A program made the translations under genes and the position numbers. Below, one piece after another: positions 1 to 64,000 of a stretch of DNA of 64,000 bases (position 1 is the stretch's first letter; the number at the start of each line of letters is the position of its first letter). Where the stretch lies: the NCBI GenBank assembly GCA_026936335.1, contig JAPMXV010000022.1, positions 1 to 64,000 on the forward strand, given 5' to 3'. Under the pieces are notes generated by a model, which was given only the letters and a program-made list of their open reading frames with translations, ran no database searches and was not told the DNA's origin. Source of the DNA: Mantamonas sphyraenae STR306 (Eukaryota > Protista > CRuMs).

Positions 1-167
1 CTAACCCTAACCCTAACCCTAACCCTAACCCTAACCCTAACCCTAACCCTAACCCTAACCCTAACCCTAACCCTAACCCTAACCCTAAACCTAACCCTAA
101 CCCTAACCCTAACCCTAACCCTAACCCTAACCCTAACCCCTAACCCTAACCCCTAACCCTAACCCTA
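1..167 (+). repeat. Telomeric repeat (CCCTAA)n, i.e. TTAGGG on the other strand; chromosome end
   Basis: Tandem CCCTAA from base 1. Variant units (CCTAAA, CCCCTAA, CCCTAG) occur toward the proximal end. Confidence 0.99.
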
Positions 168-855
168 GCCCCTGAGTGAATATGTCTTACATTACGCACA
201 GTGATGCGATGAGTCCGGTCTAGGTCATGTGAGTTGTGCTTGTGTCTGCTGGCGAGGTGACTGAGTTGGGTGGTGACATGGGGCAGTGGGCAATGGATGG
301 GAGTGAAAATGTCGCAAGTGAGTGGCCGTCGTCCTGCAACGCCGCGCAGTCAGCACTGCCCATCCGCCTTCAACCAAAGTATCACCAACACCCACAACAC
401 CGTCCACCTGTCCAACACAACCCACATACACTTCAGTACCACCGCCACCATCATGGACAAAGACTACTCAAGCACTCCGAAGCAACAACACACACCCAAC
501 ACCTACCCAGCGTGCGTTCTGCCTTCCACTCCGTTTTCTGACTGCCCGCTTCTCCCGCTTCCTTGCCTCATCCATGCCTCCGTCGCTTCTCTCCACGCCT
601 TCCCTGCATCTCCATTTCCCCATCACCACCGTTGCTGCCTTCTCCGCTCTTTTCGGATCCCCTTTCCCCTGTCACTGCCCTCCCCGTTGCCAGTTTCCCC
701 GTCTGCCAATCTCCTCCGTTTTCCCTCTCTGCTCGTTCCAGCCTCCCTTCACCCCGCTTCTGCTCTGACGGCGTCCATACCGCCTTCCGCTCACCGTTCC
801 CTCTCCGCCCTGTCCCTCCCATCTCCCCCACAGCTACGGGTACATGGTCCCTCCC

Positions 856-3800
856 ATGGCTGCCCCGCCGTTTCCGAACATGCTGCCCGTCCAAGACGTA
901 CAAAACCCGTACCAACACCCACAACCACCCATCATCTGGGTCCCTGTCAACACCCACCCCCCCGCAGCACCGCGCATATGCTCATCAGGGCCATCCATAC
1001 TACACCTACCCTCCTCCTCCGCCTCCTCAGCCGCGACAAACCGCCCAGGTGCACTTCGCTCAGGCTCCGTTGCACCCTCCGCCTGCTCAACCCACCACAA
1101 ACCACAACCGCGTCCCCAAACGCGTCGGCCTTGCCTTTGTCGGCATCACACGGACCACATCCACCACCACATCGTCGTCCTCCTCCCACCAGGCCACACG
1201 GCAGACTGGAGACTGCGACGACGACGACGCAGACCAGGACACACACACACATGACACCGGCGACGTGGAGGACCTGATGGTACTGAACTTTGGCCACCTT
1301 GAACCACGGTCAATCTCCAGCAACTCAGAGTGGATGACAAGCGCAGGAATGGACGCGTACGACGAAGACGGCGAGGCATACGACGCAACCCAGCAGCACG
1401 TGGACGACGAGTTGGAAACTCAGGGCGCACTCAGCTTCGCAGACACTGGTGATGCCATGGATGAGGAGTATATGCCCCAAGAAGAGAGCGACGACGACAC
1501 AGACGACATTGAGCAGGAGGACAGGGACGAGTGGCAGCTGAGACGCACACGTAGAGGCCTCACACGTCGACGCAGAGGCGACACCAGCCGACGTACTGGT
1601 CCACAGAAGATGAAAGGCAGCGGACAGCGCAGGCACAGGGTCACGGCTGGCAGTGGCACGGAAACAGGAACGTCGAGCACACGGGCAAGGAGTGCCAAGA
1701 ACGGAGACAACGGCGCACGGAAGAAAGCAGGCGTGGACAAGACGAACAAGTTGCCACATGGAGTTGTGCGCAAAGGGTGGACCAAGGGACACAGTGTCGA
1801 GCGCAGTCACAGCAACAAGAAGGAGCACACGGCACTGCTGAAGCACATGCACACCCTGGCCTCCGAGCATCCCATCGACAGTATCCCAGACCTCATGACC
1901 CTGCATGCGCGTGTTGTCGTCTGCCATGGCACTACGACCACGCTTGTCCGACAGATTCAGCTCACTCTGGGCAACATTCCCCTCTCCCAAGGCGACATGG
2001 CCTTCTTTCTCACCCTTCTCGGCCGTGACATGGATCAAATGGCGTACAGTGCTGTCATCTTCCACGCTGGTCTGGCCGTAGGTGTGACAGAGTCTGGGTT
2101 GAAGGTGTGCTGGCTGGAGGAGCCACACGACCACGGCGACCCCAACTACGCCCTCCTCCACATGCTCATGATCGAGATGGACACTTTCGGCAACAGGTCC
2201 CTTCCCACCACCTGGAAGGAGCACGAGCAGACCCAGCTGTGGCTGCAGGAAACACGACGCCCTGCTGACAACCACAGCGACCCACACTGGACACAATGCG
2301 ACTACGACCACCACCTCACCACCACCAATGTGAACAAGTGGCATCCTGTGTCTGTACGCATTGGCTGGAGCAGGGCTGCAACCAGCGACGAGCGTGGCAG
2401 CTGCACGGCGCGGGAGTTCCAGACGCTGTTGGCACACATGAAGGCACGCGCAGCCAAGCACCCTCGCCATCAGCACACACACGAGCACCAGGCACTGCGT
2501 GAGCTGATCAACAACGGCGACCTGCCGTCCCTGGTGCGACACATCATCCTGGCGCTGGGCAACGTTGGCGTGCCGCCTGTCGACCTGGCCTTCTTTGTCC
2601 GCCTCCTCAGGCCTCAACTCACCTACAAGCATGTAAAAGGTGCCATCAGCCACACCCTCACCCGCGGCGTCACCTCCCTCTCCCTCAAGATCGCCTGGCT
2701 CGACAACCCCACACCCAGCGACGCCACACTGCACACCCTCCTCCACACCCTCATCGACCGCATCACACCCCACATCGCCTCCCGTCCCACCACCTCCGCA
2801 CTCGTCAACACCCTCCGCATCACCGAGCTTGTTATGCCCAAGCCAACAGAGGAGGAGAAGGTGGCCGTGGAGGATGGACTGCCAGATGGCGTTGTGCGCA
2901 GTGGCTGGACGTTCTGGCGCAAGAGCGAGCGCAGCCGCAGCAACAAGGAGGAGCACACGGCTCTGCTGAGGCACATGCACACCCTGGCCAATGAGCATCC
3001 CTTCGACGACATCCCAGACCTCATTACCCTGCAGGCGCGTGTTGTGGTCTGCCATGGCACCACGAACACGCTGATCCGACAGATTCAGCTCGCTCTGGGC
3101 AACATTCCCCTCTCCCAAGGAGACATGGCCTTCTGCCTCACCCTTCTTGGCCGTGACGTGGATCATAATGCGTGCAGAATCGCCATCAAGAACGCTGGTC
3201 TGGCCATGGGTGTGACAAAGGCTGGGTTGAAGGTGTGCTGGCTGGAGGAGCCGCACGACCACGGCAACCCCAACTACGCCCTCCTCCACCTTCTCATGAC
3301 AGAGATGGACACACTCGGCAACAGAACACATCCCAGCACCTGGAAGGAGCACGAGCAGACCAAGCTGTGGCTGCAGGAAACACGACGCCCTGCTGACAAC
3401 GACAGCGACCCACACTGGACACAATGCGACTACGACCACCACCTCACCACCACCGAACTGGAGAAGTGGCATCCTGAGTCTGTGCGAAGTGGTTGGGACG
3501 CCTCCAACCACGACGAGCGAGGCAGCTGCACGGCGCGGGAGTTCCAGACGCTGCTGGCACACATGAAGGCACGCGCAGCCAAGCATCCTCGCCATCAGCA
3601 CACACACGAGTACCAGTCAGTGCGTGAGCTGATCAACAACGGCAGCCAGCTGTCCCTGGTGCGACACGTCATCCTGGCGCTGGGCAACGTTGGCGTGCCG
3701 CCTGTCGACCTGGTGTTCTTTGTCCGCCTACTCAGACCACGAATTACCAGCCTGCAGGTGCAAGGTGCCATCAGCCACACCCTCAACCGCGGCGTCACCT

Positions 3801-4021
3801 CCCTCTCCCTCAAGATCGCCTGGCTCGACAACCCCAAACCCAGCGACGCCACACTGCACACCCTCCTCCACACCCTCATCGACCGCATCACACCCCACAC
3901 CACCACCCGTCCGACCACCTCCGCACTCGTCAACGCCTACCCCATCCCCTCCTTCACCATCACCAAGCGCAAAGACCCTTCCTCCTCCTCCTCCTCCTCC
4001 AAACGCCAACGCCTCGAATGA
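856..4021 (+). CDS. Subtelomeric hypothetical protein with a low-complexity N-terminus and two ~375-aa tandem repeats, each made of two related ~185-aa domains
   Basis: Long open frame 563-4021. The DNA duplication (~1751-2810 vs ~2878-3933) is frame-preserving. The start is uncertain: either ATG 856 joined by a 28-nt GT..AG intron (940-967) or a C-homopolymer indel, or the in-frame ATG at 1278. Confidence 0.75.
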
Positions 4022-4051
4022 ACCACCCTTTCATTCCCACACCCTTCCCAA

Positions 4052-5872
4052 TCACCCTCCCCTCCCCATCCACCCAATCACCCTCTCCATCACTTCATCC
4101 GGCAGTGTCACCCACCCTTCCCACCCTCTCTCCTCCACATACTCCTCCATCCCACCACACTCAAACATCACCTCCCTCTCCTCCCCATTCATCACCAACG
4201 CCACCTCCATCGCCTCATCCACCAGCCCACCCCATCCAATCCAATGCCACGCCTTCCTCCACCCTGCCTCCCTCACCATCTCCACCGTTTGCATCCTCGG
4301 CTTCGCGCCCCACGCTCGCAACACTTCCACAAGCGCCTCATTCCCCTCCCTCAACCCCCTTTCCAGCGCAGTTTTCCTCCCCGCAAACGAGTCCACAGGT
4401 ACGCCCCACTCTCTCAACTCCCTCATCTTCTCCACATCCCCACACTCCACAAACTCTGCGTGCTTCTCCTTGTTTCTCTCCAACAGCCATTCAATCGCGT
4501 CGCTGTCAACGTCCTCCATCTCCCAGCACGTGTGGTTCGATTCCATTGCCATGGCCAGTGCTGAAGCTCCTTCGTCACCGATCTCGTTCCATCCGAGGTC
4601 CAGGCTCTGGACACCACGGTTCTCACCCAATCCCTGCGCCAGTGCTGCTGCGCCTGCTGCTCCGATGCTGTTGTCGTAGATTTGCAGTCTTTGCAAGCTG
4701 TTGTTCTCGCTCAGTCCCCGCCCCAGTGCCGCTGCTCCTTCGTCGCCGATGCTGTTGATGTCAAGGTTCAGACCTCGCAAGCTGCTGTTCACATTCAGTG
4801 CCTGCGCCAGTGCTGCGGCTCCCGTTGCCCCGATGCTGTTGACTCCGAGGTTCAATGTCTGCACGCTGCTGTTCCTACGGAGTGCCTGCGCCAGTGCTGC
4901 TGCCCCGTCTCCCCCGATGTTATTGTCGTTGAGGTCCAGAGATTGCAAGCTGTTGCTCTCTGCAATTCCCCTGGCCAGTGCTGCCGCTCCTTCTGCCCCG
5001 ATGCTGTTGCCGCGGAGGTTCAGTGTCTGCAAGCTGCGGTTCCCTCTCAGTGCCTGCCCCAGTGCTGCAGCACCCACTGCCCCGATGCTATTGCTGATGA
5101 GGTCCAGTCTCTGCAAGCTGCTGTTCCCGCTCAGTCCCTGAGCCAAAGCTGTTGCTCCTTCTGCGCCGATGTTGTTCACGTCGAGGTCGAGCATCGTCAA
5201 GCTGTTGTTCTCTGCCAGGGCACTGGCCAGTGCTGCGGCTCCTTCTGCCCCGATGCTGTTGTTCCAGAGGTTCAGTGTCTGCAAGCTGCCGTTCCCTCTC
5301 AGTGCCTGCGCCAGTGCTGCGGCTCCTTCTGCCCCAATGCTGTTGTCGTTTACGTTCAGTTTTTGCAAGCTGTGGTTGGCTTTCAGTGCCTTGGCCAGTG
5401 CTGCTGCTCCTTCTGCCCCAATTCGGTTGTCGCTGAGGTTCAGCGTCCGCAAGCATTCGTTTTCACGCAAGCCTTCCCCCAGCGCTGCTGCTCCTTCTGC
5501 CCCAATGCTGTTGTTCCCGAGGTTCAGCGTCTGCAAGCTGCTACTCGCAGCAAGTAGCTGCCCCAGTGCTGCTGCTCCTTCTGGCCCGATGCTGTTGCTG
5601 CCCAGAAGCACCCTCTGCAAGTTGTCAATCTCGCACAAGGCCCTGGCCAGAGCAGCTGCCTCTGCGTCTCCCAGCTGTTGTGAGGTGAAGTTGAAATCCT
5701 GTGGAACACGTGTCAATGCTCGAACTCTCCCATGCTCGATGCAAAGCACGCCTCCCCCCCTTTCAACTCATTCCGCACGTACTGCAACTCCCCCAGCTTT
5801 CAAAGCATCAACAATTCGCCCATGGTCCCCGCTCTGCAACAGTTCCATCCATTCATCGTGTCCTAAGCTCAT
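4052..5872 (-). CDS. RNI-like (NLRC3-type 28-aa) leucine-rich repeat protein with a C-terminal ankyrin-like segment; 1 intron
   Basis: About 13 repeats of LxxLNLxxNSIGAEGAAALAxALxxNxS (84-bp DNA units). ATG at 5872. An 84-nt intron at 5782-5699 (GTACGT...TTGAC...CCACAG) removes an in-frame TGA. Confidence 0.9.
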
Positions 5873-5990
5873 TCTTTCCATTGGTGTGCAAAGCGTCAGG
5901 ACGACAACTGTGAACGAAACCAAGTTTGCAACAACGTGTCAACACCACAGATCCTCCCGCCTCATGGGAACCAAGAATCGATCTGTTGCT

Positions 5991-8900
5991 TCATTCAATC
6001 TCCCCCTCATCACCACTCGCCTCCTGAATGGCCTTCAGCTCGTCCAGCTGCTTCTGCAGATCCACCACAGCACTTCGCACCTCCTCCACCCACTTCTCCT
6101 CCCCTCCTGACGACGACGACCCCATCCCCTCCAGCCTTGCCATCGTCTCATCCAATCTCCTCCTCAGCTCCACCACCTCCGCCTGCGCCATCGCCCCTGC
6201 CCCTCCCTCCACCTGCAACTCCTTCACCCACCCCAGCACATCCCCGTACTTCCGTCCCAGCAGTTTGATCTTCCTCATCGACTTGTCCAATCGCTGCTCC
6301 ACCGTCTCCACACGGTCCTCCACTCTCTCAAACCTCCCTTCCACCCCCTTTCGCCACGCCTGTAGCTCCTTCCACGCCTCCTCCCCTTCCATCTTCCGTC
6401 CATACAGGAGCAGTTGTGTCTGTAGGTTGACCCTGTGCACCTTGCATGATCCGCACTTCTCCCTCTCCACCTTTGCCAGCCCCTTCACATCCACACGCAG
6501 CCCGTGCATCCCCCAGTCCATTCGCAGCACCTCCTCCACCTCTCCACTCACCAAACACCGATGACACAGCGGATAGCACCTCAGTCCACCCCCCAGTCCA
6601 TCACACAGCCCACTCTCCTCGGCCACACTCCGCACAAGTGCCTCCACCTGTCCCATCGTTTCCACCACATCCGCCCACCCATCACTCGCCACCACCACGT
6701 CCACATACCGCGTATGCGGCTCATGCACAGCCACAATGTGCGGTGCATCCACAGGCCACACGTGCATCCAGTTCACATGCACCCTCTCCTCCACCACCCC
6801 TTCCCGAAATCCCTCGATCAGCCGCACCTGCACCAGATTGAACAGTGCAGGTGGCAGCATGTGCCAATTCTCTGCCTGCCATGCCTCGTCCTGCTCCTGC
6901 TCCCCATCATCCCCTTCCCCTCCCTCCCCCTCGACTACCCACACAAACCGCCGTCCAATCCGACACCCATTCTCTGCCATCCACTCCCCGGGCAGCTTCA
7001 TCTCCACCGTCCGCAGAAACGGAAACACAAGCGTCTCCCCGCCCACACGTGCACACATCTCCACCTCACACAGCAGCTCCAGCAACACATCCGCCACCCC
7101 ATCCCCACCACTACCTCCTCCTTGTCCCCACAGCTCCGCATGCAACCTCCCCACCTGCTCTCGCAACCCATCATCCCACTCCACAACCCCAAAGTGCTTC
7201 CCCTCCCCGATCTGCTTCCCTTTGTCCAGCCCCTGCACATGCTTCCCGCTCACAAACCCTCCCATCAGCTTCGCCAGCCACACAGGATCCAGCACAACCA
7301 CCCCTGCCCCTCTGTGCCACACCACCTCCTGCATGTGGTGCAGTTCCTCCAGCGACGGGGGAAACACCTGCTCAAAGATCTTCTCGTTGAAGCTTTCCTC
7401 CATCCCCTCATTCCCCTTCACCATCTCCTCCAATTCCTCCTCACGCATCCACGGCTGCCCCAGTTCTCCACTCTCCCGCAGTCCCTGCACATACTTCTGC
7501 AGCTCCACTGTTCCGCGTGGCACCATCCTGTCCTCCACCAATGCCACACTCGCTTCCTCCAGACCCCCCAACAACCCATCCACATTCCCCTTCCACACAT
7601 CTCCATCCACCACAAACACTCCCTTCTCCCCGTCCATCCGCAGCTGCTCGTACCTCCTCCCCCTCCTCCACCCTTCCACCCACCCTTTCACCATCTCACG
7701 TGCCTCTTCCCTCTCTACCCGCTCCCCCACCTTCACCTTCTCTCCAAGATCTGCATGCGTCACCACAAACCACATCTGCGGCTTCTTCTTCCCTGCCACC
7801 TTGGGTGCCACCTTGCTCGCCACCATGTCCAGCCACACCTCCAGCTCCCCACGTGCTGCCTCCATGTCCACCTTGTACGTCCCTGCCTCCCCATCCCACA
7901 CCACCATCGATGCCACCAGCACAAACACCCCGCCCTGGCCCATCAACAGGTACTGGTGGCCCACCCAGTACTCTGCCTGTCCCCCATAGTCACTGATGCG
8001 CACACGCACATCTCCACCCTTCAGATCAAACTCATACACATCCAACCCATGTGTCGCGTCCGTCGTCCTCTCCTCCCTGTCCAGCTTCCGCTTCCCCACC
8101 CTCCACCTGAACAACACCTTGCCCCACTCTCCCCACGAGCTATTCCGCTTCATCGTGTCAATCAGCGTCGTCTTGCCCTGCCCACCATGTCCCAGCACCA
8201 TCCAGTTGACCCATTCCCATGCAGTGTCCATCCGTCCCAGATACTCCACCACCGCCTGCGCTCCCTTCCTCACCACGAACCCAGGCACATCGTCCAACGC
8301 CTCGTCGTGTTCCAGAAACAGCCACCTCAGCTCCTTCAGTTCACTCATTGCCTGCTTTGGCAGCACACTGATCCCCGATCGCGTTAAATCCAGCACACGC
8401 AGATCCACACACAGGCCAATCTCCTCAGGCAGCTCTGCAACACCACCCTCACCCTCCTGCACCAATGACAACGCCACGAATCCATTCGCAAACGACTTGA
8501 GCCCTTCCACAAGCGCCTCGGTCGACCAAAAGCGCACCTCTGTGCGCCCGGCCAAGGCGCGCAGCATCGATTCGTGCGTCGACTCAAACCCGCCCCGCCT
8601 CGCCAACTCCAGCGCATTGCGCCTGCTCTTGTTCTCTGCATCCAAATTTGCACCTCTTTCCACCAGTGAAACGGCCGTCGCCGTCTCTCCAGCCGCACTC
8701 GCGTGCAGCAACGCGGTCATCCCAAAGTTGTCGCGTGCCTCCATCTCCGCCCCCTGCTCCAGCAATGCAAGCACAGCCTCCCTTTTTCCCCCTGCTGCTG
8801 CATGCATCAGCGCCGTCTTTCCATCCTTGTCCCTCGCCTCCATCTCCGCCCCCTTCTCCAACAAACTGCGCACGGTGTTTCCCTCGCCCCCCTGCGCGGC

Positions 8901-9521
8901 GCAGATCAGGGCTGTGCTGCGAAACTGCCCCGACGCTTCCAGTTCCGCTCCGAGCTCCAACAACATCAATGCTGTCTCTGCTCTCCCCACAAACGCCGAT
9001 ACCATCAACGCTGTCCATCCGTCATTGTCCCGCGCGTTCACTTTTGCTCCCACCTCCACCAGCGCTTTCACAGTCGTTGCCTTGCCCTTCTCAGCTGCCC
9101 AAAACAGTGCTGTCCACCCAGAATCATCCGTTGCCTCTATGTTCGCCCCATGCTCCACCAACCCTCTCGCCGTGCGTGTCTTTCCATCTGCGGCCGCGAT
9201 CATCAACGCGGTCATCCCCGACGTTGCTTCCTTCGCCTCCACTTCTGCTCCTTTGCCCACCAGCGTCACCGCCACCTTTGCCCGACCACCCTTTGCAGCC
9301 CACATCAACGGAGTCCATTTGTCCTTGTCCAGCGCTTCCAGCTGTGCGCCCTTGTCCAGCAGTTCAACCACCAGCAACCTGTGCCCTGCGTGCGCCGCCA
9401 CCATCAGCGCCGTCCTCATGTGCTCTCCACCTCTTGCATCCACCTCCACCCCATCGTCCAGAAACCCTGTCACCAAATCCAACCGGCCTGCTTGCGCAGC
9501 GGCCAAAAAGTCCTCGCTCAT
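5991..9521 (-). CDS. Roco-family GTPase: ankyrin repeats, short LRR, ROC, COR, coiled coil; no kinase domain
   Basis: About 9 ankyrin repeats (GxTALMxAA) and an LRR cap (VPGFVVRKGAQAVVEYL). ROC motifs: P-loop GHGGQGKTT, switch I ATHGLDV, DYGGQAEY, THAD. COR-like VVLDPVWL. Likely start MSEDFL at 9521. Confidence 0.88.
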   Translation of the reverse strand: MSEDFLAAAQAGRLDLVTGFLDDGVEVDARGGEHMRTALMVAAHAGHRLLVVELLDKGAQLEALDKDKWTPLMWAAKGGRAKVAVTLVGKGAEVEAKEATSGMTALMIAAADGKTRTARGLVEHGANIEATDDSGWTALFWAAEKGKATTVKALVEVGAKVNARDNDGWTALMVSAFVGRAETALMLLELGAELEASGQFRSTALICAAQGGEGNTVRSLLEKGAEMEARDKDGKTALMHAAAGGKREAVLALLEQGAEMEARDNFGMTALLHASAAGETATAVSLVERGANLDAENKSRRNALELARRGGFESTHESMLRALAGRTEVRFWSTEALVEGLKSFANGFVALSLVQEGEGGVAELPEEIGLCVDLRVLDLTRSGISVLPKQAMSELKELRWLFLEHDEALDDVPGFVVRKGAQAVVEYLGRMDTAWEWVNWMVLGHGGQGKTTLIDTMKRNSSWGEWGKVLFRWRVGKRKLDREERTTDATHGLDVYEFDLKGGDVRVRISDYGGQAEYWVGHQYLLMGQGGVFVLVASMVVWDGEAGTYKVDMEAARGELEVWLDMVASKVAPKVAGKKKPQMWFVVTHADLGEKVKVGERVEREEAREMVKGWVEGWRRGRRYEQLRMDGEKGVFVVDGDVWKGNVDGLLGGLEEASVALVEDRMVPRGTVELQKYVQGLRESGELGQPWMREEELEEMVKGNEGMEESFNEKIFEQVFPPSLEELHHMQEVVWHRGAGVVVLDPVWLAKLMGGFVSGKHVQGLDKGKQIGEGKHFGVVEWDDGLREQVGRLHAELWGQGGGSGGDGVADVLLELLCEVEMCARVGGETLVFPFLRTVEMKLPGEWMAENGCRIGRRFVWVVEGEGGEGDDGEQEQDEAWQAENWHMLPPALFNLVQVRLIEGFREGVVEERVHVNWMHVWPVDAPHIVAVHEPHTRYVDVVVASDGWADVVETMGQVEALVRSVAEESGLCDGLGGGLRCYPLCHRCLVSGEVEEVLRMDWGMHGLRVDVKGLAKVEREKCGSCKVHRVNLQTQLLLYGRKMEGEEAWKELQAWRKGVEGRFERVEDRVETVEQRLDKSMRKIKLLGRKYGDVLGWVKELQVEGGAGAMAQAEVVELRRRLDETMARLEGMGSSSSGGEEKWVEEVRSAVVDLQKQLDELKAIQEASGDEGEIE

Positions 9522-9622
9522 TCCCACTTTTCCTCTTGCCTCCCTGGTCGCACGCATTGCCATCCCCCCTTCCTGCCCGGCCTCTATAACCTGTTGCGAG
9601 ACACCCATACCCGAAGCAGCCC

Positions 9623-9694
9623 GTGCTGGTAGCTCAGCGGTAGAGCGTTCGATTGCAGCTCGAATGGTCACGTGTTCGATTCACGTCCGGCACT
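9623..9694 (+). tRNA. tRNA-Cys (anticodon GCA)
   Basis: Cloverleaf: acceptor GTGCTGG/CCGGCAC, D arm GCTC/GAGC, anticodon stem TTCGA/TCGAA with loop TTGCAGC, T arm ACGTG-TTCGATT-CACGT. The discriminator is T. A downstream T-run (9698-9709) fits a Pol III terminator. Confidence 0.95.
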
Positions 9695-9762
9695 AGCTTT
9701 CTTTTTTTTGCCTTGTCCCAAACCTCGCCCACCCTCTCCCCCGCAACCAAGCAAACACCTCC

Positions 9763-10767
9763 ATGTCCGACTCCTTTGCCGACTCCTTTGACGCGGTCGA
9801 GCAGCTTTTTGACTCGCTCAACCAGGACCTCAACGCAAGGCGCCGCCAGCTGCGCTCGGGCTCCGACACCTCCAAGCTCAACCTCGAGGTACGCTTCCCC
9901 ACCAATTCCCATCCCCACCCCTCTCCTTCCTCACTCCCTCCTCCCTTTTCATCCCCGCTCTCTCCCCCCCCCCCTTTCCCCCTACTCCCCCCTACCTACC
10001 CACAACCCCTTCCCCCCACCCTCCCTGCTCACCACGAATTCACCTCCCCGCCGCTCCTCTCCTCCACAGGTCCGCCGCAAACAAAGCCGCATCTCCGAGT
10101 CCATAATCCGCCTGCAAGAGCAGCTCGAGACTGCCGACAAGAAAGGCGAAATGTACGTCTCTGTGCCTCGCTTCCGTGCGTCCCCGTGTACTCACTCGAA
10201 AATGCGTCCCTTCCCGCCCCGCTCCACAGCACTGCCCGCGAGTACAGCCGCCGCTCAGACATGATCCGCACCCTCCAAACAAAAAAGAAGCGCATCGACG
10301 CAACCGTCAGCGGCAACGACAACTCGGCCGCCGGCAAGGACGGCCTCTTCAAAAAGCACGACCAGCCCAGCGGCGCCTCCTCCCGCAGATACAACCAGGA
10401 CGACGAGACAGAGAGCACACGCGGCCGCAACAATGAGCAGCTCCTCATGCAGCAAAAGGAGACCATGGCCGCCCAGGACCGCGACCTCGAGTCTCTCTCC
10501 AGCGCCATTGCTCGCCAAAAGCAGCTCGGCTACGCCATCTCGGACGAGCTCGACCTCCAGCAAGGCCTCCTCGAAGAAGTTGACGAACAGGTCACCAACG
10601 CCAGCGCACGCCTCAAAAAGACCACCAAGCAGGTGAAAAAGATCGGCAAGAAGGAGAAGCAGTGCGGCATGTTCCTTGTCCTCATCCTCCTCATCGGCAT
10701 CCTCGCTGCCCTCATTGCCACAGACTGGGGCTGCACCATCATCCACGACCCCAAGCACTGCAAGTAA
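9763..10767 (+). CDS. Qc-SNARE, syntaxin-8/SYP5-like; 2 introns
   Basis: SNARE motif QDRDLESLSSAIARQKQLGYAISDELDLQQGLLEEVD followed by a C-terminal TM helix. GT-AG introns at ~9889-10069 and ~10153-10229. Confidence 0.88.
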   Translation: MSDSFADSFDAVEQLFDSLNQDLNARRRQLRSGSDTSKLNLEVRFPTNSHPHPSPSSLPPPFSSPLSPPPPFPLLPPTYPQPLPPTLPAHHEFTSPPLLSSTGPPQTKPHLRVHNPPARAARDCRQERRNVRLCASLPCVPVYSLENASLPAPLHSTAREYSRRSDMIRTLQTKKKRIDATVSGNDNSAAGKDGLFKKHDQPSGASSRRYNQDDETESTRGRNNEQLLMQQKETMAAQDRDLESLSSAIARQKQLGYAISDELDLQQGLLEEVDEQVTNASARLKKTTKQVKKIGKKEKQCGMFLVLILLIGILAALIATDWGCTIIHDPKHCK

Positions 10768-10797
10768 ACATCCACATCCACGCTGTATTCCTCACCC

Positions 10798-13700
10798 TCA
10801 CCTCTTCCCAATTGCCATCATCGCCCTGTGCACAAGCAGCCCTTCCACAATCTCCTTCTTCACCATCCTCACCGCCCTCCTGTGTTCCTGATTGTGCACC
10901 GACCTCTTGCCCGGCACCACCACCTCCCTGCTGCTGTTGTTCCCGGTGTTCCCGCTCCCATCCTCCTCCTTGCTCTTCTTCTTCCTCCTCTTCTTTTCCT
11001 TCTTCACCGTTTCCTCTTCCACTGCCTGCTTGCCCTCCTCCTCTCGCTTCCTCTCCTCCCGCTCCCTCTCCACCCGCTCCCTCTCCTTCCGCCCGGCCTC
11101 CCGCACACGCTCAAACTCCCGCTTCCCGGCCTCCATCATCGCCCGGTGCACAATGTCATCCATCACCAACCCCTTCACCATCCGCACCACCCGCCTGTGC
11201 TCCCGGTTCAGATTCGATCCCTTGCTCGGCAGAAATTCAGACTCCTCCACTGCCGTCGCCACCACCTTCTTCTTCCTCCGCTTCTTCTCCTTCTTCACCT
11301 GCACCTCCTCCGCCACTGGCTTCTCCTCTTCCCGCTTCCTCTCTTCCCGCGCCCTCTCCTGCCGCTCCCGCTCCAGCTGCATCCTCTGCCTCCTCCCCGC
11401 TTCCCTCACGCGCTCAAATTCCTTTTTGCCCACCTCCATCATCGCACGATGCACAATCTCGTCCACCACCAGGCCCTTCACCATACGCGCTACCCTCGCA
11501 CTGCCCTTCTTTGCGCTCACTCCTCCCCCGCCCACTGCCACTGCCTTTCTGCTCTTTCCACGTCGCTTCCACTCCCGTCGCCCCACCTCCAGCATCACCT
11601 CGTGCAGCACCTCGTCCACCACAAGCCCTCTCACCATCCCATACACCTTGCGGTACTCCCGCGTGACCCCCTTGCCCCTCTTCTCTCCACTGTACGCACT
11701 GTACCCCTTCCGCGGCGACCCCCGTTCCTTCCGTTCCTTCTCCTTGCGCATTCTTGCGTTTCGAGCACGCACTTCTTCCATCGCCACACGCTCCTTCTCC
11801 CGAGCCTCCTCCTCTTCACGTGCCTTTCGTGCACGCAGCTCCTCCCCGCGCCGCGCCGCCTCCTCGATGTCCTTGTCCACAATGTTTGGCAGCCGCACAC
11901 CACCCCCTCCTCCACCCACCACGCGGTCCACGATCGCGTCCCGTTCCACACTCCGGTAATCCACGCTTTGCCCCTCCAGACCCAGGCCGTGCATCTCCAG
12001 GATGGCCCGAAATCCCCCGGCTCCCTCGCGCGCCGCGAACCGCACATACCCCACCGCCCGCTCGTTCGCCCCACCCACCAGCCGTGCCACAAGCTCCAAC
12101 GCAAGCACCTGCTTCACACGCACCCCGTCCTCTTCCCACCCGCCTCGCTCCATTCGCCACCGCAACTCCTCGTGCACACACACCCCCAGCCGCACCAGCC
12201 GCTCCCCGTACACAGGGAACCTGTCTGCGAGCAACACCAGCACCATGGCCACCAGTCTCCCATGCCACGCATCCGACACCGCATGCCCTGCCACTCCCTC
12301 CACCATCTCTCCTGCCAGCTCCTCGCTCATCGTAGGGTGCTTCGCCATCGCAAGCAGAACATCGCAGTCCAGCGCGTCCACCCCTCCCTTGTCCAGCGCC
12401 GCAACCACAGGCCCCACAAGCAGCTTCACCGGAAGCACTGCCTGCTGCTCAAGCAGCAGCGCAAAGTTGCTCCGCACATAGTCCGACACCGCAGGCTGGC
12501 CCCGCTGCTCCACCATCGCAAATATCAGAAACTTGAACAGAAACGGCGCGTACGAGTCTGCCAGCGGCGCAAACGTGTGCAGCAGGTGGAACAGGCACGC
12601 CAACGTCGTCAGTTGCAGCGTCTCTGAACGTGCGCGCGACCCGCTCTTCAGCGCCTCGAAAATAGACAGCACCACGTGCGCGTCCTCCTGCACCGCCACA
12701 CGAAACACAGCCCACAGGTCCGACAGTAACATCAGCGCCGCCACACGTGTCTCGTCTCCGTACGCAGACCCGGCGTACTTGATTCCGTACTCCACTAGCA
12801 CCTCCAGCGCTCCCTCCTGCGCAAGCTCCGACCGCGCGGGCTTCGAGTCTGCCAGCGGTTCAATCAGCTCGTTCACAAACACCAGAAAGTCGCACGGCTG
12901 CCGAAACGCTGCCGGCAGGTGCCGTGCAAACAGACGCACAAAGTTGCCCGACGCAAACGTCTCAATCACAGGCACCAGCGCAAGTTTCGTGTCCAGATGC
13001 CGACGCACGCAAATCAGGATGCTCGGAATGCCCCCCGACGCAGACACCAGCCAACGGTACGCCGCGCTCTGCGCACGCTCAGACCCTTCGTGCACAAACT
13101 GGTGGCCCAGCCGCGCAAAGATCCGGCACGCCCACAGCGCCACTTCCGGATTCCGCGACAAGAACGCGCTCTGCAGCACAGACAGCACCTCTCCGATTCC
13201 TCCAGGCTCCTCCACCAGCAGCGTGCCCAGTTCAGCCACCTTTTGGAACGTCGCATACAGAAACCCGTTCACCAGCGTGTACTTGCTCTTCTTCAGCCCG
13301 TAAATCAGGATTTTCTGCAGATTCGGCACATCCGTCGTCACCAGCGCCATCGCTTGCTCCTCGGGGATGTCCAGGCTCCCGGCAAGCAGCCGTGCCACAT
13401 GCTCCAGCGCCTCCCCAGAATGCCTGCTCGACGGCGACGGCGACGGCGTCATTGTGCCTGTAGACCCCACCGGCGACATTGACGAAAACGCAAAGGCCAG
13501 CAACGGCGACGACGACGACGATCCGCCCCCGCCCGCTTCCTCGCCCTCCTCGGGACTGCTCTCTACGCGCCCCACCGCCTGGCCCTTCTTTTCCACCGGT
13601 TTCAGGTTGCCCATCTGCTGTTGAATGTACAAGTCGTCCAGAAACTCCACCAGAATGTCCGTGTCCCCACCCAAGATCATCTGAAGCAGCTCCTGGTCGA

Positions 13701-14250
13701 TGTCAATCCCAAACCGATCCAGCACATCCGACAGCGCCGACCAGTTGTATGCCGCCACAGCTTGGCTGTCCTTGTCGTCCGACAGCGTCTTTGGATCCAC
13801 CTTGCGCATCCCGTACGTCGACGCTGTAACGGTCGGCAGTGCCCGCCGCCCCCACGCGTCAGTACATGCCCTCCTGCCCGCATCCGCCCCTCCCACGCCC
13901 CACACACATACCAATGGTGTTCATCAGGTCCAGGATAAGCGATCCGTTCAGCAGCTGGTTGGCTGTAACCCGGCCCCGTTCGCCGCGAAAACCACACTCC
14001 CGCAGTGTCAGCCCACTTTGCACTTCCTCACCCACCCCACGCCCTCTTCTCTCCACCTCCCTTCCCTGCCTGCCCCTCCTTCCTCTCCCGCCGGGTTGTT
14101 CTTGTCCCACCGCGGCCCAAGTCCGCCATTCTGCAACCTACTTGTTCGCACCGACAACGTCACGTGCTCCTGACTCGCTTTGCGCACAGAAGACGGCAGC
14201 AGCACCTTGTTGTCTACAAGCCACCCGTACACAGCCTTGGAAATAATCAT
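10798..14250 (-). CDS. Large protein with an N-terminal CH-like domain, a helical/ARM-like middle and a charged C-terminus with repeats; 2 introns at the 5' end
   Basis: ORF 10798-13914 plus two upstream exons joined in phase (MIISKAVYGWL...; TNQLLNGSLILDL...). YNWSALSDVL resembles CH-like domains. The motif MVKGLVxDxIVHRAMMExGKR is repeated about 4 times. Confidence 0.75.
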
Positions 14251-14339
14251 CCACGTGGGAACCTTTGATGTTGAAACAAACAAACTTTTCTTGGCCGGCC
14301 GGCCGGCGCCGTTTTGCCCTCCTCTCTCTCACACACCCT

Positions 14340-14615
14340 TCACTCCTCCGAAGGCCACATCACCTTGCTCACACAGTCCCGTGTGATTCCCACCAACGTC
14401 TGACACTGTGGATGCCCCGCCCCATGCTCCTGCACGCACGCCTGCGCCGCCTCAATCTGCGCCCTGCAAACCCGCTGAATCTCCGGCAAGACCTTGGCCT
14501 TCACACAGGCATGGTACGCCTTTTCCAACGCCTCGCAATTCGTCCCAACCATGTCCTGAAACTGGGCCCGGCACGCAATCACTTTCTTCTTCTCTTCCAC
14601 GCACTCCTCGCTCAT
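14340..14615 (-). CDS. Quadruple CX9C (double CHCH, CHCHD5/Mic14-like) small protein, copy 3
   Basis: Starts MSEEC. Four exact C-x9-C motifs: CVEEKKKVIAC, CEALEKAYHAC, CRAQIEAAQAC, CQTLVGITRDC. Confidence 0.85.
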   Translation of the reverse strand: MSEECVEEKKKVIACRAQFQDMVGTNCEALEKAYHACVKAKVLPEIQRVCRAQIEAAQACVQEHGAGHPQCQTLVGITRDCVSKVMWPSEE

Positions 14616-14669
14616 CTCTCTCGCAACAACCACACGCTGCGTGCCCCGGCGCGACCCCCTCCACCTTCT

Positions 14670-14930
14670 TTACCGCCACACACCCCCGCCTCCACCCAAC
14701 GCCTCTCCCACACACTGTTCCGTCCTCCGCAGCGCCTCGTCACACAGGCCCGATGCCTCCCCGTACCGTTCCAGACACTTGGCCAGCTGGCCCAACTCCG
14801 TATGGCACTCGCGCACAACCACCTTTTGTGCATGCGCCTTGACGCACTCTACATACACCTCTTCCTCGTCTGTGCAGCTCCCGTCCCGCTGGCATGCCAC
14901 CAGCGCGCTCTCTTGCCTGCGGCAGCTCAT
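14670..14930 (-). CDS. Quadruple CX9C (double CHCH, CHCHD5/Mic14-like) small protein, copy 2
   Basis: Starts MSC. Motifs: CRRQESALVAC, CTDEEEVYVEC, CHTELGQLAKC, CDEALRRTEQC. Its ATG overlaps the TGA of the upstream copy (ATGA). Confidence 0.82.
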   Translation of the reverse strand: MSCRRQESALVACQRDGSCTDEEEVYVECVKAHAQKVVVRECHTELGQLAKCLERYGEASGLCDEALRRTEQCVGEALGGGGGVWR

Positions 14931-15338
14931 GCTTCTTTCTCTCCCGAAACGCACGTGTGCAGCGCCTTGAGCACTTCCCCACACTGTTCTGCCGACTCCT
15001 TGTGTTCCACAAGACACTTTTCCACCCGCTTGATCTTCAGCAGGCACGCCTCTGCCCTCTCTTGCCGATACACCTCGCTTGCTTCCCGAAACGCCTTTCG
15101 CTCCACTCGGCACTCGCTGTACCACGTCGAACGATGAGCACGGATGCACCTTTGCAGCGCCGACTCACTTGGTGAAACTTTCTGGGACGAGATGGTGCCC
15201 ACGCAAACGACAAACCTGAATTTGGCTGCCCCGCGCGGCTCGCGCTCTCTCTTCGCTCCCTCTTCATTCCTCCTCCCGCTCTCGACTCGGACTCACGCCG
15301 CCTAGCAACGCCAACCTCGGCATGCGCAGGCTGGACAT
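14927..15338 (-). CDS. CX9C (CHCH) small protein, copy 1, with a degenerate first hairpin; probable 5' exon 15338-15297
   Basis: C-terminal twin motif CLLKIKRVEKC-x10-CGEVLKALHTC. The main exon has no in-frame ATG. A phase-0 intron GTGAGT(15296)...CCCAG(15182) joins MSSLRMPRLALLGG in frame. Confidence 0.7.
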
Positions 15339-15387
15339 CCTCGAAAGTCCACTTTCCCCGCACACGCGTCCTGGGTCTCCAAGCGTT
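15307..15387 (-). promoter_or_regulatory. SECIS element (type II) with a non-canonical AGGA core
   Basis: Minus-strand RNA: helix I AACGCU/GGCGUU; core A-GGAC...CGAG with tandem GA/GA; 11-bp helix II GCGUGUGCGGG/CCUGCGCAUGC; unpaired AAA; apical mini-stem UGGAC/GUCCA. It lies in the 3' UTR of a gene with an in-frame UGA. Confidence 0.8.
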
Positions 15388-15401
15388 CCACATCCCCCTC
15401 C

Positions 15402-16001
15402 TCAGACCTCCACCTCCACCTCCTCCCCCTCCTCCTTCCCCTCTCCCTCCTCCTCATCATACTCCCCATTATACTGCACTCTCAGCGCGTTGTTTGTCCA
15501 GTTCAGCAAGTTGATGAACCCCACCAACACCGTCAACTCCACGATCTCCTCGTCGCTGAACAACGCCTGCATCCCACGGAACATCTTGTTCCCCACACGC
15601 CCCAAACTGTCCTCGTACACAGCCTCTGCATACCGCAGCGCCGCGTCTTCCCGCTCCGTGTGCAGCTCGCTGGACTCCAGCGACTCGATCTCTTCGAGCG
15701 CGATTCCAAGCGACTGCATGATGGACCGGTGCGCCCCGGTTCAGAACTGACAATTGTTCAACTCGCTGATCCTCATAATCACCTTTTCCTTGATCCCGCG
15801 CTCCAGCAGCCCGCCCGGGTACACACCTTTGCCCGACGCAGCGAAAAACTCCAAGATCTCCGGCCGCAACGCAAACATCTGCAGCATCTCCACAGGCATC
15901 TTGCCTTTCTTCATCAGCTCCCGCGACTCATCAAACGCCCCGTGGTCTTCCACGCTGTCCAGCGTCTTCTTCAGCTGTTCTGCATCGATGGACACCCGCA
16001 T
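15402..16001 (-). CDS. AhpD/carboxymuconolactone-decarboxylase-family oxidoreductase, putative selenoprotein (CxxU; Sec codon at 15741-15743), 199 aa
   Basis: ORFs 15741-16109 and 15402-15719 are in the same frame. Reading through gives KEKVIMRISELNNCQF-U-TGAH, matching the AhpD motif E-x(6)-S-x-x-N-x-C-x-x-C-x-x-x-H. The C-terminal half (EDAALRYAEAV...FSDEEIVELTVLVGFINLLN...NAL) is also typical. A SECIS lies downstream. Confidence 0.88.
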
Positions 16002-16212
16002 GCCGCTCCTTTCTCGTGCCTCCCACCTCGCACTCCATGGCCAGCACACACACAAACTCCAAACTCCCCTCCTAATCCATCGACTGCACCCCCCCAGCAC
16101 CTTCTCCAACCACAGCTCAACTCACCTCCCACGCCGACCCAAACTTTTTCTTCTCCACCCACCCAAAACATTCTCCCCCCCCGTCTCCCAGCTCCCCCCC
16201 CCCGTTGTCTCC

Positions 16213-17637
16213 ATGTCCCTCTCGCAAGCCTGCTTCGACGGTGACACCGCTCTCGTCGCCCAACACATCCAAGCCGGCGCAGAAATCGACACTCCTCTCG
16301 ACCTCTCGTTCCCCGTCCTTCAACCACCCTCCCCGTCCTCCCCGCTCTCTATCCAATGGGACAAACCCTCCTCCTCCTCTTCCTTCTGGACTCCACTTCA
16401 CATCGCCGCTGCCCGTGGCCACGTTCCGCTCCTTGCCTACCTCCTCTCCCTCTCGCAAACTCCATCCCTCTCCTCCACCACCACCTCCTCCCCGTCCTAC
16501 CACCCTCTCCATCTCGCCGTCATTGAGCAACACACACAATCCATCCAGCTCCTTCTCGAAGCAGGAGCCCCTGTCGACGCTCCCACCCCGCAAGATTCCT
16601 TCACCCCTCTTCACCTCGCCGTCTGCTGTCCAGACTCCACCAACTCCACCATCCTCCTCGAGCACGGCGCTTCTGTTGACCATGAGGCCGCCGACATGAA
16701 AACACCCCTCATGCGTGCTTCCCTCATGGGACACCTTGACACCGTCCAAGTTCTCCTCGACCACGGCGCCACAGTCGACTACACCTGCTTCAAGCACCTC
16801 ACTGCCCTCTCCTGGGCTGCCTCCATCATGGACAACGGTCCCGTCGTCCGCCTCCTCACCCAACACGGCGCAACCCTCGACGCAGGCGCACCGGTCAACC
16901 TCTCCTGGTCCCTCCTCATGATGGCCTCTCACATGGGCAATCTCGACGTCGTCCACGCCTTGCTCGATGCTGGTGACGACCCTGACCCAAACCCATCCCA
17001 CCGCCTCGATCGCAGCTCCCCCATCACCGTCGCTGCCCAGGCCGGCCAGCTGGACGTCCTCGAATCTCTCCTTCTCGCACGCACGTCTTCCTCACCACAC
17101 AAAGGCACCCCGCTCGCCCCACTCCTCTTCCAAGCTGCCCAGCGCGATGACATGCCTCTCTTTGCCGTCCTCTCGACGCACCATGGCCCGGACTCAGAAC
17201 TGACTCTTCAACTCGCCGAGTACGGCCACACCAACGCCATCCGCCACCTCCTCGACCACGGAATGGACCCGAACGAGCAAGGCTTTCGCGTCCTCCCCTC
17301 TGCCTGCGCAGAAGGCAACCTCAATCTCGTCCAACTCCTCCTCGAACACGGCGCAGACCCAAATCTCACCGATTCCTGGTCTTGCCTCCACTCTGCCGCT
17401 GCAGAGGGCTACACTCAAATCGTCTACCTCCTCCTGCAAGCAGGCGCAGATGTCCATGCTGTTCAAGACCAAGACTCCCATCACCAAACCGCCCTCGAGG
17501 CCAATCTTCACTGGATCCGCCGCACCCAGGTCATCCTCGAGCTCGCTTCCTTCGGCGCCGATCTCAACGCCTGTTCCTCCGACGACCGCAAGTGGATAGC
17601 CTCCTCCCTCGGCCACGACGACACGGACCACACATAA
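16213..17637 (+). CDS. Ankyrin repeat protein
   Basis: Multiple TPLHxA ankyrin repeats. Likely start MSLSQAC at 16213. Confidence 0.88.
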   Translation: MSLSQACFDGDTALVAQHIQAGAEIDTPLDLSFPVLQPPSPSSPLSIQWDKPSSSSSFWTPLHIAAARGHVPLLAYLLSLSQTPSLSSTTTSSPSYHPLHLAVIEQHTQSIQLLLEAGAPVDAPTPQDSFTPLHLAVCCPDSTNSTILLEHGASVDHEAADMKTPLMRASLMGHLDTVQVLLDHGATVDYTCFKHLTALSWAASIMDNGPVVRLLTQHGATLDAGAPVNLSWSLLMMASHMGNLDVVHALLDAGDDPDPNPSHRLDRSSPITVAAQAGQLDVLESLLLARTSSSPHKGTPLAPLLFQAAQRDDMPLFAVLSTHHGPDSELTLQLAEYGHTNAIRHLLDHGMDPNEQGFRVLPSACAEGNLNLVQLLLEHGADPNLTDSWSCLHSAAAEGYTQIVYLLLQAGADVHAVQDQDSHHQTALEANLHWIRRTQVILELASFGADLNACSSDDRKWIASSLGHDDTDHT

Positions 17638-17694
17638 CCAGCACCCCCAAAACCCGCGCCACTTCACCCAACACACACTCGCTCCCTTCCACCC

Positions 17695-19287
17695 ATGCAT
17701 CCACGCCCCTCGATCCTTGTGGTTGCTCTCTTCCTCTCCTTCCTCTGCACCCAATCCCTCCAAGCCGTCTCGGCTTCTGTGGCCCCCGTCCCGCGCACAG
17801 AATCCACGCGCTTCACCCTCTTGCACATCACAGACCTCCACGGCTGGATCAACGCCCATCCGCACAACGCCACCCTCAACACCGACTTGGGCGACTTTGC
17901 CTCTCTCGTCACCCACATGCGCGCAAACGCTGCAGACGCAGGTGAAGAGTTCCTCCTCCTCGACACCGGCGACCTCATCGAAGGAACGGGCCTCTCCGAC
18001 GCGACCCCCGTCCACGGCCAGCACATCTTTGAGGCTGTCGAACGCATCAAGTACGACGGCATGACCATTGGCAACCACGACATCGGCCACGAAACCACCG
18101 TCGAGCTCATGTCCCGGCCTGGGGGCTTCATTCAGCAAAAGGGCGCCTCCTACGTCACCAGCAACAGCAAGCTCACTTCCGGTGCCCTCGGCAAGCCCTT
18201 CACCGTCCTCACCACCGCCCTCGGCCACCGCATCCTCCTTCTCGGCAACATCTTTGCCTTTGATCAAAACGCAAACGACACCACCATCACCGATCCTCGC
18301 CAGTCCGTCGACTCTCCGGCCTTTGCCCAAGCCATGGCCCAGCCAAACATCGACCTCGTCATCTCCATGAACCACATCGATCCTCAGGCACAGCGTGACC
18401 AGCTCCTTCCTCAGCTAGGTGCCATCCGCAAGCACCACCCGTCCATGCCCGTCGTCCTCCTCTCCGGCCACCGCCACGTCCTCTACTTTGAGCAGTACGA
18501 CGACCAGGCCTTTACCCTCGAAAGCGGCAAGTACTTTGAGCACATCGGCCTCATCCACTTTACATACACTCCCGGTAAGGGCATCTCCGCCCTCTCCACA
18601 CACTGGTACGAAACCACCCTCGACAACTTCCTCGACCTCGCCGGCACCCCGTCCCGCCAGACCTTTGACACTCCGCTCGGCGCCGCCATCAAGGCAGACA
18701 TTGCCCAGTGGTTCAAGGAGCTCGACCTTGGCAAGGTCTACGGCTGTGCACCCCACACCTATGACCCAGACCTGCCCGTCGACCAGCCCGACAGCTTCTA
18801 CGGCCTCTGGGTCGACAGTGTCATGCCCTACATCTATTCCACCGTCCACAACGAGACAAACGTGCCCTTTGGCTTCACAAACACCGCCTCCCTCCGCACC
18901 CCACTCTACAAGGGCAAAGTCGACAAGAACGACCTCTTCTCCATCTCTCCCTTTGCCGACTCCTACGCTGCCTTTCCCAACGTCTCTGGCTCCCAGCTCA
19001 CCGCTCTTATCGACGCCGTCAAGAACGCCACCGACGCAGACGCCTACGGCTCCCGCTGCGGCTCTCCCACCCGCCAGGACGGCCTCGGTGCCTGGGCCTG
19101 GAGCCAGATGCCCATCAAGCCCGACGCCACCTACGACATCGTGGCCGCACAGTACGACTGCTTCATGCTTCGCAAGGTCCTCGTCGTCCTCTTTCCCAAC
19201 CGCCCCTGGAACGCACTCCCCTACGCCACGGACATCTCCTCCACCCAAGCCCTCGCCCTCTTCGTCACCAACGAATGGCCCTGCTGA
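17695..19287 (+). CDS. Secreted 5'-nucleotidase-like calcineurin-type metallophosphoesterase
   Basis: Signal peptide; motifs TDLHG, DTGDLIEG, GNHD, H, GHRH; C-terminal 5'-nucleotidase-like domain (ISPFAD). Confidence 0.9.
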   Translation: MHPRPSILVVALFLSFLCTQSLQAVSASVAPVPRTESTRFTLLHITDLHGWINAHPHNATLNTDLGDFASLVTHMRANAADAGEEFLLLDTGDLIEGTGLSDATPVHGQHIFEAVERIKYDGMTIGNHDIGHETTVELMSRPGGFIQQKGASYVTSNSKLTSGALGKPFTVLTTALGHRILLLGNIFAFDQNANDTTITDPRQSVDSPAFAQAMAQPNIDLVISMNHIDPQAQRDQLLPQLGAIRKHHPSMPVVLLSGHRHVLYFEQYDDQAFTLESGKYFEHIGLIHFTYTPGKGISALSTHWYETTLDNFLDLAGTPSRQTFDTPLGAAIKADIAQWFKELDLGKVYGCAPHTYDPDLPVDQPDSFYGLWVDSVMPYIYSTVHNETNVPFGFTNTASLRTPLYKGKVDKNDLFSISPFADSYAAFPNVSGSQLTALIDAVKNATDADAYGSRCGSPTRQDGLGAWAWSQMPIKPDATYDIVAAQYDCFMLRKVLVVLFPNRPWNALPYATDISSTQALALFVTNEWPC

Positions 19288-19428
19288 AAATGAGATTCAA
19301 ACTTCGAGGGGACATTGAGTGACGTTGTCGCGCACAGTGGCGTGCTGCAGCCTGGGGAGAACGAATGGCCCTGCTGACCTCCTCCTGCCCAATGAATCCC
19401 AAACAAACTCCCGTCCCCTCCCAAAACA

Positions 19429-20676
19429 ATGCAGTGGGCCTACTCATCCTGTAACAACATCCAATCAGAACTCCTCATCCTCCCTGCTGGCGCCCAGGAA
19501 ACCCGCGACGGAGCACACATCACCGCCGACGCCCCGCCCTACACAGACCTCGACGCCGCTGGCCTGACCCAGCTCTCCGGCGTCTCCTTTATCATCTTTC
19601 CAGGCAACCCAGGCCTCATCCGCTTCTACGCAGACTACATCATCGACCTGCACGCACGTCTCGGTCACAAGCACTCGTTCGTCGGCCTCGGCTACGCCGG
19701 ACACAGCAGGGAAGACCTCAACGACGGCGCAGAATACACCCTCGACCAACAAACCGAGCACAAAAAGGCCTGGCTCCGCATGCTTGCCGACGCAAACCCA
19801 GACGTCCAGTTTGTTGTGCTTGGCCACAGCATTGGCGCCTACCAGGCTCACCAGTGCCTCCTCGACGACGATTTGCCCATCGTCCGTGTCGTCAGCCTCT
19901 TTGGCACCTTTCAGAAACTCAACGAGGGCCTGACTCCCTTTATCCGCATGGCCATCCAGCCTGCAGCACGTGTCGGCCTCGCCAGCCTCTTGCATTTCTC
20001 TCCAGGCTTCCTCAAGCGCTTTCTCCTCGAGCTCACCAGCGGCTCCCGCGACGAGGTCAAGTATCTCGACGAGTCCATCCTCTCCTACCACCTCGTCTCA
20101 AACGTCCTCACCCTCGCCTACACAGAGACCCAACAAGTCGTCGACCTCGACCTCGACGCCTTGCGCAAGGTCCAGCACAAAATGATCTTTCTTTGGAGTG
20201 ACGACGATCCCTACGTGCCCCTCGACATGCTTCGTCACATGCGTGAACTCCTCCCAGACGCCCTCTTTCTCATGAGCGCTCCGGGCGTCCCTCACGCCTT
20301 TGTCCTCGGCTCTGCACACATCGTCGCCGAACACACCGCAGACCTCTTTCACGACTACCTCCCCCACAAAGACCTCGTTCAGCCCGTCGTCGTCCTCCGT
20401 GGAAGTGACTCGACCGACAAACGCACCAACGACGAACACGACCACGACCAAGACCAAGACCTCCTCCTCCACGATGGCCCATCGCCATCCACGAAACGAC
20501 GCAAAATGACTCTTGTTCCCCGAGCTGACCGCAAGAGGAGAGATGTGGACGACGACGACAACGCCCAAACCACAGACGACGCCGGTTGGCTCCTCACCTC
20601 GTCCTCGTCCTCGTCCTCGTCCTCCTCAAAGAGGCGGCGTGTCACCAACACCTCTTCATCATCGTCAACACACTAA
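19429..20676 (+). CDS. LDAH: Lipid droplet-associated hydrolase-like alpha/beta hydrolase
   Basis: FPGNPG motif, nucleophile elbow GHSIG, DxYVP and PHAFV catalytic motifs. Confidence 0.85.
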   Translation: MQWAYSSCNNIQSELLILPAGAQETRDGAHITADAPPYTDLDAAGLTQLSGVSFIIFPGNPGLIRFYADYIIDLHARLGHKHSFVGLGYAGHSREDLNDGAEYTLDQQTEHKKAWLRMLADANPDVQFVVLGHSIGAYQAHQCLLDDDLPIVRVVSLFGTFQKLNEGLTPFIRMAIQPAARVGLASLLHFSPGFLKRFLLELTSGSRDEVKYLDESILSYHLVSNVLTLAYTETQQVVDLDLDALRKVQHKMIFLWSDDDPYVPLDMLRHMRELLPDALFLMSAPGVPHAFVLGSAHIVAEHTADLFHDYLPHKDLVQPVVVLRGSDSTDKRTNDEHDHDQDQDLLLHDGPSPSTKRRKMTLVPRADRKRRDVDDDDNAQTTDDAGWLLTSSSSSSSSSSKRRRVTNTSSSSSTH

Positions 20677-20696
20677 ACTCCACTTCTCTCATCCAG

Positions 20697-23301
20697 TCAC
20701 CGCCCCAACAATCTCAAGTACTCGCCTGCCCGCTGATCCAACAGCTGCTGGTGCGTTCCCTGGTGCACCACTCGCCCTGCGTTCAGCAAAATCAGATAGT
20801 CCATGTCCTTCACCGTGCTCATGTCATGCGAAATCATAATCAGCGCCATCTGGTTCTCCGCCACAAACCGGTACAGCCGCGGCAGAATCACCTCGCGCTT
20901 CTTGTACGCGTCCATTTGCGACAACGCCTCGTCCAGAATCAAAATCTTTGCGTCCTTGCGCAGAAACACACGTGCCAGGGCCACGCTCTGCCCAAATCCT
21001 CCCGAGATGTTTTCCCCTCGTGCCTTGACATGCATGTCCAGCACAGACCGCCTATCCAACACCGGTGTCGGTTCTGCTTCCTCCGCTTCTCCTCCGCCAC
21101 TCCTCCGCCTCCGCCACTCTCGTCCTCCTTCTTCCTTCTCTCCCATCCCATCTTCGTCCTCTTCGTCCAATTGCCACCCACTTAGGCCCCCCAGCAATCC
21201 GTCCTCGTTGTCTCCCGTCGCCTCTCGCCAGTCTTCGTCTGCGCCGTCCTCTCCCTCTCCATCCCCCATGCTCACTCCCTCCTCCTCATCCATTCCACCT
21301 GCGTCGCCCACCTCGTTCCTTCCTATGGCTGCTGTTTTGGGCGCCTCCCGCTTCACGGGGCCTGCAAACAGCGATCCGGGCGCGTCGGCTGCCACAATCT
21401 GCTCGTACGAAGTACGTTCCTTTGCCAGACGCCGTCGCAGAAACGATTGAAAGTCGTACGGCACATTATGCAGCGATCCCACTCCACCTTCGCCCACGCG
21501 TCCTCCTTGTCCATCTGCAACTTCCCCCGCCAACTTGCCCTTGCCCAACCCTTCCCTACGTCGCTCCTCGTGCTGCAACACTGCCGTCTCCATGCTTGTC
21601 AGATCCACAGGCTCGTCTGCCATGCCTTCTCCCGACTGCTGTCCCCCGTCCATGGCCGCAAACGCAAAGATCCCCGCCGCCGTCGCCGCCTCCAGAATTT
21701 CCTCCTCCGTTGCCTCTGGGTTTCCAATCGCAATGTTCTCCCGGATTGTGCCCGGGAAAATGTATGGCTTTTGCGTCACATATCCAATCACCCTTCGCAG
21801 ATGCCGCCGCGACAGCGAATCGTACGGGATTCCGTTGATCGAAATTGTCCCTGCCAGTGGCGCATACAGCTTTGTCAACAGGCTTGCCAGCGTGCTCTTG
21901 CCACTACGGTTGAATCCAATCAGTCCGTACCGTCGCCCCGGATAGATAACCACATCCTGGTCCAGGTTCAGCGCAAGCGTCTGGTCCACGTTGCTTGCGT
22001 CGTACGCAAACTTCAGTCCGCTCCCAATCCGCAGCTCCGAAAAGTGGGTGATCCGTGTTGGAAGTCGTTGTTCCTCCGTGCGAAAGTTGGGCAGCGTCAA
22101 CAACTTGATCACCTGGTCCTGGTTGCCCAAAGTCGTCCACGCGCTCTGCAGGTGCATCAGCAGACGACGTGCAATCGCATACAGGTGATCCACATCACTC
22201 TGCACCTTCCGGTACGTCTCGTGCGAGATCCCCTTCCGCTGCATCACTGTGTGCACCACGTACGTCTCGGCTGCAAATTGGATCACCCGCCGGTTGTACA
22301 TCGCCTGCCAGATTTTCGACAGCGTCGTTGCCAGTGACGTTGACGTCTCCAGCTCCTCTTCAATCAGACCATCCAGCAGGGCCAGCTGCGATTCTTGCAT
22401 GTTGTTGATCTGAATCTCATTCAGCGCCGTCATCGCAGTGCTCACCAGCGCGCTCATCGCGCTGTACCGCTTCGACTGCTTCTTCTGCGTCGGACGGTCC
22501 ACCAGGATCGACTTTGTCCAGTTGATCGCCCGTGTCACCGCCAACATCACAAACGGATACAGCAGCGTCAGCGGATCAATCGACCCTTTGATCTTGTACA
22601 GCTCCGACGACTCTCGAACTGCCGTTTACCCAAACCACACCCGTGCGTCAGCGCCACGTGTCAGCTCACACCCCCTCACACCACTGCGTCCAGCCCTACA
22701 ACCTACACAACGCGTACGACGTCCCAATGATCCCCGGCACCGTTTGGTTGAACAGACGCAGTGTGTTGTTGATGTCCCGCGACAGCCTTCCCTCCAACTG
22801 CGTTGTTTTGATGCGCTCAAACGCTCCCAGCTCGGAAAACAGCAGCCGCTCCATTACCAGCCGTCGGATGAGAAGTCGGTTCGTGATTCCCACGCGCGCC
22901 TTCAGCTGTGCGTCCGACGTGTGGATCACCGTGTACAGCAGAGTCAGCGCAAAGTACTCCAGAACCATGCGCAGGTTGAACGAGCCCCCGTTCAGCAGGT
23001 TGTGCTGGATATTGATCCGCGACGCGCGCAGCTTGTTGTTGATCTTCCGCCGCGACGCCCACCAAGGCAGCATCTCAAACAGGAACGGCAGCACGTAGTT
23101 CACAAAGATGCTCGTTATCAGAAACCTCGGGTTTACTCGCCACAGATACTTGTAGTAGATCACAATCGGCAGGTTTTTCACTCGCCGATTCAGCCGCCAC
23201 CACGACCGCGCCACAAGCGACATCTCCAACAGCCGTTCATTGTCCACGTCGTTCTTGGTCAACTGCTCCAGGATTTCGTCCAAGTCTGCTGCCGGTGCCA
23301 T
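20697..23301 (-). CDS. Atypical ABC half-transporter (TMD-NBD) with a large insertion in the NBD; 1 intron
   Basis: Walker A GFNRSGKST, Q-loop VTQKP, signature ISGGFGQ, Walker B ILILDEA, H-loop SHD. A phase-1 intron at ~22620-22705 joins the upstream TM-containing exon. Confidence 0.85.
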
Positions 23302-23395
23302 GCCTCCACCCTTCTCAACCAGGTTGTGTGCCGCCGAATTTCTTGGCTCCCACCCCGCCCATGCTTCAGCCCCTCTCCGTCCGTAATCATACGCT

Positions 23396-24352
23396 TCATT
23401 CCTTAGCAACCGCGCTTGCCTTCACCACATGCAACACCCGCTTGCCTCCTGCAAACCCACTTCGCCCTTGCAGCTCAATCCAGTCCTTGGTCCCTTTCAC
23501 CTTGCCTGAGCACGTGTAGCATGAGCTTGTACAAAACTGGCTTGCACAGGAGTGGCAAAACACGTGCCCACACCGTTTCAGAAGCACTGCACGTGCCTGG
23601 TTGCGGAACTGCTTGAGGCACACTGGACATTGGTACTGCACATCCTGCACCTCCTCCCCGTCCCCCTCCTCGCAGCTGAAGTGCACCTCTATCAACTTCT
23701 TCCGCTTCAGTGCATGTCCTCCTGCGGGGCACTGCGTCACCAGCTTCGGTCTCTCCACCTCCCCGCTTTCGGCTTGCGGTGTCAACGACGGCAGCCAAAA
23801 CGACCGCAGTTTCTTCGGGTCATTTGGGTCGTTTGACGACAGCAACTCCTTCTCCGAAACCTCTTCTTCAGTGCGTTGCTTCACCGAGCGGAACTTGGCC
23901 TCTCCATAAAACGTGCCCCTGTACGCCGGTTCCCGCCCTTCCCGATCTCCGCTCCCGGTCCCGTCCCCCCCTTGTTCCTCCTCCATGCCCCTGCTGCTCC
24001 CCACTCCCATATCCTTTTGTTCAAACTCGGCCACTCGCTTCGCCTGCGCCTCCTCCTGCGCCTCCACCTCTGCCGCGCGCTTCAGCTCCGTCTCAGCCCG
24101 GTACACCTCCATCTGCCGCTGCAACGCAGATGCCTGTTCCAGAAGCGACTCCAGAATACACTTGCGACAGTACAGGTGTCCGTCAGGGCATGCCATCGGC
24201 GACACCGCCGTGTGCAGGCACAGGCCGCACGCATCCAGCTCTTTGATCGAGCCCGCTTCCAACCGGGCTGCCGACGACCCTCCCTCCATCAATTTCCTCT
24301 CCGACGACGTAAAGATCGCTCCCGACGATGCCCGCTTCGTCGTTCGTGACAT
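23396..24352 (-). CDS. NOSIP: Nitric oxide synthase-interacting protein (RING/U-box-like E3)
   Basis: N-terminal CGLCL...ACPDGHLYCRKCILE, SFWLPSLTP, CP..GH.LKRKKL, C-terminal RING and GFAG tail. Confidence 0.9.
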   Translation of the reverse strand: MSRTTKRASSGAIFTSSERKLMEGGSSAARLEAGSIKELDACGLCLHTAVSPMACPDGHLYCRKCILESLLEQASALQRQMEVYRAETELKRAAEVEAQEEAQAKRVAEFEQKDMGVGSSRGMEEEQGGDGTGSGDREGREPAYRGTFYGEAKFRSVKQRTEEEVSEKELLSSNDPNDPKKLRSFWLPSLTPQAESGEVERPKLVTQCPAGGHALKRKKLIEVHFSCEEGDGEEVQDVQYQCPVCLKQFRNQARAVLLKRCGHVFCHSCASQFCTSSCYTCSGKVKGTKDWIELQGRSGFAGGKRVLHVVKASAVAKE

Positions 24353-24370
24353 CCCTCTTTTGTTCTTTTG

Positions 24371-26839
24371 CTACCCCACCACGCGCACCACAATCCGCTC
24401 CATGTCCGACTCGGATCCACTCCTCTGGCTCTCGGTCACACTCTCGTCCTCGTTCTCCTCCGTTTCCTCCGTCTCTGCCACCTCTTCTTCCTCTGTTTCA
24501 CCTTCCTCCCATCCTCCCTCTGCCTCAAACCATGCCAGATCTTCCTCACTTGCTTCCGCCTCGTAGTCCAGCAGGATGCGCACACATTCCCAGTGGCCGT
24601 TTCCACGTGCCATCTCCAATGCACTCGCACCCGTACGCGACTGTACATTCACGTCGATGTGTGGCAGACCGTGAGCCCCCGGCTCCGAGTACAGCACATC
24701 GCACAGGAACAAAATGAAGCTCGCATGGCCCTCCGAAGCTGCATGATGCAGAGGGGTCCACCCATTCACATCGCGTGCCTCAATGTCTGCTCCAGCGTCC
24801 ATCAGCTGCCGCCCGACATTCACATGCCCGTGTTTTGCCGCGTAGTGCATCGGCTGCATGTTCCACGGTTTCTGAGCCTCGTCCACAGCCACTCCAGCCT
24901 CAATCAACAGCATCAAAATCTCCTCAGCTCCACATCGGGCACACAACTGCACAGGCGTTGTTCCGTGTGCGCTCACCCCGTCCAATCGTGCTTTGTGTTT
25001 CAACAGTGCCGCCGCACTTTCTGTCAAGCCCATCATGATGGACACATCCAGTGGCGTCGCTCCGTCTCCACTTTCTGCCTCCAGGTTGGCTCCTCCAGCA
25101 CACAGCGTGTGGATACACTCCACCGCTCCGGCGTACACTGCAAAGTGCAGTGGCGTGTACCCATTCAGCTCCTGCAATTCCGTGTCCGCGTGTGCATTCA
25201 GGAGCGCCTCCAGGACCCCAGAATGATGGTACAGCACTGCGACGTGCAATGGCGTGTGTCCGTTTGTGTTGATCATGTCCAGTGTCGCTCCACTTTCCAC
25301 CAGCAGCTCCACAATCTCCTCGCTTCCAACACGACACGCAAGGTGCAGTGCACTGTTCCCCTGTGCCTCCACCTTGTTGATAAACTCGATCCAATACGAT
25401 GCAAACGTCGACTTCGGCGTCAGATATGCTGTTTCTGACGACGAGGACGAAGAGGACGACGACGACGATGAAGACGACGATTCTCTGGAGGGCCCATCTG
25501 TGCTCCTTCCGCGCCCTCGCCCCTGACCACCATTTGCTTCAGCCTCGGCCTCTTCCACCACAAGTTCCTTCAACTCCACGCTGGCCACCCGCAACACCTC
25601 ACGTACGCATTCAGCCGATTTGGAAAACACTGCATGGTGCAGCGGCAGCCAACCGTACTTGTCGGCACTGAACAGATGTTTGCGACCGGCGCGGCTCTCT
25701 TCAGCCAGCAGAAATGTCAAAAAGTCCAGCGCAGCAAACCTCGATGCAAGGTGCACTGGCGCCCATCCCGACGCCGTAAGCGTCTCCAACGACAAGCCGT
25801 CCTCAATCAAGTCCGGCACCAACTCCAGTTGCCCTGTTGCTGCCACTGTGTGCATGTTGGTCCACCCTTCCAGCGATACCTGTCCTTTGATTCCCTCTTC
25901 CAGTTGTGCAATCACTTCCATCCACCACTCGATGTTGTCCGTTTGGTCGCGCAGGTATTGCAGCACAGCAGCACTGCCCTGGCTACGCACGTGCATCGGA
26001 GGTAAAACCAGCGGATTGCCACTCACGTTCAAGTTGTCCAGGCTCTCCAGCAAGCCCAGCGACGATGGCAACCACCGTAGCCCGTTCCCGTTTACATCCA
26101 GAGATTCCAACACGTGCATCCCTGTCCATGAAGGGTCATCAGGTAACACGCGAAGCTGGTTTTGACCCAAGTTCAGCGAACGGACGTGGCCCAGTGCCTC
26201 CAGGAATCCGTCGGGAAGCGCCGTGAGCAGATTGTTGCTCAGATTCACCACGTGTAGAGTTTCCGGAAGGACCACAACCTCCATCAACCGGTTGTGATGT
26301 ACGATCAGGTGTGTGAGCCTCCGCAGTGCCTTTATCTCCTCTGGTAGCGTGCGAAGGTGGTTGTACGCCAGGTTTAGGTGTGTCAATTCACCCAGCTGCG
26401 CCAGCTTTGCCCCGTGCAGGCTGTCGATCTTGTTGTCCGACACGTTCAGATGTGTCAGTTGCGACAGCATGAATGTACCGTCTGGTATCCTTGTCAAACG
26501 CAGCGCCTTCAGTGCCAGCGACGTCGCCCTCGCCTCGTACGCCTCTGAAACCTTCTTTGTGGCCGGATTCTTTGCAGCCTGCCCCAGCAGCATCCGATTG
26601 GCCCCTTTCTTTGGTCTCTCTCCACTCGCAGGCGATTCTGGTGACCCGTAGAACGCCAAGTGGTCGGTTTTGTGAAAGTCTGAACTTGTGCTGGGCGACT
26701 CAGCACGCGCAGCCTTGCCATTCGCTGAACTTGCGTTTGCCGCTCCGCCCACACCGGCAAAGCCGGGACTGAATGCAGGTGTGAACAGAGTTTTCAACTT
26801 CTTCTTCACTACGCGCACTCCCTTCTGTCGCTTGGACAT
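24371..26839 (-). CDS. LRR plus ankyrin repeat protein
   Basis: SDS22-like LRRs (LxxLNLxxNxL), then cap NPLVLPP...GSAAVLQYL, then about 10 ankyrin repeats and an acidic tail. Likely start MSKRQK at 26839. Confidence 0.87.
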   Translation of the reverse strand: MSKRQKGVRVVKKKLKTLFTPAFSPGFAGVGGAANASSANGKAARAESPSTSSDFHKTDHLAFYGSPESPASGERPKKGANRMLLGQAAKNPATKKVSEAYEARATSLALKALRLTRIPDGTFMLSQLTHLNVSDNKIDSLHGAKLAQLGELTHLNLAYNHLRTLPEEIKALRRLTHLIVHHNRLMEVVVLPETLHVVNLSNNLLTALPDGFLEALGHVRSLNLGQNQLRVLPDDPSWTGMHVLESLDVNGNGLRWLPSSLGLLESLDNLNVSGNPLVLPPMHVRSQGSAAVLQYLRDQTDNIEWWMEVIAQLEEGIKGQVSLEGWTNMHTVAATGQLELVPDLIEDGLSLETLTASGWAPVHLASRFAALDFLTFLLAEESRAGRKHLFSADKYGWLPLHHAVFSKSAECVREVLRVASVELKELVVEEAEAEANGGQGRGRGRSTDGPSRESSSSSSSSSSSSSSSETAYLTPKSTFASYWIEFINKVEAQGNSALHLACRVGSEEIVELLVESGATLDMINTNGHTPLHVAVLYHHSGVLEALLNAHADTELQELNGYTPLHFAVYAGAVECIHTLCAGGANLEAESGDGATPLDVSIMMGLTESAAALLKHKARLDGVSAHGTTPVQLCARCGAEEILMLLIEAGVAVDEAQKPWNMQPMHYAAKHGHVNVGRQLMDAGADIEARDVNGWTPLHHAASEGHASFILFLCDVLYSEPGAHGLPHIDVNVQSRTGASALEMARGNGHWECVRILLDYEAEASEEDLAWFEAEGGWEEGETEEEEVAETEETEENEDESVTESQRSGSESDMERIVVRVVG

Positions 26840-26891
26840 CCTCCCGACCCTTGCTTGGCCTGCCCTGCGCGAATGGAGCCACCGCAGCACA

Positions 26892-28316
26892 ATGTCCAAA
26901 CGCCTCAAGCCGAAAGGCCGCAGGAAACCCGCAGGCAAAGGAGGCCTCGCTGGCATCTTTAGCAACAAGGACCAGGTGGCTGCGCCGCAGGAGGCCATGA
27001 AGCAGGCCAAGGAGGCCAAAACGGCGCATCCTGGCGACAAGTCCCGCTCACGCATGCTGGACTTGTTCCTGCATGAAATCAAAGACTCTGCACCACCTTC
27101 GGCATCATCGTCCATCCCTACGGAGGACTCATCTGCTTCTTCAGGCTTGGAAGCAGGACCTGCACCCTCCGATAGCAATCTTTCTGTACAAAACCTGCCA
27201 CAAGATGTCAACGAGCAGTTGCTGGCACAGCGCTTTGCACACTTTGGTGACGTGGGCTCTGTGAAAATCATTTGGCCTCGTAGCTCGACCGAGTGGGCGC
27301 ACACAAGGCTAAACGGGTACGTCCTCTTCATGCGCCGCAGAGACGCGACTGCCGCCATGCAGAGCATGCACAATGCACGCTGGCGTGGTTCCCTGCTTAC
27401 AGTGCGCTGGGCAAACCCCATGCCCCTCCCCATGGCTCCTGTGTGGCCACGCACGTCATGGACACCTGGGTTGGGAGACGAAAGCGACGAAGAACCCGAC
27501 GGTGACGATGCCATGGATCAAGACGGCGAATCGGACACCCTCAGCGAGGACGACTTGCATGCTTGGCGAAGCATCCTGGCCGACGTGTTGCCCACACGTG
27601 CGTCTCTACGCCATGCGATGCTGTTTTGTATGCAGCGCGCGCCGGTTGCAGTCCAACTTGTGCAGGAGCTCGTGGAGGCGTTTGTAGAAGAGACCCAAAG
27701 TGTGCAGCACAAGGTTGCACTGTTGTACGTGGTCTCTGAGCTGCTGCACAACAGCGGGAGCACGCGGGTGCGGAAGGCCACGTTGTTCCGCACGGCCGTG
27801 GAATCCAGCCTGGACCGGGTGTGTGACGAGCTGGTACGTATGGATGCCTCGCTGTCCTCGCGCATCCATAGTGCGTTGTTCCGCGACCGTGTGTTGCGAG
27901 TGTTCCACGCTTGGGACAGCTGGTCTGTGTTTCCGCACAACACCATGCATGACTTGATCATGGTCTTTGATCGAGATCGCCTGAGGCAAGAACAGATGGA
28001 GCAAGAGCGGCGGCGAGAGGAGGAAGAGCGTGAACGCATACGCCTTGCGGAGGAGGAGCGACTTCAGCGGGAAGCGGAGCGGCAGCGGCGCATTGCCAGT
28101 CTGGATGCTCAATGGACCACTGTGGATGCAGAGACAGCCGCAGTGGCCCATGTACAGGCACAGGGGACCAAGGAGCCAGAGGGGCATGAGGAAGAAGCGA
28201 GGGAGGCATCAGCAAGTGTCACCGTGCAGGAGCGGGTCCCGTTTTCCATGGACATCGACGGAACGCCGTTGACTGAAACAGAGCTGGCTCAGTTTGCGCC
28301 CCTGGAATGGGCGTGA
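26892..28316 (+). CDS. U2SURP: U2 snRNP-associated SR140-like protein (RRM + CID + cwf21-like tail)
   Basis: RRM (NLSVQNL...FGDVGSVKIIWPR...GYVLFM), CID (KVALLYVVSELLHNS...W..WSVFP), tail DIDGTPL. Confidence 0.8.
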   Translation: MSKRLKPKGRRKPAGKGGLAGIFSNKDQVAAPQEAMKQAKEAKTAHPGDKSRSRMLDLFLHEIKDSAPPSASSSIPTEDSSASSGLEAGPAPSDSNLSVQNLPQDVNEQLLAQRFAHFGDVGSVKIIWPRSSTEWAHTRLNGYVLFMRRRDATAAMQSMHNARWRGSLLTVRWANPMPLPMAPVWPRTSWTPGLGDESDEEPDGDDAMDQDGESDTLSEDDLHAWRSILADVLPTRASLRHAMLFCMQRAPVAVQLVQELVEAFVEETQSVQHKVALLYVVSELLHNSGSTRVRKATLFRTAVESSLDRVCDELVRMDASLSSRIHSALFRDRVLRVFHAWDSWSVFPHNTMHDLIMVFDRDRLRQEQMEQERRREEEERERIRLAEEERLQREAERQRRIASLDAQWTTVDAETAAVAHVQAQGTKEPEGHEEEAREASASVTVQERVPFSMDIDGTPLTETELAQFAPLEWA

Positions 28317-28372
28317 GTGAACATGGCAACGTCGAGAGGGGCGATTGACGAGGCACAGAAACTTGCCACGCC

Positions 28373-31300
28373 ATGTCCGAAGGCGAGTCCGATGCATTGG
28401 AGCTGGTGAAGCAGGAGAAAGCAAAGAATGAAGCGCTGGGTAGGTGTTAATGGGGTAGTGCAGGCGCTGTGTGGCGGGGCGCGCGTCAAGAACGCAGTCG
28501 CCCCAAAAATGGGAGCTTTTTCATGCGACGGGTGGTTGCCACGGCACTGTGTGGGCTGAGGCGACGCAGACGGGACACGGAAAGACTGACACGGATCACA
28601 CACGTGCACACATGGTCGATTCGGGGTGTATTGCAGAGGCGGAGTTGGCAAAGGTGAAGGAGGAGGCGGCCAAGGACGCGCAGAGCGTGAAAGACATGAA
28701 CGAGCAAGTGCAGAAACTTGTGTTGGGGCTGGGAGATGCCGGCAAGGCAAAGAAGGAGGCAGAAGCGTAGGTGATGAGAGCTTGGAGGGGCGTAGGTTGG
28801 GGCAAGGGCGCATGCTGACGTCACGGGAGGGGGACGCACAGAGCTGCGGAGGAAGCAATAGGGACGTTGGCCGAAGTTCAGAAGCAGCTGGAAGCAAGCA
28901 AGGCCGAGGCGGAAAAGGCCAAAGCAGAGCTGGCCGATGCTCAAAAGAACGCACAAGGGAACGCAGCAGAGTTGGAAAAGCTGCAGGCACAGGTGAAGGC
29001 TGTGGCGGCGGAGAAGGAACAAGAGGTTGCCGAGTTGAACAAACAACTGGCGGAGGAACACGCCAAACTGGCACAAGCACAAACCGAACTGTCGCAGGCC
29101 ACAGACAACACCGAGTCACGTGTGAACGAGCTGGAGGGCAAGCTGACGGAAGCACAAAAGAGCAGCGAAACGCAGCTGCAGGAATTGCGCGCGGAACTTG
29201 ACAAGGCAAAGGAAGAGGCAGTGAAGGCAGGGAAAGTGGCCGAAGGGAAGGAGGAGGAGATTGAGGTGTTGAAGCAGCAGCTGGAGAAGGCAAACGCCGA
29301 TGCTGGTAAGCAGGCTGAGGGCAAGGAGAAGGAGATTGCAGCTCTGAAGCAGCAGCTTGAGAAGGCAAACGCCGATGCTGGCAAGCAGGCTGAGGGCAAG
29401 GAGAAGGAGATTGCAGCTCTGAAGCAACAGCTGGAGAAGGCAAACGCCGATGCTGGTAAGCAGGCTGAGGGCAAGGAGAAGGAGATTGCAGCTCTGAAGC
29501 AGCAGCTGGAGAAGGCAAACGCCGATGCTGGTAAGCAGGCTGAGGGCAAGGAGAAGGAGATTGCAGCTCTGAAGCAACAGCTGGAGAAGGCAAACGCCGA
29601 TGCTGGTAAGCAGGCTGAGGGCAAGGAGAAGGAGATTGCAGCTCTGAAGCAGCAGCTGGAGAAGGCAAACGCCGATGCTGGTAAGCAGGCTGAGGGCAAG
29701 GAGAAGGAGATTGCAGCTCTGAAGCAACAGCTGGAGAAGGCAAACGCCGATGCTGGCAAGCAGGCTGAGGGCCTTCAGAAGGAAGTTGAAGCTCTGAAGC
29801 AGCAGCTGGAGAAGGCAAACGCCGATGCTGGTAAGCAGGCTGAGGGCAAGGAGAAGGAGATTGCAGCTCTGAAGCAGCAGCTGGAGAAGGCAAACGCCGA
29901 TGCTGGCAAGCAGGCTGAGGGCAAGGAGAAGGAGATTGCAGCTCTGAAGCAACAGCTGGAGAAGGCAAACACCGATGCTGGTAAGCAGGCTGAGGGCAAG
30001 GAGAAGGAGATTGCAGTTCTGAAGCAACAGCTGGAGAAGGCAAACGCCGATGCTGGCAAGCAGGCCGAGGGCAAGGAGAAGGAGATTGCGGCTCTGAAGC
30101 AGCAGCTTGAGAAGGCAAACGCCGATGCTGGCAAGCAGGCTGAGGGCAAGGAGAAGGAGATTGCGGCTCTGAAGCAGCAGCTGGAGAAGGCAAACACCGA
30201 TGCTGGCAAGCAGGCTGAGGGCAAGGAGAAGGAGATTGCGGCTCTGAAGCAGCAGCTGGAAAAGGCAAACGCCGATGCTGGCAAGCAGGCCGAGGGCAAG
30301 GAGAAGGAGATTGCGGCTCTGAAGCAGCAGCTGGAGAAGGCAAACGCCGATGCTGGCAAGCAGGCCGAGGGCAAGGAGAAGGAGATTGCAGCTCTGAAGC
30401 AGCAGCTTGAGAAGGCAAACGCCGATGCTGGCAAGCAGGCTGAGGGCAAGGAGAAGGAGATTGCGGCTCTGAAGCAGCAGCTGGAGAAGGCAAACACCGA
30501 TGCTGGCAAGCAGGCTGAGGGCAAGGAGAAGGAGATTGTGGCTCTGAAGCAGCAGCTGGAAAAGGCAAACGCCGATGCTGGCAAGCAGGCCGAGGGCAAG
30601 GAGAAGGAGATTGCAGCTCTGAAGCAGCAGCTGGAGAAGGCAAACGCCGATGCTGGCAAGCAGGCTGAGGGCAAGGAGAAGGAGATTGCAGCTCTGAAGC
30701 AGCAGCTGGAGAAGGCAAACGCCGATGCTGAGAAGGTCGCAGAGGCAAATAAGAAAGCAGCGGGAGACCTGCAGCAGAAGCTGGACCAGGCACTGGCCTC
30801 GCTGGAGGATGCCAAGGCCAAGAGTGAATCGAGTGAAGGGGAGCTTTCTAAGCGCATGGACGAGATGCGGGAACAGCTCGGAGCGAAGGAGAAGGAAGCC
30901 GCAGAGCTGTCGCAGCAGCTGGAGAAGGCCAACACCGATGCTGGCAAGCAGGCTGAGGGCAAGGAGAAGGAGATTGCAGCTCTGAAGCAACAGCTGGAGA
31001 AGGCAAACGCCGATGCTGGCAAGCAGGCTGAGGGCAAGGAGAAGGAGATTGCGGCTCTGAAGCAGCAGCTGGAGAAGGCAAACGCCGATGCTGGCAAGCA
31101 GGCTGAGGGCAAGGAGAAGGAGATTGCGGCTCTGAAGCAGCAGCTGGAGAAGACAAACGCCGATGCTGGCAAGCAGGCTGAGGGCAAGGAGAAGGAGATT
31201 GCGGCTCTGAAGCAGCAGCTGGAGAAGGCAAACGCCGATGCTGAGAAGGTCGCAGAGGCAAATAAGAAAGCAGCGGGAGACCTGCAGCAGAAGCTGGACC

Positions 31301-34300
31301 AGGCACTGGCCTCGCTGGAGGATGCCAAGGCCAAGAGTGAATCGAGTGAAGGGGAGCTTTCTAAGCGCATGGACGAGATGCGGGAACAGCTCGGAGCGAA
31401 GGAGAAGGAAGCCGCAGAGCTGTCGCAGCAGCTGGAGAAGGCAAACGCCGATGCTGGCAAGCAGGCTGAGGGCAAGGAGAAGGAGATTGCAGCTCTGAAG
31501 CAACAGCTTGAGAAGGCAAACGCCGATGCTGGCAAGCATGCTGAGGGCAAGGAGAAGGAGATTGCAGCTCTGAAGCAGCAGCTGGAGAAGGCAAACGCCG
31601 ATGCTGGCAAGCAGGCCGAGGGCAAGGAGAAGGAGATTGCGGCTCTGAAGCAACAGCTGGAGAAGGCAAACGCCGATGCTGGCAAGCAGGCCGAGGGCAA
31701 GGAGAAGGAGATTGCGGCTCTGAAGCAGCAGCTGGAGAAGGCAAACGCCGATGCTGAGAAGGTCGCAGAGGCAAACAAGAAAGCAGCGGGAGACCTGCAG
31801 CAGAAGCTGGACCAGGCACTGGCCTCGCTGGAGGATGCCAAGGCCAAGAGTGAATCGAGTGAAGGGGAGCTTTCTAAGCGCATGGACGAGATGCGGGAAC
31901 AGCTCGGAGCGAAGGAGAAGGAAGCCGCAGAGCTGTCGCAGCAGCTGGAGAAGGCCAACACCGATGCTGGCAAGCAGGCTGAGGGCAAGGAGAAGGAGAT
32001 TGCAGCTCTGAAGCAACAGCTGGAGAAGGCAAACGCCGATGCTGGCAAGCAGGCCGAGGGCAAGGAGAAGGAGATTGCAGCTCTGAAGCAGCAGCTGGAG
32101 AAGGCAAACGCCGATGCTGGCAAGCAGGCCGAGGGCAAGGAGAAGGAGATTGCAGCTCTGAAGCAGCAGCTGGAGAAGGCCAACACCGATGCTGGTAAGC
32201 AGGCTGAGGGCAAGGAGAAGGAGATTGCAGCTCTGAAGCAACAGCTGGAGAAGGCAAACGCCGATGCTGGCAAGCAGGCTGAGGGCAAGGAGAAGGAGAT
32301 TGCAGCTCTGAAGCAGCAACTGGAAAAGGCAAACGCCGATCTGAAGGATGCCAAGGCACAAATCGAATCGTCTGGCGAGGCCCTCTCCAAAAAACTGGAG
32401 GAAGCCCGGTCCCAGATCATCAGTTTGCAGAAGCAAATGGATGAAAAGGACCAGGAGAACGTCTCTCTGTCCCAACAGCTGGATCGCAACAGCAAAGAGA
32501 CCGAGCAGATGGAGGATCGCGTCCAAGCCCTCGCTCAAGGTATCAAGAAGGCTCAAGATGCGGCAAACCAAGATGCGAAGCAAAGCCAGGCCAAGCTTGA
32601 TGAAGCCGCAGCGGAGAACGCAAAGCTTGCGGAGCAGCTGAATGCCGCCAACGCCTCGCTGGACAAGCTGAAGCAACAGCTCAGCATGGCGGGCGATGCA
32701 CAAGCAACCCTTGCCGACACCACCACACAGCTGGAGCAGGCCCGTTCCGACCTCAAGCTGGCCAATGTCAACATTGACAAGCTCAACAAGCAATTGGCAG
32801 ACGCAAACGCAGCTCTGGAGGCAGCAAACGCCAAGGCTGATGACTCACAGCAGGCCACCTCAAAGGAACTCGTGCAGTTGCGCCAGCAGAAGCAAGTTCT
32901 GCAGGCCGACCTGGAAGAAGCCAACTTGGAACTGAAACAGGCCAAGGCGGATGCCACCGACTTTGCCCATGAGGCCAAGGAGCAACTTGCACAGTGCCAG
33001 GTGCTGATGAACACTGTCGGGGACCTGGAGGAGCAGCTCGAAAGGGCACACAACACCATCAACGACCTCACACAGGCAGCTACAGCCAACACGACCCAGG
33101 GCAAGCAGGAATCGGCAAACAACGCAGGCAAGGTGAACAACAACAACACCGCTTCCACAGCCGATGCCCAGCAACTGGCCGAACTCACAAAGCAGCGTGA
33201 CACGCTCAACCAAGAGCTTCTCAAGACGAACAACCTGCTGCAGGAGACGGCCGAGGACCTGGACCACGCCAAGGTCAACGGCGAGAAGTATGTCGCACAA
33301 AACAAGCAGCTGCAGGAGGCCAACGATCGACTTTCCTCGGCCAACGCGGCCTTTGAGCAGCAGGTCATCTCGCTCAAGGCCACCAATGCAGACATGTCTG
33401 AGAGTGTGCAGCGTCTGAATGACACTTGCCAACAGCTGCAGACTGACCTGGCCAACGCCCAGCAGAGGCTCAAGAGCCAGGCTGCAGGCGACGACCAGAC
33501 ACGCATCCTGCTTGAGGAGAATGAATCGCTACAGGGCGCTCTGGATAAGGCCAACGACCGCATCGACGCCCTCGAGGCCAAGAGACGCGCTGCAGACAAG
33601 CTGGAGCTGGAGCACAACAAGACCATCAAGGATCTGGAACGCAAGCACAAGAGCGTCACACGTGACCTGAACAGCGTCCGCGAGGATCTCAAGAGTGCCG
33701 AGGAAAGTGTGGCCCAGCTCAGCAAGGAGCTGGAGCAGGAGCGACGACACTCGGACAACCTAGAGAAGGAGAACGAAGCATCCACGGTCGCCCTGGCCAT
33801 GGCCAACAAGGCACTCAAACAGGCTGAGCAGGAACTGTCTGCCCCGCGACGTATGGCTGGCACCATGTCACCCACGACGATGACGACACCGGAACCTGCA
33901 CGCAAGAGTCCCGTGCAAAGTGCTGCGTCTCCCTCGCCCAACCCCAAGGCCACCAAGGAAAGCAGCAGCACGGGTACGACCACTCTGAAGCCCATTGCCA
34001 CCGAATCCACCAAGGCCGACAAGGAGGGCACCGAAACGTCGCCTCGTCGCAGCCCCAGTCCGATCCGACTGAACACCGCCTCTTCGTCCGAGACGACCGC
34101 GGCGGCGGCGGCGGGGGTCAGTCCATCGGCCAGTCCATCGACACGCAAGCCCAAAGTGGACACGGGCGCAAACAAGTCTGTGGCTCAGCTGTCGCAGGAG
34201 CTGGATCTTTCCAACGTGCTGGCCATGCCCGGCATGAGTCCCAAGCGGGCACGCACGGCGTCGACACGCAGCCCTGGAGACAACCGGGACAACGGTAACC

Positions 34301-34878
34301 TGAGCCCGGCGAGTGTCAATGGCAACAACGATGGAACACAGGCGATGCCAAGCCCCGAGTCCAGCGCGGGCTCTGCACCCAAACTGGGTGGTCTCACGAG
34401 GGCAAGGGCCCGTCCCAAGCGCAACGCTGGGCTGAGCAACAACACGGCTCACACAAACAGCAGCAGCAGTAGCGAGGCAGGCGGATCCAGCGCATCGGTG
34501 CCGGCATCGGGCAGCTCGCCATCATCGCGTTCGCCGATGACTCTTACCGGACGGGTTGCTTCCAACGAAGAGTGGCAGAAGCTGCTCAAGGAGAACAACT
34601 CGTTGCGTCAGCGCATCCGATTGCTGGAGCAGCAGGTGCCCAGCACCCCCACCAAGGGTACCAGCAGCAGCAGCAGCAGCAGCACGCCGGGCACCCCGAT
34701 GAACATCCGCCGTGCTCGTCAGCAGGGCCGTGGTGTGTACCCAGAAGTCATCAGTGTACTCATGATTGCCCTGGTGGTCATGACCTACCTCACGTACAGC
34801 TGCTGCCTGGGTGGCAGCTGGTTCAACTGGTCGAGTGGAGACCCGGGACCGATTGAGGGCAAAATTGAGGAGCTGTGA
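28373..34878 (+). CDS. Giant coiled-coil protein with 20-aa tandem repeats and a C-terminal TM anchor (golgin/nesprin-like topology); 2 introns at the 5' end
   Basis: A 2003-aa ORF plus in-phase upstream exons (MSEGESDALEL...; EAELAKVKEE...). TM segment VISVLMIALVVMTYLTY near the C-terminus. Confidence 0.88.
29246..32340 (+). repeat. Coding 60-bp minisatellite (KEKEIAALKQQLEKANADAGKQAEG-type unit) with a 513-bp higher-order repeat
   Basis: Roughly 40-45 near-identical 60-bp units. A distinct cassette recurs at 30725, 31238 and 31751. Confidence 0.97.
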
Positions 34879-35152
34879 ATGGAAGAGTGACGCACGCAAC
34901 ACAATGAAGAAACCAAGCAGCCATTTGGGCCTGGAACAACGAACAAAGAGCGCCACATGCAATGGGAACGTGGCCTTTGTGCTTGCCTCTGTCCAGCAAC
35001 ACCCCACTTGACCGCAACAACCGGGCCCATCCCACCTTCCACAACAACACACCAAGACACACACACACAGAGATCACTCTTCCGTGTGCTCCTCCTGTTC
35101 CTCCTGTTCCCCTCCCTCTCATGTGTCTGTGTCCTGAAAAGAGCTTCAGCAT

Positions 35153-36014
35153 TTACTCCTGCTTCTTCGGGGCGGCGCCAGAGAGCACAGCCTTGCGCTC
35201 AGCCACGCGCTGGGCACGGCGGTCGCGTGCAGCACGCTTGCGCTGACGGCGGGCCTCTGCCTGAGCGGCCAGAGCCTCCTCACGAGCCTTATCCGCCTTG
35301 GACTTGTGGATGTGCTCCATCAGCACACGCTTGTTCTTGAACACGTTACCCTTGCTCTTCACATATGTCTCACGGTACCTGTGCATCCACACAACACGAC
35401 GCATCACACACGACACACACATCCAACGTCAGTCCTCTGCCTCCAAACCACCCTGTTTCCCTCTCCAACCCCACTCAAACCCGCTCCCCACGCGCATGCA
35501 AAAATCATTCCCGCCCTCACCGCCCCTCCCTCCTCAACCTACAGGTGCTTGTCGATCTTGCCAGCCTCACGGTACTTCTTCAGCAGACGGCGCAGCACAC
35601 GCATGCGGCGCATCCACTGCACCTTCTGCGGCAGGCGCGCGTCGCGCGTACCACGACGGCGACCCAGGCCGGTGTGGCGGCCCTTGGCCTTGGCTGCGGC
35701 GTGCGCACGCACGCGAGAACGCGAGTGCATAGCGTTCAGGCGGCGGATGATGTAGCCAGCCTTGTACAGCTTGCGGATGCCCTGGCCTGTGTGTTCGTTA
35801 CGTCACATGATCACGTGTGTACGGTGTGCAAAACTGCGTCAGAAACTCGCCCTCGCGTGAAAATCATGCACAATCCCAAAAGGCCTCTCCACAAAAACGT
35901 ACGCGAGTTGGTCAGAGCAATCTCGTCGATCTCGTTCGGGTCGAGCCAGATCTTCTTCTGACCGCACTTGAGCACGGCAGCTGCAAGACGCTTCTGTTTG
36001 CGGAGGTTGACCAT
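35153..36014 (-). CDS. RPL19: 60S ribosomal protein eL19, copy 1; 2 introns
   Basis: [25 protein letters not shown]; [16 protein letters not shown]; [17 protein letters not shown]. Confidence 0.97.
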
Positions 36015-36941
36015 GGTGACGGGGTGTTTTGTGGTGGTTCACCGGGCGGGCTGCCAAGGAGGGGCAATGACGGACATGGCGGATGTCTGAAGAGGGTGCA
36101 CATGAGGCAAGGGTGCACATGGGCACATGGACGGTGGGTCACAGAGTAAGTGTGAGGAAGCAAGCAACCGCAGCTGAATGAAGGTCGCAGTGGAAGCCAA
36201 CCCAAACACAGCCACAGCCAGTGAGTTTTACGGGCGAGAGACAGAGGCAAACGGGAGGAAGAGGAGTGGAGGCGTGTGGGTGGGAGAGTGTGCACGTGTG
36301 CGAATGTGTGGAGAGTGTGGGTGTGCATGACGGTGGGTGGGAACGGGTCGCATGCGGGACCTGAGCCTGGAGGAGGGAAAACAGGCATGGGAGATGGGAT
36401 GGAGGGATGGAAAGGGCGGAGGAGAAGGGGTATGGAGGAGAAGGAGGGAGGAAGGAGGTGGATTGGGCTGGGGGAGGACGGTGAAAGGAGGTGGAGTGGA
36501 GGGAGAGCGTTCCACGCAAGGAAATCGGCGCAGGGGAGAAAACGGGGGTGTGGAAGGGATTGAAGGGAGATGAAGAGAGTAGAGAGTCGGGAGGAGGTGG
36601 AGAAGAAGGGTGGGCAAAGGGCAAGTGGATGGCGGGAGGAGAGAAGGTGACGGGTGGCGGTGGAAGGGGCCGGGAGGAGAGGAGAGGCGCATGCAAGGAG
36701 CTTGCGATTTTGCGCGGGGCTGGACGCTTGTGAGGGCGTCGGGAGGCGAATGAGGAGACGGTGGTGGATGGAAGGGTGGATGGAGGATGGAAACAGTGGA
36801 GGTGGAGGAGAGGCTGGAGGGTGTTTGTGTGCATGGGTGTGTGGGGAGAGGGGAGAGGGGCTGGAGGGGAGAAAATGGGCGCAAGGTGGGAAGGGTTGTG
36901 AAGCTGACACAGCGAACTGGGGTGTGTGTGTACGCACAGAG

Positions 36942-37388
36942 ATGTCGAACCTTGTTATGACCGATGACTTCCAGCACATGATGCGTATGTTCAGCACGAA
37001 CATCGACGGTCGCCAGAAGATCCCCTACGCTCTGACGTCGATCCCGGGCATTGGACGTCGCTTCTCGTTCCTTGTGTGCAAGAAGGCGGAAGTGGACGTG
37101 ACGCTGCGTGCGGGTGAATTGACCCCGGAGCAGGTGGCCACGATTGAGGACATCATCACAAACCCGCTGGAGCACAAGATCCCGCTGTGGTTCCTGAACC
37201 GTCGCCGCGACTACAAGACTGGCGAGAACACGCAGCACACTGCACAGGGACTGTCGAACGCTCTGCGTGAGGACATTGAGCGCCTCAAGAAGATCAGGGT
37301 GCACCGCGGTCTGCGCCACGCGTGGGGAGTCAAGGTGCGCGGTCAGCACACCAAGACGACGGGTCGCAACGGCCGTGCCCTGAAGTAA
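36942..37388 (+). CDS. RPS18: 40S ribosomal protein uS13 (S18), copy 1
   Basis: [14 protein letters not shown]..., [30 protein letters not shown]. Confidence 0.97.
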
Positions 37389-37513
37389 ATGTAAAGCTCT
37401 GGGTTCTTAGCATGCAATCGTAGTTGAGTGGACGTGTGTGCAAGGGCGATGGATGGGGAACGTGGGAAGAGGGGAGGAATTTGCTCGTTGTTGTTGCAGC
37501 CGCCAGCACACCC

Positions 37514-39349
37514 TCACGATTGGGTGCCCACGGCAGCCAACACCTGTGAAGCAAGGCGCTGCACGCGCTCCGCCTCCTTGCTACTCTCTTTGGCCTGTTG
37601 GAACATTTCGTCGAAGCGGTCTTCGAGCTGCTTCAGGCGCAGCTCGATCGACTGCAGCCTCTCGTCGACAGTCAACTGGTTGCGAGAGTTTTGCACACGC
37701 TTGTAGTTGCGTCGGAACTTGTACACGTGGACCTGGGTCTTGTTGAAGAGACGTGTGCGTTCGACTTCCGTCTTGCACTTGCGCTTGCGGAACACTGTCT
37801 GGATGACAGCGGCCGCGTGGTACTGGTACAGGTTCATCCAACGCTCTTCCGACTCGTACTTCTTGCACAGCTCCTTTTTCCGGTCGAGGGCGAGGTTTGC
37901 TGCAATTGTACCGGTCAACAGAGACATGGTCAGAATACCGGCCACAGCACCAATCATGGCTGCAGCTCGCCCTCGCGGGCTCTCTGGGTACAAGTCACCG
38001 TACCCAATGGTTGTCATGGTGACCATGGAGAACCAGAACGAATTGCCAAGGGAAAAGTCGAGAGAGGCGTTTCGCTCGGTGATGTAGATGTTGAGCGTGC
38101 TGATGACATAGATGGTGCACAAAAAGATGATGGTACCGAGCACAGGACTGCGTGTAAACAACAGCTTGCCTGCAAGCTGCCAGGAGAAGCGCGGGTTGCC
38201 CGTCTCCTCAAGAATCTGCGAGCGCACGATAGCGCGGCGACGCTGGTACACAGGCGACGTGACCTTGATCACACGAGTCACCGTAAAGAGACGCAGCCAC
38301 ATCAAGAGGCCAAAGCGCTCATCGAGCGGTGTAAAGGGAATCGGATGCCAAAAGAGCACGAGGATCTCCAGCAACATGCGTGTGCGATGCTCTGTGGTTC
38401 ATGTGGCGGGCGTGAGGGAATGTCACGGGGGCGGAAAGGACACACATATGGCAGCAGGTGGGAGAGGGTATGGACGGGTGGGGAATGCACGTACGCGGCA
38501 GGGTCCAGATGGTGGCTTCCGCGCCCACGCGATGACGATGCGCGAGGTTGTACTCATGGATGCGGACCTTGTAGTAGTTCACGGTGTAGTAGATGGCCAG
38601 CAGGGTGGTCAATGTGATCATTGGGCCCGTAATGGTCAGCATGAGCTCACGTGCAGCGGACCAAGTGTGTTTGGTGGCATCCCAGGAGAAGATGTTTTCG
38701 ATGAGCATGAGCACAATGCCAAGCATGGCGCAGATGAACTGGCCCATGGCGTTTTGCACGTATTTGTCGTCGAATGTGGTCACTGTGCGAAGCAGTTCCC
38801 TGTCTGTGGAGCTGAAGAGCACACTGTGGGAGGGTTGGAGAGGTGCACTTGGTCAGCCCGCGGGAACGGCCACGCCCAGGCACACATTCTGCACGGTCCA
38901 CATTTCTACAATGTGCACCACGCGGTGGAGATCCACACGAAGAAGCCACACTTACTGTTCTTGGTCGTTGCCCTCGACTGGCTTGTCACGGAACGGGTGA
39001 TATTTGTACTTTGGAATTGAAGCGACAGGCTCGCGCACTTTCTTCAGGGCGTGCTGCGTTGGCCCGGGACACCCATAGGGAGACACGTGTGCACGCGGAC
39101 ACGTGGATAGACACATATCGTCAGTAATTGTGTGCATACAGTGGTGTCACTGCACATAGGGGCACGGGAGGGGTGGGAACGGAAAAAAGGGAAACTCACC
39201 CCGGCAAGGGTGGTGCTCTTGTTCTGGTACTTGCGCCTCAGAGAAGAAAGCTCCCTGCGCAACTGACGCAGTTCTGTCTGCTCTTCCGACTCCGGCTCGG
39301 TATTGCCCTGGCCAAGACCTTCCTGCAGCTCAATCTCCTCGTGGTCCAT
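37514..39349 (-). CDS. SK/KCNN-like potassium channel, multi-exon, paralog A
   Basis: Pore FWFSMVTMTTIGYGDLYP, S4-like LMWLRLF..RV, IQ/CaM-like segment after S6 (AAAVIQTVFR). The 5' exon structure is approximate. Confidence 0.88.
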
Positions 39350-39498
39350 CTCAGCAAAAAGGTTTGTTGCCGGAACGCAGACGCACCCTTGCGTTGTGGC
39401 ATCTTCTGCATGCTTTCACCCCCACCAATGGTGTCATGGTGATAGAAGGTGCATTTTATGGTGTGGCTGCGTGCTCTGGTGAATGCAACTGTTTGCAG

Positions 39499-41534
39499 AT
39501 GTCTGATTCACCGGCGGAAGTTGGTCAGATTCCCGGACCTGTTTCTCCTGGTGCGCTGGAGGACGAGTTTGAGGAGGATGACCTCGTGGGTATCGACGGA
39601 ATGGGTGGAGGGGTAGACGAGGAGGGTGATGACGGCGCGGGCATGGGTGGAAACATGTCGATTGACGCTCGGGCGGCCCTGGATGCGGAGCCGTCACTGA
39701 GCAGAAACTTAAACAAGGCCCTGGACGTCATGTTTGTCGATCAGGGCAACGAAGAGGTGGAGGAAACGAGCGATGACAGTGACGACGACAACAACGACGA
39801 TGAAGGGGATGCTTCGCAGGCAGGAGATGCTGCGGAAGACCAGGACGAAGAGGAATTTGGAGCAGACCTGGACTTTGCCGCTCAGAAGCGCTCGCGCTCA
39901 ATGTTTATCCACCGCCGTGCAGCACGCGGCTCCATCATGCGCAAGTATGGCCAAGAGTCCATCAGCAAGCTATTGTAAGTGAGGCGGCTGAGGGATTGTT
40001 CGGCGAGCAGGGAGGACGATTTTGCAGTTTCGCGCCGGGAGAGGCGCTGGTCGCGCATTCACCTGCGCCTCCCCACGGTGTGCAGAGACATCGCCAGGAG
40101 CAGCCACTGGATGAAAGGCATGCAAAGCGTGTTGACATGGCATTCACAGTACTGACACGGCCAATGGCATACAGCAACATGATCTTTTCCCCCGTCGACC
40201 TGTTGGCTATGCGAACGGTGGTTACGTACGATCGTTCCATCCGCAGGCTGGGCCGAGCACAGGTTGCTTTGGCCACAGTGGGGGTTCTGCTGATGATGCT
40301 GGAGAACTTGGTGACGTGGGACGAGAACACACGCTCGTTTGTGGAGAACGCGGCCGACATCCGCAACGGGTTCCGTCTGTGCATCACCATCACCACTGTG
40401 ATGTTGCTAGGTTGCGTGGTACGCATCTACCAGTACCGCATGATGACATTCCAATCCATGCACTCCATCCGTGTGCAGGGCGAAAACCTGGGGCCCGATT
40501 TTACCGTATTTGAACGTCCCGGCGTTTTGATGCGTCTGCTCGCCGAGCTCGTCGTGCTGGGGTTCCATCCGTTCCCGTATACCGAGATGCACTCGGCATG
40601 GGGCATTCTCATGTGGTTGCGCTTCTATCTGGTGGTGCGTGTGCTGCGCGACAACTCGTACATTTACCAACATCGCAAAGATGTCATCCGCTCGCGTATC
40701 CTCGAGGGATTGGCTGTGCCTCACTTTGACTGGAAGTTGTCGCTTCACCTGCAATTTGATCGCAACCAGCTCTTTGGTACCGCGTGTGCGTTTGCCATCT
40801 TTTATGTCATTTCCTGGTTCAACGTTTACGTGCTCGAGCGCGAAGCAAACGCGGACTTTACCGCCGCAAACACACTGTGGTTCACCATGGTCACCATGAC
40901 GACCATTGGCTACGGTGACATCTCGCCTACGCAACCCGCAAGCCAGGCCGCCGCCATGATCGGCGGAATCGCAGGCATCATCTGTGAATCGTTGCTCACA
41001 GGTACCATTGCCAACCAGCTGATTCTCAACTACCGCCAAGAGGCGTGTGATGCCTATCTGGACTTCACCAACAACGTGGCCGGAACCCAGCACCATGCTG
41101 CCGTTGCTCTCCAGAGTCTCTTCCGCTTCCGTCGCATGGACAAAGACGACCTTTCCATCCGTCCACAACGTCGTGCCATGTTCATCAAGATGGTGCACCA
41201 TTTCGACATGCTGCGCGAGTACACGATGGCGGTGAAAAACTCGCCGCTCGGCAACACCATCGACGACATGCTGATCACACAGCAGAGTATTGTCGGGGAC
41301 ATGGAGACCAACATGAAGCGTCTCATGCGTCTGCACTCCAACAACGTGGCAAACATGAAGGACGCCAGCGACGCATTGGAGCTTGCCTTGTTGAAGCTTG
41401 GCAAGAACCCGGACGACGTCAAGCCCAAGAAGGGCAAGAAGGGCAAGAAGGGCAAGAAGGACAAGAAGGACAAGAAGGGCAAGAAGGAGAAAGGAAGTGG
41501 CGACAACGCAAAGAGCGTGCGTGTGGACGCGTGA
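39499..41534 (+). CDS. SK/KCNN-like potassium channel, paralog B; 1 intron
   Basis: Pore LWFTMVTMTTIGYGDISP, LMWLRFYLVVRV, AAVALQSLFR. An acidic N-terminal exon starts at 39499; intron at ~39975-40086. Confidence 0.88.
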
Positions 41535-41712
41535 CAATGAGCGATGGTCTGACGCGCCATGGCATTCAAGCAAACTCACTCGGCAGGCGAAAACACCCAT
41601 CACGTGTGCACACATCACACACACACACACACACACACAAGCACCGCTCGCAACAAACACACACTCGTAACATAGCAACTCCATTGTTCGAAAACACATC
41701 CACACAATCACA

Positions 41713-42451
41713 ATGAGCTCGTCAATGATTCTTTCGGGAAAGGTGGTCCAAAAAGTGGCCAAGGAATTGCACAACCTGGAACAGAAGCCCATGGAAGGTA
41801 TCTCTGTGTCCTACGACGAAGACGACGTCACAGAAGTGTACGCGACTATTGAAGGACCGAGTAGGTTGCGTTTGCCAGTGCCCAGCGGATGCGAGCAGAG
41901 TGCGGCTGGCTGCGGAAAAACCCGCGCCTTTCGTGAACAACGGTCGTTTTTCTGCCAACTGCAAGGCACCCACCCGTCTTATGCACGCGTGCGCTTGTCT
42001 GTCCACACGCTGCATGCGGCCTAGCGTGTCATACGTAGTTACTGACACATTGGCGTCTGCGTGTGCGTGCACAGTGGATACTCCGTTTGAGGGAGGGCAG
42101 TTCAAGATGAAGTTGACTCTGGGCACGGATTTCCCCTCCGCCCCGCCCAAAGGGTACTTCCTCACCAAGATCTTCCACCCCAACGTCTCTCTTCAGGGCG
42201 AAATCTGTATCAACACCCTCAAGAAGGATTGGAAGCCCGAGCTCGGCCTGTCGCACATCTTTCTGACGGTCAAGTGCTTGCTGATCAACCCCAACCCAGA
42301 GTCCGCACTCAACGAGGAAGCCGGCCGCCTGTTTATGGAAGACTACGACGAGTACAGTCAAGTGGCCAAGCTTTGGACCAGCGTCCATGCGCAGAAGGGC
42401 AGCGACGACAACACCTCCAAGGAGAACGAGACGGACAACCAAGGGAACGAG

Positions 42452-42482
<31 letters not shown>

Positions 42483-42589
42483 ACAGCAGCAGCAGTGTTT
42501 CCACAAAGTCCATCGTCGTCAAGAAGAACAAGAGCAAGAAGGACAAGAAGGACAAGAAGAAGAAGAGCGGCGCCGCAAAGCGCCTCTGA
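41713..42589 (+). CDS. UBE2S: Ubiquitin-conjugating enzyme E2 S; 1 intron
   Basis: [39 protein letters not shown], Lys-rich tail ending KRL. Confidence 0.93.
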
Positions 42590-42812
42590 TTCATCCATCG
42601 GTGAGGTTCCCCGAAATCTCTTATGTGTGCCCATGGCACTTGAATGTGTTGTGCACCTGTGTGCAGCACATCATTCCACAACCACAACAACAATGCACGA
42701 CAATTTCCCACTGATCAGCCAAACAACTCGCAAGAGCTCGTTCCCCATCCATCGCCCTTGCACACACGTCCACTCAACTACGATTGCATGCTAAGAACCC
42801 AGAGCTTTACAT

Positions 42813-43259
42813 TTACTTCAGGGCACGGCCGTTGCGACCCGTCGTCTTGGTGTGCTGACCGCGCACCTTGACTCCCCACGCGTGGCGCAGACCGCGGTGC
42901 ACCCTGATCTTCTTGAGGCGCTCAATGTCCTCACGCAGAGCGTTCGACAGTCCCTGTGCAGTGTGCTGCGTGTTCTCGCCAGTCTTGTAGTCGCGGCGAC
43001 GGTTCAGGAACCACAGCGGGATCTTGTGCTCCAGCGGGTTTGTGATGATGTCCTCAATCGTGGCCACCTGCTCCGGGGTCAATTCACCCGCACGCAGCGT
43101 CACGTCCACTTCCGCCTTCTTGCACACAAGGAACGAGAAGCGACGTCCAATGCCCGGGATCGACGTCAGAGCGTAGGGGATCTTCTGGCGACCGTCGATG
43201 TTCGTGCTGAACATACGCATCATGTGCTGGAAGTCATCGGTCATAACAAGGTTCGACAT
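42813..43259 (-). CDS. RPS18: 40S ribosomal protein uS13 (S18), copy 2
   Basis: Translation identical to copy 1. Confidence 0.97.
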
Positions 43260-44187
43260 CTCTGTGCGTACACACACACCCCAGTTCGCTGTGTCAGCTT
43301 CACAACCCTTCCCCACCTTGCGCCCATTTTCTCCCCTCCAGCCCCTCTCCCCTCTCCCCACACACCCATGCACACAAACACCCTCCAGTCCTTCCTCCAC
43401 CTCCACTGTTTCCATCCTCCATCCACCCTTCCATCCACCACCGTCTCCTCATTCGCCTCCCGCCGCCCTCGCAAGTCTCCAGCCCCGCGCAAAATCGCAA
43501 GCTCCTTGCATGCGCCTCTCCTCTCCTCCCGGCCCCTTCCACCGCCACCCGTCACCTTCTCTCCTCCCGCCATCCACTTGCCCTTTGCCCACCCTTCTTC
43601 TCCACCTCCTCCCGACTCTCTACTCTCTTCATCTCCCTTCAATCCCTTCCACACCCCCGTTTTCTCCCCTGCGCCGATTTCCTTGCGTGGAACGCTCTCC
43701 CTCCACTCCACCTCCTTTCACCGTCCTCCCCCAGCCCAATCCACCTCCTTCCTCCCTCCTTCTCCTCCATACCCCTCCTCCTCCGCCCTTTCCATCCCTC
43801 CATCCCATCTCCCATCCCTGTTTTCCCTCCTCCAGGCTCGTGTCCCGCATGCGACACGTTCCCACCCACCATCATGCACACCCACACTCTCCACACATTC
43901 GCACACGTGCACACTCTCCCACCCACACGCCTCCACTCCTCTTCCTCCCGTTTGCCTCTGTCTCTCGCCCGTAAAACTCACTGGCTGTGGCTGTGTTTGG
44001 GTTGGCTTCCACTGCGACCTTCATTCAGCTGCGGTTGCTTGCTTCCTCACACTTACTCTGTGACCCACCGTCCATGTGCCCATGTGCACCCTTGCCTCAT
44101 GTGCACCCTCTTCAGACATCCGCCATGTCCGTCATTGCCCCTCCTTGGCAGCCCGCCCGGTGAGCCACCACAAAACACCCCGTCACC

Positions 44188-45048
44188 ATGGTCAACCTCC
44201 GCAAACAGAAGCGTCTTGCAGCTGCCGTGCTCAAGTGCGGTCAGAAGAAGATCTGGCTCGACCCGAACGAGATCGACGAGATTGCTCTGACCAACTCGCG
44301 TACGTTTTTGTGGAGAGGCCTTTTGGGATTGTGCATGATTTTCACGCGAGGGCGAGTTTCTGACGCAGTTTTGCACACCGTACACACGTGATCATGTGAC
44401 GTAACGAACACACAGGCCAGGGCATCCGCAAGCTGTACAAGGCTGGCTACATCATCCGCCGCCTGAACGCTATGCACTCGCGTTCTCGCGTGCGTGCGCA
44501 CGCCGCAGCCAAGGCCAAGGGCCGCCACACCGGCCTGGGTCGCCGTCGTGGTACGCGCGACGCGCGCCTGCCGCAGAAGGTGCAGTGGATGCGCCGCATG
44601 CGTGTGCTGCGCCGTCTGCTGAAGAAGTACCGTGAGGCTGGCAAGATCGACAAGCACCTGTAGGTTGAGGAGGGAGGGGCGGTGAGGGCGGGAATGATTT
44701 TTGCATGCGCGTGGGGAGCGGGTTTGAGTGGGGTTGGAGAGGGAAACAGGGTGGTTTGGAGGCAGAGGACTGACGTTGGATGTGTGTTCGTGTGTGATGC
44801 GTCGTGTTGTGTGGATGCACAGGTACCGTGAGACATATGTGAAGAGCAAGGGTAACGTGTTCAAGAACAAGCGTGTGCTGATGGAGCACATCCACAAGTC
44901 CAAGGCGGATAAGGCTCGTGAGGAGGCTCTGGCCGCTCAGGCAGAGGCCCGCCGTCAGCGCAAGCGTGCTGCACGCGACCGCCGTGCCCAGCGCGTGGCT
45001 GAGCGCAAGGCTGTGCTCTCTGGCGCCGCCCCGAAGAAGCAGGAGTAA
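44188..45048 (+). CDS. RPL19: 60S ribosomal protein eL19, copy 2; 2 introns
   Basis: Exon translations identical to copy 1. Confidence 0.97.
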
Positions 45049-45358
45049 ATGCTGAAGCTCTTTTCAGGACACAGACACATGGAGGCGGGAGGGGAACAGG
45101 AGGAGCACACGGAGGAGCACACGCAAGAGTGATCTCTCTGTGTGTGTGTCTTGGTGTGTTGTTGTGGAAGGTGGGATGGGCCCGGTTGTTGCGGTCAAGT
45201 GGGGTGTTGCTGGACAGAGGCAAGCACAAAGGCCACGTTCCCATTGCATGTGGCGCTCTTTGTTCGTTGTTCCAGGCCCAAAATGGCTGCTTGGTTTCTT
45301 CATTGTGTTGCGTGCGTCACTCTTCCATTCACAGCTCCTCAATTCTTGCGCTCGGGGC

Positions 45359-47029
45359 TCAGGTGTTGCGGAAAAACCCGCATCCGGACAACCCAACGCC
45401 ATCCATAACCCAGACAGCACCAAAGGGAGGTGCAAGGAGGGCCGCGGTGGCAATGAGAAGCAGCATAAAGGTGAGCATGGTGCGCATGGAGCCGTTCAAG
45501 GGCGCGGGTCGTTTGCAGATGCGAACCAGACGGTACCGATCGAGGTAGAACTCGAGGGTGTTTGTGATCATGGCCATAAGAGTGAGCCAGGGGAATACGA
45601 GCATGCCCAGGTAGATGACAAACTGGCGGTAGAGCAGCTCGATGTACTCCTCTGCCACGTCAAACTCGGGCCGTGCTGCCTCGTTGGACGTCTCGGAGCG
45701 TTCTCCCTTGCCCTTGGACAGTCTCTGCTTGATAGCAGGCAGGGCAATCTCCTGCAAGGCACTGACGGTCATTTCAATGAGCAGGAGGAAGAAGAACTGC
45801 TGGCCGATTGCGTCGAGCGGACATGCGCTGTTGATGTTGCTGAGACCGACGGTGGCAAAGAGCACCACTGTGTTGGAGAGCTTAAACAGGAAGAGCTTGA
45901 GCGTGTTGTGCTTCCTGTACGACGACCACGTGCGGTGCTTCTCCCACTTTGTCAACGAGGCGACGCTTTTGGTCCATGCAAAGTTGACCACCTTGATGAA
46001 GCCCGAGAGGATGATGGCCTCGCCACTGCTACCCAGGGCCGTCTTGTCGATCTGCTGAAAGCCCCATGTTGACAGGCCCGAGAGGGCAAGGATAACCAGA
46101 AAGAGGACGGAGCCCAGGGTCATGCGTGTGTTGGTCGTGTTGGGCGACACGTGCCTGTTCTCGTAAATGCGGTCTTTGTCTGCGTCCAGGTACCTGTCTT
46201 CGTGGTCCTCACGCTGTTGCTGCTGGAAGAAGTTGAAGATGTGCCGCGCATAGGCCGGCGCCACGGCAAACCAGATCACCACGGAGATGATGGAAGTGGC
46301 AAGCCAGGTGTCGTACACACTGGCCGAGAAGGAGCTGATGAAGAGGTAAGAGAGGAAGACGTCGGAGTTGGCGTTGACGAGCGGGTCGACGGCAAAGTGG
46401 TGAATCACAGCCACGCTGCTGACCACAAACTGCACAGCGCCCACCACGCGAATGAACTGAATAAAGTCAAAGTAGAGCTGGATGCCCACACCGTACTCGT
46501 CGCCCAGTTCCTCCACGCTCAGGTCTGCACGTACGTGGTTGACTGCGTGTTCGTTGGCCGCCTCCTCGTCGTACTGGTCGTCCGCGTTCGTCCCTGCTGC
46601 GCCGCCGTCTGCCTTGACCAGGAAAGGTACCCCTTTGTTTGTATAGCGCACCTCCATCCCGGGCGGCACGTGCGCGTTCTGTGCGTGTTCACTGGCGGCA
46701 AAGAAGTTCAGGGAACTGCCAAGTTTGAACAGCTGCGTTGCCAGCTCGCCCGAATCGGTCGCTCCCTGCTCTCCACCATTCTGTGTGCGTGGTTGTGCCT
46801 GTGCTCCACTGTTGCCTGTGGACTGTTCCATCTGCTGCTGTTGCGGCTGGCCCTGCTGCTGTCCGCCGGAAGGCTGCTCGTTGGCCTTTGCAAACTGCTC
46901 CTGCACCACCTCCGGCGTGGGATACGTCCATGTGCTGAATCGTGTGGCAGGAAACAGGTAGAACTGCTTTCCGGTCCTGGGATCACTGCGCATCACCCAC
47001 CCGGGTGGCAGTGCCTGATATCCGCTCAT
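45359..47029 (-). CDS. WW-domain-containing TMC-like (TMC/TMEM16/OSCA superfamily) membrane protein
   Basis: N-terminal WW (LPPGWVMRSDPRTGKQFYL...STWTYP). TMC-like motifs YGVGIQLYFDF, LTKWEKH, EFDVAEEYIELLYRQ..YLG...FPWL. Multiple TM helices. Confidence 0.8.
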   Translation of the reverse strand: MSGYQALPPGWVMRSDPRTGKQFYLFPATRFSTWTYPTPEVVQEQFAKANEQPSGGQQQGQPQQQQMEQSTGNSGAQAQPRTQNGGEQGATDSGELATQLFKLGSSLNFFAASEHAQNAHVPPGMEVRYTNKGVPFLVKADGGAAGTNADDQYDEEAANEHAVNHVRADLSVEELGDEYGVGIQLYFDFIQFIRVVGAVQFVVSSVAVIHHFAVDPLVNANSDVFLSYLFISSFSASVYDTWLATSIISVVIWFAVAPAYARHIFNFFQQQQREDHEDRYLDADKDRIYENRHVSPNTTNTRMTLGSVLFLVILALSGLSTWGFQQIDKTALGSSGEAIILSGFIKVVNFAWTKSVASLTKWEKHRTWSSYRKHNTLKLFLFKLSNTVVLFATVGLSNINSACPLDAIGQQFFFLLLIEMTVSALQEIALPAIKQRLSKGKGERSETSNEAARPEFDVAEEYIELLYRQFVIYLGMLVFPWLTLMAMITNTLEFYLDRYRLVRICKRPAPLNGSMRTMLTFMLLLIATAALLAPPFGAVWVMDGVGLSGCGFFRNT

Positions 47030-47155
47030 TTCTGTGTTGGTTCAACCGTCGCATGTCCTTGGACCAGTGTTCCCCAATGGTTTTCTGCATTTCGTTCCCT
47101 CATCCCTCATCCCTCTTTTCTCTCTTGCATCCGTGTTGTGGTCTCCTCCCACCCC

Positions 47156-48806
47156 TCACAGCTCCACCTGGACACCGCCGCCCTTGTTGATCTCCATGTT
47201 CCAGGCGTTGGTCATCATCAGCAGAAAGTATTCGTCGCTGTCGATGCTGGCACTGACATCCGCGTAGTACTCTTCAAACTCCTCCAGGGTGACGGTGCCG
47301 TCGCCCTTGACTCCGCCGCCCTTGGCGTCAAAGACGTTGAGAAATTCGGCCAGCACTTCGTCCTCCGTGCGGTAGCCACTCATCACATCCGGGTGCATCT
47401 TGGCGTTGTAGTTGGCCTGGATGTCGTCCAGCTGGATGACGCCGTTGCCATTTGCGTCCAGGACATTGAAGGCCTTGTGGACGAGCTCCTTGCGAAAGTC
47501 GTTCAGCTGGCCACGCAGGGTTGTCAGGAACTCTTCATAGTCCAGCGATCCGTCATTGTTCTCATCAAAGGCATTGAAGAGCACATCCGTCTCGTCGGCG
47601 GTGAGGTGCAGGCCAAAGTCGTGCATGGCCTTGGAAAACTCGTGGCGTTCCAGGGTCTGGCTGTAGTTGTCGTCGATGATGCGGAAGCAGCGGCCCAGCT
47701 CACGGATACCCGTGGTGCCACGCGACTTGAGTTGTGCGCGCAGACGCTCCTTGAGGGCCTCCAGGGCGTGCGGCTCAAAGGCGTTGATTTCCTCTTCCAC
47801 CTCGTCGACCACCACCGATTCCGGGTCGTCGGAGCCCACAAAGAAGAACTGGTTCTCCTCACGTTCTGCCTTGTGATGGTCCAGCTCCGTCTTTGCGCTG
47901 AGCTCCCACTCCAGGCCAAAGTCGTTGCGCACGGGAGTCTTCCACGAGCCCAGCAGCTGGTTTGTGTTGCAGTGTCGCAGCACCACAGGGTCGCCCAGCT
48001 TCACTGCCTCTCCATACACCGCCTCACGAAGCTGCGGGTCGGCCGCTTCCACCTGCCACACTGTGTTCCAGTTGGCCTCGCGCTGGTAGTGCACCTCCTG
48101 GTGGCCTGCAAATTTGCACAGCGCTCCCAGCGTCACAACCTGCGAGTGAAGGTACAGCTGTCGCTTGCTGTACGGCCACACATGGCAAAAGAACAAGTCC
48201 ATGGTAGCATGTGTCCCCACGTGTGCGTGTGTGTGCGTGTGTTCCGTGTGTGTGTGTCAATTAGGGGTCAACGGGCGATGTGTGTTAGTTGTTCGTCCTC
48301 AACGGAAATAGCCGTTGGCCCAGACTGCTTTCTCACTCGGGCAGCACGCGGGTTTGTTCGTGCGCTCCAACTCACCCGTTCATAAGGGCAGGCACAGTGG
48401 CCACACGCAGCTTCTGGCCATAGTGCAGCTGGCCGTCGCCATAGTAATCCTGCTCCTCGTCTTCGGGCAATTGGGTCACGCGGATGGCCGAGCGCGCCGT
48501 GGGCTTGTCGCTCACTGCGCTGGTGGTGGCATCGGTGTCATTGGGATTGCGCGAGTCAAAGTCGGCAGCCACGGCTGCGCCGGTGTTGACGCTGAACAGC
48601 TGGTAGGTGCCGCCAAACTCGACGGTGCCAGATTCCGAGTACGTCAGTGCCTGGGCACGCATGTTCTTGCCCATCTTCGCCTTGATGGACGTGATGGCCA
48701 GTTGTCCTCGGTCCTTTTTGTCCAGAAACTCGCGCAGCGAAGCCTGCTGCAGCTCGATGTCCTCGCTCCAGTTGCCCACGAGAGTCGCCGTCTTTCGCGC
48801 TGCCAT
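47156..48806 (-). CDS. CFAP161-like domain fused to a calcyphosin-like EF-hand domain; 1 intron
   Basis: CFAP161-like: LVGNWSED...EFLDKKDRGQL, LHYGQK, DPQLR, LRHCNTN, FGLEWE. Calcyphosin-like: YNAKMHPDV, DGTVTLEEFEEYYADVSASIDSDEYF..MMTNAW. Phase-2 intron at ~48169-48375. Confidence 0.85.
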
Positions 48807-48988
48807 CGTTGTTTTCGAATTGCTTGCCTCTCTCTGCGCCCCGTGGGCTGCCTACTCTCCAATGCAGCAGCGCTCGACTGTGCAATGAGTCCTAATCACC
48901 ACGAGAGTACGGGTGCCATCAATCAACGTGCATCACGGATGCGCAAGCGCGGCCAGCCAACACGACCCTCCACCGAATCTCCAGGCCC

Positions 48989-50949
48989 ATGACGCAACAA
49001 GAACCTACACAACAGGTGGATGGCAGCCATGAGATGGATCGCGATGCTTGGGGCATGGTATGTGCTGTCGCAGGCTGTCTGCATGCCATGTGGCGACACC
49101 ACTTTTGACAGCACTGATCACTCACCTTCCGCACCTTGTCCACGGCCCCTGTGGCTGGACTCACGCCTCACAGCTCGTGTCCATGAACCAAGAAAAGATT
49201 CCCAACATCGAGCTGTTTTACGACACCCTCATGATGGGCCGCAAACACAACTGCGACGTGCGCTTCAACGACCCGAAAGTCAGGTGTGTTGCCCGCGCTC
49301 TTTCGGCCCCTCGCCCTTCCCACGCTTGCATACACTCGCACACCAAGGCAGCTCATTGGGCAGCAGAGGAACAACACTGACATGGTAACGCTGCACGACG
49401 GCGGTGGGCATGTTCCCTCGATGCACACACCCACAGTTCGAAGCACTGCCGCATTGTTCGCACGACAACGGAAGTGGGCACCACACCGGTGTTTATCGAA
49501 GACTACAGCAGCAACGGCACCTTCCTCAACGGCACACGCATCGGCAAGGGCGAACGCAGGCTGCTGCGGCACGGCGACCAGATCTCACTCGTGCACGCGC
49601 GGCCCGCAATGAAAAGCGAGACGGTGTTCATCGGGTTTGTTTTCCACGAGGCCGAATACGACGGCAACGCGCAGGGCAGCGTCTACATCGAACCCATCAC
49701 GAAGGAGTACGAAGTAGGCAAGGTGTTGGGCACAGGGAACTTTGCAGAGGTGCGCGTAGCCGTGCACAAGCAGACGGGGAAGCACGTTGCCATCAAGATC
49801 ATCGACAAAAGCAAGTTTGCCATGAAGCCCAAGGTGATGGCCAACATCATGGCCGAGGTGGAAATCCTCAAGAACCTGGACCATGAGGGCGTCATTTCGT
49901 ACATCGACTTTTACGACGAGGACAAGTACATGCTCTATCTCGTCATTGAGTATGTCGGCGGCGGCGATCTGTTTTCCCGCCTCGAGCGCAAGCAGCGCTA
50001 CACCGAGAAGGAGGCACGCGAGCTGTTTCTCAACCTGCTCGAAGCCTTGTTCTATCTTCACAGCAACGGCGTAGCCCACCGTGATCTGAAGCCCGAAAAC
50101 ATCCTGATGGTGTCTGAGCACGACGACACGCGCATCAAACTGACCGACTTTGGCCTTGCCAAGGTGTTGGGTTCAGACACAGTCATGACCACAGTGTGTG
50201 GCACGCCGCAGTATGTGGCCCCAGAAGTGTTGCGCAACATGAGCGCAAGCAAACACCACAGCTACGGCGTCAAGTGCGACCTGTGGAGCTGCGGCGTCAT
50301 TTTGTACGTGCTTCTGTCGGGCATCCCTCCCTTTTATGACGGTAGCGGGCGTAAAATGCTCGACTGCATCAAGCGCGGCGACTACGACTTTCCTCGCGAC
50401 TACTTTGGCGACGTGAGCGACGACGCAAAGGACATCATCTCCTGCCTGCTCACAGTCGACCCACGCAAGCGCATCTCCATCGAGGAAGCGTACAGCCACC
50501 CGTGGCTGCAGACCGTGGCCAAGCCATCGGTCAAGAGTGCCATGAGCCTGGCCATGAGCCATCTGGACATGCAATTCCCCGAAGAAGAGGAGGAGGAGCA
50601 CGCGCACAGTGACGAGGAAGAGGACGACGCAGAGGTGGTCCAACACGACGCCGACGAGGAAGTGCGCGAGCCTCTGGTCGCGCGCACTCTAAAAAAGCTC
50701 ATTGGCCGTTTCAAGAAGGGCTCCAACGAGTCTGCAGCCTCGTCAGACAACGGCACGAGCAGTGGCGAGGGCCGTCGTCATCGCGGTGAGGATGCTGAGG
50801 ATGAGGAGGACGAGGAGGACGAGGGTGATGAACCTCAGCCGTCGCAGGAGCAGCCGCAGGATAGTACCCCGGATCGTAAGCGCAAGCAGCCATCGTTTAT
50901 GGATTTGGAGGAGCACGAACACGAGGATGCCAAGCGTGCTCGCCGGTAA
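48989..50949 (+). CDS. CHEK2: Chk2/Rad53-like FHA-domain Ser/Thr kinase; 2 introns
   Basis: N-terminal TQ motifs (MTQQEPTQQ); FHA (WGML, GR, SSKHC, DYSSNGTFLNG); CAMK kinase (HRDLKPEN, DFG, TVCGTPQYVAPE). Confidence 0.85.
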
Positions 50950-51115
50950 CCACACTCTGTGGGAATTTCATCTTTGGCGAATCGTTTCGCGTTTGGTGGG
51001 TTGGAGGGGGGCAATGAAGAAATTTCTCCGACCACCACATTTACATACTGCCGTTTGTGTTCCATGCTGTGCTTGCACGAGCGACTGTACAATAGTGCAG
51101 AGAGCCCTGCGGGGA

Positions 51116-53720
51116 TCACCACCACGAGCTCTCGGTCTCCTCCTTTGCTTTGCGCTCGGCCTCGAGACGGGCCTGTTCTTCGCGTTGCTTGCGAGCAGCC
51201 TCTTTCTGGCGGGCAGCCTCTTCGTTCATGCGCTCGACAAGCTGCTTGGCAACCTCGAGCTTGTGGTTGCCGTAAACCTCCCAGACGAGGGATCGCCAGC
51301 GATCGACGGCAGAAACGTGTTTCCAGACGCGTTGGATGACAGTAGCCGCGTAGTTGCGTCGTTCTTCCAAGCGTGTCTCGTCCTGGAAGAGAGCCTCGCG
51401 TTCGGCACGTTCGCGTTCACGGCGCGCCTCCTCGCGCATGCGTCGCACCATGTGTGTGAAGCGGGAGCGCATCTGCCAGAGACGGAAGCTTCGCTGGACG
51501 GCACAGGCGGCTTGGACGAGCATGGCGTGGTCGCGTTCGCGCTTCTCGAGGTTGCCTCGCTCGCCCCAGTAGGCGCAGTGGTTGGGTACGGCAGGGATGC
51601 AGGTGGTGTGTGACAAAAAGCCACACTCGGGACACAGCTCCGAGTCAGCTCGCATGGAGCTGAACACGCCGTCGCACAGGTCGCAAAAGGCGCCGTCGAG
51701 ATCGCCGTCGACGAGTTCGAATGTATGCACGCTCGATTCGCCCACGACATGCTTCTTGAGACACAGCACAATAGTGGCGTTGCTGAGCAAGCCCAGGTTG
51801 TTCATGAAGGAAAACATGTCCAACCACTTGCCCTCGAGCGTGGCGAGATCCTCGACGGTGATCTTGCTTACCGTCTGCCGCGAACCCTGGCTGTTGAGTT
51901 CGTTGACCAAGTACATGCCACAGAACTTGCTTAACCTACGCATGCGCACCTCCTCGTCCAGTGTGAGATCCCAGGCGGCGTCGGGCACGTCTGGGTACTC
52001 CTTCTGCACCACCTGACCCACGTTGAACATGTCCATAAAGGTACCAAACACATGCATGACGCGCGTGTCGCTGGGTTGTTTGGACAGGTCCAGATGGCGC
52101 ACCTCGTTGAGCCCCGGAAGGACCATGGCGATACGGAGGACAATTTTGCTCCCCACGCCAGCCTGGCCAACGATCGCGGACGCCGTCAGTGACACGCGTT
52201 TGCTCATGCGGCTCTTGAGATGTTCCTTGGAAACGCTTGAGGATGTGCCCTTGTTGGTGTACTCGATGGGGGTGGCGTCGTCAAACAGCTGCGAGGCATC
52301 GACGTCAATCACCGCCTGCTTCTTCATGTCGAACTGGAACACGCGTGCCAACACATCGATTGCATGCTGGATGAATGCATTGCCGCATTGCTGGTGGATG
52401 CGCGCAAGGTGCTCCGCAGACACTGCCGGGTCGTCCGTGAGGGTTTTCGCACGGTGCAGGGCACTCGCGCGCCGGTTGCGGTTGACAAGATACGCACGGA
52501 GGAGCAGAAGTGGCACGTTGGCATCCTTTGGATCGTTCCACAGCGCGTTGATCAGCTCAAAGCCCGCGGGACTCTTGATTTTCGACGCAGCAGCCGGGAA
52601 CTTTGCGAGATTGAACAACGTGCGACCCACATACAGGCGTCCATAGCCGTCGCACAAGTACTCACCCTGGGCAATGATGTTCTTCACCAGACCCTTGCGC
52701 AGCACGAGGTTGAACACAGTCTGGTTGTCGGTGCATGTCAGGTTGCACAACGTTCCCATCAAGTACAGTCGCTTGTCGTCGTGGATGGTCTTGAGATCCA
52801 AGCACATCTTTTCCACCAGATCTGCGTGTGCATCAACGAGCTCCAGGCGCAATTCCTCTGCAGGTGGATGGGTGTGTGAGCCAGGGGAACGGAGGGGAGA
52901 GGGGGGGGGGAGGTTGTGATTGGCTACCTTTCTGCATGCACAGCATGAGACCCTTGAGAGTGATGACCTGAAGTTCTGCAGACTGGGCAGTTGTGCGTTC
53001 AAACATGGTGTAGTAGGCTGTGAGCATGCGAAAGACGTCGTTGCGTTCGGATTCTGCTTCGCGGCCCCGGTCTGCAGTGTGCGTAGGGAGGAGGCCGCGG
53101 CGAATAGAGGTCGCAAGGAGAAGGAACAGGCAGGAATAGGGTGGTACGACCGCGTGAGCAGAGGTGAAGATGGGAGGGTTGGAAGTTGGGAAGGGGGGAG
53201 ACGCCGCAGCAGGGAAATGAAAGGTTCGGGAGGCGGGTGAGCAGCGTAGGAGGGACAGAGGAGCAAAGCAGGCTGGGAAGGATACATGCGGGTACGCTTG
53301 CGCTGGGATGTGTGTTTACACGAGCAACGAACCTTTGAAGGAGCGCATGAGGGTGTACACTGCGAAGCAGAGGGCGCAGTAGCGTGCGTCCTTGACTTTG
53401 TTGCTGCTGCACGCTGAGCAGAAAAGCCAGCCACAGTGGCGACAGTGGTGGCGTCTGCGTTTCAGGGTGAAGGGTTTGCCACACAAGGAGCAGGAGGAGG
53501 AGGAGTCGTCGCCTTGCCACTCGCTCTCTGGAATTAACACGCGGAAGAGCGGGTCTTTGCGCTTGCCCGGGAGGTTGGGCAAGTCATAGTGCATGTGGCG
53601 TTCACCTGGAATGTCGTTCTTGTCCAGGGCGTATACCAGGGCATCCTCCAGGGTGTCGTATGGCTTGCGTTTGCCTGATTTTGGTTTGGCTTTTGCCTTG
53701 CCCTTGCCGGTCGTCGACAT
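51116..53720 (-). CDS. FYVE, helical region, C1 and IQ-motif multidomain protein; several introns
   Basis: FYVE (WQGD, RRRHHCRHCG, CSAC, CALC); C1 (HTF...FCDLC...CPECGFLSHTTC...C); IQ motifs AACAVQRSFR and AATVIQRVWK. Start MSTTGK at 53720. Confidence 0.82.
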
Positions 53721-53881
53721 CGGTTTGGTGGATGTCGGGCGTGCAATCAGAGAGGAGAAATGTGCAATATGGGGGGCGTGGGGGAAAGGGTGGATTTGGA
53801 ACAGAGTGCGAGGAGTGGAGCTCGGCCTGCAACTCCAGCCGGCAACTCCAGCCGAAACCCTTTGTTTGTTCAGCTTGGATT

Positions 53882-55519
53882 TCAATCCACGATCTTTCCG
53901 CCAGTGGTCAACACAAGGAACATGACATACATGAGCGACACAATGATCCATCCCAGGTTCTTGTGCAGATGCTCCGCCTGCACCTGCTGACACTGCTCCA
54001 CAAGCGGCATGCTTCGGTTGGCCCGCTCGTAGTCTGTCCACATCTCCAATGGTGACCCAGGCTCCAGTTTCCCATACCGGGCTTCGTATTGCCTCACTTT
54101 TGCCTCGTACGCGCGCATGGACTTGAACGTGATCCGTTCCACAACCACATTCGTTCCCACCTTGATGACCAGCAAGACCGCAAACTGCAGCACAAGCAGC
54201 CAGATCTCCCTCTCCTGCACCAAGTGACAGGAGAACAGACACACCCCAGGCAGATAAAAGTTGGACAGCAACATCACCGGAACAAGAACATCGGCCAAGT
54301 GTTCGCTCAGCATGTCCTGTGTGGCATACAGCCAGTACTTGCGAAGGAACAGACACTCCCTGTGGAGGGTATACTCGTCTCTGGCCTGTTCGGTTTCCAG
54401 CTCTGTCAGCCACTTGTCGGCTGAGCTGCCGAAGCAGCGTGTCCACAGGGCGTTCCACCAGCGCTCTCCTGTGCCTGTGTCCCGAATCACCAGTCGAATG
54501 GTCAGGGCCACCATCATGAGAATGGACACCACGTCGAACGACGCCACGCTCAGGAACAGGAACGAGCCGAAAAGATCGTCGGCAGCCTGGTACGGGAACA
54601 GCAGATTCACAGACCGCCACTGGTCCATGGCCACATTCGACAACTTCCACATGATGAGAATCAGAAGCAGCATGATGCACAAGTACGCTACGTAGACGCC
54701 GAGAACGGCCGTATCCGGAACGCTCTTTGCGATTTCCGTGATGCTCAACGGCACCACACTTGCGCCTGTAATTGCACCCACAGCCACTAAAGCATACCCG
54801 CGACCGTACCGCACGCGTTTCTTGCCCCTGTTCTCGTAGAAGCCCACTGCGGGCCAAATGAGCACCAGAACCAGCGTAATCGCCGCCCCTGTGCCCACAT
54901 CCACCCACCCCAGCGCTGGAAACACGCTCGTGAACGACTCCATGAACAAACTCACAAATGCGGCAATGGCATACAGTTTGCTGTGCACGTATCGGCGCTG
55001 GTTGGGCGGTCGCTCGTCGTACAGCTTCTGCTGCACGTCGTCCTGGCCCTTGGACACCACATAGGTGCCATAGTCTTCTGGCGTCAGAAACGGCTTGATA
55101 GGGAGGCCCACTTTCATCCGAAACCACAGTTCGAAAATGCCCTGGATGAGTACTGCGCCCGCCATCCAGTTTGCAGCTGCCGCACCCGCCCTCTGTGTCG
55201 GCGACAGCTTCAGCGCGGTCCGCCCGTCCACTTCCACGCGCTCCAGGTCTGTGGAAAGGGCAATCAATGGATACCACGCTTTCATCACCATGGACAACAA
55301 CACAATGGGAACCAGTTTCTGCCCTGGGAAAACGCCCGGATATGTGAGCGCGAGCCCTGTGCCCAGCACCATCCCCTCCAGAAGTTGATTGACCACGAGA
55401 TCCAGTGAAATCACCGACTTGAACCAGGTGATCGAGACCACCCCCCAGGCGATGCTCACAATGAAGACAAGGGCCTGCGCAAGGAACGTGCTTTGTCGCA
55501 AACGCTCCCTCCACTCCAT
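53882..55519 (-). CDS. Multi-pass membrane protein of unknown family
   Basis: Long ORF with about 12-13 hydrophobic segments. The start is uncertain. Confidence 0.75.
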   Translation of the reverse strand: MEWRERLRQSTFLAQALVFIVSIAWGVVSITWFKSVISLDLVVNQLLEGMVLGTGLALTYPGVFPGQKLVPIVLLSMVMKAWYPLIALSTDLERVEVDGRTALKLSPTQRAGAAAANWMAGAVLIQGIFELWFRMKVGLPIKPFLTPEDYGTYVVSKGQDDVQQKLYDERPPNQRRYVHSKLYAIAAFVSLFMESFTSVFPALGWVDVGTGAAITLVLVLIWPAVGFYENRGKKRVRYGRGYALVAVGAITGASVVPLSITEIAKSVPDTAVLGVYVAYLCIMLLLILIMWKLSNVAMDQWRSVNLLFPYQAADDLFGSFLFLSVASFDVVSILMMVALTIRLVIRDTGTGERWWNALWTRCFGSSADKWLTELETEQARDEYTLHRECLFLRKYWLYATQDMLSEHLADVLVPVMLLSNFYLPGVCLFSCHLVQEREIWLLVLQFAVLLVIKVGTNVVVERITFKSMRAYEAKVRQYEARYGKLEPGSPLEMWTDYERANRSMPLVEQCQQVQAEHLHKNLGWIIVSLMYVMFLVLTTGGKIVD

Positions 55520-55667
55520 TCCCGGCTTTGGCTTGGTCGGGCCGTCGTGCCGTCGTGTTGGGTCATGCAACAGTTCCTTCCTCACACTTCTTCCCCTTTG
55601 TCTCCATGGGCTGAAAGGAATGCCTGCGTTTCCACAGGCTCCGCTGCACACACATCAACGCAAAACA

Positions 55668-56310
55668 ATGTCCTCCTCGTCTTCCAACAACACCGAAGTG
55701 GTGGGCACTGCCGACGAGATCACTGTCTCGGAGGAGGTGCTTGACACCACTCCCGCTGAAGGTGTGTGCGCCTCGCTTTGTTCGCCGTTTCCCTCCCTGC
55801 ACCCTTTACGTTGTGCCACTGCCCCCCCACACGCCTCCTTTGCCTCCTGACCACGTCCCACACCTTTCCACACCCCACACAATCCTGCCAATAGTCACGT
55901 TCCTGGGTGCATGCCAGCGTGGCAACGCAGAGGGGGCCGCAGAGTTGCTCAGCCAGGTCGACGTAAACTACACCGACAAACTCGGCAACACGGGCCTCCA
56001 CTACGCCAGCAAGGGCCACCCGGCCGTCGTCCAGATCCTCCTCGACGCTGGTGCCGACCTCTCTATTCAAAACAGCAACGGCGACACTGCCATCCACAAC
56101 GCCTGCTTTGCCGACGCCGGCGAGTGTGCCGACTTTCTCATCCACGCCGGCGCGTCCCTGGACGTCGCAAACAACCAGGGCAAGCTGCCCAAGGACCTCG
56201 TCAAGAGTGGTCGCGTAGGCGCTCTCATCCAGGCCGCCGAGCTTGCTCAGCAGTATGGCGACGACCTGGACGACGACATGTTCGGCGGCGACGACGACGA
56301 CAGCGACTGA
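55668..56310 (+). CDS. Small ankyrin repeat protein; 1 intron
   Basis: GNTGLHYA, GDTAIHNA, GKLPKDL and an acidic tail. Confidence 0.85.
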
Positions 56311-56467
56311 GAGGGAAAGGCACCCATTTTGGACACCAACAATGAATTGGATCCCAACAATGAACCTTTGTGGCATTGTCCGTCCGCACGGTTGGCCCCT
56401 TTGTGCATGCACAAGAGCGCAGGCGCCCGCGAACACACATTTTCCACCCCAACATCCACCCACAACC

Positions 56468-59400
56468 ATGTTCAAGAAGAAGGGAGGTGGAGGCGACTTT
56501 GTCAACACCATGAAAGCTGCAGGTGTGGATGACATGACCTTGATCTCCAAAGTGAGCGAGAGTGAAATCATCTCCAACCTCAAAAAGCGCTTCAACGTCG
56601 ACATCATCTACGTAGGTGGCAACCCGCGCTTCCCTTGGGCCACCCTTTTGTCCACTTTCAGTTTCGCTCACCGAATCCGGCCGTCCCATGCCCCTCAATT
56701 TCCACGCAGTGCTACATCGGCCACGTGCTCATCTCCGTCAACCCGTTCCGCTTTATCGACGGCATGTACACGGACGACACCATCCGCATGTACAACGGAC
56801 GCAACCGCATGGAAGTGCCACCCCACGTCTACGCCCTCACCGAGGATGCCTACCGCACCATGATCAGCGAGGGCGAGAACCAGTGTGTCATCATCTCCGG
56901 GTTCGTCTTTGCGGATTTTCCCTCTCCCCTCTCGCACCCTTGCGCGGAAAACCCCCCTTTTTTCCGTGTATCGCTGCTCCCTCGCCTTTGCCCTTCTCCT
57001 CCCCGTTCCCAACCACTCGCTTGCTCACACCTTGGCCCTCCATCTTGTTTGCCCACCGCTCTTCCCACAGCGAGAGTGGCGCTGGCAAGACCGAGGTACG
57101 TTGACCCCCGCTTCGCGTCATGTCCATCTTCCACTCTCTCTCTCACACACACAACCTCTCCCCCCTACCCCCCCCCCCACACCTTTCACCTCCCCCCATT
57201 CCCTCTCCCGTCTCGTGGTGCACACAGGCCGCCAAGCAGGTCATGAAGTACATCGCCAAGGTGGCCAGTAGGTTTTGCCTCGCTTAGTTTTCCCAGCCTC
57301 GTCCCACCCCACGACACTCACACCACCCCAACCCACGCGCTGCTGACCATGTACTGTGCAGGCGGCGGAAGCTCGGAGATCGACCAGGTCAAGCAGATCA
57401 TCCTGGAAACCAACCCGCTGCTGGAGGCGTTTGGCAACGCAAAGACTTTGCGCAACAACAACTCGTCCCGCTTCGGCAAGTACTTTGAGATCCAGTTCTC
57501 GTCGTCGGGCGCCCCGCGAGGTGGTACCATCACCAACTACCTGTTGGAAAAGTCCCGTGTGGTCTTTCAGATCCAGGGCGAGCGCAACTTTCACATCTTC
57601 TACCAGCTGTGCAAAGGCTGCTCGCAAGAGGAGCGCGAGGCCTTCCAACTTTACGGCCCGGACAACTACTACTACCTGGCCCAGAGTGGTTGCTACGAAG
57701 TCGCTGGCATTGACGACGTCAAGGAGTTTCAGGACACCAAGCACGCCATGGAGGTCATTGGCATTTCGGCAGAGGACCAGTACTACCTCTTCCAGATGCT
57801 CAGTTCCATCCTCTGGCTGGGCAACATCACCTTTTTCGAGGACGACGAGGGCCATGCACAGGTCCAGGACATGAGCCTCGTCGAGTTTGCGGCCTCTCTG
57901 CTCCAGGTGCCTCCCGAGATTCTCCACAAGGCCCTCATCGAGCGTATCATGCAGACAGGACGCGGAGGACGTGTGGGCACCACCTACCAGGTGCCGCTCA
58001 ACTACGACCAGGCCTGCAACGCGCGCGACGCCATGGCCAAGGCCATCTACGACCGCATCTTCAACTACCTCGTCGCAGAAATCAACAAGAGCCTGAACAA
58101 GCCCGGCGCACAGAACCACATCGGCGTGTTGGACATCTACGGCTTTGAGATCTTTGAGCGCAACGGTTTCGAGCAGTTCTGCATCAACTACGTCAACGAG
58201 AAGCTGCAGCAGATCTTCATCGAACTCACCCTCAAGATGGAGCAGGAGGAGTACGACGACGAGGGAATCCAGTGGGAGCCCATTGACTACTTCAACAACA
58301 AGGTCGTGTGCGACCTGGTGGACGTCAAGAGCCCGCCGGGCATCTTTGCCGTCATGAATGACGTGTGCGCAACTTCGCACGCCCAGAGCGACGACGGCAA
58401 GATGCTGCAGAAGCTGACGCAGATCATTGGCAACCACGCACACTTTGCTCCCAACCAGGAGGGCTTTACAGTGAAGCACTATGCTGGCCCCGTGAACTAC
58501 AGCATCGAAGGCATGACGGAGAAGAACAAGGACACCCTCTTCCGCGATGCCATCGACACAATGCAGAGCTCCAGCAATCGCTTCCTGGTCAATCTGTTCC
58601 CGGAGAAGCTGTCGCTGGACAACCGCAAGCGCCCAACGACAAGCGCCACCAAGATCCGCACCGCGTGCAACAACCTGGTCACCACGCTGATGGCCTGCAC
58701 GCCGCACTACATCCGCTGCATCAAGCCCAACGAGACCAAGAAGCCCAAGGACTGGGACGGGCAACGTGTGGCGCACCAGGTGCGCTACCTGGGTCTGCTG
58801 GAGAACGTGCGTGTGCGACGCGCAGGCTGGTGTTTCCGTCAGCCGTTTGAAAAGTTCCTGCGCCGCTACTGCGTCTGCCTGGACGGCATGCACTACTACG
58901 GCCAGCCCAACTTCAACGGCAGCGCCCAGCAGGGCTGCGAGACACTGCTGCGCGAATTGAACATCGAGCAAAGCGAGTGGCAATCGGGACGCACCAAGAT
59001 GTTCCTGCGCCACCCAGAGACGCTGTTCCAGTTGGAGGAGCTGCGTGAGCGCTTCTTCCACACCATGGCCACCAAGATCCAAAAGTGTTACCGCTCGTGG
59101 AAGTCGCGCAAGTACTTCCTGGACCTGCGTGCCAAGAGCATGGACATCCTGTACAACAAGAAGGAGCGCACGCGCATGAGCATGATCCGTCCGTTTGCAG
59201 GCGACTACCTGGACATGCGTTCCAACTACCTCATGCAGGAGGCCATCGGAGGCGACAAGGCCATGGACGAGGGCGTGCTCTTTTCCGACGAGGGGTTCAC
59301 TGTCGTCCACAAGACGCTGCGCGGCCAGCTCAAGCAACCGCGCAAGTACATCATCACGGGACAGGCCCTGTATGTCATCATGCTCACCAAGGTCAAGGGC

Positions 59401-60351
59401 GTGGTGACAGAGACGTTGGAGCGACGCATCAAGCTCACGGCCATCAAGAACATCCTGCTGTCCCCGTACCAGGACGGTTGGATGATGCTGCAGGTGCCTT
59501 CGGACTATGACGTGGTGCTGGAGTCGGACAAAAAGACGGAAATCCTGACCACGATCTTTGACGTGCTTGGCGAGGGTGCCATCTCGCTGGACTTTGTGGA
59601 GAGCATGACGTACACGCGCAAGAAGAAGGGCAAGACAGGCACGCTGACGTTTGTGCGGGACGACGAGGGAGGCGACGACGTCGGTGTGTTCAAGAAGGGC
59701 ACCATCTCGGTCGCCACCGGCCTTCCCATGGATTCGCGTCCCAAGCAGCGCAGCAACCAAAGCGTCGGCAAGGCCGCCAACGCCTTTGGCGGTGGACGCA
59801 ACATGGGTGCCTTTGGCAAGCAGAAGACCATGATGGCCAGCAACAACTACAACGAGAGCCAGGATCAGGGCTGGGGCGGAGGAAGCAGCAGCGGAGGAGG
59901 TGGTGGCGGAGGTGGTGGTGGCTTTGGCAAACCCGGTGGATTTGGAGGAGGAGGTGGAGGTGGAGGTGGTGGTGGTGGTGGCTTTGGCAAACCCGGTGGA
60001 TTTGGAGGTGGAGGAGGTGGCGGAGGAGGTGGTGGCTTTGGCAAACCTGGTGGATTTGGAGGAGGAGGAGGTGGTGGTGGCGGATTCGGAGGTGGCAACA
60101 GTGGCGGCGGAGGTGGCTTCGGAGGTGGCGGAGTGGGAGGCGGACGTGCACCACCGCCTATTCCGCCGCGTGCGTCGTCTGCGCCGCAGGTGGAGGCGCT
60201 GTATGCGTACCAGGCTGGCAACAACGAAGAGATTTCGTTCAACGTGGGCGACAAGTTTGAGCTGGTCAAGAAGGACGACAGCGGCTGGTGGGAAGGCAAG
60301 ATCAACGGCCAAACAGGCTACTTCCCAGGCAACTACGTCAAGGAGCTGTGA
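56468..60351 (+). CDS. Long-tailed class I myosin (motor, IQ, TH1, Gly-rich TH2, SH3); several 5' introns
   Basis: GVDDMTL; P-loop [11 protein letters not shown] split by an intron; [21 protein letters not shown]; LDIYGFE; [10 protein letters not shown] repeats; SH3 ALYAY...[11 protein letters not shown]. Confidence 0.96.
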
Positions 60352-60445
60352 TTGGATGTGGAAGAATGCATTCATCGATTTCAAGCAGACCCGATCACTC
60401 TGTTCCCATTCTTGCTTCTTCCTCTTCTTCTCCTCCACTCGCCGC

Positions 60446-61489
60446 TCACTGCTTGCCTGCGTTGTCCACCGCGGCGCCAACGATTTTGCGGCGTGCGGTC
60501 TGGTTGGAAGCGACGGCGTTGCCAAGGGCAGCGCTGCCTGTGGCGCCAGTGATGGCCCCAGCCACAGCTCGCTGACCAGCCTCCGAGTCTGCAAACTTGT
60601 TGGTCATGTCTTGCTTGCTGGGTAGGGAGCGGCTGGGAGGTTTCGGAGGAGCTCCTCGGCCTCCGTTCTCGCTGTTGGACGACGAATCCCCTGCGTTGCT
60701 GCTGTATCCTGCACCTGCCTCGTCGTTGTTGTCGCTGCCGACACCGCTACTGTAGCTGCTGCTGAGGCGGTACGAGCTGCCGCCGCCGCCGCCGCCGGAG
60801 GTTGAGTTGGAGCTGCCCATGGTGCTCTTGGCCAAGTCGGCAATGTTGGAAGCTTCGTAGGCGGCACCCTGGTACAGGTTTACGTGGTTCTCCACCACCG
60901 TGCGGAACAGGGGCGTCATAAACTCCACGCGGTAGGCGTGGAAGGAGGCGAGGTCGGCCGAGAGGGCAGCGTTTGCCTCTTCGTACGCCTCCTTGGCCTC
61001 GTACAGCTTGCTCTGCGTGTCGGGCAACTTCTTTGCATCCTTGGGTGGGTTGTCCAGCATCTTGTTCACCTGTCGTGTCAGCGAGTCGACGTCAAGCAGC
61101 ATGCGGTCGCGTTCGTCGATGCGTTTCTGCAACAGCGGGTACTCGGCAAGGTACTCCTCCAGCGGCGTCAACACGGTGTTCAACAGCGACTCGTTGATTC
61201 CGTTGATTCCCTCCTGCATGGATTTCTGGGCTTCGCGGAACTGCGTGGTGGCCTCCGCCTGCACCAGGTTCTCAAAGCCCTCGGCGATGCTCAGTTGCGA
61301 CAACCCAAGGCCCGTCAGCGCACCCTGCAGCTGCTGCACGCTCTTCAGCAGGGCCTTGGACATGGCATGGTCTGTGCTAAACACACTGCGTGCCTCTTCA
61401 AAGTCCTCGTCCACCGTCTTTTCCGCCTTTCCCATCTTCACCAGCACCTTTTGCTTCTGGCGGCTGTACTTCGCCTTCAAGTTGTTCAT
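60446..61489 (-). CDS. N-BAR domain protein (amphiphysin/endophilin-like, no SH3)
   Basis: Amphipathic N-terminus, KMGKAEKTVDEDFEE, KRIDERDRMLLDVD, helical bundle, and an S/G-rich tail with PPKPP. Confidence 0.85.
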   Translation of the reverse strand: MNNLKAKYSRQKQKVLVKMGKAEKTVDEDFEEARSVFSTDHAMSKALLKSVQQLQGALTGLGLSQLSIAEGFENLVQAEATTQFREAQKSMQEGINGINESLLNTVLTPLEEYLAEYPLLQKRIDERDRMLLDVDSLTRQVNKMLDNPPKDAKKLPDTQSKLYEAKEAYEEANAALSADLASFHAYRVEFMTPLFRTVVENHVNLYQGAAYEASNIADLAKSTMGSSNSTSGGGGGGSSYRLSSSYSSGVGSDNNDEAGAGYSSNAGDSSSNSENGGRGAPPKPPSRSLPSKQDMTNKFADSEAGQRAVAGAITGATGSAALGNAVASNQTARRKIVGAAVDNAGKQ

Positions 61490-61610
61490 GGCGATATGGA
61501 ATGATGTGTTGTACCACAGAGAGAGGGTGTGTGGAAGAGAGAAGGATGATTGCTTGGCAGCCATCCCGCCCTGCCCGCTCCCGACCAACCACCGCAAAAC
61601 CGCTCCCACC

Positions 61611-64000
61611 ATGTCGAACAACTCGTGCAGTGCAACCAACTGCGATTGTGGACTGTTCCAGGAACACACGTTTCGCCGCGACGTGTGTGTGATGTGTGGC
61701 CACATGCGCAACCAGCATGACGGCAGCCGACGTGACTCGACCGACGACGAAGAAGACATGCCGCCTCCGCCGCCGCCGCCCCGCATGAGCAGCACCGACT
61801 TTAGCGACGACGACGACGACGACGACGTGCCGCCTCCCCAGCCCGAAGACGACGATGGTGCTGACAACGAGACGACAGGTGCCCTGCCGCAAACCCTGCC
61901 TTCCTTTGGCGGTCTCAGTGCCCTCACGGGTCTGGGCAGCGAACTCAAGGTGACCACCGGCGGAGCCCTGTCGGGCGGCCTTGAAATGCTCTCTGAGCTC
62001 AGTGGACGAGGAAAGACCACCCGCCAGTTTGGCACACAGGACGACCGTGCCCAAGGTGACCACGAGGATGACGACGATGATGATGACATCGAACCGCCCT
62101 CGTTTGAGGCGCCGCAGCTCAACGAGGCCCCGCCGCCTGTGCCTCCGCCTCGCAAACAACAAACACAGGAGGACGACTCCGCAGCCAACACAGAGACTCG
62201 TGACAACGCCAACGACAGTGACCCCAAGGAGCAGAGCCAACCAGCACAAGGAAACACAGGCAAAGGTGAGCTTGCGCCTTGCAGGCGATCCAGACACGAG
62301 AGGGCAAAGGATTCTCCACCCACCATTTTCACTGACACATTCTCCGCACCCACGTTTTTGGGCCGCCTGCACGCACACCCTGACCCGCACACGCCCCACC
62401 TGTCTCTCTCTGTCTGCGTGTGTACGCACAGCCAACGCCCTTGCCAAGATCCAGGCCCAAGGGTTCAACCCGATGATGATGGCACCGTAAGTTTGTTTGG
62501 GAGCAGCACCTACACGAAATTGGAGACACGCCCCCCTCTGGGGCCATGTTTGGCACAGCCACTGACAGCACAGTGTGTTTGCACGTGTATGGGCAACACC
62601 AGAGGGCAAGCCATGCCCAAGAAGAAACCCGCGCAGACACAGGAGTCGCAGGATGCTGAAGCCAAGGAGCAGGAGCCACAGGAGACGACAACGGTGGCAC
62701 AGGACAAAAAGGTGACCAGCGTGCAAAGTGGAGCCAAACCGCGTGTGAACAGCTGGGGGGCGAGCATGGGTGGAGGAGGGGTCAGTTCGAGCAGCAGCGG
62801 GGCAGGAGGAGGAGAGGTGACGCAGGTGGCGCTGGATCAGGTGGAAGGGTTCCAGGGGGGCAACACACGTGTGGTGTCGAATGAGATGCAGATGCTGAGG
62901 GCAGAGATTGCACAGTTGAAGAATGTGTTGCGGGAGGAGGTTGAGCAGCGGCAGGAGATGGCAGACCAGCACCTTGCGTTGATGGAGGTGCTGTTGAGCA
63001 GCAAGGTGATCCGCTACAACGACATGGAGCAGCAAATCGAGGGCAAAAAGACAATCATGCAGGACGACGACTCGCGTGTGCTCAAACGTGGCTTCATGGA
63101 GAAGGAGGGCCAAATGCGCAAGAACTGGAAGAAGCGCTACTTTGTGCTGCAGGGCGACTCGCTGCGCTATTTTGCCACGCGAGGCGACTCCAAACCCAAG
63201 GGCACGCTGGATCTGAGCACAAGCATCCTTCGCAAGACACGCAAGGCCAAGGGCAAAGGGGAGCCCGAACTGGACATGTTTGAGCTGGTCACAGACGGCC
63301 GCAAGCTGTACTTTCTGCCTCCCGAAGCCGAAGCCGAGGCGTGGATGTGTGCCATCCAGAACCGCATCTCGTACCTTCAGTACAAGAAGAAGATGAACCT
63401 GGCCGGGCAGGAGCTGGACCCGCGTGTGGTGGGATTCCTGCAGGATCCGGTGTGCAGCTTTGTGGACTTTGAGGACGACTTTACGCCCGACGCCTGTGTG
63501 GCTATTTCCGTGGCGTTTGAGTTCCACAACACCCTGCGCAGGCTCAACCTGAAGAATGCCCAGATTGGTTCATTGGGTATGCAGGCGCTGGCCGACTCGT
63601 TGGCTCGCAACACCTCCATCGAGGAGCTGTGTCTGGAACGCTGTGCCCTCGAGGAGAGCGACGCCGAGCATGTGGCTCAGATCATTGTCAGCCACCCGAC
63701 GCTGGTCATGCTCAACGTCGATGGCAACGAGTTTGGCACTCGCGGATGCAGTGTCATTTGTGAGTCACTGGGCGAGGCTGACCACGGCTACGTGCGCCTG
63801 TCCATGTCTGCATGCAAGATGGGCGACGCAGCCATTGGTGCACTGACGCAGGCGTTGAACGGACCCAACGCAAAGGGCCTGTCGCAGCTGGTGGTGTCTG
63901 CCAACGAGCTGAGTGACCAGAGCCTGCAGCTGCTCGCCTACTACATGTCCACCTGCAAGACGTTCAACATGAACGAACTCAACGTGTCGGGCAACCGCAT
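61611..64000 (+). CDS. Cys/His finger, acidic/Pro-rich region, coiled coil, PH and RNI-like LRR protein; spliced, runs off the window end
   Basis: N-terminal CSATNCDC..F....FRRDVCVMCGH...H. PH domain KRGFMEKEGQMRKNWKKRYFVL at ~63080-63360. LRRs (LRRLNLKNAQIG, LNVDGNEFG) continue to 64000. Confidence 0.82.
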   Translation, partial: MSNNSCSATNCDCGLFQEHTFRRDVCVMCGHMRNQHDGSRRDSTDDEEDMPPPPPPPRMSSTDFSDDDDDDDVPPPQPEDDDGADNETTGALPQTLPSFGGLSALTGLGSELKVTTGGALSGGLEMLSELSGRGKTTRQFGTQDDRAQGDHEDDDDDDDIEPPSFEAPQLNEAPPPVPPPRKQQTQEDDSAANTETRDNANDSDPKEQSQPAQGNTGKGELAPCRRSRHERAKDSPPTIFTDTFSAPTFLGRLHAHPDPHTPHLSLSVCVCTHSQRPCQDPGPRVQPDDDGTVSLFGSSTYTKLETRPPLGPCLAQPLTAQCVCTCMGNTRGQAMPKKKPAQTQESQDAEAKEQEPQETTTVAQDKKVTSVQSGAKPRVNSWGASMGGGGVSSSSSGAGGGEVTQVALDQVEGFQGGNTRVVSNEMQMLRAEIAQLKNVLREEVEQRQEMADQHLALMEVLLSSKVIRYNDMEQQIEGKKTIMQDDDSRVLKRGFMEKEGQMRKNWKKRYFVLQGDSLRYFATRGDSKPKGTLDLSTSILRKTRKAKGKGEPELDMFELVTDGRKLYFLPPEAEAEAWMCAIQNRISYLQYKKKMNLAGQELDPRVVGFLQDPVCSFVDFEDDFTPDACVAISVAFEFHNTLRRLNLKNAQIGSLGMQALADSLARNTSIEELCLERCALEESDAEHVAQIIVSHPTLVMLNVDGNEFGTRGCSVICESLGEADHGYVRLSMSACKMGDAAIGALTQALNGPNAKGLSQLVVSANELSDQSLQLLAYYMSTCKTFNMNELNVSGNR

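Follow-up and report, generated by a model that had tools for sequence, protein, structure and literature searches.

AhpD/CMD-like selenoproteins with a CxxU motif have been catalogued in prokaryotes, where TIGR01926-type, PF02627-type, NF041047 and NF041238 forms are described (PMC13188914, PMC2398784) and to which NF053654 can be added; the first-pass annotation of the DNA analyzed here had likewise named bacteria and metagenomes as the sources of the Sec-containing forms. The relay of PA0269 is composed of Glu36, Cys48, Tyr50, Cys51 and His55, and gamma-carboxymuconolactone decarboxylase proper has neither the CxxC motif nor the relay (PMC3141380). In eukaryotes, the algal selenoprotein AhpC_b was proposed to be a horizontal transfer from prokaryotes (PMC7539508), and the GGA/GA quartet found in the SECIS of Toxoplasma and Neospora SelT was called the one exception (PMC2647825). 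We found no eukaryotic AhpD selenoprotein in the open literature (subscription papers and theses were outside the scope), and AhpD is absent from the algal (42 families) and fungal selenoprotein surveys, which agrees with the earlier view that the family lies outside the known eukaryotic selenoproteins.

We analyzed a window of 64,000 nt (the whole stretch, positions 1 to 64,000 of contig JAPMXV010000022.1) from Mantamonas sphyraenae STR306, whose assembly comprises 25.06 Mb in 78 contigs with ~59% GC. We consider, with a probability of roughly nine in ten, that one of its nuclear genes is functional and encodes an AhpD-like selenoprotein of eukaryotic type. The features relevant to this reading are the following:

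1..165, strand not assigned: array of telomeric repeats with which the contig begins
15285..15395, minus strand: whole hairpin including the lower helix I (MFE -46.7 kcal/mol, z -2.47; other spans gave weaker z)
15316..15372, minus strand: type II SECIS-like element, from its geometry and a layout shared with other SECIS candidates of the genome
15402..16001, minus strand: CDS of the putative AhpD-like selenoprotein, 199 aa, intronless, the terminal codon (15404-15402) also being TGA
15405..15455, minus strand: Glu-rich acidic C-terminal tail past the family domain, encoded by low-complexity GA-rich DNA; the profile match ends at 15456
15729..15788, minus strand: AhpD helical hairpin with the relay E72, C84, F86, U87 and H91, spaced as in PA0269
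15741..15743, minus strand: in-frame TGA, codon 87, probably Sec (C84-x-x-U87), from the alignment of the Cys column and from DNA and RNA contigs that retain the TGA

The frame runs on the minus strand from 16001 to 15402 and comprises 200 codons including the stop: 86 aa, a TGA (15743-15741), 112 aa and the TGA stop. The first-pass annotation had joined two ORFs into one intronless frame, interrupted only by a TGA at the second Cys of the AhpD motif, and both translation and alignment agree with this, codon 87 falling on the second Cys of the N-x-C-Q-F-C motif. Family-like sequence was also said to continue past the TGA; a 105-row family profile indeed matched the frame over positions 1-182 of 183 (E 5.6e-63) with the single TGA inside. 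The CDS start is in register with bacterial homologues of 182 aa (blastp 1-182, up to 55% identity), and the identity to bacterial AhpD-like proteins is about 50-55% on both sides of the TGA. The telomeric array at the contig start places the gene on a nuclear chromosome. It is surrounded by eukaryotic genes (twin CX9C, SNARE, NOSIP, ankyrin/LRR) and is single-copy, with one match in the genome by family-profile search. Its codon usage is host-like (GC3 0.80-0.83; neighbours 0.61-0.82), and the gene has long been domesticated in the host genome. Directly 3' of it, at 14340-15202 (minus strand), short Cys-rich twin CX9C/CHCH-like frames are packed. Elsewhere in the window, ARAGORN called a tRNA-Cys(GCA) at 9623-9694 (plus strand), which overlaps long mechanical ORFs.

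For the homologue searches the two halves of the protein were used separately, while for the whole-protein alignment the TGA break was written as X. Searched apart, each half gave weak AhpD/CMD-type matches; the C-terminal half led to P0001, a bacterial protein of 182 aa that is 50% identical and through which a family comprising at least 1001 clusters became accessible. We observed that the break column is Cys in 120 of 120 homologous proteins and that the same codon is TGC or TGT in all 144 scored bacterial and metagenomic loci, which were found with patterns upstream of the codon (10 further loci were not parsed). Among the 120 matches listed for the N-half profile, the only fragments that appeared were of the Cys type. 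P0276 was considered as a post-TGA fragment and rejected, as it proved to be a Cys-type gene interrupted by an assembly gap. In the ESM Atlas, only bacterial clusters appeared. The Pfam model PF02627 (CMD) reached 20.6 bits against a gathering score of 23, the catalytic codon being scored as a stop, and it is present in most of the close Cys homologues. The curated cut-offs of NF053654, NF041238 and TIGR01926 (310, 175 and 81.8 bits) were missed both by the pieces of the window protein (13.7-35.5 bits) and by intact homologues (at most 72 bits). With scores so far below the cut-offs of the named bacterial seleno-AhpD models, the gene is not filed under any of these three.

The relay residues of PA0269 map to E72, C84, F86, U87 and H91 at identical spacing, and E72, C84 and H91 show a conservation of 90% or more across 105 homologues. 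Folding of the single sequence gave a pLDDT of 43 only. We consider the AlphaFold model of P0001 (105-row alignment, pLDDT 95) as a proxy for the 50%-identical window protein; it superposes on AhpD-like structures with TM values of 0.68-0.80, among them PA0269, Atu0492, Bmp8 and the AhpD proteins of Deinococcus and Streptococcus, and by this proxy the window protein is predicted to adopt the all-helical AhpD fold. The function of gamma-carboxymuconolactone decarboxylase proper was tried and ruled out, as a CxxC-type motif and the relay are both present. The intact relay (E72, C84, U87, H91) makes a selenol oxidoreductase likely. If the protein is a selenoprotein, it would quite probably work as a selenol peroxidase or disulfide reductase whose redox cycle alternates between U87 and C84. 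The following mechanism is drawn from M. tuberculosis AhpD and PA0269. Within the all-helical fold, the relay of E72, H91 and water would serve U87 as the presumed nucleophile. U87 would attack a hydroperoxide or a partner disulfide, and C84 would resolve the U87 intermediate, giving a selenenylsulfide that might be re-reduced by a thioredoxin or lipoamide system.

The same selenoprotein could also act on another substrate, as a reductive dehalogenase of the Bmp8 type in which Sec would work as in deiodinases. Bmp8 (6OHI/6OHJ) is a marine AhpD-fold debrominase and the hosts considered here are marine as well; it matches the family profile with E 4.5e-23, and the P0001 model superposes on it with TM 0.76-0.78, level with the peroxidase-type matches. 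However, the identity to Bmp8 is 18-20% compared to 30-32% for PA0269 and Atu0492, no halogen-metabolism context appeared in the bacterial neighbourhoods seen, and a bacterial form with TGA at the same column (L169, described below) lies downstream of a pyridine-nucleotide disulfide oxidoreductase gene, so that we regard a dehalogenase as unlikely, although it is the foremost alternative to the peroxidase or reductase role.

A selenoprotein gene of either activity has to be distinguished from a young transcribed pseudogene, in which a recent nonsense mutation turned TGC or TGT into TGA and the hairpin on its 3' side arose by chance. A single base change would be enough for this, the closest bacterial relatives are all of the Cys type, the core of the SECIS-like element is atypical, and the RNA contigs listed stop short of it. 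However, two independent lineages also have TGA in this column. Among the representatives at 50% identity, two proteins stop exactly before the Cys column. For the first of these, two marine contigs (L170, L171) show TGA at this column with an open frame beyond it, and 41 nt past the stop there is a type II hairpin of the canonical AUGA/AAA/GA form; SECIS_1 is the best full-model Rfam match of this element (22.6 bits, gathering score 35). A genomic copy (L176) contains a GT-AG intron of 59 nt that is missing from L170 and L171, plus the start of a second intron, and from the GT-AG intron we infer that the source organism is a eukaryote. Its protein is 42% identical to the window protein. The occurrence of this TGA, together with a canonical SECIS, in a second eukaryote points to a family rather than a one-off. 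The source of L170, L171 and L176 is an AT-rich (36-39% GC) marine eukaryote, and its AhpD-like protein carries an N-terminal extension of 41 aa, in which a hydrophobic segment might serve as a membrane anchor. In P0375, one gene caller read the TGA of this second eukaryote's gene as Trp. The second truncated protein is a bacterial gene (L169:10001-10528, GCA_040384045.1) that is split at the same-column TGA, and directly after this TGA a hairpin (z -3.7) resembles a bacterial SECIS. TGA at one Cys column in three lineages, accompanied in each by the SECIS type of its own domain, is not a pattern expected of pseudogenes. Homologues with Cys and homologues with TGA at the column (L169, L170 and L171), both of which the first-pass annotation had considered, were thus found.

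The sequence behind the TGA speaks against decay as well. Other lesions are absent, and the window protein keeps 29 of 31 conserved columns before the TGA and 24 of 29 after it. Post-TGA identity is slightly below the bacterial baseline (ratio 0.86 compared to 0.94 +/- 0.055), and the conservation after the TGA resembles that of the other Sec forms, so that the Sec reading withstands the possibility of relaxed selection raised earlier. Finally, the only SECIS-like match of the window lies directly behind the AhpD-like gene. We therefore regard a pseudogene as very improbable.

The candidate SECIS element of the AhpD-like gene consists of an unpaired A15372, the core GGAC (15371-15368), a helix II of 11 bp (15367-15357 / 15330-15320), a GAAA bulge (15356-15353), an apical mini-helix of 5 bp (15351-15347 / 15336-15332) and the 3' core CGAG (15319-15316). 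It thus has the GA/GA tandem, an 11-bp helix II, the unpaired AA and a type II apex, whereas its core is A-GGA (GGA/GA quartet) and not A-UGA (UGA/GA). Rfam SECIS_1 (RF00031) had no match in the 3' region and none genome-wide; since it misses all elements of this genome, Rfam appears blind to the SECIS of this lineage. Of the SECIS-like hairpin that the first-pass annotation had placed in the 3' region, the type II geometry is real, but the element has a GGA core and no Rfam SECIS_1 match: it is a GGA-type variant rather than a canonical AUGA-type. A SECIS descriptor found the element behind the AhpD-like gene as its sole match within 128 kb (both strands), compared to 0.1 matches per 128 kb in shuffles, a rate which is optimistic because the descriptor was defined with the element already in view. 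Loose DNA patterns applied to the whole genome were uninformative, and a narrower one gave mostly chance matches, yet recovered the deiodinase SECIS. In the SECIS candidates of the GPx, SelW-like, SPS2, TrxR and deiodinase genes, an AUGA core is combined with a GAAA bulge like that of the AhpD element; the SPS2 and deiodinase candidates can also adopt its 3' core. The MsrA candidate (L196:2228-2273, G000 C26), 35 nt past the TGA stop, has a G-GGA core, so that two GGA-core elements (AhpD, MsrA) stand against five AUGA elements in the genome. The SelW-like (L007) and SPS2 (L165) candidates have unusually long apical parts of ~40-50 nt, and the GPx candidate (L009:3078-3123) lies ~1170 nt past the stop codon.

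The genome also encodes the components for Sec insertion that the first-pass annotation had named: a tRNA-Sec with UCA anticodon, SepSecS, eEFSec, a Sec-containing SPS2 and SBP2, whose best PDB match is human SBP2 (E 7.8e-23); the PSTK-like match is weak (E 4e-12, below the cut-off). Six other genes, encoding GPx, a SelW-like protein, SPS2, TrxR, MsrA and a deiodinase, have TGA at the known Sec column, which gives a first look at a CRuMs selenoproteome. The match to the Sep15/SelM family (L193, G000 C13:42377-42592) is of the Cys type, an internal TGA being absent from the frame read, and SelO had no match in the genome. With this machinery, SBP2 would bind the GA/GA kink-turn of the SECIS-like element and eEFSec would deliver Sec-tRNA(UCA) at codon 87, giving a protein of 199 aa and about 22 kDa by its length. 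A SECIS needs a spacing of roughly 50 nt or more from the UGA; the element starts 370 nt past the UGA of codon 87 and 30 nt past the terminal stop, and the terminal UGA, 30 nt before the core, would remain a stop. UGA-reassigned or context-dependent codes exist in some protists, and in such a code UGA would be read as Cys or Trp, giving an ordinary CxxC protein or an inactive one. However, ordinary genes here end in TGA, as stated in the first-pass annotation and found for three neighbouring frames and a dihydrolipoamide dehydrogenase-like gene; the internal TGAs found are all at known Sec columns, and the UCA tRNA found is tRNA-Sec. A reassigned UGA thus has only a few chances in a hundred.

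Four sequencing runs of one study include the region. The Mantamonas sphyraenae study (PMC10492846, Table 4) lists one RNA run besides three of DNA, and we took one run as RNA from the spliced introns in neighbouring genes, the uneven depth and that Table 4. In two DNA runs, contigs of 9-10 kb extend across the gene into adjoining eukaryotic genes, and their CDS is identical to that of the assembly. In the RNA run, a contig (15474-15961) crosses the TGA without gap or change. The codon is therefore TGA, not TGC or TGT, in two DNA runs and the RNA run, no intron is removed across it, and the AhpD-like gene is transcribed with the UGA retained in the transcript. None of the RNA contigs listed lies on 15209-15473, so that the SECIS is not reached; since the GA-rich repeat was skipped and the records were filtered, this hole carries no weight against the element. 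An RNA contig of 87 nt at the 5' end of the gene (15932-15994) has 24 letters that do not align to the window in the listed pieces. The idea that a SECIS arm serves as first exon of the twin CX9C/CHCH-like frames was unsupported, the RNA contigs having no splice joint between them. Compared to the assembly, the short-read contigs show small indels at 16088, 16174 and 16194 and one substitution (16608), all outside the AhpD CDS. An assembly error, bacterial contamination or an intron removing the codon, to which the xenic culture and these indels might point, has a negligible probability, as the DNA contigs join an unchanged CDS to eukaryotic neighbours, the RNA contig runs through without a gap and the contig bears a telomere.

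Regarding its origin, the window protein falls within the bacterial 182-aa subfamily, on a long branch and without a supported sister. The other relatives with readable origin are bacterial (Acidobacteriota, Planctomycetota, Chloroflexota, Bipolaricaulota, Thioglobus), and P0057, the nearest on two trees, is bacterial and of the Cys type. In one quick tree, the two eukaryotic sequences and a bacterial Cys protein formed a group (SH-aLRT 93), and in AU tests neither the monophyly of the eukaryotes (p 0.30) nor a clade of all three Sec forms (p 0.09) was rejected; the eukaryotic sampling of the databases searched is thin. Since the family is bacterial and mostly of the Cys type, the gene probably came from bacteria and the 3' UTR SECIS was gained in eukaryotes; transfer from bacteria is a plausible and the simplest reading of the sequences. 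The first-pass annotation had proposed a possibly undescribed family, perhaps acquired from bacteria: the second eukaryote bears out a family, its bacterial origin is plausible and the place of the window protein inside the bacterial subfamily stands, while the trees are compatible with one or more than one origin. We tentatively propose, with slightly less than even confidence, an unreported eukaryotic family of AhpD-fold selenoproteins in at least two distant marine lineages, in which a bacterial Cys gene became a Sec gene through a new 3' UTR SECIS (here with a GGA core), possibly repeatedly. In eukaryotes the loss of Sec to Cys is usual because a SECIS is hard to gain, according to a 2026 review (PMC13188914), and the present gene, with near bacterial relatives that are almost without exception of the Cys type, offers a testable case of the opposite direction, from Cys to Sec.

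Compared to the prokaryotic AhpD/CMD-like CxxU proteins, the window protein has CxxU at the same second Cys of the AhpD hairpin and many Cys homologues, and as the CxxU AhpD chemistry is already known from bacteria the surprise is limited. In contrast to them, it belongs to a separate 182-aa subfamily far below the cut-offs of their models, and its gene is nuclear with a candidate SECIS in the 3' UTR, whereas their SECIS lies within the coding region after the UGA. With PA0269 (2O4D), Atu0492 (2GMY) and M. tuberculosis AhpD it shares the spacing of the Glu/Cys/Cys/His relay and, via the proxy, the fold; judged by sequence, it differs from them by a predicted Sec at the second Cys, Phe at the position of His132/Tyr50, a longer N-terminal part and the acidic tail. 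Sestrins, a eukaryotic example, and Bmp8 share an AhpD-like fold at an identity of only 13-20%, and to our knowledge neither is a selenoprotein. The algal AhpC_b is a precedent for a transferred selenoprotein, but its thioredoxin fold with UxxC has no relation to the all-helical fold of AhpD. Few selenoprotein families exist in eukaryotes, and most of them have the thioredoxin fold; if our reading is true, a member with the all-helical AhpD fold is added to them. The SECIS of Toxoplasma and Neospora SelT has the same GGA/GA quartet, with G for U at the first position and the GA/GA kept (PMC2647825), whereas here the GGA core occurs in a CRuMs protist and in candidate elements of two unrelated genes (AhpD with A-GGA, MsrA with G-GGA). 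Two GGA-core elements in one genome suggest that the Toxoplasma exception is wider and that gene finders which search for the SECIS first miss such genes.
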